Shown: positions 1-64,000, counted from the stretch's first letter. The stretch: 64,000 nt of DNA from an uncultured Granulicella sp. (GCA_965213785.1 OZ243921.1:913959-977958), one strand, 5' to 3'. Numbers and translations are program-made. Notes: generated from the sequence alone by a model not told the origin.

Positions 1-326
1 TCCTCGGCATGTCCCTCGGGGCCTTTCTCTCCCTCGCCCACGCCGCCACGACCCCAGACATCCGCGCCATCGTAGAAATCTCCGGAGGCCTCGTCGAGCC
101 CTACGCCTCCCGCGCCACCTCCGCATTCCCTCCCACCCTCATCCTCCACGGAGAGCACGACCAGGTCGTCTCGGTCGAGCAGGCCCGCGCCCTCACCACT
201 CTCCTCACCCGCCTCAACGTCCGCCACGAAGGCCACATCGTACCCGGCGAAGGCCACTGGTTCACCCCGCCCGCCCAGCTCCGCATCCTCGCCGCCGTCG
301 CCCAGTTCCTCGGTCGCCATCTCTAG
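1..326 (+). CDS. Alpha/beta hydrolase (dienelactone hydrolase/esterase-like), 5'-partial
   Basis: Frame is open at the window edge. The ATG at 9 sits inside the GMSLG nucleophile elbow; later motifs are LILHGEHDQVV and GEGHWF. Confidence 0.8.
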   Translation, partial: LGMSLGAFLSLAHAATTPDIRAIVEISGGLVEPYASRATSAFPPTLILHGEHDQVVSVEQARALTTLLTRLNVRHEGHIVPGEGHWFTPPAQLRILAAVAQFLGRHL

Positions 327-399
327 CCCCGGCAACTTGCCCCTTGCCGCCCGCCGCCGGCCAAAGTACCCTTACCCTGAACCGAAAGGCAACCAAACC

Positions 400-921
400 A
401 TGAAGCGCATCGCTCTCGCCGCCGCCGCTACTCTCCTCCTTTCCTCCAGCCTCTTCGCCCAGGCCCCCTCGGGCCCGGCAGGCGAGGTCCTCGGCGCCTA
501 CAACCGCCTGAAGCCCAACATCCTCAAGGCCGCCGAAAAGATGCCGGCCGATGCCTACCAGAGCAAGCCCACGCCCGAGATCCGCACCTTCGCCCGTGTC
601 GTCAACCACATCACCGAAGCCCAGTCTCACACCTGCACCACCCTTCTCGGAACCAAGTTCGACGCCGCCGCCATGGTCCCCTCCGACACCGCCGAAAAGC
701 AAGTCGTGCTCGATGGACTCAAAGCGTCGTTCGACCTCTGCGACAAGGCCTACGGCGCTCTCACCGACGCCACCTCCATGGAGACCCTGCAGGCCGGGCC
801 CACCAAGCGCTCCCGCATCGGCATGGCCTGGGGCAACGTCTCTCACGATAACGAGCAGTACGCCATCCTCTCCCTCTACCTCCGCCTCAAAGGCCTCGTC
901 CCCCCCACCAGCGAGAAGTAG
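400..921 (+). CDS. DinB-family protein with signal peptide
   Basis: GAAAGG RBS, then MKRIALAAAATLLL signal. Motifs RTFARVVNHI and HDNEQYAILSLYLRLKGLVPPTS are typical of secreted DinB-like proteins. Confidence 0.8.
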   Translation: MKRIALAAAATLLLSSSLFAQAPSGPAGEVLGAYNRLKPNILKAAEKMPADAYQSKPTPEIRTFARVVNHITEAQSHTCTTLLGTKFDAAAMVPSDTAEKQVVLDGLKASFDLCDKAYGALTDATSMETLQAGPTKRSRIGMAWGNVSHDNEQYAILSLYLRLKGLVPPTSEK

Positions 922-979
922 CTCTTCCCCTCGCGGGCGCGGGGCAATAGGTGCTGCGCCCGCTCGCATCCAACCAGGC

Positions 980-1423
980 ATGAACCTCGTCGCCTACCTC
1001 ATCGCCATCGCCTCCGGAGCCGCCAACCCCTTCCAGTCCGGAGCCAACGCGGAACTCAACAAGCAGCTCGCCTCTCCCGTCTGGGCCGGCCTCTTCGTCT
1101 ACGCCACCGGACTGCTCGGCCTGCTCCTCGCCCAACTCGTCCTCCGCCAAGCCTTCCCCACTCATCAGGCCATCGACGGCGTCAGGCCATGGGCCTGGCT
1201 CGGAGGCCTCATCAGCATCGCCTCCACCCTCGCCGGCCTCACCCTCGCCCAGCGCCTTGGCTCCGGCGTCTTCACCGGCCTTACCCTCACCGCCTCACTC
1301 CTCACCTCCGTCGTCCTCGACCACTTCGGCTGGGTCGGCTTCCGCCAGCACCCCGCCTCGCCCGCCCGCCTCGGCGGCTGCGCCCTCATGGTCGCCGGAG
1401 TCTGGATCGTCTCCCGCTTCTGA
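980..1423 (+). CDS. DMT-family small transporter (YdcZ/DUF606-like)
   Basis: 147-aa hydrophobic protein with FQSGANAEL, WAWLGG and DHFGWVG motifs. ATG at 980 lies within ORF 551-1423. Confidence 0.85.
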   Translation: MNLVAYLIAIASGAANPFQSGANAELNKQLASPVWAGLFVYATGLLGLLLAQLVLRQAFPTHQAIDGVRPWAWLGGLISIASTLAGLTLAQRLGSGVFTGLTLTASLLTSVVLDHFGWVGFRQHPASPARLGGCALMVAGVWIVSRF

Positions 1424-1560
1424 GCCTCGACCAGCCCAGCAAAGCGAGGTCGATAAGACCCGCCGTCAACTGAAAATGGTCACCCGCCACTCCGACCAGA
1501 TCCAGACTCTAACCCAACCGGCCTGGGCATGCCTCCGCGCCAAAGCGAACACCCGCCCAC

Positions 1561-2241
1561 TCAGTAGCGACCGTTACCCGTCATCGACCGATGCAGTCGG
1601 CTGGCATTCAGATGCAGACGCAGGCTCGTGTAACTCAGCATCTCGTGCAGGTACCGTTGGTTCAGCTCATAGTCCGAGATCGTCCCGTACAGCGGCCTCG
1701 GCGACGTATACACCTCCAGCCCGAGCTCCTCGCAAAGGTAGCGGATGCGGAACAGGTGCGTCCCATCCGAAACCACCACCAGGTGCCCTAGGTGGTTCGC
1801 CCGCGCGATCGTCGCCAGCCGATCCACCTGCTCCTCTGTGTCCACGGAGCGCGTCTCCGCGATAATCCTTGCAAACGGAACCCCATTCGCCAGCAGGTAG
1901 TCCCGCGCCACCCCGCCCTCCGACAAGCCGGAGTTGTCGTCGTCTCCGCCTCCCAGCGTAATCAGCAAAGGCGCAATCCCCCGGTTGTACAACGCCACCG
2001 CATGGTCCAGACGCGCATGAAGCACAGGCGACGGCCGCCCCGCATACTCCGCCGCCCCGAATACCACAATCGCATCCGCCGGTCGTGCATGATCCTGCCC
2101 CGCAACCGCATGAATCTCGTAGAACACCCATACGCTCCAAACCAGCGCCACCGCCAGCGCCACCCCCAGCACACGCCGCAAAAACAATCGCAGCGTCGTC
2201 TCCGGCTCCCGGCGTCGCTGCCGATACGGTTCCCGTCGCAT
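1561..2241 (-). CDS. YdcF/DUF218-family protein
   Basis: N-terminal TM helix, then ADAIVVFGAA, ARLDHAVALY, LITLGG, SEGGVARDYL and SDGTHLFR. ATG at 2241 with GGAGG RBS. Confidence 0.85.
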   Translation of the reverse strand: MRREPYRQRRREPETTLRLFLRRVLGVALAVALVWSVWVFYEIHAVAGQDHARPADAIVVFGAAEYAGRPSPVLHARLDHAVALYNRGIAPLLITLGGGDDDNSGLSEGGVARDYLLANGVPFARIIAETRSVDTEEQVDRLATIARANHLGHLVVVSDGTHLFRIRYLCEELGLEVYTSPRPLYGTISDYELNQRYLHEMLSYTSLRLHLNASRLHRSMTGNGRY

Positions 2242-2252
2242 CCCCGCCTCCC

Positions 2253-2897
2253 CTAGCGCTGCAGCGCCAGCGCAATCTCGTGCGTCGGAATCGCCCCCTC
2301 GCGCAGAATCATCCACGAGTGCCCCCCACCCGAAAGATCCACGATCGTCGTCGCCACCGTCCGCGCCGTCGGCCCACCATCCACAATCAGGTCCAGCCGA
2401 TCTCCCAACTGGTCGAACACGCACAGGGCACTGGTGCATTCCGGATGCCCGTGCAGATTCGCGGAGGTCGCCGTAATCGGATGCCCAAGCCCCGCCACCA
2501 CCGCCCGCGAGATCGCCGCTTCCGGAACCCGCAGCGCCACATTCCCCGTTTGCGCCGTCACCCGCAGCGGCAGCTTGCTCCCCGCACGCACCACCAGCGT
2601 CAGCGGCCCCGGCCAGAACTTCTCCGCCAGCCGATCAAACGCGCCATCCAGGTTCCGCGCCAGCTCGTACGCCTGCGCCACCTCCGCAATGAGCAGGGAC
2701 AGCGGCTTGTGCCGCGCCCGCGACTTCACCTCGTAAATCCGCTCCACAGCCCGCAGATTCACCGGGTCCACCGCCAACCCATAGAAAGTATCGGTCGGCA
2801 ACGCCACCAGTTGGCCTGCGTTCAGCGTCCGAACCACCGTCTCGATGTGCGCGGGTTCCGGCTCGTCAGGGTCAATCCGTAGCATCTCGGCCGTCAA
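2253..2897 (-). CDS. tsaC: L-threonylcarbamoyladenylate synthase (TsaC/YrdC/Sua5 N-domain only)
   Basis: PTDTFYGL, IYEVKSR, KPL, FWPGPLT and TATSAN motifs. Probable TTG start at 2897 after CAGGAG; the ORF is open to 2939. Confidence 0.9.
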   Translation of the reverse strand: MTAEMLRIDPDEPEPAHIETVVRTLNAGQLVALPTDTFYGLAVDPVNLRAVERIYEVKSRARHKPLSLLIAEVAQAYELARNLDGAFDRLAEKFWPGPLTLVVRAGSKLPLRVTAQTGNVALRVPEAAISRAVVAGLGHPITATSANLHGHPECTSALCVFDQLGDRLDLIVDGGPTARTVATTIVDLSGGGHSWMILREGAIPTHEIALALQR

Positions 2898-3066
2898 ATC
2901 GTGCTCCTGTTTGGGGTACCGGGGGGGTCGCCTCACCATGGCCGTGCATATCCTTCAGGGTTGCCCGCCCAAGTCAACGTCCGCAAGTTCGCAGCATAGC
3001 ATTGCCCGGGTCCCGGCTCAATCCAGGCCATCCGTTCGGCCCGGCGGAAAGCGTAAGATCGACCCC

Positions 3067-3891
3067 GTGAGCAGACAATTTCAGGAAGGCGGAAGTCCGC
3101 GGGAAGCAGACGTACCCAGCTACCTCGTCACCAGCCGCGCCAACGCCCGCGTCAAGCAACTCCGCGCCGCCACCTCCGGCAACGCGCGCCTCAGCGGAGG
3201 CCTCGTCGCCATCGAAGGCGAAACCCTCATCGCCGAGGCCCTCCGCAGCGGACTCATGCTCAAGACGGTCTTCGTCAGCGAGCGACGTCCCGTCCCCCGC
3301 GGCCTCCCTGCCGGCGTCGAGGTCCTCCGCTGCGCCAACGAAGTCCTCCAAAGCGCCGTCGAAACGCAGTCCCCCCAAGGCATCGCCGCCCTCCTCCTGC
3401 CCCGCACCTGGACCCTCGAAGACACCCTCCTCGGCATCCCTCTCCTGCTCATAGCCGTCGGGCTGCAGGACCCCGGCAACCTCGGAACCCTCATCCGCTC
3501 CGCCGAAGCCTTCGGAGCCTCCGGCCTCCTCACCACCGAAGGCACCGTCTCCGCCTGGAACCAGAAAGCCATCCGCGCCTCCGCCGGCTCCGTTTTCCGT
3601 CTCCCCGTCGTCGCCGTCACCGAGGCCGAAGTCCAAAACCTCAAGCCCCGCCTCACCCTCTTAGCCGCGGTCGCCGCCGGCGAAGACACCCAGTCCCCCG
3701 CCCAGGCTAACCTCGTAGGCCCCTGCGCGCTCATGATCGGCAACGAAGGCGCCGGCCTCCCCGACCGCTGGCTCGCCCTTGCCGACCAGCGCATCACCAT
3801 CCCCTGCCCCGGCCAGGTGGAAAGCCTCAACGCCGCCGTCGCCGGATCCCTCCTCCTCTACGAGGCGAGCCGTCAGCGAGCCTCCCCATGA
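3067..3891 (+). CDS. TrmH/SpoU-family RNA methyltransferase
   Basis: QDPGNLGTLIRSAEAFG, IGNEGAGL and VESLNAAVAG SPOUT motifs. Start is uncertain (GTG 3067). Confidence 0.9.
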   Translation: MSRQFQEGGSPREADVPSYLVTSRANARVKQLRAATSGNARLSGGLVAIEGETLIAEALRSGLMLKTVFVSERRPVPRGLPAGVEVLRCANEVLQSAVETQSPQGIAALLLPRTWTLEDTLLGIPLLLIAVGLQDPGNLGTLIRSAEAFGASGLLTTEGTVSAWNQKAIRASAGSVFRLPVVAVTEAEVQNLKPRLTLLAAVAAGEDTQSPAQANLVGPCALMIGNEGAGLPDRWLALADQRITIPCPGQVESLNAAVAGSLLLYEASRQRASP

Positions 3892-5240
3892 GCCTCTTCG
3901 ACGTCTCTCCCCTCGCCCAGCCAACCCACGCCCGCCCCGCACCCCTCGCCGAGCGCATGCGCCCACGCACCCTGGACGAGTACGTTGGCCAGGACCACCT
4001 CCTGGCCCCCAGCAAGCCCCTCCGCCTCGCCATCGACCGCGACGATCCCACCTCCATGATCTTCTGGGGTCCGCCCGGAACCGGCAAAACCACCCTCGCC
4101 AAGATCATCGCCCAACGCACCGAGGCCTCCTTCATCGAGTTCTCCGCCGTCCTCAGCGGCATCAAGGAGATCAAGCAGGTCATGGTCGAGGCCGAAAAAG
4201 CCTCAGCCTTCGGATCCCGCACCATCCTCTTCGTCGACGAGATCCATCGTTTCAACAAGGCTCAGCAGGACGCCTTCCTGCCCTACGTCGAGCGCGGCAC
4301 CATCCGCCTCATCGGCGCCACCACCGAGAACCCCTCCTTTGAGATCAACGCCGCCCTTCTCTCCCGATGCCGCGTCTACACCCTCACCGGCCTCACCGAA
4401 CCGCAGGTCATCGGCCTCCTCAAACGGGCCCTCGAAGACCCAGACCGCGGCCTCGGCCAGGCCACCATCGCCGCAGACCCGGAAGCCCTCGCCACCATTG
4501 CGGCCTACAGCAGCGGGGACGCCCGCAACGCCCTCAACGCCCTCGAAGTCGCCGCCCACCTCGCCATCTCCCGCGCCGAACCCCTCACCCCGGCCCTCGC
4601 CGCCGAAGCCCTCCAGAAGCGCGTCCTCCTCTACGACAAGACGGGCGAGCAGCACTACGACGTCATCTCCGCCCTCCACAAGAGCGTCCGCAACTCAGAC
4701 CCCGACGCCGCTCTCTACTGGCTCGGCCGCATGCTCGAAGCCGGTGAAGATCCCATGTACGTCGCCCGCCGCATCGTCCGCATGGCCATCGAAGACATCG
4801 GCCTCGCCGCCCCGGAAGCCCTCAATCTCTGCCTCAGCGCCCGTGATGCCATGCACTTCCTCGGCCAGCCGGAGGGCGCCCTCGCCCTTGCCCAGGCCGT
4901 CGTCTACCTCGCGCTCGCCCCCAAATCGAACGCCGTCTACACCGCCTACGGGGCCGTGCAGGCAGACATCCAGAAGACCGCCGCCGAGCCCGTCCCGCTC
5001 CACCTCCGCAACGCCCCCACCCGCCTCATGAAGGAGCTAGACTACGGCCGCGACTACCAGTACGCCCACGATCTGGAGAACAAGGTAGCCGCCATGGAGT
5101 GCCTTCCCGCCTCCCTCGCCGGCCGCCGCTACTACGTCCCCACCCACGAAGGCCGCGAGAAAGCCCTCGCCGCCCGCATGGAGGAGATTTGCCGCCTCAA
5201 AGCTGAAGCCGCCGAAAATCCTACCGGCTCTGCCGGATAA
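3888..5240 (+). CDS. rarA: Replication-associated recombination protein A (RarA/MgsA)
   Basis: PLAERMRPRTLDE, GPPGTGKTT, DEIHRFNKAQQD and ISALHKSVRNSDPDAALYWL. Confidence 0.95.
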   Translation: MSLFDVSPLAQPTHARPAPLAERMRPRTLDEYVGQDHLLAPSKPLRLAIDRDDPTSMIFWGPPGTGKTTLAKIIAQRTEASFIEFSAVLSGIKEIKQVMVEAEKASAFGSRTILFVDEIHRFNKAQQDAFLPYVERGTIRLIGATTENPSFEINAALLSRCRVYTLTGLTEPQVIGLLKRALEDPDRGLGQATIAADPEALATIAAYSSGDARNALNALEVAAHLAISRAEPLTPALAAEALQKRVLLYDKTGEQHYDVISALHKSVRNSDPDAALYWLGRMLEAGEDPMYVARRIVRMAIEDIGLAAPEALNLCLSARDAMHFLGQPEGALALAQAVVYLALAPKSNAVYTAYGAVQADIQKTAAEPVPLHLRNAPTRLMKELDYGRDYQYAHDLENKVAAMECLPASLAGRRYYVPTHEGREKALAARMEEICRLKAEAAENPTGSAG

Positions 5241-5631
5241 ACGCCTCCGGAGACCCCTCCGCCGGATGCACGAACACCACATCCGTCGGCTGCCGCCGCG
5301 GCGTATCGACTGCCAGGAAGATCACCGGGTACTCCGTGATCTCCGGCATCGCATGAACCGTGTTGCGCTCAAAATGCAGAAACGTCCCCGGCCCAAACGC
5401 GATCGTCTGCCCCACCTCATGCATCCAGAACGTCCCCCGCCCGGAAAGCACATACAGGTGCTCGTCGCAGTGCACATGGTAGTGCGCCGGCGTAGGCCGG
5501 TACACCCGGAACACCCGCGAACTCGCAGTAGGCCGGTCCGTCAGGTAGGTATCGAGCAGCATCGTCTCCGCTGTCTCCGGAAACGCCGCCGCAATCGCAT
5601 TCACATCGAACGCGCCAGACCCGTCGCTCAC
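5221..5631 (-). CDS. Cupin-domain protein
   Basis: HYHVHCDEHLYVLSGRG and HFERNTVH cupin motifs. Probable GTG start at 5631, overlapping the upstream gene's stop; 3' end overlaps rarA by 20 nt. Confidence 0.75.
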   Translation of the reverse strand: MSDGSGAFDVNAIAAAFPETAETMLLDTYLTDRPTASSRVFRVYRPTPAHYHVHCDEHLYVLSGRGTFWMHEVGQTIAFGPGTFLHFERNTVHAMPEITEYPVIFLAVDTPRRQPTDVVFVHPAEGSPEAFIRQSR

Positions 5632-6650
5632 TTCCCCACCACCAGAATCGAGAACGTCTCGGGAATCACCTCGCCCCGTCCGGGCCGTCCTCCCGGGCTC
5701 GCCGGGGCCGGTGCCGTAAAGTCCGCGGCAATCAGCAGAATGTGGTTCGTCTTCGGATCGAGCGTCAACGTCTTCGCATGAGGCAGCGTAGTCAGCGTCT
5801 GCTCCACCGCAAAACTCGTCGGGCTCTTCTCCTTCACAATCGTCAGCGTCCCCTCTCCCTGCGAGCTGAAGACCTCCATCGTCGCCGGGTTGAACACCGC
5901 CCCATCCGTCCCCTTGCCAATCGGCAGCGTCTCCAGGATCATCCCGTCCGACGCCTTCAGCACGACCATCGTCTGCGGATCGCGGCACGTCGCGAACAGG
6001 ATGCCATTCTTGTGGTCGATCGCCAGCCCCGCGCACGTCCCCCCCTTCCCCGCCAGGTCATACGTCTTCTCGATCGTCATCGTCTTCGCATCCACCACCG
6101 CGATGCTGCCCTTGTCCTCGAGGTCGATATACAGATGTCCCTTGCCGTCGGAAACCGCCTGCTCCGGTGCGCCCCCCAGGTCGAGCGTCCCCGTAACCAT
6201 CCCGTCCTTCGCATCGATCGCCGTCAGGTTCGGGCTCCCATGGCTCAGGATGTACACGCGCCCGTTGTACGGATCGGTAAAGATGCCATCCGGCCCGCCC
6301 GTCACGTCGATCGTCTTGATCGCCTTCAACGTCGCCGCATCCCACATCGCCACCGGACGGCTGCTCGCAAATCCATGCCCCTCCGACACCGTCACGCCGT
6401 GCGCCGACGCCGCAATCTCCCCGGCAGGCTCCAGCGTGTCCAGGTGGAACACCGTGATGCGCGGGCTGGACCCCGTTCGCGGAATGTACAAGCGCCGTCC
6501 CACGGCATCCGCGTACACATAGTCGAACCCGCCCGCTCCACCCACCTTCGCCGTCTTCAAAATCTTGTAGGGTCCCGGCGTCCCCTGCCCGGCAAGCGGA
6601 AGCGCAAAAAGGGTGGTGGCAAGGGCGAGCGGAGCAAGCATCTTCAGCAC
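5628..6650 (-). CDS. Secreted YncE/YVTN-like beta-propeller protein
   Basis: Signal peptide, GGFDYVYAD, repeated propeller blades (GPDGI, GAPEQ) and AKTLTLDPKT. Confidence 0.85.
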   Translation of the reverse strand: MLKMLAPLALATTLFALPLAGQGTPGPYKILKTAKVGGAGGFDYVYADAVGRRLYIPRTGSSPRITVFHLDTLEPAGEIAASAHGVTVSEGHGFASSRPVAMWDAATLKAIKTIDVTGGPDGIFTDPYNGRVYILSHGSPNLTAIDAKDGMVTGTLDLGGAPEQAVSDGKGHLYIDLEDKGSIAVVDAKTMTIEKTYDLAGKGGTCAGLAIDHKNGILFATCRDPQTMVVLKASDGMILETLPIGKGTDGAVFNPATMEVFSSQGEGTLTIVKEKSPTSFAVEQTLTTLPHAKTLTLDPKTNHILLIAADFTAPAPASPGGRPGRGEVIPETFSILVVGK

Positions 6651-6835
6651 GGTAGTTCTCCTGTCGGTTCAATCTTCGCGGCTTCGGTAAGCCCCCGAAA
6701 GCACACATCCACCGCTTTGAGGCCATCCTACAGCACCATCCTTAAGCGATCCTGAACCACGCAAGAGGGCATAATGGAAAGAGTGCATCTCGCGCGAGAA
6801 ACCGCTCCGCGAACCAGGAAGAAGGACGGAACAGC

Positions 6836-7933
6836 ATGGCTTTAAACTGCGGAATTGTCGGTCTGCCGAACGTGGGCAAAAGCACCATCTTCAACGCGCT
6901 CACCTCGGCCAAGGCGCAGGCAGCGAACTACCCCTTCTGCACCATCGACCCCAACACCGGCGTCGTCACCGTCCCCGACCCCCGCCTTGACAAGATCGCC
7001 GCCCTCATCAAGCCCAAGAGCCTCGTCCCCACCACCATGGAGTTTATCGACATCGCCGGCCTCGTCGAAGGCGCCAGCAAGGGCGAAGGCCTCGGCAACC
7101 AGTTTCTCGGCCACATCCGCTCCACTGACGCCGTCCTCCACGTCGTCCGCTGCTTCGCCGACCCCGAGGTGATCCACGTCGCCGGCGGCGTCAACCCCCT
7201 CCACGACATCGACATCATCAACACAGAACTCCTCCTCGCCGACCTCGAAACCTGCGAAAAACGATTCAGCAAAATCGAGCGCCAGCTCAAGGGCAACGCC
7301 GACGGCAAAGTCCGAGCCGAAGGGGCCGCCCTCGAAAGCCTCCTGGGTGCCCTCCGCGAAGGCCGCGCCGCCCGCACCGTCACCCTCACCGACGAAGAAA
7401 AACCGTACGCCCGCGACCTCCACCTCATCACGGCCAAGCCCATGCTCTACGTCAGCAACGTCGACGAAGACGGCCTCGCCGGAGGCAACCAGTGGGTCGA
7501 CGCCGTCGAAGCCCGGGCCAGCGAAGATGGAAGCCAGGTCGTTCGCATCTGCGGCTCCATGGAGTCCGAAATCGCCCAACTAGAACCCTCCGAGCGCGCC
7601 GAGTTTCTCGAAGGCATGGGCCTCGCAGAACCCGGCCTTAACCGCCTCATCCACCAGTCCTACAAACTCCTCGACCTCATCACCTACTTCACCGCCGGCG
7701 TCCAGGAAGTCCGCGCCTGGACCATCCGCCGCGGCACCAAGGCCCCCGGAGCCGCCGGCGTCATCCACTCCGACTTCGAAAAAGGCTTCATCAAGGCCGA
7801 CTGCTACCACTCCGACGACCTCTTCCGCCTCGGCAGCGAACTAGCCGTCAAGGAAAAGGGCCTCCTCCGCTCCGAAGGCAAGGAATACATCGTCAAGGAT
7901 GGCGACATCCTCTTCTTCAAATTCAACGTGTAA
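6836..7933 (+). CDS. ychF: Redox-regulated ATPase YchF
   Basis: [42 protein letters not shown] and C-terminal [12 protein letters not shown]. Confidence 0.97.
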
Positions 7934-7936
7934 CCC

Positions 7937-10048
7937 TCACTTCGTATCCCGCGCAATCGCCTCCAGCACCAGCGACTTCGTCAGCACCTCCGGCAGCACA
8001 TCCTCCGCCGCGCCCTTCCCTGCCGGATAAATCACATACGTCGGAACCCCCGACCGATGCACCGCCGCCAGCTCCTGTGTAATCGCCGGATCATACTGCG
8101 TCCAGTCCGCACGAATCAGCGCCACCTTATGCGCCGCCAATTGCTCCTGCACCTCCGCCGAGTGCAGCACCAGCTGCTCATTCACCCGGCACGATAAGCA
8201 CCAGGCCGCCGTAAAGTCGATAAACACCGGCCGCCCCGAAGCCCGCGCCGCCGTCAGAGCCTCCTTCGTATAAGGCGCCCACGCAAGCGTCATATCCTTC
8301 TTCTGGTACAGCGGCAGCGCCACCGCAGCCACCACCAGCAGACAAGCCGCCAGCGTGCTTCCCGTCCGCGCTGGCCACCGTCCCAGCGCCCACCCCGCCA
8401 CCGAAAGCACCACCAGACCCACAATCAGCCAGAACTCCCGATCCACCCCCTGCGAAGGCGTCGTGCTCGACGTATACAGGTTCCCATAAACCCAAAGCAG
8501 CCAAGCCACCGTCAAAAACAGCGGGATCGCCGTAAGCTGCTTCAACACCTCCATCCAGGCCCCCGGCCGCGGCAGCACCCGTGTCCACGAAGGCTGAAAG
8601 CTCAGCGCCAGATAAGGCGTAGCCAGCCCCAGCCCCAGCGCCGTAAAGATTGCAAACGTCACCGCCGCCGATTGCGCCAGCGCAAACCCGATCGCCGCCC
8701 CCATCAGCGGAGCCGTGCACGGCGTCGCCACAATCGTCGCCAGCACCCCGGTAAAGAAGCTCCCCGCATACCCCTGCTTCTGCGCCAGCCCCCCACCCAC
8801 CGACGTCAGCGACAGCCCCAGGTCGAACTGCCCCGCCAGCGACAGTGCAAAAAAGAACAGCCCCAGCGCCAGCACCGCAATAAACGTCGGCGACTGCAGT
8901 TGGAAGCCCCACCCCGCCTGGTTTCCCCCCGCGCGCAGCACCAGCAACACCGCCACAATTACCCAGAAAGACACCAGGATCCCCAGCGTATACACCAGCC
9001 CATGCGCCCGCAGCCGTCCCCGCTCCTCCTGCGAGGACTGCACCAGCGCCAGCCCCTTCAAAAACAGCACCGGAAACACGCACGGCATCAGGTTCAAAAT
9101 AATCCCGCCCACAAACGCCAGCCCCACCGCCAGCGGAAGCGTCAGCCCAGAAGCATTCGCCGGGGCTCCACCCTCCGGAACCTCCCCCGCCACCACTGCA
9201 GCCGACACCTGGTACGACAGTTTGTCCGAAAGCTTGAACACCCCGTGCAGCACCTTCGGCAGCGCCCCCACCTTCTTCGTCTCAGGATCGACAAACCGCG
9301 GAATCCGCAGCTGCACCCCGCCCGGAATCGTCGTCACATCCTGATCCGCCGCGTTGTCGATCTGGTCCGGCTCATCCGGATAAAACTCCGCGTCCTCGAT
9401 CGCCGATGAAGTCATCAGCGTCAACACAAAATCCTTGCTCCCCCCCACCACCGTAAACTTCGTCCCCGCCGGGGGATTCAGCGGCAGCAGCGCCAGCGAT
9501 GCCCCCAGCGCCCCCACCGGCGGCAGAGGCGTCACCGGAGCCGTCACCACCGTCAGGTTCAGCCCAAGGTGCGCCCGCCCCGGAATGCACGTCGACGAGC
9601 AAACCAGCCAGTCCACCCGCGCATCCAGATGCAACGGCCCCGGCTTCACCTCCTTCGCTGCCTTCAGCGTAATCGGAAACGCCACCGCATCCTCATACCC
9701 AAAGTCCATCAGAGGCCCCAGCGGCAGCCGCGAAGGCGCCGGAAACTGCAGCGGCCCCGCCGTAATCCCGGCCGGCATCGTCCAGGTCACTCGCGGTGGC
9801 TGCCCGGAATCCCCCGCGTTCCGCCAGTAAACATGCCACTTTTCCTCGAGCGTCAGCACGAGCCCGGCCTGCACCGTTCCTCCCGGGTTGATCGACGGAG
9901 AAAGGGTGGTCAGCTCAGCCGTCAGATGTTCCGCCTTTACCGGACCGGGCCCCCCATCGCCCACCATCGTCAACTGCCCACGAGCGACAGAGAACGAACT
10001 CAGCAAAAGAACAACAAGACTCACGAGACGCCGTCGCAGGATCATCAC
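7937..10048 (-). CDS. dsbD: Protein-disulfide reductase DsbD family (N-domain + membrane + thioredoxin)
   Basis: WHVYWRNAGDSG, LNLMPCVFPVL, ATPCTAP and DFTAAWCLSC. Confidence 0.9.
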   Translation of the reverse strand: MMILRRRLVSLVVLLLSSFSVARGQLTMVGDGGPGPVKAEHLTAELTTLSPSINPGGTVQAGLVLTLEEKWHVYWRNAGDSGQPPRVTWTMPAGITAGPLQFPAPSRLPLGPLMDFGYEDAVAFPITLKAAKEVKPGPLHLDARVDWLVCSSTCIPGRAHLGLNLTVVTAPVTPLPPVGALGASLALLPLNPPAGTKFTVVGGSKDFVLTLMTSSAIEDAEFYPDEPDQIDNAADQDVTTIPGGVQLRIPRFVDPETKKVGALPKVLHGVFKLSDKLSYQVSAAVVAGEVPEGGAPANASGLTLPLAVGLAFVGGIILNLMPCVFPVLFLKGLALVQSSQEERGRLRAHGLVYTLGILVSFWVIVAVLLVLRAGGNQAGWGFQLQSPTFIAVLALGLFFFALSLAGQFDLGLSLTSVGGGLAQKQGYAGSFFTGVLATIVATPCTAPLMGAAIGFALAQSAAVTFAIFTALGLGLATPYLALSFQPSWTRVLPRPGAWMEVLKQLTAIPLFLTVAWLLWVYGNLYTSSTTPSQGVDREFWLIVGLVVLSVAGWALGRWPARTGSTLAACLLVVAAVALPLYQKKDMTLAWAPYTKEALTAARASGRPVFIDFTAAWCLSCRVNEQLVLHSAEVQEQLAAHKVALIRADWTQYDPAITQELAAVHRSGVPTYVIYPAGKGAAEDVLPEVLTKSLVLEAIARDTK

Positions 10049-10084
10049 TCTCGATTGTAGATGCCCCGCGATCGCCTCACCGCC

Positions 10085-10504
10085 CCTGACCGCCGGAAGG
10101 TCTATCGAAAACGGCCTGGCCGAAGCGGATTGCGCTTATGAGGAGGCCGGCGTTGCGCTCGATGGCTTTTGTCGAGAGGGATGGGCGCGCGTCCGCGGCG
10201 CACCTTAGCCTCGAGGTTGCCGGGCAGACCGGGCGGGTCGACATCGCCCACCGGAAGCTCAAGTCGTATGACGGGGTTCATAGCGTTCAGGCTCCGCAGA
10301 CGAAGGTCGGAGTGCAGTGCCTTGAGCGAGGTGATCAGCAAGATCCCGGTCTCTCAAGGCCATCGGATGCATCACTTCCCACGCTACAACGAGTAGGCGC
10401 GGGAGGGAACGAGCCCGAGGCGATTCCGATGCCGACGCGGATGATCGAGTTCGCGGCGGCCGCACCCGCCCTGAAGTAACCTGCCCGGGGTTCCGGCGGT
10501 CAGG
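10085..10504. mobile_element. 420-bp segment bounded by perfect 14-bp inverted repeats (MITE/IS-relic or invertible segment)
   Basis: CCTGACCGCCGGAA at 10085-10098 and its exact reverse complement TTCCGGCGGTCAGG at 10491-10504. Inner ends read TG..CA (10087-10502). No transposase or target-site duplication recognised. Confidence 0.4.
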
Positions 10505-10533
10505 TGGGAGATCACGCAACCATCCTGCCCGCC

Positions 10534-10562
10534 TTGAGTCTAATCAGGGTAGGTCGTATGCT
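10534..10562 (+). promoter_or_regulatory. Putative sigma70 promoter for the WXXGXW-repeat gene
   Basis: TTGAGT-N17-TATGCT, about 95 nt upstream of ATG 10657. Confidence 0.5.
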
Positions 10563-10656
10563 TACGGCACACGGTTCCGCACTCCATCCCGCATCCGCGT
10601 AAACCGGGGTTCTTCGCAGCGCCCGGCGAGACGAAGGATTCGGCATCAGGTTCGCT

Positions 10657-11799
10657 ATGCACAATGCCTTCCCTCGGCCAGTCTTCCGTCTTCCCAAAAG
10701 CTTGTTGACTGCCGCCGTGATTGCCACGGCGCTCCCGGCTTGCGCACTCGCCCAGGCGTACTCGATCCCTCCATCCTCGAACAACACCTACTCCATACCT
10801 CAGCCGTACAACAGCCAGGATCCGCAGAATTACACGAACCCGGCGGCGCGCGCTTACCAGGGCCAAGAGTTGCAGCGAGTAGATCCGAGTCAGCAGGGTG
10901 TCTACCCCAATGAACAGGGGGTGTATCCGGGACAGCAGCAGGACGCTCAGCAGCAGCAGGGCTATGGCGATGCCAGCCAGCAGCAGTATGCCGCCTCGTA
11001 CTCCGGGCAACAGCTTGTACAGGAACCGCCTCCGCCCCTGCCGGAGTACGACCAGCCCGAAGCTCCAGGGGATGGGTACCTCTGGACGCCGGGACGTTGG
11101 GCGTGGATAAACGGACGCTACGCGTGGGTTAACGGGCAGTGGGATCTGCCGCCTTACGAGGGAGCGTTGTACACGCCGGGGTACTGGGGCGATTACAACG
11201 GCGGATACTTCTGGAATGCTGGCTACTGGGGCCCGGTGGTAGGCTTCTACGGCGGCGTCAACTACGGCTTCGGCTACTTCGGGAGCGGGTTCTACGGCGG
11301 TTATTGGCGCGGCGGGCGCTTCTGCTACAACGGCCTCTACAACCATCTCGGGAGCGGTTTTCGCGGCGGCTACTACAACCAACGAGTGGGCAGCTACAAC
11401 CCTGGATATCACTTCGGCGGCGGCCGGGCATACACGACCGTCAACATCAATCGCGGGGTGGGGGGCGGCTATCGCGGCAGCCCGTCCTACGGAGCAAGAG
11501 GGTTCGCTTCCGGGCCGCAAGGGGTGCCCGGACAGTCCCGTGCTCCTTTCCAGGGCAACAGCCATGGCGTAACCGTCGTTCAGGGATCGGGTATCCGGAC
11601 CCAGGGTTTTGGCGGGCCGGGCCAGGGAAGCTTCCAGCGTGGCAGCACCAGTGGGCCGGTAGGGCAGAGTCATGTTCAGAGCTTCGGGGGGGCGGCCGGG
11701 GGTGGGTTTCATGGCGGAGCCTCCAGCGCGCCTGTGCACAGCAGCGGTGGCGCGATGGGGAACGGCGGCGGCGGAGCGCATGGCGGAGGGCATCGCTAG
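10657..11799 (+). CDS. Secreted YXWGXW/WXXGXW-repeat protein with Gln-rich and Gly-rich low-complexity tails
   Basis: Signal peptide, then PPPPLPEYDQPEAPGDGYLWTPGRWAW...YTPGYWG...FWNAGYWGPVVGFYGGVNYGFGY. Confidence 0.85.
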   Translation: MHNAFPRPVFRLPKSLLTAAVIATALPACALAQAYSIPPSSNNTYSIPQPYNSQDPQNYTNPAARAYQGQELQRVDPSQQGVYPNEQGVYPGQQQDAQQQQGYGDASQQQYAASYSGQQLVQEPPPPLPEYDQPEAPGDGYLWTPGRWAWINGRYAWVNGQWDLPPYEGALYTPGYWGDYNGGYFWNAGYWGPVVGFYGGVNYGFGYFGSGFYGGYWRGGRFCYNGLYNHLGSGFRGGYYNQRVGSYNPGYHFGGGRAYTTVNINRGVGGGYRGSPSYGARGFASGPQGVPGQSRAPFQGNSHGVTVVQGSGIRTQGFGGPGQGSFQRGSTSGPVGQSHVQSFGGAAGGGFHGGASSAPVHSSGGAMGNGGGGAHGGGHR

Positions 11800-11820
11800 C
11801 CGCACCATGGCGTGTGCCGT

Positions 11821-13191
11821 ATGAAGGGTGCGTATGGAAGTGCGCGCGGGGTGGCGGCGGCCCTGCGGGGGGCGGGGTTTGCGGCGTACTTCGCGGGGGG
11901 GTGCGTGCGGGACCTGCTGCTCGGGCGCAAGCCGGAGGACTACGACGTAGCGACCGCGGCAACTCCGGACGAGGTCATGGGGGTGTTCGCGCGGGTGGGG
12001 CGGCGGACGATGGCGGTGGGCGCACACTTCGGCGTGGTGCTGGTATGTGGGCAGGAGGATGAGGCATCCGTCGAGGTGGCCACCTTCCGGCACGATGGGG
12101 CTTACTCGGACGGGCGGCGGCCGGATGCGGTGCGGTTCTCGACCGATGCCCGGGAAGATGTGGCTCGGCGGGACTTTACCATCAACGGGATGCTGCTGGA
12201 TGTGGCCGCGTACGAGCGGAGTGGGGATCTTGCGGGTGCGGTGCTGGACTTTGTGGGGGGCCAGCAGGACTTAGCGGACGGCGTAGTGCGTGCGATCGGC
12301 GATCCCGCGATTCGGTTCAGTGAAGATAAGCTGCGGATGCTGCGAGGGGTTCGCTTCGCGGCGCGGCTGGGGTTCCGGATGGAGGAGGGGACGTTTGCGG
12401 CGATCAAGGCCCATGCGGGGGAGATCGGGCAGGTGAGCTGCGAACGAATTCGCGATGAGTTGACGCGGATGTTGACGGAGGGGGTGGCGGGGGGGGCGTT
12501 CGAGCTGATGGGGGGCACGGGGTTGCTGGAGGAGGTGCTGCCGGAGGTCATGCGGATGCGGGGGGTGGAGCAGCCGGCGGAGTTCCATCCGGAGGGGGAC
12601 GTGTGGGTGCATACCATGATGATGCTGGGGATGCTGCCGGCGGGGTGTCCGGCGACGCTGGCGTGGGGGACCCTGCTGCACGACGTGGGGAAGCCGGCTA
12701 CGTTCCAGGCTCCGCAAGGGCCGGGCGACAGGATACGGTTCAACGGGCATGTGGAGGTGGGGGTGAGGATCGCCGAGGTGGTGCTGGCGCGGCTGCGGTT
12801 CTCGGGGGAGGAGACGGAGCAGATCCTGGCGCTGGTGCGGAACCACATGCGGTTCGGGGATGTCGGGCGGATGAAGCGGTCGACGCTGACGCGGTTCCTG
12901 CGGATGCCGCGGTTTGAGGAGCACCTGGCGCTGCACCGGATGGATTGCTTGTGCTCGCACGGGAGCTTGGGGATGTATGAGTTGGCGAAGCGGGAGTTTG
13001 AGGCGGCCCCGGTGGAGGTGCTGCGGCCCGTGTTGCTGGTGACCGGGAGGGACTTGATCGCTGCCGGATACCGGCCGGGGCCGCGGTTCAAAGAAATGTT
13101 GGTGGCCGCCGAGGATGCTCAGTTGGAGGGGGCGATCGCGACCACGGCGGAGGGGCTGGCGGTGGTGAGGGAGCGGTTTGGGCAGGGTTGA
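11821..13191 (+). CDS. cca: CCA tRNA nucleotidyltransferase / poly(A) polymerase family with HD domain
   Basis: GGCVRDLLLG..DYDVAT, RRDFTINGM, EDKLRMLRGVRF, FHPEGDVWVHT and LLHDVGKP. Confidence 0.9.
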   Translation: MKGAYGSARGVAAALRGAGFAAYFAGGCVRDLLLGRKPEDYDVATAATPDEVMGVFARVGRRTMAVGAHFGVVLVCGQEDEASVEVATFRHDGAYSDGRRPDAVRFSTDAREDVARRDFTINGMLLDVAAYERSGDLAGAVLDFVGGQQDLADGVVRAIGDPAIRFSEDKLRMLRGVRFAARLGFRMEEGTFAAIKAHAGEIGQVSCERIRDELTRMLTEGVAGGAFELMGGTGLLEEVLPEVMRMRGVEQPAEFHPEGDVWVHTMMMLGMLPAGCPATLAWGTLLHDVGKPATFQAPQGPGDRIRFNGHVEVGVRIAEVVLARLRFSGEETEQILALVRNHMRFGDVGRMKRSTLTRFLRMPRFEEHLALHRMDCLCSHGSLGMYELAKREFEAAPVEVLRPVLLVTGRDLIAAGYRPGPRFKEMLVAAEDAQLEGAIATTAEGLAVVRERFGQG

Positions 13192-13291
13192 GGCTTCCGC
13201 TCGTGCGGGATGCCCCCCCTATACTTAGGTCCCAAAGTACGTCGAACAAAGAGCTTAGGTCTGGACCTGGTCTGGGTCCGGCTTAAACAGG

Positions 13292-13325
13292 ACAGTCCGG
13301 CTGGGGAGCCGGACTGTTGCTTTTC
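13292..13325 (+). terminator. Rho-independent terminator after cca
   Basis: Perfect 11-bp stem ACAGTCCGGCT-GGGG-AGCCGGACTGT followed by TGCTTTTCT. Confidence 0.7.
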
Positions 13326-13409
13326 TACTTCTTCTATTGTATCGCCCGTGTCAAGCGACGTGTCTTGCCGAGTGGGCTCCTGCTGCATCAACATGCCCGC
13401 TTTACAAAG

Positions 13410-13454
13410 TAAGACTGATATGGTCCTATAAATCTACGACTGAAACAGTCCTAG
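13410..13454. promoter_or_regulatory. Two related 19-bp palindromic operator-like boxes upstream of the iron-uptake receptor
   Basis: TAAGACTGATATGGTCCTA (13410-13428) and TACGACTGAAACAGTCCTA (13435-13453) are 15/19 identical. The second has a perfect GACTG-N3-CAGTC core. Confidence 0.55.
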
Positions 13455-13482
13455 ATATGCGGGCGGAGCGCCCGAGGAGCGG

Positions 13483-16080
13483 ATGCCGATGAAGTGCGCG
13501 AAGATTGAGGCGGTGTTGAGGAAGAAGCGGCGTGGGGCCGGAGCAGGAGCGTTCAAACTGCGGGGCGGGTGGTTGACGGCGGGAACGCTGGCGGCGGTTG
13601 CGACGATGGCGGCGGGGGTGGCGGCGCGCGCCGCGGTCCCAGAGAAGGTGGGGGTTGCGGAGCAGACGACTCCGGAGGCGAATCTCCCGGTGCGGCGGTT
13701 CAGCATTCCGGCGGGGGGGCTGGACGAGGCGCTGCGGCGGTTCGAGACGGCCTCCGGGCTGACCTTGAAGCTGACCGTGCCGAGCGGGACGCTGGCTGGG
13801 TTCCGGACGCCGGGAGTCTCGGGGTTGCTGGGGGCGGGGGATGCTCTCCAAAGGCTGCTGGCCGGGACGGGGCTGAGCTTCCGGCTGGATGGTGGGGCGA
13901 CGCTGGTGGTGGGACTGCAGGCGACGGCGGAGGCGACGGTGACGGCGGAGGCGGCAATGCCCTTGAGCCGATTTACGGAGGCTTTGACGGAGACGCCGCA
14001 GACGATCACGGCGGTCCCTCAGTTTGTGCTGAAGGAGCAGGCGGTGACGACGCTGCGGGAGACGCTGCGGAACGTTCCGGGGATCAGCCTGGCGGCAGGC
14101 GAGGCGGGCGCGCAGGGGGACAACCTGACGATCCGGGGCTTTTCGGCGCGCAACGACATTTTCCTGGATGGCATTCGGGATTTTGGGAGCTACTACCGGG
14201 ACTCGTTCAACTATGAGCAGGTGGAGGCGCTGGAGGGTCCGGCGGGGATCGAGTTTGGGCGTGGATCGACGGGTGGGGTGATCAACCAGGAGAGCAAGGT
14301 TCCCGAGGAGCGGCAGTTTGTGACGGGCGGGGTGACGCTGGGGACCGACCTGACGCGGCGGGTGACGATAGATGTAAACCGGCCGCTCGGGCACCTGGGG
14401 AATGGGGCTCCCGTGCTGGCGCGGCTGAACGTGATGGGCGACGCGGCGAATGTGGCCGGGCGGGACGTGGTGGAGAATAAGCGGTTCGGGGTGGCGCCGT
14501 CGTTGAGTTTTGGGCGGGGGACGCCCACACGGGTAACGCTGAGCTACCTGCACCAGGGGGAGGACGATGTTCCGGACTACGGGATCCCGTGGCTGCTGAA
14601 CAAGCCCTCCGGGGCGGCGCGGAGTGCGTACTTCGGGTTCCAGCGCGGGAACTTTCTGCGGACGCAGGACGACATTCTGACCGCCAAGCTGGAGCACGAT
14701 GTGAACGAACACGTGAGCCTGCGGAGCCTGACGCGCTTTGCGAACTACCCGCGGACCGCGCAGATTACAGAGCCGCAGGTTTGCTCGAACGGCGCGATTT
14801 CGACGGCTCCGGCGACGTATGGGCGGCTGCTGGCGCCGACGTCCTCGCTGAACGCGGCAATGCTTTGCCCGTATAACGGCGCGACCGACCCTGCCACGGT
14901 GATGGTGAACCGGAACCAGATTGCGGTGAAGAGCGCGGAGAACGACCTGTGGCAGCAGGATGAGGCGATTCTTCACTTCAAGGTGTTGGGGGTGGCGCAG
15001 GCGATCGTGGTGGGAGCCGAGGGTGGACGGGAGATGTCGAACCCGACGCGGTACACCTTTACCGGGGTTCCGGCGGCGACGCTGGTGAACCCGAACGAGG
15101 GGCTCGCGTTCAGCGGGACGAAAAACCTGAGCACGGTGACGCATGTGGCGGCGGATTCCGGCGGGATTTACTTTATCGATACGGTGAAGCTGGGGCGGTA
15201 CCTGGATGTGACGGGCGGGGTGCGGTACGACTACTTCTACACGCAGCAACGGCAGTACACGGCGAGCACGCAGGCGAACGTCTTTCTTTCGCGGATCGAC
15301 AAGAAGCCGACGTACCGGGCGGCGCTGGTATTGAAGCCGAACCAGCATGGGAGCGTGTACTTCGACTATGGGACGAGCTTCAATCCTTCGGCGGAGTCGC
15401 TGTCGCTTTCGGCCTCGAACACGGTGCTGCCCCCTGAGGAGAACGAGACGTACGAGGTGGGGTCGAAGTGGGATATGCTGCGCGGGCGGCTGACGCTGGC
15501 GGGAGCGCTGTTCCGGACGGTGAAGAACAATGCGCGGGAGAGCTCGCCGGCGAACTCGCTGATCACGGTGCTGGCGGGAAACCAGGAGGTAAAGGGCGCG
15601 CAGATGGCCGTGACCGGGCGGCTGGCGACGGGATTCGATGTGCTGGCGGGGTACGCGTACCTCGACAGCAAGGTGATTGCCTCGCAGTTTTACCCGAACG
15701 CGGTGGGGGCTCCGCTGGCGAACGTTCCGCGGCAGACCTTCAACGCGTGGCTGACGCATAATCTTGGGCTGCGGATCGTAGGTGGCTTTGGCGGGAACTA
15801 TGTGGCGTCGCGGACGGCGAGCTCGACGATTCCGTACGTGGCGACGGCGTGGACCGGGACGACCCCGGCGAATGCGGTGGTGACGGCGAGCGCGTTGAAG
15901 CAGGTTCCGGGGTACTGGGCGTTCAACGGGGTGCTGCGGCGGCCGATCGGCGAACGGTTCGAGGCGCAGGTGAACATGAACAACCTGCTGAATCGCGCGT
16001 TTATCGATGAGCCGCACCCAAGCCACCTGGTTCCGGGGGCGGGGCGGAGCGCGTTGTTCGGGGTCAATTACAAGTTCTAG
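13483..16080 (+). CDS. TonB-dependent siderophore receptor (Fiu/PiuA-like) with N-terminal STN-like extension
   Basis: [15 protein letters not shown]-like segment, [11 protein letters not shown] plug, [17 protein letters not shown] and C-terminal VNYKF. Confidence 0.92.
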
Positions 16081-16097
16081 TTCCGAGGGAGCGTTCC

Positions 16098-16778
16098 ATG
16101 CTGTTGCGTATTGCGGATGTATTGACGGCGGAGCAGGTGGGGGAGGCGCGGCGTGTGCTGGCCGCAGCCTCCTGGGTGGATGGGCGCATTACCGCGGGCT
16201 ACCAGGCGCAGGAGGTGAAGCGGAACCAGCAGATTCCAGAGGGAAGCGAGGTGGCGCGGACGCTGGGGGAGATGGTGCTGGGCGGGCTGGCGCGGAGTCA
16301 GCGGTTTATGTCGGCGGCGCTTCCGCTGCGGGTGTTTCCCCCGATGTTCAACCGCTACGGCGTGGGGGAGACGTTTGGGACGCACGTGGATACGGCGATC
16401 CGGCAGGTGGCGGCAACGGGGCAGAGGATCCGGACGGACCTTTCGGCGACGGTGTTTCTGACGGCCCCGGAGGAGTACGACGGAGGAGAGCTGGTGGTGG
16501 AGGATGCATACGGGGCGCACGCGGTGAAGCTGCCGGCGGGGCACATGGTGCTGTATCCGGCGACGAGCCTGCACCGGGTGGAGCCGGTGACGCGGGGGGC
16601 GCGGGTGAGCAGCTTCTTTTGGATCCAGAGCATGGTGCGGGACGATGGGCAAAGGACGCTGCTGTTCGACCTGGATACGGGGATCCAGCGGCTTGCCCCG
16701 GTGGCCGAGGCGAAGGAGACGGCGGTGCAACTGACCGGGGTGTACCATAACCTGCTGCGGCAATGGGCGGAGATGTAG
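16098..16778 (+). CDS. piuC: Fe(II)/2OG-dependent PKHD-type hydroxylase (PiuC/YbiX)
   Basis: [47 protein letters not shown] and [10 protein letters not shown]. Confidence 0.93.
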
Positions 16779-16802
16779 AGCGGTTTTGTTGGTGGGTTCA
16801 CG

Positions 16803-17411
16803 TTGATGGGGCACTCTGGGGAGATGACGCGACGGTCGATGCTGCGATGGCTATGGGGGTTGGCGCTGGTGCCAACTACCCTGGGTGGTGCCTGGGGCCA
16901 GGGACCGGAGGCCAGGCCTCCGGCGGTGGTTTACCTGATCCGCCATGCGGAGAAGCTGACGGATGGGCGAGAGGACCTGTCGGAGAAGGGATTCGCGCGG
17001 GCGCAGGTGCTGGTGCGGATGTTTGTTCCGGCTGCAGGGGAGGAGCGGGTGCCGCTGCTGAAGCCTGAGGTGGTGTTTGCGACGCACCGAAGCGCGCACT
17101 CCAACCGGCCGGTGGAGACGGTGACCCCGCTGGCGGAGGCCCTGGGGCTGCCGGTGGAGAGCGATGTGTTGAACGAGGAGTATGGGGTGCTGGCCTCGCG
17201 GCTGCTGGGCGGAGCGTACGCGGGAAAGGTGGTGCTGGTGAGCTGGCACCATGGAAAGATTCCCGCGCTGACGCGGGCGCTGGGGGCGGTGCCGCCGTAT
17301 GAGCCGTGGCCGGAGGGGCAGTTCGACCGCGTGTGGAGGATCGTGTGGGTGGGAGGGAAGGCGAGTGTAACGGATATGCCGGAGGGTGTGATGGCCGGCG
17401 ATTCGAAGTAG
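16803..17411 (+). CDS. Histidine-phosphatase (SixA/PGM-like) family protein with Tat-like signal
   Basis: TRRSML twin-arginine-like leader; YLIRHAEK, SNRPVETVTPLA and LVSWHHGKIP. Confidence 0.8.
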   Translation: MMGHSGEMTRRSMLRWLWGLALVPTTLGGAWGQGPEARPPAVVYLIRHAEKLTDGREDLSEKGFARAQVLVRMFVPAAGEERVPLLKPEVVFATHRSAHSNRPVETVTPLAEALGLPVESDVLNEEYGVLASRLLGGAYAGKVVLVSWHHGKIPALTRALGAVPPYEPWPEGQFDRVWRIVWVGGKASVTDMPEGVMAGDSK

Positions 17412-17502
17412 GTGCGTGGGGTGCGTTCCGGCAGGTGGAGAGGGACGACGAAGCAAGGAGACCCGGGAGGGCACCTGGCGAGCGGAGAAGGAGCCGTCGC
17501 GG

Positions 17503-18474
17503 CTAAACGGCGGCTGCTTGCGCGCGCCTTGCGCGGGCGGCGGTGACGGTGTTTTGCATGAGCATGGCGATGGTGAGGGCACCGACGCCTCCGGGGACGG
17601 GGGTGTAGGCGCTCGACAGAGCGAAGGCGGCGGGGTGGATGTCGCCGACGACGGTGGAACCACGTTTGGCGAAGAGGGCGGCGCGGGCCTGGTCGCCGGG
17701 AAAGAAGCGGGCGACTTCGGCGGGGTCGGTGAGGCGATTGATGCCGACGTCGATGAGGGTGGCACCGGGTTTGACCATGTCGGGGGTGACGAAGCCGGGG
17801 CGGCCTATGGCGGCGACGAGGATGTCTGCCTGGCGGGTGATGGCGGGCAGGTCGACGGTGCGGGAGTGGCAGACGGTGACGGTGGCGGAGGCATTGAGGA
17901 GCATGGACGCGGCGGGTTTGCCGACGATGTCGGAGCGGCCGAGGACGACGGCGTTCTTGCCCGCGATGGGAATGTTGGAGCGGCGAAGGATCTCCATGAT
18001 GCCGGCGGGGGTGCAGGGGGCGAGGGCGAGCTTGCCGGATTTGCTTGCGGCTGCGCCGTTGTAGCCTTCGGCGAGTAAACGGCCGGCGTTGATGGGGTGG
18101 AAGCCGTCGACGTCCTTCGCGGGGGAGACGGCTTCGAGGAGGCGGCGGGTGTCGACGTGGGCGGGCAGCGGGAGCTGGATGAGGATGCCGTCGATGTCGT
18201 CGCGGGCGTTGAGTTCCGCGACGAGGGCGAGCATTTCGCCGGTGGTGATGGTATCGGGGGGCGTGAGCATCTCGGAGAAGATGCCGAGTTCACCGCAGGT
18301 CTTGACCTTGGAGCGAACGTAGATCTCTGAGGCGGCGACGTGGCCGACGAGGATGACGGCGAGGCCTGGGGTGATGCCGTGGCGGCCCAGAGCGCGGACC
18401 TGCTCGGCGACCTCGGCCTTGATGCCGGCGGCGAGGGCGATGCCGTCGAGGATGTGTGGAGTGGGATGGCTCAT
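17503..18474 (-). CDS. folD: Methylenetetrahydrofolate dehydrogenase/cyclohydrolase
   Basis: PGLAVILVG, YVRSK, ILIQLPLP, KDVDGFHP, PCTPAG, GRSDIVGKP and TPVPGGVGALT. Confidence 0.97.
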   Translation of the reverse strand: MSHPTPHILDGIALAAGIKAEVAEQVRALGRHGITPGLAVILVGHVAASEIYVRSKVKTCGELGIFSEMLTPPDTITTGEMLALVAELNARDDIDGILIQLPLPAHVDTRRLLEAVSPAKDVDGFHPINAGRLLAEGYNGAAASKSGKLALAPCTPAGIMEILRRSNIPIAGKNAVVLGRSDIVGKPAASMLLNASATVTVCHSRTVDLPAITRQADILVAAIGRPGFVTPDMVKPGATLIDVGINRLTDPAEVARFFPGDQARAALFAKRGSTVVGDIHPAAFALSSAYTPVPGGVGALTIAMLMQNTVTAARARRAQAAAV

Positions 18475-18636
18475 GCTGGCTTTATGGTATCGCGCCATGG
18501 AAAGTGGCCCAAAAGTGGTATGGGGTCATTGTGGATTGCCTGCGAAGGCTACAACCCTGCGCCGGGGCCGGCGTCCTATGTCACAGAGTATATGAAGGTA
18601 GGTAGAGATTTGGCACCGTGTAGAAGGTGAGGGCAG

Positions 18637-18876
18637 ATGAAAGAGTATGCGATGGAGAAGTTCCCGATGGCCGACCTGACGGACCTGCGGAGCGAGTTGA
18701 TGCAGAGTGGGCTGGACTCCTGGCAGGCGGCGGAGCTGATCAGCAGTTTTCTGGTGGCGCGGGGGTATGGGGTCTCGAACGAGGACGCGCGGGACGTGGC
18801 GGCGCGCAGTGAGTTGGTGGGATGTCCGCTGGCGCATATGCAGAAGCATCTGGAGCGGATCGCTTACGTCATGTAG
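18637..18876 (+). CDS. Small hypothetical protein (79 aa)
   Basis: GAGG RBS; ordered helical-looking sequence (LRSELMQSGLDSWQAAELISSFLVARGYGVS); codon use matches neighbours. Confidence 0.7.
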   Translation: MKEYAMEKFPMADLTDLRSELMQSGLDSWQAAELISSFLVARGYGVSNEDARDVAARSELVGCPLAHMQKHLERIAYVM

Positions 18877-18894
18877 CGGGCTGGGTCGCGGAAG

Positions 18895-21405
18895 ATGCGA
18901 GTGGTTTGGTCGCGCCATTCGGTGACGGCGGTGCATCGAACGAAGATGGATTTGGAACAGAGCTTTCGATGTAGAGGATATGCCCGCCAACGTTTCGTGG
19001 CGGGCGTTGTTTTGTTTGGGCTTGCGGTGAGCGTGGGGTGGGCGCAGACGCCGGATCCGGCGCAGCGAGGGAGCGGGGTGGGTCTTGGGCCGGTGGGCAC
19101 GCAGGCAGGTCCGGGGCAGAAGGGTGCCGGGACGGGGACAAAGCCGGCGGGGGTGGGGGCGGAGGCCGGCAAGGCGGGCGAGCAAGGGGGTGGGAGCAAG
19201 TCGGCGAGCGGGACGCCTTCGGGGTTGCCGTCCACGGCACCAGCGGCGCCTCCCGCGGGGCCGATGGGACGGCGGCGGATCGGGCTGGCGCTAGGGGGCG
19301 GTGGAGCGCTGGCGCTGACGGAGATTGGGTCGCTGGAGTGGCTGGAGGAGCACCATATTCCGGTGGACATGATCGCCGGGACGAGCATGGGGTCGCTGGT
19401 GGGTGGGCTGTATGCGACGGGGACGCCGGTGAGCGCGCTGGAAGAGGTGATGAACGACGAGGTCTTCAGCGCGGTGTTTCGGATTCAGCAGACGTATACG
19501 AGCCGGAGCTTTCGGCGGCGGGAAGACAGTCGCGATCTTCCGAATGCGTTGACGATCGGGCTGAAGCATGGGGTGTCGTTTCGCAACAGCGTGCTGACGG
19601 ATCAGGGATTGAACAGCTTTCTGGACAAGGAGTTTCTGCGCTACGACGACCAGACGGACTTCAATACGCTGCCGATTCCGTTTCGCTGCATTGCCACGGA
19701 CTTGAATGCGTCGGAGGTGGTGACGTTTGTGCGGGGGTCGCTGCCGGATGCGGTGCGGGCTTCGGTGTCGCTGCCGGGGGTGTATCGGCCGTTCGAGTTG
19801 CAGGGGCATGAGTATGTGGATGGCGGGGTGCTCGAAAACCTGCCGACGCGGACGGTGCGGGAGATGAAGGCGGATGTGGTGCTGGCGGTGAGTCTTCCGC
19901 TGGCTCCGGTGAGCGTGGGGCAGTTGGACTCGATTCTGGGTGTGGTCCAGCGGAGTTTTTCGGTGGCCATCGAGGCGAACGAGCGGGCCTCGCGGAAGCT
20001 GGCGGATGTGGTGATGATGCCGGACATCTCGGGGTATACCGCGGCGGATTACCTGAAGACGAAGGACCTGGCGCGGCGTGGGTATGAGGCGGCGGAACGG
20101 GAGAAGGCGGCGCTGCTGCCGTATGCGCTGGACGAGGCCGAGTGGGCGCAGTACGTGGCCGAGCGCAAGGCACGGCAGCGCGGGCCCGCGGCGACGCTGC
20201 TGGCGGTGAAGGTGCAGGCGCCCAACGACAGCGTGACGCGGCAGGTGGAGCGGCTGTTCGCGGCGCAGGTGAACCAGGCGGTGGATACGAAGAAGGTGGA
20301 GGGGGTGCTGGCGGATATTCGCGCGGATGGGCGGTACGACGCTGACTACACCGTTGGGTATGAGGCCAAGGGGGATCGGCGGCCGATCTTGTTGGTGACC
20401 GTGCAGGACAAGAAGACCGGGCCGCCGTTTCTGCTGCTGGGGGCGAACGTGGCGGCGCAGACTTCGGGGGTTTCGCGGGCGACGCTCGAAGGGATTCTGC
20501 TGGATCAGGACCTGGGGGGGTACGGTTCGGAGCTGCGGACGCGCGTCAAGGTTGGGTATGTGACGGAGATTGGCACGGAATACTTTCGGACCGTTCCGAA
20601 CGTGCTGGGGATCGAGCGGAAGAACGTGCTGGGGACGATGTTTGTTGCGCCACGGTTCGATTTTGCGCGGCAGCCGTTCCAGATTTACTCGGGCGGGCGG
20701 CGGATTGCGGAGAGGCTGCTGCAGACGACGGGCGGCGGAGCAGACGTGGGCTGGACGAACCAGCGGTCGGTCGAGGTGCGGGCGGGTTGGGAGGAGAACG
20801 ATATTCGCTGGCGCGAGCAGATCGGGGTCGCCGACGGGCTGCCGGATGTGGCCGGGAGCATGCAGCGGGCGCGGGTGCGGTTTGCGCTGGACACGCAGGA
20901 CAAGGGTCTGGTGCCGCAGTTTGGGCGGCGGTTGGCGATGGAGGGCGGATATCTGTACAAGGCGGCCGGGAGCGTGGATGCGCCGCGGTTCGCGACGCAA
21001 TACAGCATGGCGCACATGATCGGGAAGGAGATCTTTGTGGCGGGGGTGGACGCGGGGACGATGCTTGAGCGGAATGTCGGCCAGCCGTACCGGTTTACCC
21101 TGGGCGGGCCGCTGCATCTTTCGGCAAGCGCGACGGACGAGTATCGCGGGACGGACTACTTTCTGGTGCAGCCGGCGGTGCTGCGGCGGGTGGCGAGCCT
21201 GCCGGCGGTGCTGGGGCAGAGCATCTATGCGGGGCTGGTGTACGAGGCGGGGCAGATGCGCGCGCCGGACCAGCGGACGGTGACGCGGCAGGATGTGTTT
21301 CTTGGGCTGGTGGGGGAGACGCCGCTGGGGGTGATAACGATCGGGCCGGCGGTGGGGGATGGGGGACGGTACAAGCTGGTGTTTACGCTGGGGAAGTTGT
21401 TTTGA
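18895..21405 (+). CDS. Patatin-like phospholipase fused to POTRA/beta-barrel (PlpD, type Vd-like)
   Basis: GGGGALA, GTSMG and DGG catalytic motifs; C-terminal barrel-like strands ending FTLGKLF. Start may be 18946. Confidence 0.85.
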   Translation: MRVVWSRHSVTAVHRTKMDLEQSFRCRGYARQRFVAGVVLFGLAVSVGWAQTPDPAQRGSGVGLGPVGTQAGPGQKGAGTGTKPAGVGAEAGKAGEQGGGSKSASGTPSGLPSTAPAAPPAGPMGRRRIGLALGGGGALALTEIGSLEWLEEHHIPVDMIAGTSMGSLVGGLYATGTPVSALEEVMNDEVFSAVFRIQQTYTSRSFRRREDSRDLPNALTIGLKHGVSFRNSVLTDQGLNSFLDKEFLRYDDQTDFNTLPIPFRCIATDLNASEVVTFVRGSLPDAVRASVSLPGVYRPFELQGHEYVDGGVLENLPTRTVREMKADVVLAVSLPLAPVSVGQLDSILGVVQRSFSVAIEANERASRKLADVVMMPDISGYTAADYLKTKDLARRGYEAAEREKAALLPYALDEAEWAQYVAERKARQRGPAATLLAVKVQAPNDSVTRQVERLFAAQVNQAVDTKKVEGVLADIRADGRYDADYTVGYEAKGDRRPILLVTVQDKKTGPPFLLLGANVAAQTSGVSRATLEGILLDQDLGGYGSELRTRVKVGYVTEIGTEYFRTVPNVLGIERKNVLGTMFVAPRFDFARQPFQIYSGGRRIAERLLQTTGGGADVGWTNQRSVEVRAGWEENDIRWREQIGVADGLPDVAGSMQRARVRFALDTQDKGLVPQFGRRLAMEGGYLYKAAGSVDAPRFATQYSMAHMIGKEIFVAGVDAGTMLERNVGQPYRFTLGGPLHLSASATDEYRGTDYFLVQPAVLRRVASLPAVLGQSIYAGLVYEAGQMRAPDQRTVTRQDVFLGLVGETPLGVITIGPAVGDGGRYKLVFTLGKLF

Positions 21406-21517
21406 GGGCTGGAGCTTGATATGAACCTTTATGGTTTACGACGTAAGGGTATCCCACTCTTTGCGAGTAAGGCCTTTCTAAGAATGAATTCGCTGGTAAC
21501 ACAGTTGGGTCATGCGT

Positions 21518-22270
21518 TTATTCGAGACCCTTCTTTTCTACGGGCAGAGCTGTGCGAACAATAAAGAAATCAATGGACGGAACTCTACTAGGATTGTTAA
21601 TTTCGTTTCCGTTAGCCTTGTTGCAATCGCTTGCTGGAATGGATATCGCCGTGATACCCGTAACTCCTGGCGCATAAGTTATTTTGTTGTGTAACGCCTC
21701 AGAAAAGGTTTTGCAAGTACTATCCATCGCGGGCGGCTCATATTGCGGCGGTAAAAATTTGTACGACATTCCCTCTGCCGCTAGCTGTTCGTTGACCCAT
21801 CGCACCTCGTCAGGCTCGATAAAAGAGCTAGCGTCCAGTTTGTGATTTCGTCTGTATAGTTCAGAAAGCTGGTGTGCTGCTGCCCACTCTTTGTCCTCTT
21901 TATATATGCGCCGATGCGATTCCATCTGATCTTGGAGGGTCGGAAACCTTTTGTTCGAAGGTGGAGCGGTAGAAGGTGCTGTTGCTGGAGCCGAGGGTAT
22001 CTCGGGGGTACTTGTCTGTGAGGGTGCCGCGGACGCCGATGCAAAAACCAAGCTAGCTCCTGGCCCCCTTCTTGAGGGCATATAGCGATGGAAAATGAAA
22101 GCCCCAATCATTACGATTGCCATAGAAAGGGCTTGCAAGGTCTTGGACTTAGTAAAATTTGCGACAAGTCCCCAAGCGAACACAGACAAGCGGCTGTAGC
22201 TACGATAAGAGCCCAATTTGAAGCATTGGGTTCGTAATGCCACCCAAAGTGAGACATTTATCAAATGCAT
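21518..22270 (-). CDS. Hypothetical protein in low-GC insertion (N-terminal TM, Pro/Ser linker)
   Basis: 250-codon ORF in ~45-50% GC DNA, where long ORFs are unlikely by chance. Real start may be later (MAIVMIGAFIF). Confidence 0.55.
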   Translation of the reverse strand: MHLINVSLWVALRTQCFKLGSYRSYSRLSVFAWGLVANFTKSKTLQALSMAIVMIGAFIFHRYMPSRRGPGASLVFASASAAPSQTSTPEIPSAPATAPSTAPPSNKRFPTLQDQMESHRRIYKEDKEWAAAHQLSELYRRNHKLDASSFIEPDEVRWVNEQLAAEGMSYKFLPPQYEPPAMDSTCKTFSEALHNKITYAPGVTGITAISIPASDCNKANGNEINNPSRVPSIDFFIVRTALPVEKKGLE

Positions 22271-22464
22271 TTCATGAAATAACTAAAAGTGGAACACCCC
22301 CTAAAAGATGGACAAGCGGCCTACGAGCGAATGGCTCGTGCTGCGGGTACCACCACTCATACCGACTTCGGTCTTGCGGAGGTAATATTGTGACGGAATT
22401 CATACGCCATATTCTTCGCCTGTTCGCCTTATGCGTCAATTGGATCAACGGCAAACCAGTTTGC

Positions 22465-22585
22465 TTAGGGGGATGACAGCGAACGAAAAACAAAAGCAGC
22501 AGCAACAGCAGATTCCCTTCGGGAATGACAAACAAGATAGGCATTAGCGTCAGCAGCAGCGGATTTGGTTGGGATGACACCGGCG
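22465..22585. repeat. Cluster of REP-like (CGTC/TGTC-type) palindromic units
   Basis: GATTCCCTTCGGGAATGACA hairpin plus two degenerate units ending GGATGACA, with CAGCAG spacers. Confidence 0.55.
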
Positions 22586-22638
22586 GGTGAGTGCGATGGA
22601 GTTTCCCGAGGGTTGGATCGTCGCGCATAATGGGCGGT

Positions 22639-25452
22639 ATGTCTTCCCTTTGGAGTCCGGCCGATTGGCCGCAGCGTCTTGCCGAATTGGTGGCTGGTTC
22701 GGGTGAATTGAAGGAAGTGCCATTGCGGCGGGATGTGCGGTCGCTGGGGATGCTGCTGGGGGAGGTGCTGCGGGAGCAGGCGGGGGCGCCTGTGTTCGAG
22801 GCGGTGGAGGGGCTGCGGAAGGTGGCGATCGCGAGGCGGGAGGAGGATGCCTCGGGGGCGACGACTGAGGCGGAGGCGCATCTTGGCGAGGCGCTGGCGG
22901 AGGTTCGCGGGCTGGAGCTGGGGAAGGCGTACCAGATGGCGCGGGCGTTCGGGTTCTACTTCGAGCTGATCAACCTGGCGGAGACGAACCACCGCAAGCG
23001 GCGGCGGCTGGCGACGCAGATACAGGGCGATGGGGCGGTGCAGCGGGGGAGTCTGCGGGGGACGCTGCGGCGAATGAAGGCGGCGGGGATCGGGGCGGAG
23101 GCGGCGGTGGCGCGGTTGCGCGAGGTGTGCGTGACGCCGGTGTTTACGGCGCATCCGACGGAGGTGGCGCGGCGGTCGGTGATGTTCAAGCGGCGGCGGA
23201 TCTCGGATTTGCTGGAGGCGCTGGACCGGGTTCCGCAGGCGGAGGCGACGCTCGAGGGCCTCGAGCGGGAGGTGATGGCGGAGATTACGGCACTGTGGCA
23301 GACGGACGATGTGCGGAGCGAGCGGCCGACGGTGCGGGATGAGATTCGGATGGCGCTCGACTACTTCGAGTCGTCACTGTTCGATACGCTGCCGGTGCTG
23401 TATGCGGAGGTGGGGGCGGCGCTGGAGGCCGAGTACGGCGGGGCTCCGGCGGAGATGCCCCAGGTGGTGAGCTTTGGGTCGTGGATCGGGGGGGATCGGG
23501 ATGGAAACCCGTTTGTGACTCCGGCGGCGACGCGCGAGGCGCTGGGGATGGCGAAGGGGCTGCTGGTGGGGCACTATCGGCGGCGGCTGCAGTGGGTGTT
23601 CGAGCAACTGGGGAGTTCGACGCAGCAGGCGGGGATCTCCGAGGGCCTGAAGGCGCTGCTGGCGCGATATGGGGAGGAGATGCGGGGCTCCGGCCAGGCG
23701 GGGCTGGAGGGGCGGTTCCCGTTCGAGGCGGTGCGGCTGGCGGTGGTGTATGTGATGATGCGGCTGGGGAGCGTGCCGCATACGGCGGCGATCGGCGCGA
23801 CCGGCGTGGGGCTGAAGCCGTATGCGCGGGGCGGGGAGATGCTGGCGGACCTGGAGGTGGTGCGGGCGAGTCTGATGGAGAATCGCGGGGAGCGGCTAGC
23901 GCGGATGCTGATCGAGCCGCTGATGATGGAGGTGCGAACGTATGGGCTGCATCTGCAGACGCTCGACATCCGGCAGCACGCGCGGGTGCATGCGCAGGCG
24001 GTGAAGGAGTTGGGCGGGTGGCGGGCTCCAGTGGTGGGGGAGGCTTTGGAGGTGCCGCCGGCGCTGAGCGCGCAGACGCAGGAGGTGCTCGATACGTTCC
24101 GGGCCATTGCGGAGTTGAAGCGGGAGTATGAGCCGGAGACGATTCGGATTCATGTGATCAGCGGGGCGGCTTCGGCGGAGGATGTGCTTCAGGTCGTCTG
24201 GCTGGCGCGGCTCGGCGGGGTGCGGGTCGAGGCTGAGGGTGACGATCCGGGGCTGATGCCGGTGCCGCTGTTCGAGTCGATCGAGGACTTGCAGGCGGGG
24301 GCAGCGATCTGCCGGGAGCTTTGGTCGTCGGAGGCGTACAAGCCGCTGCTGGACTCCTGGGGACGGCGGCAGGAGGTGATGCTGGGGTACTCGGACTCGA
24401 ATAAAGACGGGGGAATGATTGCGTCGACGTGGGAGATCTACAAGGCACACCGGGCGTTACATACCGTGGCGCGGGAGTGCGGGGTGACGCTGCGGCTGTT
24501 CCATGGGCGGGGAGGGACGGTGGGGCGAGGCGGCGGGCCGACGCATCGGGCGATCTTCGCGCAGCCGATGGAGAGCTTCTCGGGCGCGATGCGGATTACC
24601 GAGCAGGGGGAGGTGCTGAACTGGAAGTACTCGGACGTAGTGCTGGCGGAGCGGAACCTGGAGCTGATGGTGGCTGCTTCGTTGGATGCGTTAGTTCGGC
24701 CGGATGCGCTGGTAGCGGAAGGTAGCCCGCGGCTGACCGGGGTGTTGCTGCCGGAGTGGGAGACGGCGCTCGATACGCTGTCGGCTGATTCCTATGCGTT
24801 CTACCGGAAGCATATTGTGGACGATCCGGAGGTGTTTACGTACTTCGAGCAGGCGACGCCGGTGTCGGAGCTGGAACATGCGCGGATCGGCTCGCGACCG
24901 GCACGGCGGACGGATGCGCAGGCGAAGCGCTCGATGGCGGACCTGCGGGCGATTCCGTGGGTGTTCGGGTGGATGCAGAGCCGGCAACTGGTCCCGGCAT
25001 GGTTCGGGGTGGGCCATGCGCTTTCGCGGTATGTCGCGCGGGCGGGGGGGCTGGAGGCGTTGCAGCGGATGGCGCGGGAGTTTCCGCTGTTTCTGGATAT
25101 GGTGCGGAACGTGGAGATGGCGCTGGCAAAGGCGGACTTCGGCATTGCGCGGCTGTATGCGTCGCTGGTGGCGGATGCGGGGCTGCGGGAGCGGGTATTC
25201 GGAATGCTGGAGGCGGAGTTTACGCGGACGCGGGAGATGGTGTTGGCGGTGACGGGGCAGCGGGCGCTGCTTGAGAATAACCGCGTGCTGGAGCACTCGA
25301 TCCGGCTGCGGAACCCGTATGTGGACCCGATGAGCCTGATCCAGGTGGAGTTGATGCGGCGGAAGCGCGGTGGGGAGGACTCGGCGGAGCTGAACCGGGC
25401 GATCACGGCGACGATCAACGGGATCAGCGCGGGGCTGCGGAATACAGGTTGA
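22639..25452 (+). CDS. ppc: Phosphoenolpyruvate carboxylase
   Basis: VFTAHPTE, WIGGDRDGNP, QEVMLGYSDSNKDGG, FHGRGGTVGRGGGP, LRAIPWVFGW and TINGISAGLRNTG. Confidence 0.98.
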   Translation: MSSLWSPADWPQRLAELVAGSGELKEVPLRRDVRSLGMLLGEVLREQAGAPVFEAVEGLRKVAIARREEDASGATTEAEAHLGEALAEVRGLELGKAYQMARAFGFYFELINLAETNHRKRRRLATQIQGDGAVQRGSLRGTLRRMKAAGIGAEAAVARLREVCVTPVFTAHPTEVARRSVMFKRRRISDLLEALDRVPQAEATLEGLEREVMAEITALWQTDDVRSERPTVRDEIRMALDYFESSLFDTLPVLYAEVGAALEAEYGGAPAEMPQVVSFGSWIGGDRDGNPFVTPAATREALGMAKGLLVGHYRRRLQWVFEQLGSSTQQAGISEGLKALLARYGEEMRGSGQAGLEGRFPFEAVRLAVVYVMMRLGSVPHTAAIGATGVGLKPYARGGEMLADLEVVRASLMENRGERLARMLIEPLMMEVRTYGLHLQTLDIRQHARVHAQAVKELGGWRAPVVGEALEVPPALSAQTQEVLDTFRAIAELKREYEPETIRIHVISGAASAEDVLQVVWLARLGGVRVEAEGDDPGLMPVPLFESIEDLQAGAAICRELWSSEAYKPLLDSWGRRQEVMLGYSDSNKDGGMIASTWEIYKAHRALHTVARECGVTLRLFHGRGGTVGRGGGPTHRAIFAQPMESFSGAMRITEQGEVLNWKYSDVVLAERNLELMVAASLDALVRPDALVAEGSPRLTGVLLPEWETALDTLSADSYAFYRKHIVDDPEVFTYFEQATPVSELEHARIGSRPARRTDAQAKRSMADLRAIPWVFGWMQSRQLVPAWFGVGHALSRYVARAGGLEALQRMAREFPLFLDMVRNVEMALAKADFGIARLYASLVADAGLRERVFGMLEAEFTRTREMVLAVTGQRALLENNRVLEHSIRLRNPYVDPMSLIQVELMRRKRGGEDSAELNRAITATINGISAGLRNTG

Positions 25453-25469
25453 CTATCGTCATCGCGAGA

Positions 25470-25809
25470 GGCTCCTCCGCCCTCATTTCCAGCGTCATGC
25501 CCGCGGGAACGTCATCGTCTTGCCGTCCTTCGAGATCTCGCGCTGCCCTTGGCAGCCTCCTGGCCCTTCACCTTCGTCGCGGTCACGCAGGTCGGGTAAT
25601 CCTCCCATCGCAGGCAAAGTCCCATTCCACCGGACCTCCGTTCGCGGAAGGCATCATGGCGCCCTGTTCCGAAATCGTGAACGTACTCCCTCGTGAAGTT
25701 GCTCTTCGCCTCGTTCACCTTCCACGTACCCTCAAGACACGGAGCAGACGTAGCGGCCCCAAAAGCCCGACAACGCGTAAAGGCTGATGCGTTGCGTCCG
25801 CGTCGGCAC
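25470..25809 (-). pseudogene. Frameshifted relic of a secreted protein of the GTWKLN..DGKDYP..SxDGKT type
   Basis: GTWKVNEAKSNF (25730-25695), WDFACDG/DYPT (25624-25590) and EISKDGKTMT (25539-25510) lie in different frames. Confidence 0.55.
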
Positions 25810-25869
25810 TAAGGTACGCTTGCCCCGTAGCGAGCCATTCAACGAAGCTCCGATTGAGGCTGTTCCCGG

Positions 25870-27174
25870 ATGCAACTCAGCGCTTTAGGCACCGATCCCT
25901 CCATCGTCCGCGCCGCGGCTCCTTCCACCCGGAAGCCGATCCACTATCCCGGCCTCGACGGCATCCGAACCCTCGCCGTCGCCGTTGTTTTCCTCTACCA
26001 CTTCATGATGCGTGTCTTCCCCTGGGGGTGGGTTGGCGTGCAACTCTTCTTCGTTCTCTCCGGTTTCCTGATCACCGGCATCCTCTTCGGCTCACAAAAT
26101 GACGAGCATCGTTTCAAAAAGTTCTACAGCAGGCGGGCACTCCGCATCTTCCCTCTCTACTATGGTCTGCTAGCCGTCTGGACCGTCATCACCAAGGCTA
26201 CGCACGGGACGTTTCCAGGCCACTTCTGGCTCTGGTGGGTCTACGTGCAAAACTTCTTCTACCTCCTTTCCGGCTCATCCCCCAACGAGCTCATGCAAAC
26301 CGGAGGCGGACACGCTATCGCCGCCATCGGTCATCTCTGGAGCCTCGCCGTCGAAGAGCAGTTCTACTTCATTTGGCCGCTCGTCGTCTTTCTCGTGAAA
26401 GACCGGCGTCGACTGATGCAACTCTGCTGCCTCGGCATCCTGCTTCGTCTCGGCCTAGCTGCCTACTGGCAGACCCATCTCTCTCCCGCGACCCTCCAGC
26501 TCGGCGTCACCTACCGCATGCTGCCCACCCAGTGCGACGGCTTCCTCATGGGAGGCTTCCTCGCCCTCTGGCTTCGCGGAGAGCCGTCCCAACGCGTCCT
26601 GCGTCTCTCCGGCATCTTCGCGGCGATCTCGGTCCTCGGCTACGCGGCCCTCATCCTTGTCCTGCACCGCGTTCCCCGCCTTCTGTTCGGGCAGGACGTC
26701 TTCGACTTCAACCAGGGCTTCCAGGCCACCATCGGTATCCCCCTTGCCAATCTGGCCTCGGCCTTTCTGCTGCTCGCCACGCTTCGCCCGGCCACCTGGG
26801 CCTACCGCCTCTTTACTCTCCGGCCCATGGTTTCCCTGGGCAAGGTCAGCTACGGCCTCTACTTCTACCATCTGCCCGTCTACGTGGTCTGCGCCGCCAT
26901 GTCCGAGAGTCTCTACCTCCGTCTCGGGTCCCACGGCCGCGAGAACATCTGGCACAGCGTCCTCGCCACCCTGGTCACCGTCTTCGTCTCTTATCTGAGC
27001 TTCTACGTCTACGAACGCCCTTTCCTCCGCCTCAAGGACGCCCTCCGCTTCACCCCTATCTCTGCCCCCGCAAGCATCCCCGCCTCTCCTTCGCTCAACC
27101 CGGCGCCGGAGACGATCCCCGTTGCCTCGGTGGCCGAAGCCGTCTCACCCGGGCCCACCCTCACCTTCAAGTAA
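25870..27174 (+). CDS. Acyltransferase family 3 (OafA/YrhL-like)
   Basis: LDGIRTLA, GVQLFFVLSGFLI, RRALRIFPLYY, HLWSLAVEEQFY and LGKVSYGLYFYH. Confidence 0.92.
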   Translation: MQLSALGTDPSIVRAAAPSTRKPIHYPGLDGIRTLAVAVVFLYHFMMRVFPWGWVGVQLFFVLSGFLITGILFGSQNDEHRFKKFYSRRALRIFPLYYGLLAVWTVITKATHGTFPGHFWLWWVYVQNFFYLLSGSSPNELMQTGGGHAIAAIGHLWSLAVEEQFYFIWPLVVFLVKDRRRLMQLCCLGILLRLGLAAYWQTHLSPATLQLGVTYRMLPTQCDGFLMGGFLALWLRGEPSQRVLRLSGIFAAISVLGYAALILVLHRVPRLLFGQDVFDFNQGFQATIGIPLANLASAFLLLATLRPATWAYRLFTLRPMVSLGKVSYGLYFYHLPVYVVCAAMSESLYLRLGSHGRENIWHSVLATLVTVFVSYLSFYVYERPFLRLKDALRFTPISAPASIPASPSLNPAPETIPVASVAEAVSPGPTLTFK

Positions 27175-27213
27175 CCGTCGGCCGCCCCGCAGTATCATGG
27201 CAGTTCAACCATC

Positions 27214-28476
27214 ATGCCCTCTACCCGACGTCCCCCACGCGTTCGCCCGAGCGCTTTCTCCCGCCTCACCGCGGCCCTCACCGCCTCTCGCCGCCGCTCA
27301 CTCGAACGCCTCCAGACCTCCCGCGCCGCCCTGCGCCGCAATCGCACCCTCTTCGTCACGCTCCTCCTCGCAAGCCTCCTCACCCTCGGCCTTCTCGGCG
27401 GCCCCTTCACCAAGGCTCACCTGCAAGCCGCCGCCGTCCTCAGGCTCGTCAGTGGCCAGCCCCTCCCCCGCCCGCTCGCCGCCCTGGTCGCCGAACCCAT
27501 CCTCACCCAGGACCTCACCGTCCCCACCCCCGAAGGCCCCATCCGCGCCCGCGCCTACACTCCCACTCGCCACCCCGACGCCCCTGCCCTCATTGTCCTC
27601 CACGGTGTTCACCACCTCGGCATGGACGAGCCTCGCCTCATCGCCTTCGCCGCCGCCATGGCCTCCTGCGGCCTCCGCGTCCTCACCCCCGAGCTTCCCG
27701 GCATCAAGGATTACCACGTCGACGCCGCCACCGTCCGCGTTATCGGCGACACCACCCGCTGGTTCGCCACCCAAACCGGTGGCAGACCGGTAGGTGTCAT
27801 GGGCCTGTCGTTTTCAGGCGGCCTCGCCCTGGTGGCGGCAGACGACCCCGACTTCCGCCCAGCCTTCAAGTTCATCTTCGCCGTAGGCTCGCAGGGCTCC
27901 ATGGACCGCGTCTTCCGCTTCTACTCCACCGGCACCGACCTCCGCCCCGACGGCACCACCGAGCGCCTCCCCGCCCACGAGTACGGCCCCCTCGTCCTCG
28001 AATACGAATACCTCGAAGACTTCCTCCCAACCCCCGACATCGCCCCCATCCGCGCCGTCCTCCGCGCCCACCTCTACGAAGACAAACCCGCCGAAACCGT
28101 CGCCCTCGCCCGCCTCACTCCCGCCCAGGCCATCGAAGCCCTCCACCTCATGGACGCCACCAGCCCCGAGACGCGCGCCGCCCTCGCCCGCGCCGAAGCC
28201 CGTCACATCGCCCAGCTTGAAGGCCTCTCCCCCGGCCCGCGCCTCGCCCGCCTCACCACTCCCGTCTACCTTCTCCACGGAGCCGCCGACAACATCATCC
28301 CCTCCGCCGAAACCCTCTGGATGGCCTCAGCCCTCCAGCACGAAACCCTGCAGGCGGCCCTCGTCAGCCCGGTCCTCTCCCACCTGGACTTCGGAGCCTC
28401 CAACCCCACCCTCCTCGACCAGCTCAGCCTCATCCACTTCTTCGCCCTCATCCTCCACGCCGCCGAGCACCCCTGA
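27214..28476 (+). CDS. Alpha/beta-hydrolase-fold protein with N-terminal membrane anchor
   Basis: LHGVHHLG, GLSFSGG elbow, LLHGAADNIIP and SHLD. Confidence 0.75.
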   Translation: MPSTRRPPRVRPSAFSRLTAALTASRRRSLERLQTSRAALRRNRTLFVTLLLASLLTLGLLGGPFTKAHLQAAAVLRLVSGQPLPRPLAALVAEPILTQDLTVPTPEGPIRARAYTPTRHPDAPALIVLHGVHHLGMDEPRLIAFAAAMASCGLRVLTPELPGIKDYHVDAATVRVIGDTTRWFATQTGGRPVGVMGLSFSGGLALVAADDPDFRPAFKFIFAVGSQGSMDRVFRFYSTGTDLRPDGTTERLPAHEYGPLVLEYEYLEDFLPTPDIAPIRAVLRAHLYEDKPAETVALARLTPAQAIEALHLMDATSPETRAALARAEARHIAQLEGLSPGPRLARLTTPVYLLHGAADNIIPSAETLWMASALQHETLQAALVSPVLSHLDFGASNPTLLDQLSLIHFFALILHAAEHP

Positions 28477-28482
28477 CCGCCG

Positions 28483-29187
28483 CTAGCTCCCCGGCTCGAA
28501 ATCGCTCGCCATCACCACCTGCGCCGGCGACCCCGCCAGCCTCTGGTCCAGCAGCACCACGGTCCGCGCCGCCCCCGCCGGATAGGTGGTCAAAGGCCCC
28601 GTCTGCAGCGGCATTCCGCCCGCCGCCCCGGCCGGATACAGCAGCATCCGGTAAGCCCCGGCGGGAACCCTCACATACCCCGAGCTCCCCCCGAAACCCA
28701 GCCCCACCAGCAGCGGCGTAACCTCCTTCACCGAGGCCGCCGCCGGCACCAGGAACACATCCACCGGCCCCACCCCGGTCGCCTCGTGGAGAAACCGCAG
28801 CGCCACCTGCCCCGCCGGAGCCGCCGTGCTCTGGTCCCGCAGGATCGTCTGCTGCAGGTTCGCCGAAGTATCCCCAAGCAGCACCGTATAGTGTCCCGCC
28901 CCGCTCAGCGTGCCTGTCCCCGCGGTCAGCGCCTGCCGCGTCCCCGTCGTCATCGCCGAAACAGGGTGGGTCCCCGCGCCCACCGCAACATACGTCGTCA
29001 CATTGCCAAACGTCAGGTTGTACGCCACCGGCTCCCCAGCCGCATAGACGTCCACCCCCGGAGCATTCGGCGACGCCACAATCACCCGCACCCGCGCCGC
29101 CGTCCCCCCGCTCGACACACCCTGGCACCCCGAAAGCACCATCGCCGCGACCGCCAGGCCACCGAGTTGGAGCGCCCTCGCCACCAT
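28483..29187 (-). CDS. DUF4397-domain lipoprotein
   Basis: Lipobox LSGC; VRVIVASPNAPGVDVY and repeat LRFLHEATGVGPVDVFL. Confidence 0.85.
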   Translation of the reverse strand: MVARALQLGGLAVAAMVLSGCQGVSSGGTAARVRVIVASPNAPGVDVYAAGEPVAYNLTFGNVTTYVAVGAGTHPVSAMTTGTRQALTAGTGTLSGAGHYTVLLGDTSANLQQTILRDQSTAAPAGQVALRFLHEATGVGPVDVFLVPAAASVKEVTPLLVGLGFGGSSGYVRVPAGAYRMLLYPAGAAGGMPLQTGPLTTYPAGAARTVVLLDQRLAGSPAQVVMASDFEPGS

Positions 29188-29290
29188 CCCCCTCACCCTC
29201 CTGCACCGACTCTACTCGAATCCTCGCCCGCGCCCCATCCTGCCCGCCCGGCTACTCCAGTAGGCACTGAATCGGGAGGCCGCCCAACCC

Positions 29291-32041
29291 TCAATCAACC
29301 GTACACACCACCAGCGTCATGTCGTCATGCTGCGGAGCCCCCGCCGTAAACCCGTCCGCCTGCGCCAGCAGGCACTCCATCAGTTGCTGCGCGGTCCGCG
29401 TGCAGTCCGGCTCCGCCAGCAGGGCCTCCGCCGCCCCAATCATCCGCTCCTCGCCCCATTCCTCATCCTCCGCCGTCATCGCCTCGGAGATCCCATCGGT
29501 AAACGCCAGTAGGGTATCGCCCGCGCGCATCGGCACGCTCGCCTGCTCATACGTCGCCCCTTCCAGCAGCCCCACGACGGTCCCTGTCGGCTCCAGTTGC
29601 AGCGTAGCCTCGCCCCGCCGCAGAATCGCCGGACAATTATGCCCCGCATTCACGTACGTCAGCACCCGCGTCGCCGGGTCCAGCTCCGCATAGAAGAACG
29701 TCGCATACCGGTTGCTCGTCGAGGCCTCGTACACCAGCCGGTTCACATGCCCCATCAGCGTCGCCAGGGAGTGTCCGTCGCCCTCATCGTTCCGCATCGT
29801 GGCCACCGACCGCAGGATCGCCCGAAGACTCGCCATCAGCAGCGCCGCCGAAATCCCCTTACCCGATATATCCCCGATCGCAATCGCGAGCCGCGCCGGA
29901 GCCCCCGCACTCGCCGGAATCAGGAAGAAGTCGTAGTAGTCTCCCCCCACAAACTGCGCGGGCCGGCAGAACCCCGCCATCCCAACCCCCGCCACCACCG
30001 GGTAGCTCTGCGGAAACAACCGCTCCTGCACCTCCCGCGCAATCTCGATCTCCCGGTCGAGCCTCGCCCGCTGCGCCATCTGTGTCGTCAAGCTCTCCAG
30101 CAGCTCCGCATTCTCAAGCGCCAGCCCCGTCTGCGACGCCACCGACTGCAGCAGTTGCCGGTCCGTCTTCGAGTAGGGCTCCTCCGACCGCTTCGGCCCT
30201 AGCGCAATCACCCCCACCAGCCGGTTCCGCCCAGGCAGAGGCACCAGAAGCTCCGTCGACAGATCCGCGAGAGCCGTTCGTTCCGCATCCGTCGCCTCCA
30301 CCAGCCAAGAGGACGGATCATCCCGGTAAACATTCGCTGGCGGGGCCTTCGGCCGGGCAAGCTGCGCGATCGTCGTCGACCCCGCCGGCAGCGAAAAACT
30401 GAACTCCGGCGCAATCGGCAGACCCGTCGCGTACTGCAGTTGAAAGGCATCCCCACAGCGCAGAAACACCGCGATCCGGTCGATGTGCAGCGTCTCGCCC
30501 AGCCGCCGCGTGATCGTCTCCAGCAGCGGCGCAGACTCCGTAAAGCTCCGCGCCTCGTCCGAAAGCTCCGACAGAATCTGCTCGGTCGAGTAAGCCTCCC
30601 GGAAGAATCGCTGGTCGATCCGCGCCTGCAGGCGCTTTGAGCCGATCGTCCGGTACGCGACAAAGAGCCCGATCAGCCCAAAGATTTCGACGATGTCCAC
30701 CACGCGCCGATGATCGCGCATGGAAAAGAACAGGCTGAGCCGCGTAGACATCCATGTGGCAATCAGCGCCCCGACCACAAACACCGATTGCCGGGCAAAG
30801 AAGTACTTCGTTCCCTGCCGGATAAGAATCCGCAAATCCATCGCCCGCTGCACCACGACGACGTACCCCAATGTCAGAGGAAAAACCATCAACAAGGCGA
30901 AGACCGTGAGGGTGACCCACTGCGGGGCGTATTCCCCCAGTTCGCCCCCGCCACGTGCAATCGAGTTCACCACCAGGAAGAGAAGGGGAGTCAGTCCGAC
31001 CGAGGAGCCGGCGATCAGAACGCGCAGCCGGCGGCGGGAGTCTGGAGTGACCTCGGGCGCGTGCATCTGCGCGCCAAAGCCGTAGAAGCCGCCAAAGATC
31101 GCCAGCGCGCTCAACACGTTCTCGAAGTTGTTGATCGCATTCAGGTGCGCCGCCACCCCGGCGATGAGGCTGATGCGGTAGACCATGCAGAAGGAAGTCA
31201 GCAGGTCCAACGGCAGAAGCAGCACGAGGGGGACAAGGAAGATCCATTTGATCCACGGAAAGCGGCGGTCAAGCGCCAACCGCGTCGGAAAGAGAACCCC
31301 GAACAGGAGAAAGCACAGCGGCATTGCCGTCTGTCCCAGCGTGATCCACAGCAGACTCACCGGCATGAAGAGGGAGCTTGTCTGCATCCCTTGCAGAAAG
31401 AACGAGCTGAGATAGGCCAGGATGCCCAGGATCAGCCACGCATGCGCGCTGCGTGGCCGCGCAAATGCCACGTACAGGCCGGTCAGCAGGCAGATAACAG
31501 GGGTCACCGTAAACAGGGCCTGCAGAAACCACGACCAGAGGGGCGCCGGCGTAATTCTCTGTGGCGTCAGCACGACGGCCGCCCGCGCCGGCGGGCTGTC
31601 CAGCGACGTGCCCGAGCGCCAGAACGTCAGTGCGAGTGTCTCGCCCGGACGGTGCCGCGCCACCGAGTCCAGCAGAACGTGTAAACCCGCGTAGGGCTGC
31701 CCGTCGATCGTGTAAACCGCGTCCCCGATCTTCAGTCCAGCCTGCCTTGCGGGGCGCGTCACATAGGTCGTCGTCACCAGAACGAAGCTCGGCGGCACGC
31801 CGGCCGCCCGTGCCTGCGCCGGGGTCAGGTAAACAGGCTGGAACTGGGTCCCACTATAGATGGGAGGCAGCGCAATCTCGGTGCCATGGGCAAGGTTCTC
31901 AAAGGAACTCACCGTCGCGCGCACAACATGGATCATCCCCATCAGAGCAAGCAGGGCAAGCAGGGCAAGCACGGTGTACTGCAAAAGTGGTGGGCGGACT
32001 TGCTTGGGCACGAGGTAGGTCATGGTTGCGGCTGGCTGCAT
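29291..32041 (-). CDS. Membrane PP2C/SpoIIE (RsbU-like) phosphatase with PDZ, multi-TM and GAF domains
   Basis: ARQAGLKIGD PDZ, hydrophobic helices, GAF (LLVPL..LVGVIALG), VGGDYYD, GDISGKG, FTDGISEA and HDDMTLVV. Confidence 0.9.
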   Translation of the reverse strand: MQPAATMTYLVPKQVRPPLLQYTVLALLALLALMGMIHVVRATVSSFENLAHGTEIALPPIYSGTQFQPVYLTPAQARAAGVPPSFVLVTTTYVTRPARQAGLKIGDAVYTIDGQPYAGLHVLLDSVARHRPGETLALTFWRSGTSLDSPPARAAVVLTPQRITPAPLWSWFLQALFTVTPVICLLTGLYVAFARPRSAHAWLILGILAYLSSFFLQGMQTSSLFMPVSLLWITLGQTAMPLCFLLFGVLFPTRLALDRRFPWIKWIFLVPLVLLLPLDLLTSFCMVYRISLIAGVAAHLNAINNFENVLSALAIFGGFYGFGAQMHAPEVTPDSRRRLRVLIAGSSVGLTPLLFLVVNSIARGGGELGEYAPQWVTLTVFALLMVFPLTLGYVVVVQRAMDLRILIRQGTKYFFARQSVFVVGALIATWMSTRLSLFFSMRDHRRVVDIVEIFGLIGLFVAYRTIGSKRLQARIDQRFFREAYSTEQILSELSDEARSFTESAPLLETITRRLGETLHIDRIAVFLRCGDAFQLQYATGLPIAPEFSFSLPAGSTTIAQLARPKAPPANVYRDDPSSWLVEATDAERTALADLSTELLVPLPGRNRLVGVIALGPKRSEEPYSKTDRQLLQSVASQTGLALENAELLESLTTQMAQRARLDREIEIAREVQERLFPQSYPVVAGVGMAGFCRPAQFVGGDYYDFFLIPASAGAPARLAIAIGDISGKGISAALLMASLRAILRSVATMRNDEGDGHSLATLMGHVNRLVYEASTSNRYATFFYAELDPATRVLTYVNAGHNCPAILRRGEATLQLEPTGTVVGLLEGATYEQASVPMRAGDTLLAFTDGISEAMTAEDEEWGEERMIGAAEALLAEPDCTRTAQQLMECLLAQADGFTAGAPQHDDMTLVVCTVD

Positions 32042-32101
32042 GGTAGCAGCCAGCCTGTCTCGCTGATACGCCTTTTGTTAACAGTCCCTGTGCCCGCGAC
32101 G

Positions 32102-32470
32102 CTACTTCTTGGCAGGACGGCGAGCCACCACCGCATCCTTAATGCCGTCATACGTCTTCTGCGGCACAATCCCCCGGCTCGTCAGTTGGTTTTTCGCCGT
32201 ATACGGACGGCCGTCGACAATGCGCTTCGCATACGCGTCCCCGACACCGGGCAGTGCCTTCAGTTGATCGGCCGTCGCCGTATTCAGGTCCAGCTTATCG
32301 GCATCGGCTACGCTCGCCGCCGCCGGCTTGCCCGTTTGTGGCGCCGCCCCTGCCGACTTGGCCCCCGGGGCCGGTTTGCCGGTCTGGGCTCCAGACCCAA
32401 AGGCCGGAAGGCAAAAAAGCAGGGTTGCGGCAAGAAGGGTGCGGCGCGCGGAAACAACAAGATTCAGCAT
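32102..32470 (-). CDS. Secreted ComEA-like helix-hairpin-helix DNA-binding protein
   Basis: Signal peptide; LDLNTATADQLKALPGVGDAYAKRIVDGRPY. Confidence 0.88.
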   Translation of the reverse strand: MLNLVVSARRTLLAATLLFCLPAFGSGAQTGKPAPGAKSAGAAPQTGKPAAASVADADKLDLNTATADQLKALPGVGDAYAKRIVDGRPYTAKNQLTSRGIVPQKTYDGIKDAVVARRPAKK

Positions 32471-32750
32471 TGGGCAAAGCTCCTGGGAGTTCGGTTGGAC
32501 TTTCATCCGCATGCCGTCAGAGTTGCCCTCCACACGACCTGCGGCACACCGCAACAGACTAGCGCATCCCCAGGGCTCGCGTCCCGTTCAAACCGTCCCA
32601 CACTTTTCGTTTGACAAACGCACCGCGGGAGTAGATGGTGGGGCTACCGGGTTCCAAAAATATTTCGACGCTCCTCTCGCCCGTACGCTCGGTATCGCTC
32701 TACACCTGCGTATCGCGCGTACCCAATGCTGAGTCTTCGAGTGTGACGGT

Positions 32751-32919
32751 ATGGACTTCAGGACCAGGCTGCTGCACTGCTTCCTCACCTGTGCGGAGCA
32801 TCTCCACTCCGGCCGGACCGCCCACGCCATGAGTCGGCCACGCAACCGCCCTCGAATCCCTGAAGCAAGCCTTCCGAACCTTCCTCTTCGAGCGCGACGG
32901 CCGGCAAGTCACCCCCACG
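32751..32919 (+). pseudogene. Frameshifted LysR-type HTH relic
   Basis: MDFRTRLLHCFLTCAEHLHSGRTA in one frame continues as ALESLKQAFRTFLFERDGRQVTPT in another. No intact downstream domain. Confidence 0.55.
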
Positions 32920-33205
32920 TCCTGCCCGTCTCCATACTCCTTCCGGCCTCCGCCTCGACCGCCCCCCGCAAAGAGCCGCAGACGACGACGTCGCATCCGC
33001 ACCCGTCTCGCCGCACGGGACCATCCTGCCGGCTTCGCCGTGCATCCTTGCATGGAGGCATGGCCCCGCTTGCTGGTCCTGCACTGCGCCGCGTCTTCAT
33101 GCCCCCGCAATTGGCCCCAGTTCACCCCGTCACGAAGGCCAAGCCGCCGCATCCGCCTGAAACCATCACCCGGACCCGCTCACAAGCTCGATTCAAGGAG
33201 AGCGT

Positions 33206-34291
33206 ATGAACATCCTCATCTTCGGCCTCACCGTCACCTGCTCCCGCGGCAACGGCCACGCCACCCTCTGGCGCTCCCTCATCAAGGGGATGCTCCAGAG
33301 AGGCCACACCGTCACCTTTTACGAGCGTGCCCAGGACCGCTTCGCCGCCTCCCGCGACCTCCACGCCCTCGGCGTCGGGGCCAATCTCCGTCTCTATCCC
33401 GACCTCGACACCATCCGCGCCGAAGCCCGCCGCGCCGCCAATGACGCCGACCTCGCCATCGTCTCCAGCCTCTGCCCCGACAGCCTCGCCCTCTGCGATC
33501 TCGTCCTCGACAGCGCCGCCCAGGTCAAAGCCTTCTACGACCTCGACACCCCGCTTACCCTCGCCGACGCCGGCCCTCCCCCCTACATCCCCCCGCGCGG
33601 CCTCCGCGACTTCGACCTCGTCCTCAGCCACACCGGTGGACTCGCCCTCGCGCAGCTCAAAAGCCGCCTCGGAGCCCGCGCCGTCGCCCCCCTCTACACC
33701 TCCGTCGACGCCGAACTCTTCAACCGTGCCCCCGCCACCGAGCAGTTCGAATCCGTCCTCTGCTACGTCGGAACCTATACCCCCGACCGCCAGCACTCGC
33801 TTCAGCACCTCTTCCTTGGCGCGGCCGAACGCATGCTCTCAGGCCGCTTCCTCATCGGCGGCGCCGGCTACCCGGACGACTTCCCGCTCCCCCAGAACGT
33901 CGGCCTCGCCCGCCACGTCCCCGCCACCATGCTCCCCGCCTTCTTCTGCTCCAGCCGCGCCACCCTCAACGTCACCCGCGCCGCCATGGCCCGCTATGGC
34001 TACTGCCCCTCGGGCCGCCTCTTCGAAGCCGCCAGCTGCGGTGCCCCCCTCCTCACCGACATATGGGATGGCCTCGACACCTTCTTCGAGCCCGAACGCG
34101 AGCTCCTCCGCGTCGCCTCCGCCCAGGACGTCCTCGACGCCCTCACTCTCTCCGACCGCGAGCTCCGCCGCATCGCCGGCGCCGCCCGTCATCGCACCCT
34201 CGACGAGCACACCGGCCTCAATCGCGTCGGCGAGCTCGAAAGCATCTGCGACTGGGTCCGCAGCATGGCCGCCCACCAGGAGGTCGCCTAG
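33206..34291 (+). CDS. CgeB-family glycosyltransferase
   Basis: GNGHATLWRSL, FYDLDTP, YVGTYTPDR, LNVTR and PSGRLFEAASCG. Confidence 0.85.
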   Translation: MNILIFGLTVTCSRGNGHATLWRSLIKGMLQRGHTVTFYERAQDRFAASRDLHALGVGANLRLYPDLDTIRAEARRAANDADLAIVSSLCPDSLALCDLVLDSAAQVKAFYDLDTPLTLADAGPPPYIPPRGLRDFDLVLSHTGGLALAQLKSRLGARAVAPLYTSVDAELFNRAPATEQFESVLCYVGTYTPDRQHSLQHLFLGAAERMLSGRFLIGGAGYPDDFPLPQNVGLARHVPATMLPAFFCSSRATLNVTRAAMARYGYCPSGRLFEAASCGAPLLTDIWDGLDTFFEPERELLRVASAQDVLDALTLSDRELRRIAGAARHRTLDEHTGLNRVGELESICDWVRSMAAHQEVA

Positions 34292-34300
34292 CCACACCCC

Positions 34301-35284
34301 CTACGGCACAAAACGCGTCGTATACGCCGTCGCCGGATCGAACGGCCGCGTCATCACCTTCAACTCCAACAACTGACGATACATCGCCGTCCATCGCTCG
34401 TCCGTAAAATGCCCCAGCCGCGAGTCCCCGGTCCCTTCTCCCTCCACAAAGTGCCCCGCCCGCAGCGTATCGATCGAGAACTGCATCTGCTCCCGGCTCA
34501 TCGCCGGGTTCAGCCGGGAGATCTCCGCATTCGTCCGCGCAGGATTCGCCAGGTACGCCCGCCACCCCGCCAGCGAAGCCTCCACAAACCCCTGTACCAC
34601 CTCCGGATGCTCCGCCAGGAACTGCCTCGACGTAAAGAACACCCGATACGGCTGGTACCCCGTCGAACTCACCAGCATCGTCCGCACCGACGCCCCGCCT
34701 TTGCGGGCAAAATATGGCTCCGAGCTCACAAACGCCTGCTGAATGTACTCCGGATCCTGCAAAAAGTTCGCCACGCTGTACGTCGCCGGAATCTCCCGCG
34801 TCTTCGTCAGGTTGTACCGCTTCACCACATATTGAAACCAAGTCGACCCCGGCCGAACCGCCACCGTGCGCCCGTCTAGGTCCGCAAACGTATGCACCGG
34901 CGACCCTTCATGCACCATCACCGCCTGCGGATCCTGCTGCATCGTCGCTGCCACCGCCACCAGCGGCAGCCCACGCGACACCCCCTCCAGCACCTTGTCC
35001 GAAGATCCCATCCCAAACTGCGCCGCCCCGGTCGCCACCTGCTGGTCGGGCAGCACGTACGGCCCCCCGGGCGCAATCGTCACTTCCAGCCCCTTCGCCC
35101 GGTAGAGCCCCCCTACCTGCGCCTCGTAGAACCCTCCCATCTCTGGCTGCGGGTACCAATCCGTCTGAAACACGATCTGCGTCAACCCGCCCGCCGCCGC
35201 CGGTCTGCTTCTACAACCCGCCAGCCCGGCCAGACAGCCCACTACGATCATCCTGCAAACCAGCCGGCGCAAGCCCATCGGCAC
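34301..35284 (-). CDS. NMT1/THI5-like ABC substrate-binding lipoprotein
   Basis: Lipobox LAGC; QTDWYPQPEMGGFYEA, GLEVTIAPGG and SSEPY. Confidence 0.85.
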   Translation of the reverse strand: MPMGLRRLVCRMIVVGCLAGLAGCRSRPAAAGGLTQIVFQTDWYPQPEMGGFYEAQVGGLYRAKGLEVTIAPGGPYVLPDQQVATGAAQFGMGSSDKVLEGVSRGLPLVAVAATMQQDPQAVMVHEGSPVHTFADLDGRTVAVRPGSTWFQYVVKRYNLTKTREIPATYSVANFLQDPEYIQQAFVSSEPYFARKGGASVRTMLVSSTGYQPYRVFFTSRQFLAEHPEVVQGFVEASLAGWRAYLANPARTNAEISRLNPAMSREQMQFSIDTLRAGHFVEGEGTGDSRLGHFTDERWTAMYRQLLELKVMTRPFDPATAYTTRFVP

Positions 35285-35311
35285 GTTCCTCCTGAAAATC
35301 CAAGCTTAGCC

Positions 35312-36001
35312 CTACAGAATGTTTACCGCCCGCGCCGCCAGCAGGACCACGGTCGAGAACGAAATGAACGACTGCGTCATCATCAGCCCTTTCGCCCAAC
35401 GCGAAAGCACCGGCGCATCCGTCGGGGAAAACGCTGTACTGGTATTGAACGCAATAAACAAATAGTCCACAAATCCCGGACTCCAGTCCTGCTCCCCCAT
35501 CGTCCGCTTCGCATCGTCGTCGAGCGTCATCTGCGGAAACAGGAACGCCCCATCCGTATGCGTACCCCGCACCTCCCGCGCCCGTGGCCCCCCTGCGTCC
35601 AGCCGCCAGTACCACGACGCAAACACCAGGATGTTCACCACCCAAAGCGCCGCCGCCGACCGCAGAAGTTCCGGCGGGCTCAACGTATGCTTCGGCAGCG
35701 CCGCCACCAGCAAACCCAGCGACCACGCCATATCCAGCGTCACCACGCTTGACGTCACATACCCCAGAGTCGTCGCCAAACCGTGCCCACCCTGCGCCCG
35801 CGCAATAATCGACGAGATGATCAGGCATCCCAGGACCACCAGCAGTAGCCACCTCGGCCCCACCGCCAGTGAGTCCGGAACCACCAGCCGCAGCGCCCCC
35901 ACCGCAAGCAGCGCGATAATCGCCGGCCAGCGCGGCTCTACCCGGGTTGCTGCATCCGTATCCTCGCTCACGCCTCCATCATCGCCTGAGAAGCTCCCCA
36001 T
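35312..36001 (-). CDS. DUF1345-like membrane protein
   Basis: FLFPQM, PGFVDYLFIAFNTSTAFSPTD and LMMTQS motifs; several TM helices. Confidence 0.8.
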   Translation of the reverse strand: MGSFSGDDGGVSEDTDAATRVEPRWPAIIALLAVGALRLVVPDSLAVGPRWLLLVVLGCLIISSIIARAQGGHGLATTLGYVTSSVVTLDMAWSLGLLVAALPKHTLSPPELLRSAAALWVVNILVFASWYWRLDAGGPRAREVRGTHTDGAFLFPQMTLDDDAKRTMGEQDWSPGFVDYLFIAFNTSTAFSPTDAPVLSRWAKGLMMTQSFISFSTVVLLAARAVNIL

Positions 36002-36013
36002 GGCAACCCGCGG

Positions 36014-37024
36014 TCATGCCTCCCGCATTCTCGGCGCCGCCACCTCCCCCAGCAGCCGGATCCCGCGCAGCATCCTCTCATGCGCCAGCCCAGCCACACT
36101 CATCTGGAACTGCACCCGCGCCAGCCCACCCAGGGCCTCACTCATCGCTCTCACCTTCTCCGCCACGGTCTCTGGAGACCCCACCATCAGCGCCCCCGTC
36201 GGCCCCAACAGCGCATCGAACTGCCGCCGCGTCACCGGAGGCCACCCCCGCTCCTTCCCGATCTCCGTAAACGACTCCGCATACCCCGGAAAGAAGTCAT
36301 CCGCCGCCTCCCGGTCAGTCTGCGCCACATACCCCAGCGCATGGACGCCCACCTTCAAGCTCTCCGCCGCATGTCCCGCCCGCCGCCCCGCCTCGCGGTA
36401 AAGGTCGATCAGCGGCCGAAATCGATGCGGCTCCCCGCCAATGATTGCCACCATCAACGGCAACCCCAGCGCCCCCGCCCGCGCAAACGATTGCGGCGTC
36501 CCCCCCACCCCCAACCAGATCGGAATCTTCTCCTGCAGAGGCCGCGGATACACCGCCTGCCCCGTCAGCGCCGCCCGATGCTCCCCCGCCCAATGCACCT
36601 GCGTCTGCTCCCGGATCGTCAGCAACAGGTCCAGCTTGCTCGCAAACAGCGAGTCATAGTCCCGCGTATCCAGCCCGAAGAGCGGAAACGACTCGATAAA
36701 GGACCCTCGCCCCACCACCATCTCCGCCCGTCCCTGCGACAGCAGGTCCAGCGTCGCAAACTCCTGAAACGCCCTCACCGGGTCCGCCGCGCTCAGCACC
36801 ATCACCGCGCTCGTCAGCCGAATCCGCTTCGTCCGCGCCGCCGCCGCTGCCAGGATCACCACCGGAGCCGAGTCCAGAAACTCCTGCCGATGATGCTCCC
36901 CTACCCCAAACGCCTCCAGCCCCACCTCATCCGCGCACACTATCTCTTCCAACAGGTTCCCCAGCCGCCCCGCCGGAGTCACCCCTTTCTGCACCGCCGC
37001 AAAACTATCGATCCCAATCTCCAT
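36014..37024 (-). CDS. LLM-class flavin-dependent oxidoreductase
   Basis: GVGEHHR, SAPVVILAA, LSAADPVR, GRGSFIESFPLFG and WLGVGGTPQS. Confidence 0.92.
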   Translation of the reverse strand: MEIGIDSFAAVQKGVTPAGRLGNLLEEIVCADEVGLEAFGVGEHHRQEFLDSAPVVILAAAAARTKRIRLTSAVMVLSAADPVRAFQEFATLDLLSQGRAEMVVGRGSFIESFPLFGLDTRDYDSLFASKLDLLLTIREQTQVHWAGEHRAALTGQAVYPRPLQEKIPIWLGVGGTPQSFARAGALGLPLMVAIIGGEPHRFRPLIDLYREAGRRAGHAAESLKVGVHALGYVAQTDREAADDFFPGYAESFTEIGKERGWPPVTRRQFDALLGPTGALMVGSPETVAEKVRAMSEALGGLARVQFQMSVAGLAHERMLRGIRLLGEVAAPRMREA

Positions 37025-37037
37025 CGTCGCCGTTCCT

Positions 37038-37074
37038 TTCCTGATCTGCTGATGCCCTTCCTGATCTGCTGATG
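37038..37074. repeat. 17-bp direct repeat, 20-bp period
   Basis: TTCCTGATCTGCTGATG at 37038 and 37058, just upstream of the LLM start codon. Confidence 0.85.
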
Positions 37075-37149
37075 GTTAGATAGACGAAGTCCCAAAGCGA
37101 CTCATCAGGCCTACAGAGGGAGAGGTCCTATGCCGTTCAGGCACTAACG

Positions 37150-37503
37150 ATGACGATCCTGCTGATTGACGATGACGAGACCGGCACCCTGATCCGCGCC
37201 CGGGTTCTTCGCCTGCAGGGTTTTCAGGTGCTCTGCGCACATCGCGGGCGCGACGGCATTGAACAGTTCACCCGGGGCGAGATCGACCTGGTGATACTCG
37301 ACTTTCACCTGCCCGACCTGAACGGCGACAAGGTGCTTGTTGAGCTTAAACGCCTCAAGCCGCATGTTCCCGTCATCGTGCTCGCGGGCATCCTGGGGAT
37401 AGCGGAAGACTCCACTCCGCAGGCGGACTTCACCATCATTAAAGGGGAAGGTCCCCAAGCGCTTCTCGGAGCGATTGGTCGCCTCATCCGCCATTCGCCA
37501 TAA
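37150..37503 (+). CDS. Single-domain response regulator
   Basis: ILLIDDD, DLVILDFHLPDLNG and IIKG. Confidence 0.85.
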   Translation: MTILLIDDDETGTLIRARVLRLQGFQVLCAHRGRDGIEQFTRGEIDLVILDFHLPDLNGDKVLVELKRLKPHVPVIVLAGILGIAEDSTPQADFTIIKGEGPQALLGAIGRLIRHSP

Positions 37504-37695
37504 GGGCGACCGAGCGCCAGCCTGTATACTCAAAGTATTCGTCTCGGACGAATCTTTTACCGTCTTTCGGTTGTTCTCGACACGCTGCTAAGCTGTCCAG
37601 CCGTATTGCGGGCAAGGTTGTAGCCGCATCACGTTCTCGCGGCAACACAACACCCCAGGCTTACAAGCCGACCATTTCAGTCACAGGAACCCCCC

Positions 37696-39336
37696 ATGAT
37701 CTCCACCTCGAACGTCTCCATGCGGTACGGCCAGAAGCTCCTCTTCGACGACGTCTCCGTCACCTTCCCCACCGGCGGACGCTACGGCCTCACCGGCCCC
37801 AACGGCGCCGGTAAATCCACCTTCATGAAGGTTCTGACCGGAGAGCTCGAGCCCCAGAAGGGCACCGTCGTCCGCCCACGCAAGATCGGCGTCCTCAAAC
37901 AGGACCAGTACGAGTTCGACGCCTACCGCGTCATCGACACCGTCATCATGGGCAACAAGCCCCTCTGGGCCGCCCTCGAAGAGCGCGAGATCATCTACAA
38001 CAAGCCGGAAATGACCGACGAAGATGGGTCGCGACTCGGCGAGCTCGAAGGCATCGTCGGCGAGGAAGACGGCTACGAGGCCGAATCCAACGCAGCGATT
38101 CTGCTGCAGGGATTGGACATCGCCGACGAACTCCACGAACGCAAGATGTCCGAGCTGCAGGGCGGCCAGAAGGTCCGCGTCCTCCTCTGCCAGGCCCTCT
38201 TCGGCGACCCGCAGGCCCTGCTGCTCGACGAGCCCACCAACTACCTCGATCTTGACTCCATCAACTGGCTCCAGGACTTCCTCGTCCGCTACAACGGCAC
38301 CCTCATCACCATCTCCCACGACCGTCACTTCCTGAACTCCGTCTGCACCCACATCGCCGACATCGACTACGAGACCATCATCCTCTATTCCGGCGGCTAC
38401 GACGACATGGTCGAGCAGAAGACCTCGATCCGCACCCGCATCGAAAGCCAAAACGAGCAGCGCGAGAAGAAGATCGCCCAGCTCAACGACTTCATCGCCC
38501 GCTTCTCCGCCGGAACCCGCTCCTCGCAAGTCAACTCCCGCAAAAAGGAAGTCGAACGCCTCGCCACCACCGACGTCGCCCGCTCCAACATCCAGCGGCC
38601 CTTCATCCGCTTCGAGCAAGCACGCCCCTCCGGCCGCAACATCCTCGACGTCGAAAAGGTCAACAAGTCCTACCCCCAGAAAGACGGCAAGGTCGAGCAC
38701 GTCATCGCCAACTTCACCGCCTCCTGCATGCGCGGCGACAAGATCGTCCTCATGGGCCGCAACGGCCAGGGCAAGACCACCATGCTCAAGGCGCTGCTCG
38801 CCAACGGCCCCGGCGTCGAAGAAAAAGACGTCTCCATCGACTCCGGCACGGTGAAATGGGGCCACGAAGCCCAGATCGGCTACTTCGCCCAGGACCATAA
38901 AGGCTCCATCCAGAAGGGCATGACCGCCTCCGACTGGCTCCACCAGTTCGACCCTACCGCCACCAAGGAAGACATCCGCGGCATCCTCGGCCAGATGCTC
39001 TTCCGCGGCGAAGAGGGCACCAAGATGACGGACGCCCTCTCCGGAGGCGAAGCCGCCCGCCTCCTCTTCTGCAAGCTCATGCTCCAGAAGCCCAACGTCC
39101 TCGTCCTCGACGAGCCCTCGAACCACCTGGACCTCGAAAGCATCAACGCCCTCAACCTCTCCCTCCAGAAGTACGAGGGCACGGTCCTCCTCGTCACCCA
39201 CGACCTCGACCTTATCAACGAGGTAGCCACCCGTATCTGGCACTTCCACGGCGGCCCCAAGCACTTCCAGATCGAAGACTTCAAAGGCCCCTACAGCGAG
39301 TACCTCCTCCAGCAGCAGATGACCGCCGCCCGGTAA
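37696..39336 (+). CDS. ABC-F family ATPase (YbiT-like)
   Basis: Two ABC domains (GPNGAGKST, LLLDEPTN; GRNGQGKTT, LSGGE, LDEPSN); no TM segments. Confidence 0.95.
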   Translation: MISTSNVSMRYGQKLLFDDVSVTFPTGGRYGLTGPNGAGKSTFMKVLTGELEPQKGTVVRPRKIGVLKQDQYEFDAYRVIDTVIMGNKPLWAALEEREIIYNKPEMTDEDGSRLGELEGIVGEEDGYEAESNAAILLQGLDIADELHERKMSELQGGQKVRVLLCQALFGDPQALLLDEPTNYLDLDSINWLQDFLVRYNGTLITISHDRHFLNSVCTHIADIDYETIILYSGGYDDMVEQKTSIRTRIESQNEQREKKIAQLNDFIARFSAGTRSSQVNSRKKEVERLATTDVARSNIQRPFIRFEQARPSGRNILDVEKVNKSYPQKDGKVEHVIANFTASCMRGDKIVLMGRNGQGKTTMLKALLANGPGVEEKDVSIDSGTVKWGHEAQIGYFAQDHKGSIQKGMTASDWLHQFDPTATKEDIRGILGQMLFRGEEGTKMTDALSGGEAARLLFCKLMLQKPNVLVLDEPSNHLDLESINALNLSLQKYEGTVLLVTHDLDLINEVATRIWHFHGGPKHFQIEDFKGPYSEYLLQQQMTAAR

Positions 39337-39438
39337 GCCGTCTTCAAGCCTAGTTCAAAATGCGGCAGAGACATGGCGAGCTGGCTTCATACGGACAGAC
39401 GACCCTGCAACTCAAGATCAGTCGAAAACCGGGTGACT

Positions 39439-40113
39439 TCAACGTTTGCAGCCGGCCGGGAGCATCCCTTCGCCTGGGTACTTACCACTATTTAGGGTAT
39501 CGAGGTTCCGTTTCTGTTGAGCAATCGTCGGGACGCAAAAGTCCGCCCGGATGAACTCAGGCAAAAACGTCTGGTTGTAAGGGCTTTGTGTACGGCCCGA
39601 GAACCGTGCCTTTTGTTCAGCGTTGACGGGATGGGGCTTCGTTGGATCCAGAGGATATTGAGTCCCGAAAATTTGTGGCTGTCTCGTAAGCTGCAGATAG
39701 CGGTCAAGCGTCGCCGCTACCAGCCACCTAGCATCAAGATTGCCCTTCACGAGAGATTCGGTCGCGAGAACATGAGCCATTAAGTAGTCGTCGGCGGTCT
39801 CGCCATGCTGTAGGACGAAAGCCGCCTTATACAGGTCTTCGGGTGACTTCAACTGTCCAGCGGTAAGCAACACACGCACCTCTTGGCTACGTCCGCGACC
39901 ACGTTGCTCATATTCGGCGATTGCTTCTGGTGTGATCTGAACAGGATGGTCAGTGTCATCGTCATGACGGAGCGTATCGATGTCGCGAAGCGGACTAGCC
40001 GGTAAAATCTTCTGGGCCAGCATCGGCAGGGAGAAACAAAGGACGAGAGAGAATGCTTGCACAAGCACTCTCTCGATGAAGCCGTGGGTGGGTCGCTTAG
40101 AAAGCATATTCAC
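39439..40113 (-). CDS. Hypothetical secreted protein in lower-GC segment
   Basis: 224 aa; signal-like N-terminus; AAFVLQHG...AHVLA...RWLVAATLDRYL...QIFGTQY. Confidence 0.7.
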   Translation of the reverse strand: MNMLSKRPTHGFIERVLVQAFSLVLCFSLPMLAQKILPASPLRDIDTLRHDDDTDHPVQITPEAIAEYEQRGRGRSQEVRVLLTAGQLKSPEDLYKAAFVLQHGETADDYLMAHVLATESLVKGNLDARWLVAATLDRYLQLTRQPQIFGTQYPLDPTKPHPVNAEQKARFSGRTQSPYNQTFLPEFIRADFCVPTIAQQKRNLDTLNSGKYPGEGMLPAGCKR

Positions 40114-40284
40114 CTTGTCTTATGAAGCTCCGAAGCCGCCACCTCGAAGTTCCTACCAACTTCAGTCCGTGCAGGAAGAAAAGCCCGTTCCTGGGTTATG
40201 TGAATGCATGGTCCACGCTTCCGTCAAGGGCTCCATTCGGCTGCAGAGCGCAGTTCGGTCAGGATCGGTGAAATACTAGCTACC

Positions 40285-40695
40285 ATGCCCTCCGAACTCG
40301 CTCCCCGGCCCCACGTCCCCGAAGGCAAGAACGTCCTCGGCCAGCCCCTGCAGGTCTGCGGCTGCGACCCCATGACCGGCTTCTACCGGAACGGCTGCTG
40401 CGAAACCGGCCCCGACGACCTCGGCGTCCACACCGTCTGCTGCATCGTCGATGCCGCCTTCCTCGAAGCCTCCAAGCGCCTCGGCAACGACCTCTCCACC
40501 CCGCACCCCCAGTACGGCTTCCCCGGCCTCAAACCCGGCGACCGCTGGTGCGTCTGCGCCGCCCGCTGGCTCCAGGTCCAGCAAGCCGGAGCCGCCTGCC
40601 CCGTCGTCCTCGAAGCTACCCACGAAAACACCCTCAAGATCGTCCCCTTCGACCTCCTCATCCAGCACGCGGTGATCCCCGACCGCCTCCAGTAA
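40285..40695 (+). CDS. DUF2237-family protein
   Basis: NVLGQPL..C..DPMTGFYRNGCC, GNDLSTP, FPGLKPGDRWCVCAARW and ATHE. Confidence 0.93.
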   Translation: MPSELAPRPHVPEGKNVLGQPLQVCGCDPMTGFYRNGCCETGPDDLGVHTVCCIVDAAFLEASKRLGNDLSTPHPQYGFPGLKPGDRWCVCAARWLQVQQAGAACPVVLEATHENTLKIVPFDLLIQHAVIPDRLQ

Positions 40696-40805
40696 GCTTT
40701 CGAACCGCGCTCGGCATCAGCACGCCGTCATCCCCGACCGCCTCCAGTAAGCTTTCGAACCGCGCTCGGCATCGGCACGAAGTCATCCCTGACCGCCTAC
40801 GGTAA
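40659..40805 (+). repeat. 55-bp tandem repeat (~2.7 copies) that includes the 3' end of the DUF2237 gene
   Basis: GACCGCCT core at 40681, 40736 and 40791. The first two copies continue identically as CCAGTAAGCTTTCGAACCGCGCTCGGCATC. Confidence 0.9.
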
Positions 40806-40860
40806 ACCCTCGAATCCGCCGCGCAGCGCACCCACCGCCCTTGCGGTTGCATGTTTCACG

Positions 40861-40905
40861 CCGTCATCCTGAACGAAGTGTAGGACCCCGTATTTGGCCG
40901 TTGCT
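40861..40905 (+). repeat. REP-like (CGTC-type) unit
   Basis: CCGTCATCCTGAACGAAGTGTAGGACCC resembles CGTC-tagged palindromes and the reverse-strand units at 22.5 kb. Confidence 0.45.
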
Positions 40906-41160
40906 CCTGCGTCTCCGTCGTTTGCAACCACCCAGTAACTCACCCCTATCGCCCCCTTTCGTTGCCGCCCGATGAAACTCATCCCCTACCCGGCGTTTCC
41001 CCTTGACAGCCTCCGTGCAAAGCTTGACGCTTAAGTTATTACCTAAATTTCACCGGCCCCCGTACCCGAACGGCCCGCGCTTCCCGCAAGCGCTCCCCGT
41101 TCTCCCCGGAGACCCAGTACAACCCGCATCCACCCTCGGCCCCACGGAGCCCTCTCACTC

Positions 41161-44100
41161 ATGACCTGCACCGCCTTCTTCCACACCACCCGGCGCTACA
41201 CCACCCACGCCCTCCTCCTCGCCGCCCTCGCCCTGCCTGCTGTAGCCCCCCTTGTAGCTCAGACCGCCGCCCTCGGCAACATCGCCGGAGACGTCCGCGA
41301 CGCCTCCGGAGCCCTCGTCTCCGGAACCACCGTCGTCGTCACCAACACCGGCACCGGCGCCTCCCGCACCCTCACCACCGACGCCCAGGGCCACTACGCC
41401 GCCACCTTCCTCCAGCCCGGCGTCTACGAAATCATCGTTGGCGGAGGCTCCCTCGGCACCGTCGATCGCAAGGGCGTCCCCGTCACCGTAGGCGATACTG
41501 CCACCATCGACGCCGTACTCCCCGCGGCCACCGTCACGACCGACGTCCTCGTCACCAGCAGCACCCCGCTGCTCGACACCGAAAAGGTCGAAGCCTCCCA
41601 GACCGTCTCCCAGACGCTGGTCGAGAACCTCCCCGTCAACGGGCGACGCTGGGACAACTTCGTCCTGCTCACCCCCAATGTCGCCCCCGACGGCAACACC
41701 GGCCTCATCTCCTACCGCGGCATCTCCGGCCTCTACAACACCAACCTCGTCGACGGTGCCAACAACCAGCAGGCCTTCTTCTCCGAGGCCCGCGGCCGCT
41801 CCATTGGAGCCCCTTACATCTACCCGCTCGACTCCATCCAGGAGTTCCAGTCCTCCGTCACCGGCTACTCCGCCGAGCTCGGCCAGGCCGCCGGCGGCAT
41901 CGTGAACGCCATCACGAAATCGGGAACCAACCGCCTCCACGGCGACGCCTTCGAGTACTACCGTACCCCGGGCTTCAACGCCCTCGACGCCCAGAGCAAA
42001 TACCAGGGTCGACTCACTAACAATCCCTTTCTCCTCACCCAGCCCATCAAGGTGCAACACCAGTTCGGTGTCTCGGTCGGCGGCCCCATCGTCAAGGACA
42101 AGCTCTTCTTCCACTTCACCTACGACGGCTTCCGCCGCGTCAATCCCATCGCCTACCTTTCCACCTACAACACCTCCACCACCTCCGTCGCCAACCTCGT
42201 TCACCTCTGCGATCAGGGCACGACCAACCTGGTAGACGGCACGGCCACCTTCCCCACCACCATCACCGGCATCACCCCCGCCAACTGCTCTGCCGCCGTC
42301 AACTTCGTCCAGACCAAGCTGCTCGGCTCCTTTGCTCGTAACGCCACCCAGAACATCTACTTTCCCCGCCTCGACTATCAGCTCTCCTCCAAGACCCACC
42401 TCTCCACCACCTACCTGCTCCAGCACTTCACCCAGCCCAACGGCTACAACGCCAACACCACCGTCAATAACGGCTCCGTGACCCAGAACGGAACCCTTGA
42501 CTTCAAGGCGCGCTTCCTGGTCGTGAACGCGGAAAGCGCCCTCAATCCAACCACCTCGAACGTCGTCCACTTCCAGTACTCGAACGATATCGAAACCGCC
42601 ACTACCAACACCGGTGGCCCGGCGAACTCCGTCACCAACGTCTTCGCTTATGGCGAAACCGGCGCTCTGCCCCGCGCCGCCTTCCCCATTGAAGATCGCT
42701 ACCAGTTCACCGATATCTTCTCCAAAACCTTCGGCAAGCACTCCGTCAAGGCCGGAGCCGACGTCAATCTCATCCACGAGCAGATCGCCAACCTCTTCGG
42801 CGGCGATGGCAGCTTCACCTACTCCACATCCATCGGGGCCGAGGGTAACTTCGCCAACTGGATTCAGGACGTCTACGGCGTCAACGGCGGCCGGCACTAC
42901 AGCGGCTTCTCTCAGACCACCGACCCCATCACCGGAGTCGGAGCCGACGATTTCTGGAACAAGAACCTCGACGCCTTCGTCGAAGACGCCTGGAAGGTAA
43001 CTCCCAAGCTGCTCCTCGATCTCGGCGTCCGCTACGACATCCAGCTCGTACCCCAGCCTGACCGGCCCAACAACACCAGCGCCCCGGCCTTCGCCGCAAC
43101 CTCCACTATCGCTATCGACTACGGCATGGCCGCGCCCCGCGTCGGCTTCTCCTACTCGCCCATGGAAGGCACCGTCGTCCGCGGCGGCTACGGTATCTTT
43201 TACGGCCTCACCTCCAACTCCACCTACTACACCACCCGGCGTGAAAACGGCGTCTATCAACAGCAGTTCTCGGTCACCCCCACCGGCGTCCCCGCCGGCT
43301 ACACCGCCGCCAGCGCCACCTGCGTCCCAGCAGCCGGAACCAACCGCTGCCTCACCCAGAACCAGTCGAACGGCTCCGCCGCGGTCTACCAGGCCTACGC
43401 GCCCGTCGGCGGCGTTCCCGCCTTCCTGCCCCCCGGCCCCTCGCCCATCAATCAGGTCACCATGGCTGCGTTGACCCCGGTCAACCCCGGCCTCCCCGCC
43501 TCTACCCTCAACATCCGTGGCAACGAACCCGGCTTCCAGAATCCCTTCACCCACTCCGTCGACCTCGCCGTCGAGCAGCAGCTTCCGCTCCGCACCACCC
43601 TCTCGCTCGGCTACGTCGGAACCCGCGGCATGCGCCTCCCCGTCGCGGTCGACACCAACATCGATCCCACCTCCGTCGTCACCAACGATCCCTACACCTA
43701 CATCAACAACGGCGTCACCCAGCAGATCTTCGTCCCCATCTACACCCGCCGCCTTTCCACCAACACCGGCTCCGTCCTCACCGACATCTCGGACATCAAC
43801 AGCTGGTACCACTCCCTCGCCGTCTCCGTCCAAACCCAGATGAGCCACGGCTTTCAACTCCTGGCCAACTACACCTGGGCCAAGAACATGGATGGCGGCC
43901 AGTCCTCCGGAACCAACGGCACCTTCAACGGCACCGACGCGCCCATCATCCCGTTTGCTCTTGGCCACCGTCAGGGACGCGGCGCCGAGTACGCCCGCTC
44001 CGATCTCGACCAGCGCGGACGCTTCGTCGGCAGCCTCGTCGCCCGATCCAACTTCCCCATCGGTGAGCGCTTCCTCGCCTACGCCGCGAACGGATGGCTT

Positions 44101-44610
44101 GTCTCCGGAACCTTCACCGCGCAGACCGGCTTCCCCCTCACCTCCTACTTCCAGAACGGCATCTCCCTCTCCTCTACCCTGGCCGGTTCTAAGCTGCCCT
44201 CCATCATCTCTGGAGACGGTGGCGTCTCCGGAGCCGTAGTCACCTCCGGAACCGGAACCCGCGTACCAGACCAGATAGCCCGGCGCAACGCCTTCACCGG
44301 CCCCGGCATCCATAACCTCGACTCCCGTATCTCACGCGAGTTTCCCGTCTTCCGCCAGGGAATGCGCTTCGAGATCGCCGCCGAAGGATTCAACGTCCTC
44401 AACCATCGCAATGTCATCGGCGTCAGCACCTCTGGCTACACCTTCGTCGCTCCCGGCGGAACATACACGGGAGGAACCTGCCCGGCTGCCTCCATCAATG
44501 CCGGTTGCATCGTCCCCTACACCGCAACCGCCTTCGGGGCGCAAACCAGCACCTCCAGCACCCTCTACGGAGCCCGCCAGCTCCAGCTCCTCGGCAAGTT
44601 CTACTTCTAA
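41161..44610 (+). CDS. Oar-like TonB-dependent receptor with carboxypeptidase-regulatory-like N-domain
   Basis: Signal peptide, GNIAGDVRDASGA, LPVNGRRWDNFVLLTP, NAITKSGTNRLHG, LGVRYD and C-terminal RQLQLLGKFYF. Confidence 0.93.
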   Translation: MTCTAFFHTTRRYTTHALLLAALALPAVAPLVAQTAALGNIAGDVRDASGALVSGTTVVVTNTGTGASRTLTTDAQGHYAATFLQPGVYEIIVGGGSLGTVDRKGVPVTVGDTATIDAVLPAATVTTDVLVTSSTPLLDTEKVEASQTVSQTLVENLPVNGRRWDNFVLLTPNVAPDGNTGLISYRGISGLYNTNLVDGANNQQAFFSEARGRSIGAPYIYPLDSIQEFQSSVTGYSAELGQAAGGIVNAITKSGTNRLHGDAFEYYRTPGFNALDAQSKYQGRLTNNPFLLTQPIKVQHQFGVSVGGPIVKDKLFFHFTYDGFRRVNPIAYLSTYNTSTTSVANLVHLCDQGTTNLVDGTATFPTTITGITPANCSAAVNFVQTKLLGSFARNATQNIYFPRLDYQLSSKTHLSTTYLLQHFTQPNGYNANTTVNNGSVTQNGTLDFKARFLVVNAESALNPTTSNVVHFQYSNDIETATTNTGGPANSVTNVFAYGETGALPRAAFPIEDRYQFTDIFSKTFGKHSVKAGADVNLIHEQIANLFGGDGSFTYSTSIGAEGNFANWIQDVYGVNGGRHYSGFSQTTDPITGVGADDFWNKNLDAFVEDAWKVTPKLLLDLGVRYDIQLVPQPDRPNNTSAPAFAATSTIAIDYGMAAPRVGFSYSPMEGTVVRGGYGIFYGLTSNSTYYTTRRENGVYQQQFSVTPTGVPAGYTAASATCVPAAGTNRCLTQNQSNGSAAVYQAYAPVGGVPAFLPPGPSPINQVTMAALTPVNPGLPASTLNIRGNEPGFQNPFTHSVDLAVEQQLPLRTTLSLGYVGTRGMRLPVAVDTNIDPTSVVTNDPYTYINNGVTQQIFVPIYTRRLSTNTGSVLTDISDINSWYHSLAVSVQTQMSHGFQLLANYTWAKNMDGGQSSGTNGTFNGTDAPIIPFALGHRQGRGAEYARSDLDQRGRFVGSLVARSNFPIGERFLAYAANGWLVSGTFTAQTGFPLTSYFQNGISLSSTLAGSKLPSIISGDGGVSGAVVTSGTGTRVPDQIARRNAFTGPGIHNLDSRISREFPVFRQGMRFEIAAEGFNVLNHRNVIGVSTSGYTFVAPGGTYTGGTCPAASINAGCIVPYTATAFGAQTSTSSTLYGARQLQLLGKFYF

Positions 44611-45063
44611 CCAGCAATCACCAGCAGCGAACCAGCAGCGAACGGCGACGGCGGCCTCTCCGGCGCCGAGCTCTCCCTCTTCAACTCCGGCACCCCCGGC
44701 CGCGTCCCCGACGCCATCGCCCGCCGAAACTCCTTCATCGGTCCCGGCATCCACAACGTAGACGCCCGCATCTCCCGCACCTTCCCCCTCCACGAGCGCT
44801 TCAGCCTCCAGCTCATCGCTGAAGCCTTCAACGTCGCCAACCACAAGAACATCCTCACCGTCTCCAGCAGCCTCTACAACTTCACCAACCCGAACACCAC
44901 CGTAGCCACCTCTGCCGGAACCGTCGCCTGCCCCGCCTCCTACGGCTCGGGCTGCATCACGGCCCTCCCCAGCAGCTCCACCCCCTTCGCCACCCAGACC
45001 GGAACTAGCGCGATCCTCTACGGACCCCGCCAGCTCCAACTCGCCGCCAAACTCTTCTTCTAA
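44611..45063 (+). other. Start-less alternative C-terminal cassette of the upstream TonB-dependent receptor
   Basis: 150 uninterrupted codons in the same frame directly after TAA 44608-44610, with no ATG/GTG/TTG. Reads GDGGLSGA..RVPDAIARRNSFIGPGIHNVDARISR..EAFNVANHKN..LYGPRQLQLAAKLFF*, homologous to the receptor's last ~132 aa. Confidence 0.85.
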
Positions 45064-45263
45064 CCACACCCGCTGCAAGGCGCATGTCTCATAACGCCCT
45101 TCCGGGGTACCCCATGGCTAGACGGGAGTAACCATCCCAGGCGCACCACGGTGTACCCTTCACCGCCGATCGAACACCACCCGATCTTCGCTTATCGCTA
45201 TCATCGGCGCAGCGGGAAGAAACATGAGCCCCCAAATAGAGAAAGTTGGAGATCTCAAACATC

Positions 45264-45518
45264 ATGACCAGCCCCTACTTCGAAATCAGCGACCGCTTCC
45301 GCCTCGCCGTCGAAAAGAGAATTGCCCGGCTGGAGCAGGGCGCCGCCCACGACACAGACCAACTCGCACAGATCACCTGCGACGATCATCGCAAGCGCCA
45401 GCGACAACTCATCAATACCCAGATCGAGATCGCCGTACAGCTCCGCGCCCGCCTCAGCTTCACCGGCGCCATCCCTGCAGACTTCATCCTCTCCTCCACC
45501 TGCCTCGCCGAAAGGTAG
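45264..45518 (+). CDS. Small hypothetical protein (84 aa, coiled-coil-like)
   Basis: GGAG upstream; C-ending codon bias matches neighbours. Confidence 0.55.
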   Translation: MTSPYFEISDRFRLAVEKRIARLEQGAAHDTDQLAQITCDDHRKRQRQLINTQIEIAVQLRARLSFTGAIPADFILSSTCLAER

Positions 45519-45591
45519 GGTCCAAACGGGCCACTCGGCCCAACACTTCAGCCGCCCGATGTCGTCTAATCAAGCTGGAGACGATCCAAGG

Positions 45592-46668
45592 ATGCCGCTG
45601 TTTGCCCAAAGCCCTCTGAAGCGAAGCCGCCTGCCCGCCGCACTGCTTCCCCTCCTCCTGTGCCTGGCGTGTACCGGCCCTGCCCAGTCTCGCCGAACCG
45701 CACCCATCCCGGAGACGTCGGCCCAGGCTCCGCACCGCACCCGCCTCATCCTCAAAGACGGCTCCTATCAGCTCGTGATGAGCTATACCGTCAGCGGCTC
45801 CATCGTGCACTTCATCAGCGCCGAGCGCGGCGGCGACCTTGAAGAGATTCCCACTGCCCTCGTCGATCTCGAAGCCACCCGCCGCTACGAGCAGGCCCAC
45901 GCCCCCCAGCCAGACCCGGCCGACCCGCAGCAAGCCCGCCCCCCCGCCCTCGATCCCGAGCTCGTTAAAGAAGAGGCCGCCCGCGCCGCGCTCACCCCCG
46001 AGATCGCCCCGAACCTCCGTCTCGCCACCGAAGACGCCGTCCTCCTGCTCGACACCTTCCAGGGGACGCCCGAGCTCATCCCCCTGGCCCAGACCGGTGG
46101 CGAGCTCAACAGGAATACCGGCCACAGCATCCTGAAAAGTAAGATCAACCCGCTCGCCAGCACTCACCAGATCGCTCAAATCAAAGGCACCCGCGCACCC
46201 GTCCAGGCCCACGTGGATACCCCCATCCTCTACCTTCGTCTCGGGGACGAAACCGCTCCGACCGGCAGCGCACCCCTGGTCGTCGACACCCACTCCGCCC
46301 AGGGCAACGCCCCCACCGTGCCCTCAGGAGGTTCCGCGGACTCCCGCTACGTCATCGTTCAGGCCGACGTCCGCCAGGACGTCCGCGTCCTCACCAGCTT
46401 TAAAATCAGCGCCTTCGGCAACGTGCAGCGGCAGGAAGACGTCATCGAAACCACCACCGAGGTCCTTCCCGGAGGCCATTGGATGAAGCTCACTCCTCGC
46501 CGTCCCCTCGGCTTCGGCGAGTACGCCCTCATGGAGGTTCTGTCCGAGCACGAACTCAACCTTGGCGTCTGGGACTTCGGCGTCCATCCCACCGCCCCTG
46601 AAAACCGCGACGCCCTGCACCCGGAGGCGCCCCGTCCGGCCACCCTCGAGCGCCGCTCCCGTAACTAG
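45592..46668 (+). CDS. Hypothetical secreted protein
   Basis: Signal-like segment, RTRLILKDGSYQ, and C-terminal LTPRRPLGFGEYALME..VWDFGV. Start may be 45559. Confidence 0.75.
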   Translation: MPLFAQSPLKRSRLPAALLPLLLCLACTGPAQSRRTAPIPETSAQAPHRTRLILKDGSYQLVMSYTVSGSIVHFISAERGGDLEEIPTALVDLEATRRYEQAHAPQPDPADPQQARPPALDPELVKEEAARAALTPEIAPNLRLATEDAVLLLDTFQGTPELIPLAQTGGELNRNTGHSILKSKINPLASTHQIAQIKGTRAPVQAHVDTPILYLRLGDETAPTGSAPLVVDTHSAQGNAPTVPSGGSADSRYVIVQADVRQDVRVLTSFKISAFGNVQRQEDVIETTTEVLPGGHWMKLTPRRPLGFGEYALMEVLSEHELNLGVWDFGVHPTAPENRDALHPEAPRPATLERRSRN

Positions 46669-46673
46669 CCTCA

Positions 46674-47885
46674 CTACACCCTCTGCGGTCCCGAGACACT
46701 CTCCCGTGGCCTTCCAAGGTCCTCCACGCGCGACACACTCACCTTCGGCTCCACCGTCTGCGGTACCGCGCGAACCCCCACATCCGGACGCGATCCGGTG
46801 GCGGCACCCCCACCATGCGACGCCGCGTCGATCAGCAGCCCCTGCCCCATCACCGCCAGGTTGTCCCGCGTCGTATTCTTCACCGCGTACATCATCTCGT
46901 CCGCCGCACGCAGCATGGCGTGCACCGAGTCGCCGTCCGCCGGGAAACTCGCCAACCCGAAGCTTCCCGTCAGACGAAGCGCCATCTCTTCACCCAGAAA
47001 GCTAGTCTCCCGCAGAGTCAAAAACAGCTCTCCCGCCACCTTGCTCGCGGGCGTCTTGTCCATGCCCGGCAGCAGCACCACGAACTCGTCCCCGCCATAC
47101 CGGAAACAGGAGCACTCCGGACCGACCTGCCGCTTCAGCATCTTTCCCACCTCGGCCAGCAGTTGGCTCCCAAGCAGGTGTCCATGCCGGTCGTTTACGC
47201 TCTTGAAGCGGTCCAGGTCCATAAAGATCAGGCTGAACGCCTCGCCCGGCCCCACCTGGTTCTTGCGCACACACTCTTCCATCAGGTTGTAGAGGTGCCG
47301 CGAGTTGTACAAGCCGGTGCAGCTATCCGTGATGCTGAGCTGCTGAATCAACTCCATCGACCGCGCATTCTGAATCGCAATCGCCGCGTAGTCGCACAGC
47401 ATCCGCAGAAATGAGATCGAGTACTCCGACATCAGATCCAGCTTGCTGTTCAGCAGTTGAATCACACCCAGCGTCTTATCCAGCGAGCGCACCGGCACGC
47501 ACGCCATCGACTCGATGTTCAGCTCCGGATGCCTGCGTGCAAAGGCCGACCAGTGCGGATGCTGCGCCACATCCGGAACCACCAGCGCCTGTCCCGTCTG
47601 AGCCACCCACCCGGCAAGGCTCTCGCCCATCGAAACCCGCAGCCCCATCAGGCTCTCGGCGTTCTCTCCCACCGCAATCCGGTAGTAGAGCTCTTTGTTC
47701 TCCTCATCCACCATCAACAGCGACCAGCGCTCGGGCCCGAAAAACTCGGCCATCTTGCTCATGATCGTCAGCAGAATCTCTTCCAGCTCCAGCGTCGACG
47801 TCAGCGCCCGCGCCACGTCGTGGAACACCCGCAGGTGATCCATCTGGCGGCTCTCGATGACCTGAAAGGGAACCTTGTTCGCCAT
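46674..47885 (-). CDS. GAF-domain diguanylate cyclase
   Basis: GAF (WSLLMVDE, CVPVRS, GVIQLLN); DSCTGLYN, FMDLDRFKSVNDRHGH and RYGGDEF. Confidence 0.92.
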   Translation of the reverse strand: MANKVPFQVIESRQMDHLRVFHDVARALTSTLELEEILLTIMSKMAEFFGPERWSLLMVDEENKELYYRIAVGENAESLMGLRVSMGESLAGWVAQTGQALVVPDVAQHPHWSAFARRHPELNIESMACVPVRSLDKTLGVIQLLNSKLDLMSEYSISFLRMLCDYAAIAIQNARSMELIQQLSITDSCTGLYNSRHLYNLMEECVRKNQVGPGEAFSLIFMDLDRFKSVNDRHGHLLGSQLLAEVGKMLKRQVGPECSCFRYGGDEFVVLLPGMDKTPASKVAGELFLTLRETSFLGEEMALRLTGSFGLASFPADGDSVHAMLRAADEMMYAVKNTTRDNLAVMGQGLLIDAASHGGGAATGSRPDVGVRAVPQTVEPKVSVSRVEDLGRPRESVSGPQRV

Positions 47886-48005
47886 GGCCTACCCCCACGA
47901 ACTCTCCGGGTGCGCGCTGAGAAGTACGCCGCCTCGCCCGGCACAGAGAAAATCAGATACCCAAACCTACCAGAAACAACACCTCAGAAAGTCGATTCAT
48001 ATAAA

Positions 48006-49091
48006 CTACCCGCCAATATGTACCATGCTGCGGGATGGCTTCTCGAAACCGGTCTCCCCAATGTGGTGCCGCGCTTCCTTCCGCATCACCACCTGCCGGA
48101 TATAGCTGCGAAGCTCCGCATCGTTCGCCCCCCGTGCCATCCTGCCCTGCAGATCGTGGTCGCTCTGCGAGAACAGGCACGTCCGGATCTTCCCGTCCGA
48201 GGTCAACCGCACCCGGCTGCAATGCCCGCAGAAAGGCCGCGACACGGGCGCGATAATCCCGATCTCACCCACCCCATCCTCAAACGTAAATCGCCTCGCC
48301 GTCTCGCTCGCCGCATGCGGCGCCAACTCCCGCAGCGGCCGCACCGCCTCCAGCCTCGCTACAATCTCCTCCATCGGCACCACCGTCTGCGGCAGCCAGC
48401 TTCGGTCTTCCTCGAGCGGCATGAACTCGATAAACCGAACGATAACGCCTTCCCGCCGCGAGAACTCCGCGAAAGCCTCGATCTGCCCGTCGTTGAACCC
48501 GCGCAGCAGCACGCAATTCACCTTCACCGGCCCAAGCCCCGCCGCCTGCGCTGCCCGCACCCCGGCCAGCACCCTCTCGTAGCTGCGCGGAACCCGCGTG
48601 ATCCGCGAAAAAATCTTGGCATCCACGGCGTCCATACTCACCGTCACCCGGTTTAGCCCCGCCCGCGCCAGCGGCTCCGCCAGCCCCTCCAGCAGATGCC
48701 CATTCGTCGTCAGCGCCAGGTCCAGCGGACCGCCCCCGCCATACGCCGTCCGCATCCCCGCCAGTTCCCGCACCATCTCTACCAGGCCGGAACGCAGCAG
48801 CGGCTCTCCCCCCGTCAGCCGAACCTTCTCCACCCCAAGCGAAACAAACAGCTCGATCATCCGCACATAGTCCGCAATCGGAAGCTCGGTAAACTGCACC
48901 CCCTCTTCGCCCGTCCGGCAGTAAACACATCGATAGTTGCACCGGTCCGTTACCGAGATCCGCAGGTCCGTAATCGCCCGGCCAAAACTGTCCCGCAGCC
49001 GCTCCTCCCCACCTTTGCGCATCCGCGAAACCTCGTCCCCCGTGGGCAACAAAGGAGTCGTCGACGGATGTTCAATCAAAGGAGCAGCCAT
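48006..49091 (-). CDS. moaA: GTP 3',8-cyclase MoaA
   Basis: LRISVTDRCNYRCVYC, RLTGGEPLLR, RFIEFMP and FCGHCSRVRLTSDGKIRTCLF. Confidence 0.96.
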   Translation of the reverse strand: MAAPLIEHPSTTPLLPTGDEVSRMRKGGEERLRDSFGRAITDLRISVTDRCNYRCVYCRTGEEGVQFTELPIADYVRMIELFVSLGVEKVRLTGGEPLLRSGLVEMVRELAGMRTAYGGGGPLDLALTTNGHLLEGLAEPLARAGLNRVTVSMDAVDAKIFSRITRVPRSYERVLAGVRAAQAAGLGPVKVNCVLLRGFNDGQIEAFAEFSRREGVIVRFIEFMPLEEDRSWLPQTVVPMEEIVARLEAVRPLRELAPHAASETARRFTFEDGVGEIGIIAPVSRPFCGHCSRVRLTSDGKIRTCLFSQSDHDLQGRMARGANDAELRSYIRQVVMRKEARHHIGETGFEKPSRSMVHIGG

Positions 49092-49165
49092 GGAATCCCT
49101 TCAGTCTAGTCCTTCGATGCCCGAAGCCTCCCTCGCGACGCACCCTCATCGCCGCCCCGCCCCGT

Positions 49166-49720
49166 TCAGGGCAGTTCCGCGTCCACAAACCTCGCGCCCA
49201 TGGCGTCCTTCGCCGAAACCGACGGCATCCCGCCTCCCAGCGGCCAGCCGATCTTCAACGTCGCGTCGTCCCAAACAATGCACCGCTCCCCGGCGGGATG
49301 GTAAAAGTTCGTGGTTTTATAAAGCACCTCCGCCGAATCCGACACCACCAGGAATCCATGCGCGAACCCCTCCGGGATCCAGAGCAACCTCACCTCCGAG
49401 ATCAGATCCGACCCCTTCAGGTCGAACCCCGCATATCTTCCAAAGTCCGGCGAATCCCGCCGCAGGTCCACCGCCACATCCCAGATGTGGCCTCGCAGCA
49501 CCCGCACCAGCTTGCCCTGGGGACGCTCCAGTTGGTAATGCAACCCCCGCAGAACCCCCCTCCGCGACAGCGACTGGTTATCCTGCACAAAGTGCGTCGG
49601 CAGCCCCGCCGCTTCGTACGCCTGCTCGTTATAAGTCTCCGCGAACCAGCCACGCTCATCGCCATGCCGCGTCGGTTCGATCATCTTCACGTCGCGCAGC
49701 GCAGTTTCGTGGACAATCAT
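49166..49720 (-). CDS. rfbC: dTDP-4-dehydrorhamnose 3,5-epimerase
   Basis: DERGWF, FVQDNQS, LRGLHYQ, QGKLV, DVAVDLR and GFAHGF. ATG 49720 with GAGG RBS. Confidence 0.95.
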   Translation of the reverse strand: MIVHETALRDVKMIEPTRHGDERGWFAETYNEQAYEAAGLPTHFVQDNQSLSRRGVLRGLHYQLERPQGKLVRVLRGHIWDVAVDLRRDSPDFGRYAGFDLKGSDLISEVRLLWIPEGFAHGFLVVSDSAEVLYKTTNFYHPAGERCIVWDDATLKIGWPLGGGMPSVSAKDAMGARFVDAELP

Positions 49721-50120
49721 TGCCTCTATTCTACCCATCCCACAGTTACGCAGAGAGAACGCCGCCCGGGTCGTATCCGGAAACTCACCACGTTGCGGAG
49801 GTTGCGAAAGCCGGATTGGCGGGTAGACTAGAAAGACAAATCGAAGGTAACGTCTACCTGCAGTCCCGTTCTGACGCCCGCAGCAGAGGCTGCCTTGGTC
49901 ACAAGCGGACAGAAAGGCCGAGGGGGGCATCACACCGCAAGGGGCAAAGATCGAAGCAAGAACGTCCGGCAAGGCTGCTTCACTGGCAACACAGGTTCCG
50001 GGGCATCTCTCTTGAAGCGCCGCCCGTGGGCTGGATCGTTCCCCCGGTCGGCACACGAAGTTCCTGAACGGAAGAGTGAACGGCGGTCCGCAAAGCCGCC
50101 GATGCTATAAGGATGAAGAT

Positions 50121-50861
50121 TTGACACAGGCCGATCACCCATCCAGCGAAGCGCCCGTAGCCGCACTCGATGTCTACCTCTACGACGAGCCCACGCACCG
50201 TCCCCTACGAGAGTCCGCTCGTCGCAACCGCATCCCCTCGCAGCTCTTCCGCTATCGCATCGTCAAGCGCTCGCTGGACATCTTCCTCGTCATCCTTTCC
50301 GCTCCTCTTTTTCTTCCCGTCATCTCCGTCGTCGCGCTGCTCATCGTCATCACCTCGCCCGGCCCGGTCTTCTACTCCCATCGCCGCCTCTGCCGTAACG
50401 GCTCCTTCTTTTCCATGTGGAAGTTCCGCACCATGTGCGTCAACTCCGCGGAGGTCCTCGAGCAATACCTCTCGCAGCACCCCGAAGCCCGCGCCGAGTG
50501 GAATCGCACCCACAAGCTCCGCTGCGATCCACGCATCACCCGCCTCGGCTACTTCCTCCGGCGGTACAGCATGGACGAAATCCCCCAGCTCTGGAACGTC
50601 CTCAATGGCACCATGAGTCTCGTCGGCCCCCGTCCCATCGTCGCCGCCGAAGTCGCCAAATACGGGGATCTCTTCAGCTTCTACTGTCGCGTCAACCCCG
50701 GCCTCACCGGCCTCTGGCAGGTCTCCGGCCGCAGCACCCTCACCTACGACGCCCGCGTCCTCCTCGACCGCGACTACGTCGAAACCTGGTCGCTCGCCGC
50801 CGACGCACGCATCCTCCTGCGAACTTTTCTCTCCGTTGCCAATCAGGACGGCGCCTTCTAA
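50121..50861 (+). CDS. Priming sugar transferase (WbaP/ExoY/CpsE-like)
   Basis: [46 protein letters not shown] and [12 protein letters not shown]. Probable TTG start. Confidence 0.93.
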
Positions 50862-50935
50862 CGCAGCGCCCGAGGGTTCCCAGCAACGCCATGGGAGCCC
50901 ACAGCGGCATGGTCCCGACCGCGGCGTCCACAGGT

Positions 50936-50962
50936 CTATCCAGGCTATCCAGGCCATCCAGG
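50936..50962 (+). repeat. 9-bp tandem repeat x3
   Basis: CTATCCAGG CTATCCAGG CCATCCAGG, 10 nt before the GT4 start codon. Confidence 0.8.
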
Positions 50963-50972
50963 AGTCGCCCGC

Positions 50973-52160
50973 GTGCGTGTCGCCATCGTTCACCACTGGT
51001 TCGTAACGCGCGGCGGAGGCGAGCGCGTCGCCGAGTGCATCGCGGCCCTCTTCCCCCAGGCCGAGATCTTCACCCTCATCGCCTCCTCCCGGGGATTGCC
51101 CGCCAGCTTCGCCCAGCGCACCGTCCACACCTCCTTCCTCCAGTGGGTCCCCTTCGCCCCCAGCTACCATCGCCACATGATGCCGCTCTACCCCGCGGCT
51201 GCCGAGAGCCTCGACCTCCGCGGCTTCGACCTCGTCCTCACCTCCGACAGCGGCCCCGTCAAGGGTGTCCGCCTCGATCCCGGAGCCATCCAGATCTGCT
51301 TCTGCCACTCCCCCATGCGCTATCTCTGGGACAGCTTCGAGGAGTACCGCGCCAACATGGGCTGGCTCACGCGTACCCTCTTCACCGCCACCGCCGGCCG
51401 CGTCCGCCGCTGGGATGTTCACGCCGCCTCCCGCGTCACCCACTTCATCGCCAACTCCCACTTCGTCGCCGGCCGCATCGAGCGCTTCTACGGACGTCCC
51501 TCCACGGTCATCCACCCTCCCATCGACCTCCACCGCGCCACCATCCTCCCCGCCTCGCAGGTCGGCTCCCATTACCTCGCCGCCGGCCGCCTCGTCGGCT
51601 ACAAGCGCACCGGCTTGATGATCGAAGCCTGCCGCCGCCTCGGCCGCGAGCTCCGCATCGTCGGAACCGGCCCCGCCGAAGCCGACCTTCGCAAGCTCGC
51701 CGCCCCCAATGTCACCTTCCTCGGCGAGCTCTCCACCGAAGCCCTCTGGCAGCAGTACGCCCAGTGCCGGGCCCTGCTCTTCGCCGCCAACGAGGATTTC
51801 GGCATGGTCCCGCTCGAGGCCCAGGCCTGCGGCCGCCCCGTCATCGCCTACGGCGCCGGAGGCTCGCTCGAGACCATCCGGGCAACCCGCGGACCCTGCA
51901 TCCCCGACCCCCTACCCGCCGCCACCGGCGTCTACTTCGACCAGCAGACCGTCGACTCCATGATCGAAGGCATCCAGCAGTTCGAACGCATGGAAGCCGC
52001 CGGAGCCTTTCAGCCCGAAGCCACCCGCGCCTGGGCCGAGGCCTTCGCCACCCCGGTCTTCCTCCATCGCTTCCGGCAGTTCGTCCTCGAGAAAGTTCCC
52101 GAAGCCGCCGCCGCCATGGTTCCCGAGGCAGAGCTCGACTCCCTCGCGCGGGGCCTCTAA
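50973..52160 (+). CDS. Glycosyltransferase family 4
   Basis: RVAIVHHW..RGGGERV, CHSPMRYLWD, EDFGMVPLEAQACGRPVIA. Confidence 0.92.
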   Translation: MRVAIVHHWFVTRGGGERVAECIAALFPQAEIFTLIASSRGLPASFAQRTVHTSFLQWVPFAPSYHRHMMPLYPAAAESLDLRGFDLVLTSDSGPVKGVRLDPGAIQICFCHSPMRYLWDSFEEYRANMGWLTRTLFTATAGRVRRWDVHAASRVTHFIANSHFVAGRIERFYGRPSTVIHPPIDLHRATILPASQVGSHYLAAGRLVGYKRTGLMIEACRRLGRELRIVGTGPAEADLRKLAAPNVTFLGELSTEALWQQYAQCRALLFAANEDFGMVPLEAQACGRPVIAYGAGGSLETIRATRGPCIPDPLPAATGVYFDQQTVDSMIEGIQQFERMEAAGAFQPEATRAWAEAFATPVFLHRFRQFVLEKVPEAAAAMVPEAELDSLARGL

Positions 52161-52466
52161 ATGGAAGGCATGCGCGACCTTCTCCGCAAAACGCTGCGCC
52201 AAAGCCTGCGCGCCATGTCCCCGCTCGATCGCCTCGCCGCCGCCTGGCCCGTCGCCTGCGGACGAGCCATGGCCGAGCGTGGCCAGGTAGACGCCCTCAC
52301 CGACGGATCCGTCCACATCCAGGTTGCCGACCCTCTCTGGCTCTCCCAAATGCTCTCCATGCGCTCCACCCTCCAGAACGACCTCGCCCGCATCTCCGGC
52401 GTTCCCCTCACCGGGATACACTTTCATCTGAAGCATCCTTCAGGAGAGAAAAAGCACCATGAGTGA
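52161..52466 (+). CDS. DUF721/DciA-family protein
   Basis: LAAAWPVACG..., SVHIQVADPLWLSQM, LQNDL and IHFHL pattern fits a DUF721 KH-like fold. Confidence 0.7.
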   Translation: MEGMRDLLRKTLRQSLRAMSPLDRLAAAWPVACGRAMAERGQVDALTDGSVHIQVADPLWLSQMLSMRSTLQNDLARISGVPLTGIHFHLKHPSGEKKHHE

Positions 52467-52779
52467 GGCTGTATCGATTGAAGACGTCCGTCGCGTCGCC
52501 GAGTTGGCCAACCTGGACCTCACCCCGGACGAAGAGCCCCGCATGCAGCGCGACCTCAACGCCATCCTGGGTCACTTCCTCCAGCTCACCAAGCTCGATA
52601 CCACCGGTATCCCCCCCATGGCGCAGGTCGCCGACGTACTTCAGATGGAGGCCAGCCGCACCGGCGCCGACCTCCGCCCCGACACGGTCCGCCCCAGCGT
52701 AGACCGCGCCCACGTCATGCAAGCCGCCCCCGAAACCGACGGCCGTTTCTTCAAGGTCCCCAAGGTGATCGAGCGATGA
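52459..52779 (+). CDS. gatC: Asp/Glu-tRNA amidotransferase subunit C
   Basis: VRRVAELANL, LRPD and APETDGRFFKVPKVIE; precedes gatA. Confidence 0.93.
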   Translation: MSEAVSIEDVRRVAELANLDLTPDEEPRMQRDLNAILGHFLQLTKLDTTGIPPMAQVADVLQMEASRTGADLRPDTVRPSVDRAHVMQAAPETDGRFFKVPKVIER

Positions 52780-54221
52780 CCCCTGCCACCATCCCCTCCC
52801 TCCGCGCCGCCATCGCCGGCCGCACCACCACCGCCACCGAGATCGCCGAGCAGCATTACGCTCGGATCGCCGCGCACGACGGCCCCGGCGGCGACGCGAT
52901 CAACAGCTTCCTCGCCCTCACCCGCGACCGCGCCCTCGCCCAGGCCGCCGGCATCGACACCCTCGCCCGCAACGGCGACCCCCTCCCCCCCCTCGCCGGC
53001 GTTCCCGTCGCCATCAAGGACGTCCTGGCCCTGACCGGGGCCCCCGCCACCGCCGGCTCCAAAATCCTCGCCGGCTACCGGCCCCCCTACGACGCCACCG
53101 CTGTCCGAAAGCTCGAAGCCGCCGGAGCCGTCCTCCTCGGCAAGCTCAACTGCGACGAGTTCGCCATGGGTTCCTCCAACGAAAACTCCGCCTACGGCCC
53201 CGTCCGCAACCCCCGCGCCCTCGACCGCGTCCCCGGAGGCTCGAGCGGTGGTTCAGCCGCCGCCGTCGCCGCCGACTTCGCCGTCGCCACCCTCGGCACC
53301 GATACCGGTGGCTCTATCCGCCAGCCCGCGGCCTTCTGCGGAGTCGTCGGCCTTCTTCCCACCTACGGCCGCGTCTCCCGCTTCGGCCTCATCGCCTTCG
53401 CCTCCTCGCTCGACCGCGTCGGCCCCCTCACCCAGACCGTGGGTGACGCCGCCACCATGCTCCAGGTCCTCGCCGGCCCCGATCCCCTCGACGCCACCAG
53501 CTCTCTCCATCCCGTCGACGACTACACCGCCGCCCTCGACCAGCCCCCCACAGGCCTCCGCGTCGGCGTGCCCGCCGAGTACTTCGGCGACGGGCTGGAC
53601 CCCGAGATCCGCGCCGCCATCGACCGCACCATTGAACAACTCCGGCAGTCCGGAGCCACCATCGTCCCCGTCTCCCTCCCGCACACCCGCTTCGCCATCC
53701 CTACCTACTATGTCATCGCAACCGCCGAGGCCTCCTCCAACCTTTCCCGCTTCGACGGAGTCCGCTTCGGCCGCCGCGCCCTCCACGCCGACACCCTTTC
53801 CGCCCTCTTCCGCCGCACCCGCGACGAGGGCTTCGGCCCCGAGGTCAAGCGCCGCATCCTCCTCGGAACCTACGTCCTCAGCGCCGGGTACTACGACGCC
53901 TACTACGCCAAGGCCCAGCAGGTCCGCACCCTGCTCACCCGCGACTTCCTCGCCGCCTTCGCCCAATGCGACGTCCTCGTCACCCCCATGACCCCCACCC
54001 CGCCCTTCCGCCTCGGGGAAAAATCCGACGACCCCCTCGCCATGTACCTCGCCGACATCTACTCCGTGGCCGCCTCCCTCGCCGGAATCTGCGGCATCTC
54101 CGTCCCCTGCGGCCAAACCGCCGCCGGCCTCCCGATCGGCGTCCAGATCATGGCTCGTCACTTCGGCGAGGCCACCCTGTTCCGCGCCGCCCAGGCCATT
54201 GAAACAGCCCAAAAGGCCTGA
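52776..54221 (+). CDS. gatA: Asp/Glu-tRNA amidotransferase subunit A
   Basis: GKLNCDEFAMGSSNENS, PGGSSGGSAAAVA, GGSIRQPA and EVKRRILLGTYVLSAGYYDAYY. Confidence 0.97.
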   Translation: MTPATIPSLRAAIAGRTTTATEIAEQHYARIAAHDGPGGDAINSFLALTRDRALAQAAGIDTLARNGDPLPPLAGVPVAIKDVLALTGAPATAGSKILAGYRPPYDATAVRKLEAAGAVLLGKLNCDEFAMGSSNENSAYGPVRNPRALDRVPGGSSGGSAAAVAADFAVATLGTDTGGSIRQPAAFCGVVGLLPTYGRVSRFGLIAFASSLDRVGPLTQTVGDAATMLQVLAGPDPLDATSSLHPVDDYTAALDQPPTGLRVGVPAEYFGDGLDPEIRAAIDRTIEQLRQSGATIVPVSLPHTRFAIPTYYVIATAEASSNLSRFDGVRFGRRALHADTLSALFRRTRDEGFGPEVKRRILLGTYVLSAGYYDAYYAKAQQVRTLLTRDFLAAFAQCDVLVTPMTPTPPFRLGEKSDDPLAMYLADIYSVAASLAGICGISVPCGQTAAGLPIGVQIMARHFGEATLFRAAQAIETAQKA

Positions 54222-54346
54222 CCGGTCCGCTCGGGAGCATCCTTTCCCCAGACCTCCGCCTCTTAACCGGCATGAACGTCACCGCCCGCGAACGCAGCGA
54301 GCCTCTTGAAGAAGACCTCGACCTCCCGCAAGAGGAGGATCGCCCC

Positions 54347-54796
54347 ATGTCCCTCTGGTTCTGGATTGTCCCCCTCCTTCTGCTTCTCGCGTTTCTCGCC
54401 TTCTTTTTCACGCACCCGCGCTTCGGCCTGCCCCACCCACCGCCGATCGCCGCCGCCAGCACCCTCCCCACCCTCGGCATGGTCCAGTTCGACCGCGGCA
54501 AGCCCACCCTCACCCCCGACGGCCAGGCCACCCTCGACCGCGCCGCCGACGCCATGCGCGGCAATCCCAACGTTCGTCTCCGCCTGGAAGGCTACGACCA
54601 TCCTCTCCCCAAACACCACAGAAAAGACCACCGCATCGACCCTCTTACCCTGCAGCGCGCCCAAGCCGTCGAGCTTTATCTCGATGCACACGGGATCGAG
54701 CGCTCCCGCCTCACCGGCGGCATGGTCGCCCATTCCCCCTCAGCCTTCCCCACCCTCAACGTCGACACCCGCGGCGCAGAGCTTTACGCGCAGTAG
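54347..54796 (+). CDS. OmpA-like peptidoglycan-binding membrane protein
   Basis: GAGGAGG RBS, N-terminal TM helix, VQFDRGK..L..LD, LEGYD and LQRAQAV..YL..GI..RL. Confidence 0.75.
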   Translation: MSLWFWIVPLLLLLAFLAFFFTHPRFGLPHPPPIAAASTLPTLGMVQFDRGKPTLTPDGQATLDRAADAMRGNPNVRLRLEGYDHPLPKHHRKDHRIDPLTLQRAQAVELYLDAHGIERSRLTGGMVAHSPSAFPTLNVDTRGAELYAQ

Positions 54797-54853
54797 CCTC
54801 CCCGCACACCGGGCATCAACCCCGGCAATCTTCGGGTCCGGTGCGCAGCCGCC

Positions 54854-55498
54854 CTACAACGCCACCGCCCCAACCGGCTGATAGTACCGCTCTCCCGGCA
54901 GAGCACACCCCCCGCAGAGCGTCCTCCCGCCTACCACCGTCTCGCGGTCGTAGTTGATCCCCTCCCCACACTCCGCGCACACCACCCGTCCGCTCTTGTA
55001 CCCCGGCATCTCCCGCGGAGCCACCGTCACGGCGACCCACTCGGCCGAAAACAACTCCGCCTCCGCCATCTCCCGGTAGGCCGTCATCTGCTGCCGGTTC
55101 TTGTCGGCTATCTCGGGATAAAGCTCTCGCGCCCGCTGCTTGGACGATTCAAGCGCCGCCACCCGCACCGCACGGCCCCCCGCCACCGGCGACGGATCGT
55201 CCGGCTGCGTCCCCAGGTCCACAAACGTCGCCGCCATCTTGCCCCAGTCGCGAAACTTCAGCGCCCGCTTCCCCAGCCGGCACCCCGTCACCACCCCGAT
55301 CGCATCCGTCGCGCACCGGTCGATCTCCACATACGTCACCAGCCGCTTCCGGTCCCGCGCCGTCTCCAGCCCCCGCGGGTCCTCGACTCCCAGCAAACGG
55401 CACCCAAGCATCGCCATCCGCACCCCTAGAATCTGCCCGGCGCAGAGATGTCCATGCGCGCGCTCCGCCTCACCGAGAAGCACCTCAAAGCTCTGCAT
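54854..55498 (-). CDS. FmdE-family protein with C-terminal C4 zinc finger
   Basis: HGHLCAGQILGVR, EIDRCATDAI..VTGCRLGKR, CAECGE..CGGC. Confidence 0.88.
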   Translation of the reverse strand: MQSFEVLLGEAERAHGHLCAGQILGVRMAMLGCRLLGVEDPRGLETARDRKRLVTYVEIDRCATDAIGVVTGCRLGKRALKFRDWGKMAATFVDLGTQPDDPSPVAGGRAVRVAALESSKQRARELYPEIADKNRQQMTAYREMAEAELFSAEWVAVTVAPREMPGYKSGRVVCAECGEGINYDRETVVGGRTLCGGCALPGERYYQPVGAVAL

Positions 55499-55537
55499 CC
55501 CACCATGCTATCGGAAAGCGCCCCGGCAGGTCCTAGT

Positions 55538-55921
55538 CTAAGCCGCCCCCACCCCCAGGCATTCGACCAGCTTCTGCTGCACATCCGCCGGCACAAACGG
55601 CTTCACGATATACCCGTTCGCCCCCTTCTGCACCGCACTCAGCACGCTGTCCTCCCCACCCTCGGTCGTCACCATCACCACCGGCATCTCGTTCCACTCC
55701 GGCCGCGCCCGCACATTCGCCAGCAGCTCAAACCCGTCCATCACCGGCATATTCACGTCGCTCAGCATCATGCTGATCTTGTTGGCCTCAAGCACCTTCA
55801 GGGCCTCGCTGCCGTTCACCGCCTCAAAAATCGTTTGCACCGGAACCCCCGAGTCGTTCACGATGCGGCGAAGCATCTTGCGGATCAGCGGCGAGTCGTC
55901 GACAAGCAGAATGTTGAACAT
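55538..55921 (-). CDS. cheY: Chemotaxis response regulator CheY-like
   Basis: ILLVDDS, LSDVNMPVMDG, VTTE and YIVKPF; follows cheX. Confidence 0.85.
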   Translation of the reverse strand: MFNILLVDDSPLIRKMLRRIVNDSGVPVQTIFEAVNGSEALKVLEANKISMMLSDVNMPVMDGFELLANVRARPEWNEMPVVMVTTEGGEDSVLSAVQKGANGYIVKPFVPADVQQKLVECLGVGAA

Positions 55922-56014
55922 GTTGCATCTCCTCCAAAGGGTTATAGCTGAAACCGGTTCGCCTGCCGGCCGATCGGGCTGCGGCAAGGCAGGGCATGGT
56001 GCAATCTCGTGGTC

Positions 56015-56560
56015 TTACTCCAACGTCGGCGTCGTCGCCGGCCGCCGGTTTTCCTCAGAGCGCGTGATACTCAACTTCACCTGAACGTTGTACTCCCCTA
56101 CCCGCACAGGAATTGTCGTCATCCCCATTCCCGCGTTGTACATCCCCACATTCGTCCCGCAGATCACCGTCGGCGTACTCATGCCCATATAGCCAAGCGA
56201 CTCCTCCAGCGTCGTCTTCATCGTCCCGAAGATGATGTTCGACATCTCGGCCACCGCGTCCATGCCGTCATCCTTCAGCTTGCTGTCCTCCACCCCAAGC
56301 ATCAGGTTCGACATCTCGCACGCCAGGTCCGGGCTGCACTCCAGGATGCCCGTACCCTTCCAGTTCCCCAGCAGCCCGATCAGCCCGGCCACCACGTACC
56401 TCGTCTCCGACGGCTCCTGGATCTCCCCGGCGATCTCCGCCGCAAGTCCGATCATCGCGATAAACGACGCCTTGATCGACGTACTCAGAGCATCCACCGC
56501 GAGAGCCGTCACCGCCTCCGCATTGTTCAGGCAATCGTCCACACACGCGTCCTCACTCAT
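56015..56560 (-). CDS. cheX: Chemotaxis phosphatase CheX
   Basis: VAGLIGLLG, DAVAEMSNII.G and MSTPTVI motifs. Confidence 0.85.
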   Translation of the reverse strand: MSEDACVDDCLNNAEAVTALAVDALSTSIKASFIAMIGLAAEIAGEIQEPSETRYVVAGLIGLLGNWKGTGILECSPDLACEMSNLMLGVEDSKLKDDGMDAVAEMSNIIFGTMKTTLEESLGYMGMSTPTVICGTNVGMYNAGMGMTTIPVRVGEYNVQVKLSITRSEENRRPATTPTLE

Positions 56561-56699
56561 TCGCAGGGTTCGCTACCGCGACTCACATCAGGCCGCTCTG
56601 GCTCGTGCATACCGCGGTGCGCCGCAACGTGCCCCTCTGCGGAGCCGCACCGATCCGGTGCTTGCCAATCGCGCTCTCGTCGCTCCCGGTACAGTCCGT

Positions 56700-56726
56700 C
56701 TATCGGCACACACCCCAAGGACGTGA
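56700..56726 (-). promoter_or_regulatory. Putative sigma28 (FliA) promoter for cheX-cheY
   Basis: TCACGTCC-N11-GCCGATAG on the minus strand. Confidence 0.65.
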
Positions 56727-56780
56727 TTTCTCAAGCCAAACATTTTGATCCTGCGCGTGTCCTGCCCGCTTCCCCACCCT

Positions 56781-56807
56781 TCACGTTCCCCCTCCTTCTG
56801 CCGATGA
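56781..56807 (+). promoter_or_regulatory. Putative sigma28 (FliA) promoter for cheA
   Basis: TCACGTTC-N11-GCCGATGA, 31 nt before the cheA GTG. Confidence 0.65.
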
Positions 56808-56838
56808 GCGAAGGGAAGCGACTGGAGCTCCGCCGCGC

Positions 56839-59583
56839 GTGAAATCCCCAGAAATTGACGAAGATCTTCGAGAGTTCCTCATCGAGAGCAGCGAAAACCT
56901 TGCCAATCTCGACCGTGAAATCGTTCAGCTCGAACAGACCCCCGGAGACATCGCCCTCGTCTCCAGCGTCTTCCGCACCATCCACTCCATCAAAGGAACC
57001 TGTGGCTTCTTCGGCTTCGACCGCCTCGGCTCCCTCGCCCACATCACCGAAAACATCCTCAGCCAGGTCCGTGAGCGCAAACGCGTCCTCACCCCCGAGC
57101 TCATCTCGATCATTCTCGAAGCCGTCGACGAGATCAAGATCATGCTCGCCAGCATCGAGTCCGCCGGCAACGAAGGAGAAGAGCGCACCGTCTCCCTCCG
57201 CGCCCGCCTCAACGCCACCCACAAGGAAGTCGACACCCCCGCCGCCGCCCCCATCGCCCCAACTCCCGCGCCCGTAGCCGCAGCCCCGGCCCTGCCGCCC
57301 GCTGCCCCGCCACCCGCTGCCCCGGAGGTTCCGCCATCCAGCCCAGCCCCGGCCACAGCTTCCATCCCACCCCCCGCCAAGAAGCCCGCCCCCCCCGCCG
57401 CTGACGGCGAAGCCAATCTCGCCGACTCCACCATCCGCGTCGACGTCAAGCTCCTCAACAAGCTCATGAACCTCGTCGGCGAACTCGTCCTCGCCCGCAA
57501 CCAGCTCCTCCAAGACCCCTCCCTTCCCAATAGCAGCCTCCACCGGACCTCGCAGCGCCTCAACCTCATCACCTCCGAGCTGCAGGAAGGCGTCATGAAG
57601 ACGCGCATGCAGCCCATCGGCGTGGTCTGGAACAAGCTCCCCCGCGTCGTCCGCGACCTCGCCTCCAAATGCGGCAAGAGCGTCCAGATCGAGATGGAAG
57701 GCGCCGGCACCGAGCTCGACAAAACCATCCTCGAAGCCATCAAGGACCCCCTCACCCACATCGTGCGCAACTCCTGCGACCACGGCATCGAAACCCCCAG
57801 CGTCCGCATCGCCAAGAACAAGAATCCCGAAGGTCTGCTCCTCCTCCGCGCCTACCACGAGGGCGGCGTGGTCAACATCGAGATCTCCGACGACGGCGCC
57901 GGCGTCGACCCCGAGCGCGTCAAGGCCAAAGCCGTAGAAAAGGATCTCATCCGCCCCGACCAGGCCGCCCAGATGAGCGTCCACGACGCCATCCAGCTCA
58001 TCTTCCTCCCCGGCTTCTCCACCGCCGCCCAGGTCACCAGCATCTCCGGCCGCGGCGTCGGCATGGACGTCGTCAAAACCAACATCGAGAAGATCGGCGG
58101 CCACGTCGAGGTGATGAACCGCCCAGAATCCGGAACCATCATCCGCATCAAGATTCCCCTCACCCTCGCCATCATCCCCGGCCTTATCGTCAAGCTCGAC
58201 GCCCAAAGCCCCGCCACCGCCCTCGACCGCGTCCAGGACGACATCTCCGTCCGCCGCTCCGCCGAGGTCACCCAGCAGCGCCGCCGCTCCGGCCGAGAAG
58301 AACGCTTCGTCATCCCCCAGGCCAACCTCCTCGAACTCGTCCGGCTCGAAGGCAAGACCGGCCTCGACCGAATCGAAAGCGTCCACGGCACCCCCATCTT
58401 CCATCACCGCGGCAAGCTCCTCCCCCTCGCCTATCTCGGCAAGGTCCTCGGCCGCGCCCCCGACCTCACCCCCCGCGAGGTCGTCAACATCGTCGTCCTC
58501 CAGGCCGAGAATCAGCAGATGGGCCTCGTAGTCGACCATATCTGCGACACCCAGGAGATCGTCGTCAAGCCTCTCGGCAAGCAGCTCAAGGCCCTCTCCT
58601 GCTACGTCGGCGCCACCATCATGGACGACGGCCGCCCCGCCCTCATCCTCGACGTCATGGGCCTCGCCAAGCTCTCCGGCCTCCGTGGTCAGAGCCGCCC
58701 GGCCGCCGCCCAGCAGAACGTCGCGGCCAGCATTCCCGCCGTCCGCCAGCAGATGCTCCTCCTCTTCCAGGCCGGACGCTTCGACCGCCTCGCCGTCCCC
58801 CTCTCCCTCGTCGCCCGCCTGGAAGAGATCTCCGCCGACCAGATCGAGCGGGCCGCCGGACGCCTAGTCCTCTTCTACCGCGGAGATATCCTCCCGCTCA
58901 TCTCCCTCGCCCACGTCCTCGACCCCAGCCAGGGGGAGGTCGGCCCCCTCACCGGAACCATCCAGATCGTCGTCTTCACCAACGGCCCCCGCCGCATCGG
59001 CGTCATCGTCGATCAGATCCTCGATATCGTCAAGGAAGCCATCACCATCAAGCGCAGCAGCCCTGTCCGTGGCCTCCTCGGCTCCGCCGTCATCACCGGC
59101 AAGGTCACCGATCTCATCGACCTGCACGCCCTCGTCGAGACCACCGGAGAAAACTGGCTCGACCGCGCCCAGACCATGAAGCAGGCCACCCGCACCGTCC
59201 TCCTCGTCGATCCCTCCCCCGTCGGCCGCGAAATGCTCCAGGAATTCCTCGACGTCTCCGGATACACCGTCCTCCAGGCCGGCTCCCTCCAGGAGGCCCT
59301 CCCCAAGGCCCGCCAGAACCCCATCGACCTCGTCATCACCGCCGTCGACATGCCCGGCAGCGGAGGCAGCGGGCGCGACCTCGCCGACGCCATGCACAAG
59401 GAAGACATGCTCCAGCACATCCCCGTCCTCGGCCTCTTCGACCGCGCAGACCAGATCGTCGACGGCGAACTCGCTATGGGACCCTTCGACGCACACCTCG
59501 TCCGCAGCGATCGTGCCCGCCTCCTTGGCATCCTCGCCGACCTCATGCTCAAATCCCCTGCCCTCGCGGAGGCCATCCGATGA
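56839..59583 (+). CDS. cheA: Hybrid chemotaxis kinase CheA (Hpt-dimerisation-HATPase-CheW x2-degenerate REC)
   Basis: FRTIHSIKG, LMNLVGELVLARNQ, HIVRNSCDHGIE, DDGAG, GFSTA and GRGVGMDVV. Confidence 0.96.
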   Translation: MKSPEIDEDLREFLIESSENLANLDREIVQLEQTPGDIALVSSVFRTIHSIKGTCGFFGFDRLGSLAHITENILSQVRERKRVLTPELISIILEAVDEIKIMLASIESAGNEGEERTVSLRARLNATHKEVDTPAAAPIAPTPAPVAAAPALPPAAPPPAAPEVPPSSPAPATASIPPPAKKPAPPAADGEANLADSTIRVDVKLLNKLMNLVGELVLARNQLLQDPSLPNSSLHRTSQRLNLITSELQEGVMKTRMQPIGVVWNKLPRVVRDLASKCGKSVQIEMEGAGTELDKTILEAIKDPLTHIVRNSCDHGIETPSVRIAKNKNPEGLLLLRAYHEGGVVNIEISDDGAGVDPERVKAKAVEKDLIRPDQAAQMSVHDAIQLIFLPGFSTAAQVTSISGRGVGMDVVKTNIEKIGGHVEVMNRPESGTIIRIKIPLTLAIIPGLIVKLDAQSPATALDRVQDDISVRRSAEVTQQRRRSGREERFVIPQANLLELVRLEGKTGLDRIESVHGTPIFHHRGKLLPLAYLGKVLGRAPDLTPREVVNIVVLQAENQQMGLVVDHICDTQEIVVKPLGKQLKALSCYVGATIMDDGRPALILDVMGLAKLSGLRGQSRPAAAQQNVAASIPAVRQQMLLLFQAGRFDRLAVPLSLVARLEEISADQIERAAGRLVLFYRGDILPLISLAHVLDPSQGEVGPLTGTIQIVVFTNGPRRIGVIVDQILDIVKEAITIKRSSPVRGLLGSAVITGKVTDLIDLHALVETTGENWLDRAQTMKQATRTVLLVDPSPVGREMLQEFLDVSGYTVLQAGSLQEALPKARQNPIDLVITAVDMPGSGGSGRDLADAMHKEDMLQHIPVLGLFDRADQIVDGELAMGPFDAHLVRSDRARLLGILADLMLKSPALAEAIR

Positions 59584-60020
59584 ATCCGCTCCAGACCCGC
59601 CAGTACTCCACCTTCCGTGTCCACGGCCTCTTCCTTGGCGTCGAGGTCGTCAAGGTCCAGGAGATCATCCGCTACCAGGAGATGACCGTCGTCCCTCTCG
59701 CCCCCAACCCGGTCGAGGGCCTCATCAACCTCCGCGGCCAGATCGTCATCGCCATCGACACCCGCCGCAGCCTCGGTCTTCCCCCCATGCTCGGCGGCGG
59801 ACTCCCCATCAACGTCGTCATCCAGTCCGGAGACGGCGCCGCCAGCCTCCTCGTCGATGAGATCGGAGATGTCATCGACGTCCCCCTCGACTGCTACACC
59901 TCCGTCCCCGACAACATGCCCGCCGAACAAAGAGAGCTCATCGAAGGCGTCTACGACCTCAAGGAAGGCCTCCTCCTCGTGCTCGATACCGCACGCCTCC
60001 TGCACAACGCTTGTAACTAA
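59580..60020 (+). CDS. cheW: Chemotaxis coupling protein CheW
   Basis: ATG overlaps the cheA TGA; QEII, VPLAP..VEGLINLRGQIV and LLVDEIGDV. Confidence 0.93.
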   Translation: MNPLQTRQYSTFRVHGLFLGVEVVKVQEIIRYQEMTVVPLAPNPVEGLINLRGQIVIAIDTRRSLGLPPMLGGGLPINVVIQSGDGAASLLVDEIGDVIDVPLDCYTSVPDNMPAEQRELIEGVYDLKEGLLLVLDTARLLHNACN

Positions 60021-60045
60021 AGTTTCGCCCGCAAAGCTTCGATAC
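60018..60045 (+). promoter_or_regulatory. Putative internal sigma28 promoter for the multi-PAS receptor
   Basis: TAAAGTTT (overlapping the cheW stop)-N12-TTCGATAC. Confidence 0.45.
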
Positions 60046-60083
60046 ATACATTCTGAACGGCAACGAAGGATGAGGAAACGACC

Positions 60084-63000
60084 ATGCCGAACGCTACCGC
60101 CACGCCTGCCAAGAGCCGCACCGCCGTCGCCCCCGTCAAGGCGCCCCTCGCCACCCCCGCCCGCGCCAGGGCCCGCGTCGAGACCGACAACACCCAGGCC
60201 ATGCTCAACGCCATCGGCCGCTCCCAGGCCATCATTGAGTTCGATCTCGAAGGCTTTGTCCTCACCGCCAACGACAACTTCCTCGCCGCCATGGGCTACA
60301 CGCTCGACGAGATCAAGAGCAAGCACCACAGCATCTTTGTCGACGCCGCCTATCGCGACTCCTCGGAGTACAAACTCTTCTGGGACAAGCTCAACCGCGG
60401 CGAGTTCCTCACCGGCGACTACAAGCGCGTCGGCAAAGGCGGCCGCGAGGTGTGGATTCAGGCCAGCTACAACCCCATCTTCAACTCCGCCGGAAAGCCC
60501 GTAAAGGTCGTCAAGTTCGCCACCGACATCACCGCGCAGAAGATCAAGAACGCCAACTTCGAGTCCCAGCTCAACGCCATTGGGCGCGCCCAGGCCGTCA
60601 TCGAGTTCGCGCTCGACGGAACCATCCTCAGCGCCAACGACAACTTCCTCAACGCCATGGGCTACTCTCTCGACGAAATCCAGGGCCAGCACCACAGCCT
60701 CTTCGTCGACCCCGCCTACCGCGAATCCACCGAGTACAAGCAGTTCTGGGCCGCCCTCAACAAGGGCCAGTTCGTCGCCGGGGAATACCGCCGCCTCGGC
60801 AAGGGTGGCAAGGAAGTCTGGATTCAGGCCAGCTACAACCCCATCTTCGACCTCAACGGCAAGCCCGCCAAGGTCGTCAAGTTCGCCACCGACGTCACCC
60901 CCCAAAAGATGGCCACCGCCAACTTCGAAGGGCAGCTCACCGCCATCGGCCGCTCTCAGGCCGTCATCGAGTTCAACCTCGACGGAACCATCCTCGCCGC
61001 CAACGATAACTTCCTTCACACCATGGGCTACACCATCGAGGAAATCAAGGGCAAGCACCATAGCCTCTTCGTCGAGCCCGCCTACCGCGACTCCGCCGAG
61101 TACAAGCAGTTCTGGGCTGACCTCAACGCCGGCAAGTTCCTCACCAGCGAATTCAAGCGCCTCGGCAAAAACGGCAAGGAAGTCTGGATCAGCGCCACCT
61201 ACAACCCCATCTTTGATCTCAACGGCAAGCCCTTCAAGATCGTCAAGTTCGCCCACGACGCCACCGCCGCCAAGCTCAGAAACTCCGGATTCGAGTCCCA
61301 GCTCACCGCCATCTCCCGCGCCCAGGCCGTCATCGAGTTCGACCTCACCGGAAAGATCCTCGCCGCCAACGACAACTTCCTCAAGACCATGGGCTACACG
61401 CTCGAAGAGGTCCAAGGCCACCACCACAGCATCTTCGTTGAGCCCTCTTACCGCGAAAGCCCCGCCTACAAACTCTTCTGGTCCCGCCTCAACCGCGGCG
61501 AGTTCCTCACCGACGAGTACAAGCGCATCGGCAAGGGCGGCCGCGAAGTGTGGATCCAGGCCAGCTACAACCCCATCTTCGATCTCAACGGAAACCCCTA
61601 CAAGATCGTGAAGTTCGCCTCCGACGTCACCCAGCAGAAGCTCTCCAACGCAGACTTCGAAGGCCAGATCACCGCCATCTCCCGCTCCCAGGCCGTCATC
61701 GAGTTCGACCTCGAAGGCATCATCCTCACCGCTAACGACAACTTCCTCGCCACCATGGGCTACTCCCTCGACGAAATTCAGGGCAAGCACCACTCCCTCT
61801 TCGTGGAGCCCGACTACAAGGAGTCCGCCGCCTATAAGCTCTTCTGGGCCCGCCTCAACCGCGGTGAGTTCCTCACCGACGAGTACAAGCGCCTCGCCAG
61901 GGGAGGCCGCGAAGTCTGGATCCGCGCTAGCTACAACCCCATCTTCGACCTCAACGGCAAGCCCTTCAAAATCGTAAAATTCGCCTCCGACGTCACCGAG
62001 CAGAAGCTCCGCAACGCCAACTTCGAGTCCCAGCTCACCGCCATCTCTCGCGCCCAGGCAGTCATCGAGTTCACTCTCGACGGAACCATCCTCACCGCGA
62101 ACGACAACTTCCTTACCGTCATGGGCTACACCCTCGAAGAGATCAAGGGCAAGCACCACGGCATCTTCGTCGACCCAACCTATCGCGAAAGCCAGGCCTA
62201 CAAGCAGTTCTGGTCGCGCCTCAACAAGGGAGAGTTCGTCTCCGACGAGTACCGCCGCCTTGCCAAGGGGGGTCGCGAGGTCTGGATTCAGGCAAACTAC
62301 AACCCCATCCTCGATGGCAACGGCAAACCCTGCAAAGTCGTCAAGTTCGCCTCCGACATCACCGAGCAGAAGATCATCAGCGCCAACTGCGAGTCGCAGC
62401 TCACCGCCATCTCTCGCGCCCAGGCCGTCATCGAGTTCGACCTCGACGGAACCATCCTCACCGCCAACAAGAACTTCCTCGACACCGTCGGCTACACCCT
62501 CGAAGAGATCCAGGGCAAGCACCACAGCCTCTTCGTCGAGTCCGACTACCGCGAAAGCTCCGCCTACAAAAAGTTCTGGGAGCGCCTCCGCCAGGGCCAG
62601 TTCGTCTCCGACGAGTTCAAGCGCGTCGCCAAAGGAGGCCGCGAAGTTTGGATTCAGGCCTCCTACAACCCCATCATCGACCTAAACGGCAAGGCCACCA
62701 GCGTCGTCAAGTTCGCCACCGACATCACCCAGCAGAAAACCCGGAACTCCAACTTCGAGTCCCAGATCACCGCCATCTCCCGCGCCCAAGCCGTCATCGA
62801 GTTCGACATGAACGGCATCATCCTCACCGCCAACGATAACTTCCTCAGCACTCTGGGCTACTCCCTCGACGAAATCAAGGGCCGCCATCACAGCATGTTC
62901 GTCGAAACCGCCTACGGCCAGAGCTCCGCCTACAAGCAGTTCTGGACTCGCCTCAACCAGGGCCAGTTCCTCACCGACGAGTACAAGCGCATCGCCAAGG

Positions 63001-64000
63001 GTGGCCGCGAGGTCTGGATTCAGGCCTCTTACAACCCCATCTTCGACCTCAACGGTGAGCCCTATAAAGTCGTCAAGTTCGCCACCGACACCACCGAGCA
63101 GCGCGTCAAAAACGCCAACTTCGAGTCGCAAATCAACGCCATCGGCCGCGCCCAGGCCGTCATCGAGTTCGACCTCGACGGCATCATCCTCTCGGCCAAC
63201 AACAACTTCCTCAACGCCATGGGGTACACCCTCGACGAGATCAAGGGCAAGCACCACAGCATGTTCGTCGATCCCACCCAACGCGAAAGCGACGCCTACA
63301 AACAGTTCTGGGCCAAGCTCAACGCCGGCGAGTTCCTCTTCAACGAATACAAGCGCTTCGGCAAGAACGGCAAGGAAGTCTGGATCTCCGCCAGCTACAA
63401 CCCCATCTTCGACCTCAACGGAAAGCCCTCCAAGGTCGTCAAGTTCGCCACCGACGTGACCCAGCAGAAGGTCGCCACCGCCAACTTCGAAGGCCAGATC
63501 AACGCCATCTCCCACGCCCAGGCCGTCATCGAGTTCGATCTCTCCGGCAAGATCCTCCACGCCAACGAGAACTTCCTCAAGACCATGGGCTACACCCTCG
63601 ATGAGGTCAAGGGCCAGCACCACAGCATGTTCGTCGATCCCGCCTACAAAGTCAGCGTCGAGTACCGCGACTTCTGGGCCAAGCTAAACCGCGGAGAGTT
63701 CCTCTCCGACGAGTTCTGCCGCGTCGGCAAGGGCGGCAAGGAGGTCTGGATCCAGGCCACCTACAACCCCATCCTCGACCTCAACGGAAAGCCCTGCAAG
63801 GTCGTCAAGCTCGCCGCCGACATCACCGCCCAGGTCGACCTCCGCAAGCAAGCCGAGGTCCAAGAACTTCGTGAAAAGGAGATCGCCGCCGCTCTCCAGA
63901 CCAAGGTCAACAGCCTCCTCGAAGTCGTCGCCGCCGCCGCCCAGGGAGACCTCACCCGCAAGATCACCGTCACCGGAGACGACCTCGCCGGGCAGATGGC
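60084..64000 (+). CDS. Soluble chemoreceptor-like protein with ten tandem PAS domains, then a HAMP-like segment; 3'-partial
   Basis: ATG 60084 after GAGG; frame open to the window end (absent from the ORF track because it has no stop). QAVIEF..ANDNF..HHS.FV..FW..L..G..WI.A.YNPI repeats ten times, then AAAQGDLTRKITVTG. Confidence 0.9.
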   Translation, partial: MPNATATPAKSRTAVAPVKAPLATPARARARVETDNTQAMLNAIGRSQAIIEFDLEGFVLTANDNFLAAMGYTLDEIKSKHHSIFVDAAYRDSSEYKLFWDKLNRGEFLTGDYKRVGKGGREVWIQASYNPIFNSAGKPVKVVKFATDITAQKIKNANFESQLNAIGRAQAVIEFALDGTILSANDNFLNAMGYSLDEIQGQHHSLFVDPAYRESTEYKQFWAALNKGQFVAGEYRRLGKGGKEVWIQASYNPIFDLNGKPAKVVKFATDVTPQKMATANFEGQLTAIGRSQAVIEFNLDGTILAANDNFLHTMGYTIEEIKGKHHSLFVEPAYRDSAEYKQFWADLNAGKFLTSEFKRLGKNGKEVWISATYNPIFDLNGKPFKIVKFAHDATAAKLRNSGFESQLTAISRAQAVIEFDLTGKILAANDNFLKTMGYTLEEVQGHHHSIFVEPSYRESPAYKLFWSRLNRGEFLTDEYKRIGKGGREVWIQASYNPIFDLNGNPYKIVKFASDVTQQKLSNADFEGQITAISRSQAVIEFDLEGIILTANDNFLATMGYSLDEIQGKHHSLFVEPDYKESAAYKLFWARLNRGEFLTDEYKRLARGGREVWIRASYNPIFDLNGKPFKIVKFASDVTEQKLRNANFESQLTAISRAQAVIEFTLDGTILTANDNFLTVMGYTLEEIKGKHHGIFVDPTYRESQAYKQFWSRLNKGEFVSDEYRRLAKGGREVWIQANYNPILDGNGKPCKVVKFASDITEQKIISANCESQLTAISRAQAVIEFDLDGTILTANKNFLDTVGYTLEEIQGKHHSLFVESDYRESSAYKKFWERLRQGQFVSDEFKRVAKGGREVWIQASYNPIIDLNGKATSVVKFATDITQQKTRNSNFESQITAISRAQAVIEFDMNGIILTANDNFLSTLGYSLDEIKGRHHSMFVETAYGQSSAYKQFWTRLNQGQFLTDEYKRIAKGGREVWIQASYNPIFDLNGEPYKVVKFATDTTEQRVKNANFESQINAIGRAQAVIEFDLDGIILSANNNFLNAMGYTLDEIKGKHHSMFVDPTQRESDAYKQFWAKLNAGEFLFNEYKRFGKNGKEVWISASYNPIFDLNGKPSKVVKFATDVTQQKVATANFEGQINAISHAQAVIEFDLSGKILHANENFLKTMGYTLDEVKGQHHSMFVDPAYKVSVEYRDFWAKLNRGEFLSDEFCRVGKGGKEVWIQATYNPILDLNGKPCKVVKLAADITAQVDLRKQAEVQELREKEIAAALQTKVNSLLEVVAAAAQGDLTRKITVTGDDLAGQM
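60225..63830 (+). repeat. Ten 366-bp intragenic tandem repeats (PAS units)
   Basis: The QA(V/I)IEF motif starts at 60225, 60591, 60957, 61323, 61689, 62055, 62421, 62787, 63153 and 63519. Confidence 0.95.

Follow-up and report, generated by a model that had tools for sequence, protein, structure and literature searches.

An intact cytoplasmic chemotaxis receptor with ten PAS units in exact 122-residue register from an uncultured Granulicella sp.

The analysis of a 64,000-nucleotide stretch of Granulicella sp. DNA (hereafter the window) reveals that the gene running off its end encodes a genuine, intact cytoplasmic chemotaxis receptor of 1,584 residues with ten tandem PAS units. With moderate confidence, we read its input region as ten PAS domains of AerC/Aer type, arranged as a rod or string and each probably carrying FAD, which would sense redox or energy state on behalf of a class IV methyl-accepting chemotaxis protein (MCP). 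This is a widespread, unstudied multi-PAS receptor design and not a new kind of system. The original prediction, made from the window, was confirmed in its observation and partly supported in its interpretation.

Architecture of the receptor

In the genome, the ten-PAS open reading frame (G000:C1:974042-978796) is uninterrupted over its whole length and continues for 838 nt past the window (Table 1). There, the MCPsignal domain (PF00015) scores 122 bits (cut-off 34.6), and cheY, cheB, cheR, and a second cheX follow, which confirms a receptor call that had been made from context; no trace was found downstream of the kinase or GGDEF output that had been named as the contrary outcome. The hairpin tip, a stretch of 31 residues, is almost invariant across 15 aligned orthologues, and EE/QQ methylation-type motifs lie at residues 1332, 1339, and 1514. 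No transmembrane helix was found in the protein, its Kyte-Doolittle 19-residue mean peaking at 1.23 inside an amphipathic helix, and the protein is thus a cytoplasmic (class IV) MCP. NCBIfam holds no specific equivalog for it, every equivalog match falling far under its cut-off.

Tandem Repeats Finder reports a single array (window 60203-63828; period 366, 9.9 copies, 79% matches, 0% indels, score 3806). Divided into 122-aa segments starting at residue 40 (nt 60201), the translated frame yields ten gap-free units, each exactly 122 aa (366 nt) long, whose mean pairwise identity is 69% in amino acids and 78% in nucleotides, and Pfam recognizes ten PAS_3 stretches (E 1.3e-178). Among the ten units, 46 columns are invariant, including H42-H43 and F60-W61 in 10/10. 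The predicted exact period without indels, the HH and FW pairs in every unit, and the absence of a membrane helix are all borne out by these results. Unit 10 is the most divergent, at 61-66% amino acid identity to the other nine.

In the AF2 models, the PAS folds are confident (block pLDDT mostly 72-94) and are joined by helical linkers; Foldseek matches of these models comprise MCP, MmoS, DosP, and HAMP-Tsr structures. The linker helices are of low confidence in these monomer models (pLDDT <50 to ~60), which therefore do not establish a rigid rod that conducts the signal. After unit 10, the AF2 model places a 39-residue helix, a 14-residue connector, and then the MCP hairpin, a helix-connector-helix arrangement that is consistent with HAMP. 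The HAMP-like segment anticipated at this point is present (aa 1271-1320, extending past the window end), but Pfam HAMP reaches only 19.1 bits there, under its 25-bit gathering threshold, over profile positions 6-52 of 53.

Table 1. Coordinates of the ten-PAS receptor gene, its units, and neighbouring che genes in the window
Feature	Position	Strand	Basis or remark
cheY, single-domain response regulator	55538..55987	-	divergent from cheA; likely ATG at 55921; Pfam Response_reg E 1.7e-27
cheX, CheY-P phosphatase family	56015..56560	-	Pfam CheX E 9.6e-15
cheA hybrid kinase: Hpt, dimerisation, HATPase_c, two CheW-like stretches, C-terminal pseudo-receiver	56839..59583	+	Pfam
cheW coupling protein	59580..60020	+	start overlaps cheA stop by 4 nt; Pfam CheW E 6.4e-25
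ten-PAS mcp	60084..64000	+	interrupted by window end; full CDS 4755 nt (1584 aa), ends at window-equivalent 64838 (G000:C1:978796)
N-terminal leader, Ala/Pro/Arg-rich, 39 aa	60084..60200	+	residues 1-66 70% conserved in relative G019
PAS unit 1	60201..60566	+	122-aa register; in the clade of units 1-9
PAS unit 2	60567..60932	+	sister of unit 9: 80% aa, 83% nt; node support 0.93
PAS unit 3	60933..61298	+	122-aa register, unit tree
PAS unit 4	61299..61664	+	122-aa register, unit tree; AF2 model of units 4-6
PAS unit 5	61665..62030	+	122-aa register, unit tree; AF2 model of units 4-6
PAS unit 6	62031..62396	+	122-aa register, unit tree; AF2 model of units 4-6
PAS unit 7	62397..62762	+	122-aa register, unit tree
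PAS unit 8	62763..63128	+	122-aa register, unit tree
PAS unit 9	63129..63494	+	orthologue of the 91% relative's penultimate unit; sister to L008_u1, support 0.98; AF2 model
PAS unit 10	63495..63860	+	signalling-proximal, conserved; groups with orthologues' last units, support 0.90
start of long helix leaving unit 10 and HAMP-like segment	63861..64000	+	AF2 model; Pfam HAMP

Long overlapping or antisense frames in the region (for example, 1170 aa on the minus strand at 59013-62525) are probably by-products of high G+C content (GC3 0.89) and were not taken as genes.

The chemosensory cluster

The che cluster is self-contained and encodes no receptor besides the ten-PAS MCP. One arm of it consists of cheY and cheX, the other of cheA(pseudo-receiver)-cheW-mcp-cheY-cheB-cheR-cheX; Pfam and the receiver alignment recovered every predicted neighbour (CheA with its pseudo-receiver, CheW, CheX, and CheY). 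The CheA receiver (about nt 59197-59433) scores only 36 bits with Pfam Response_reg. Its active site reads D-P at the acidic pair, has Ala in place of the phospho-acceptor Asp (an Asp standing two positions on), and carries Phe for Thr and Gly for Lys; judged by these residues, it does not qualify as a functional receiver and is a true pseudo-receiver. For the CheY at 55538..55987, by comparison, the alignment shows intact DD, D, T, and K columns.

It is possible, though we doubt it, that the cluster serves an alternative cellular function (biofilm, EPS, or development) in place of flagellar rotation, with the ten-PAS protein as its dedicated metabolic input. The pairing of a pseudo-receiver with two CheW-like domains in CheA, the presence of two copies each of cheY and cheX, the occurrence of the cluster in just 3 of the 25 genomes of the genus, a second, classical cheA-cheW-cheB-cheR cluster, and four other MCPs elsewhere in the genome all speak for such a role. 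Against it, the genome encodes flagellar FlhA, cheY is missing from the second cluster, and the CheY proteins of the ten-PAS cluster are single-domain with intact active-site columns, as in motor-binding CheYs. The second cluster was also weighed against tying the ten-PAS pathway to the flagellar motor. An alternative output of this kind is compatible with the sensing mechanism that we propose below.

Probable cofactor of the PAS units

The closest solved structures by sequence are MmoS PAS-A (3ewk, E 1e-17) and E. coli Aer (8dik, E 4.5e-12), both of them FAD-PAS domains. Alignment with Aer equates the Aer His (of 'GQPHN') with H43 and the Aer Fα Trp (of 'DMW') with W61, which is present in 10/10 units within a predicted helix at 55-65, where the Fα Trp of AerC-type FAD-PAS domains is expected. 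According to Xing et al. 2023 (PMC10468136), FAD-PAS cluster 9, which is of AerC type and enriched in chemoreceptors, is determined by the Fα Trp together with a His; the Trp is the primary determinant there, and the conserved His a secondary one in clusters 9 and 14. H43 is likewise invariant in 10/10 units, and its position in the G-x-x-H/C motif (that of the LOV Cys) suggests that it corresponds to the cluster-9 His. The ten units do not conserve R57, H58, and D60 of Aer. On these residues, each of the ten units probably holds flavin (FAD), and the most likely function of the receptor is that of a cytoplasmic redox or energy-taxis sensor.

We consider it rather improbable that the units bind a ligand other than FAD (heme through the HH pair, or another metabolite) or nothing at all, in which case the protein would sense a gas or a metabolite. 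In favour of this reading, every unit and the family at large keep the HH pair, the Aer R57/H58/D60 triad is absent, and globin domains in some homologues (P0011, P0076) suggest a link to O2 sensing. The Fα helix, however, lacks a His at the site used for heme binding by PAS domains of FixL/DosP type, and the DosP match falls on the second PAS region of DosP (chain residues 137-243), which is its non-heme PAS. Moreover, the NCBIfam Aer2 model aligns with the signalling domain only (query 258-568), with no match in the PAS region, and this result, together with best solved-structure matches that are FAD-PAS domains, disfavours a heme PAS of the Aer2/FixL type.

Proposed mechanism

Under the flavin reading, each PAS unit would sense the cytoplasmic redox or energy state via its flavin, and the resulting conformational change would travel along the helical linkers of about 19 residues, which start at the conserved D-x-T that ends each PAS. 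The signal would then cross the 39-residue helix after unit 10 and the HAMP-like segment to reach a kinase-control hairpin of approximately 19+19 heptads. This hairpin would modulate CheA, with CheB and CheR providing adaptation through the EE/QQ methylation sites. Arranged in series, ten cofactor-competent sensors would pool or sharpen the signal, and the sensing end would be much longer than in two-PAS relatives.

Origin of the array and roles of its units

In the unit tree, units 1-9 are monophyletic (support 0.92), while unit 10 clusters with the units that stand last in orthologues (Table 1). As reconstructed from this tree, units 1-9 are an expansion within this lineage and unit 10 corresponds to the conserved signalling-proximal PAS, such that an ancestral receptor with about two PAS domains had its N-terminal type amplified to nine copies here; by the same evidence, amplifications of this kind arose independently in other lineages. 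The original prediction had described the expansion as old and selected. Its age was not upheld, since the clade of units 1-9 arose between the divergence from relatives with two to three units and the later divergence from a 91%-identical relative, and the expansion is therefore not ancient. As to selection, dN/dS is ~0.6 among the paralogous units versus ~0.23 among orthologues, so post-duplication divergence was relaxed or diversifying on a fixed core and not uniformly purifying, and some units could be drifting functionally. A two-unit block duplication (units 1-2 to 8-9), proposed from the linkers, was rejected in that form: the match holds for unit 2 with its linkers against unit 9 (80% aa, 83% nt, 0.93), whereas units 1 and 8 stand at background identity (67% aa).

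We judge it unlikely that most of the array is architectural, with unit 10 (perhaps with its neighbour) signalling and units 1-8 forming a spacer, an oligomerization scaffold, or a crowding element responsible for the geometry of a cytoplasmic receptor array. In keeping with that scheme, unit 10 belongs to a type that is distinct and conserved and adjoins the output, the three PAS domains of Vibrio vulnificus Aer2 have unequal signalling roles (PMC13401364), and the dN/dS of the paralogous units is raised. Cytoplasmic arrays are moreover sandwiches whose sensing ends meet mid-way (PMC3964821), so sensor length should matter. Inert spacers are nevertheless hard to square with the retention of 46/46 core positions by all ten units, the putative cofactor determinants included, and the fact that different phyla keep a strict 122-aa register suggests that transmission geometry is constrained.

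It is highly improbable that the count of ten reflects a misassembly in which repeats were collapsed or over-expanded: repeat arrays are known to break assemblies and the MAG of the 91%-identical relative breaks inside its multi-PAS gene, yet the units here are too diverged (73-83% nucleotide identity, with a longest exact internal repeat of 36 nt), the source genome is 99.96% complete in 2 contigs, and the frame runs without interruption.

Returning to flavin-based sensing along the whole array, we offer tentatively, and expect it more probably to fail than to hold, the broader idea that 122-residue FAD-type PAS domains make up a "poly-PAS rod" input of evolvable copy number. An N-terminal-type unit would have been amplified repeatedly and independently (from 2 to 10 here, to 8 in another acidobacterium, and to 9-13 elsewhere), in exact register and upstream of a conserved signalling-proximal PAS, and copy number would tune redox gain or cooperativity, or else the spacing of sandwich arrays. 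Such a rod, if real, would be a counterpart of the poly-HAMP arrays of Aer2.

Distribution and significance

Homologues occur in many phyla with 1-13 units at 122-aa spacing; most are MCPs, and some have GGDEF/EAL matches. Among the top 150 library representatives, 122 aa accounts for 69% of adjacent PAS spacings. The period and the HH/FW motifs are accordingly, as far as the homologue sequences tell, traits of the whole PAS subfamily and not specific to this gene. Receptors in the same syntenic che operon elsewhere have 1-5 units, one having 8, and ten is the largest array seen within this operon family; MCPs of 10-13 units are known outside it. Public data contain arrays of 4-13 units in wide distribution, so a count of ten is extreme but not unique.

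The architecture is already abundant in public databases under generic annotation. A full-text literature search for long tandem-PAS chemoreceptors returned no paper on arrays of more than three PAS domains, the nearest being a study of PAS+globin MCPs, and the soluble PAS chemoreceptors studied in the literature searched (AerC, CetZ, and Aer2 variants) have one to three PAS domains each. Against this background, the ten-PAS gene is a clean natural test case, with ten full-length, cofactor-competent-looking units in the sole receptor of its che cluster and no exact repeat longer than 36 nt, which makes it stable for cloning and sequencing. A truncation series could tell whether serial PAS domains provide gain, a wider dynamic range, or a mere spacer, and natural versions with 2, 3, 5, and 8 units share the operon context among relatives.

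Comparison with known systems

Among homologues, the Flammeovirga MCPs (11-13 units), the Arcobacter proteins with GGDEF/EAL matches (9-10 units), and the acidobacterial che-operon MCPs (5-8 units, of which P0003 lies in the same operon) all share the PAS subfamily, the 122-aa spacing, and the HH/FW motifs with the ten-PAS receptor, and they differ from it in copy number and in the age of amplification. The units of P0003, for instance, reach 97% nucleotide identity with exact repeats of 190 nt, as against maxima of 83% and 36 nt in the ten-PAS gene. The cytosolic sensor MtpA of Methylobacterium was considered as a parallel and set aside as not relevant, no PAS domain being detected in it.

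The two nearest structures are FAD-PAS redox sensors, as proposed for the ten units. E. coli Aer (8DIK), however, is membrane-anchored, has one PAS, and signals sideways to its HAMP domain, and MmoS, the source of PAS-A (3EWK), is a histidine kinase, unlike the ten-PAS MCP. The PAS_FAD2 class containing AerC is reportedly that of Xie et al. 2010. AerC of Azospirillum brasilense (PAS_FAD2/cluster 9) is described as a soluble MCP whose N-terminal PAS domains bind FAD via a conserved Fα Trp and which serves energy taxis or aerotaxis (PMC13401364, PMC10468136); measured against that description, the ten units share the Trp determinant of the AerC class and carry, in H43, a candidate for its His, whereas AerC has two PAS domains and the present receptor ten in a strict 122-aa register. 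In the multi-PAS Aer2 receptors of Vibrio vulnificus and Leptospira, three PAS domains with unequal roles stand in series before the MCP output (PMC13401364), but these combine heme-binding PAS domains with HAMP arrays, unlike the ten-PAS receptor. BdlA of Pseudomonas aeruginosa and CetZ of Campylobacter jejuni are soluble PAS-PAS-MCP proteins with two PAS domains only (PMC13401364), and it is from a two-PAS ground plan such as theirs, seen also in syntenic orthologues with two units, that the ten-PAS array appears to derive.

Architecture of the receptor gene and its chemotaxis cluster

The ten-unit PAS array, as put forward in the original prediction, held in every detail. Tandem Repeats Finder reported a single array with a period of 366 nt (9.9 copies, 79% matches, 0% indels, score 3806), and cutting the protein every 122 residues, with the first cut at residue 40, yielded ten units without gaps, while Pfam recognized ten PAS_3 stretches (E 1.3e-178). 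Pairwise identity among the units averages 69% (aa) and 78% (nt), and 46 columns are invariant, including H42-H43 and F60-W61. Mis-assembly is very unlikely, because the longest exact repeat in the array is 36 nt and unit-to-unit identity is at most 83%.

The genome (4.03 Mb, two contigs, 99.96% complete) allowed the gene to be completed from the downstream sequence (L006), giving a CDS of 1584 aa. Its assignment as a receptor, previously drawn from context, was confirmed by an MCPsignal domain in the last 325 residues (122 bits against a cut-off of 34.6) and by che genes beyond the window (cheY, cheB, cheR and a second cheX); neither a kinase nor a GGDEF output was found downstream. The genes on the 5' side are cheA, cheW and, in divergent orientation, cheX and cheY. 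No transmembrane segment was detected in the receptor (hydropathy maximum 1.23), EE/QQ methylation-type motifs are present, the C-terminal arm of the signalling hairpin comprises 19 heptads, and a HAMP match between PAS10 and this hairpin remains below threshold (19.1 versus 25 bits). The gene is a real, intact soluble chemoreceptor. In the CheA receiver, four active-site positions are lost (the second acidic residue, phospho-acceptor Asp, Thr and Lys), and the term pseudo-REC is therefore right; a weak Response_reg match recurs in CheA of the operon of an 8-unit orthologue (locus L088), so such degeneracy of the receiver may be conserved in this che class.

The genome encodes five MCPs and two CheA kinases, along with FlhA. 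A second cluster, cheA-cheW-cheB-cheR, has neither a receptor nor a cheY gene and adjoins genes for a SpoIIE-type phosphatase and a Wzi capsule-assembly protein. On the 3' side of the window's che cluster, a DinB_2 and FGE-sulfatase protein is followed by a Methyltransf_33 protein of the histidine-specific methyltransferase type, a pair resembling egtB-egtD from the ergothioneine biosynthesis pathway; L088 likewise has an FGE-sulfatase gene close to its che operon.

Locations of the receptor gene, its neighbors and related loci (G000, the window's own genome; G019, MAG of a 91%-identical relative)
Feature	Location	Remarks
Window	G000:C1:913959-977958	
Receptor gene	from window 60084	reading frame still open where the window ends
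PAS array	window 60203-63828	
CheA	window 56839-59583	two CheW-like (P5) stretches and C-terminal pseudo-receiver
DinB_2/FGE-sulfatase and Methyltransf_33 genes	G000:C1:983056-985536	L006 10057-12537
Second che cluster	G000:C1:3565342-3570848	L098 9342-14848
8-unit orthologue	L088 7001-10981	P0003
G019 receptor gene, two contig ends	G019:C279:2837-3034 and G019:C170:3-1763	L097, L095, L090

Distribution and prevalence of multi-PAS receptors

The closest genomic relatives are Acidobacteriaceae. Sampling one genome per species for the context cheA-cheW-mcp-cheY/cheB-cheR(-cheX), we found receptors with one (4 cases), two (21), three (14), four (4) and five units (1), against ten in the window gene. 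An 8-unit receptor occupies an identical operon on one metagenomic acidobacterial chromosome, and another homologue, with 9 units, is an orphan gene. At E <= 1e-40, the receptor was detected in only 3 of the 25 genomes from the GTDB genus to which the window belongs and in none of 16 genomes of other genera in the same order. Such a patchy occurrence, probably shared by the che cluster, suggests that the gene has been lost or horizontally transferred. Of the two other carriers in the genus, one encodes a 730-aa ORF, a length that would fit about 3 units, and G019 has at least 3 units, its assembly breaking inside the array. G019 is a short-read MAG whose two receptor fragments lie at two contig ends, with the middle of the array absent from the assembly; PAS copy numbers in this family are therefore probably underestimated where they are taken from short-read MAGs.

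A whole-protein search retained 4910 of 8000 scored candidates as relatives, and the best 120 of these carry 4-13 units each, almost always spaced by exactly 122 aa. Those with at least ten units are Flammeovirga MCPs (11 and 13), one metagenomic MCP (13), and ten-unit proteins of about 1625 aa from Arcobacter or unnamed NCBI entries (P0009, P0048, P0049, P0051, P0054, P0064 and P0066), for which the precomputed Pfam annotation lists GGDEF and EAL; chemotaxis and c-di-GMP outputs thus appear to share this poly-PAS input. A ten-unit profile searched against 1.84 billion representatives returned 3895 proteins at E ≤ 1e-30. A stricter recount of the top 150, requiring near-full-length matches, gave 122 aa for 69% of adjacent unit spacings and only two MCPs with at least ten units (10 and 13). 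This spacing dominates among the homologues searched; the 122-aa period, like the HH/FW motifs, thus characterizes a PAS subfamily extending beyond the window's gene. The supposed rarity of such a PAS count stands in part: long arrays are common, and ten units lie near the upper tail with precedent in MCPs of 10-13 units. With its extreme, lineage-specific copy number, the window gene belongs to a multi-PAS receptor design that is widespread yet unstudied.

Origin and age of the array

A tree built from 138 units places units 1-9 in a single clade (support 0.92), which also contains, as the sister of unit 9 (0.98), the next-to-last unit of the 91% relative. Unit 10 clusters with the last units of orthologues (0.90), within a wider last-unit clade (0.91). 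As the internal units of other proteins form separate clades of their own, the N-terminal-type unit was evidently amplified on several independent occasions, with the signalling-proximal PAS kept.

The expansion had been considered old. By Nei-Gojobori estimates, paralogous units average dS 0.37 and dN 0.23, against dS 0.29 and dN 0.07 for the 91% orthologue (signalling domain dN/dS 0.13), with dS probably underestimated given a GC3 of 0.89; these values point instead to an intermediate age. Protein divergence after duplication ran about three times faster among units than between orthologues, on a fixed core. A proposed block duplication linking units 1/2 with 8/9 was borne out for unit 2 with its linkers, which matches unit 9, and failed for the rest of the block. 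Units of the 8-unit orthologue are up to 97% identical in nucleotide sequence and share exact repeats of 190 nt, pointing to a recent amplification that is probably still recombinogenic; the window array, by contrast, is diverged.

Predicted ligand and signal transmission

In sequence-profile comparison with solved structures, two FAD-binding domains came closest, MmoS PAS-A (E 1e-17) and the PAS of E. coli Aer (E 4.5e-12). The DosP match falls on its second PAS region, away from the N-terminal heme-binding one, and the NCBIfam Aer2 model matches the signalling domain, with no match in the PAS region. FAD-PAS clusters 4, 9 and 14 are defined by a Trp on Fα, with an additional His in 9 and 14, and cluster 9 (AerC type) is enriched in chemoreceptors (Xing et al. 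2023, PMC10468136). In our units, W61 lies on the predicted Fα helix and aligns with the Aer Trp, H43 aligns with the His of the Aer G-x-x-H, and both are invariant in 10/10 units, whereas Aer R57/H58/D60 are not conserved. These alignments and profile matches modestly favor flavin binding, and the most likely role of the receptor is redox or energy sensing through a flavin.

AF2 monomer models gave canonical PAS folds for PAS9-PAS10 through the C-terminus (mean pLDDT 84) and for units 4-6 (75.5), with low linker confidence in both; linkers are 19-residue helices from the D-x-T motif on in units 4-6 and split into two helices between PAS9 and PAS10. Past PAS10, a 39-residue helix leads through a 14-residue connector to a long two-helix hairpin. 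Foldseek matches include MCP, MmoS, DosP, LOV-PAS and HAMP-Tsr structures. In an orthologue alignment (A2), two PAS units plus the signalling domain measure exactly 569 aa in Acidobacteriaceae versus 555 aa in other orthologues. This 14-residue difference, equal to two heptads, maps to the helix that joins the last PAS to the HAMP-like segment and is consistent with a coiled-coil transmission element.

Soluble PAS receptors characterized so far have 1-3 PAS domains (PMC13401364), against ten here. Cytoplasmic arrays are sandwiches whose sensing ends meet mid-array (PMC3964821), and a ten-PAS input would therefore alter array geometry if the receptor assembles in this manner.
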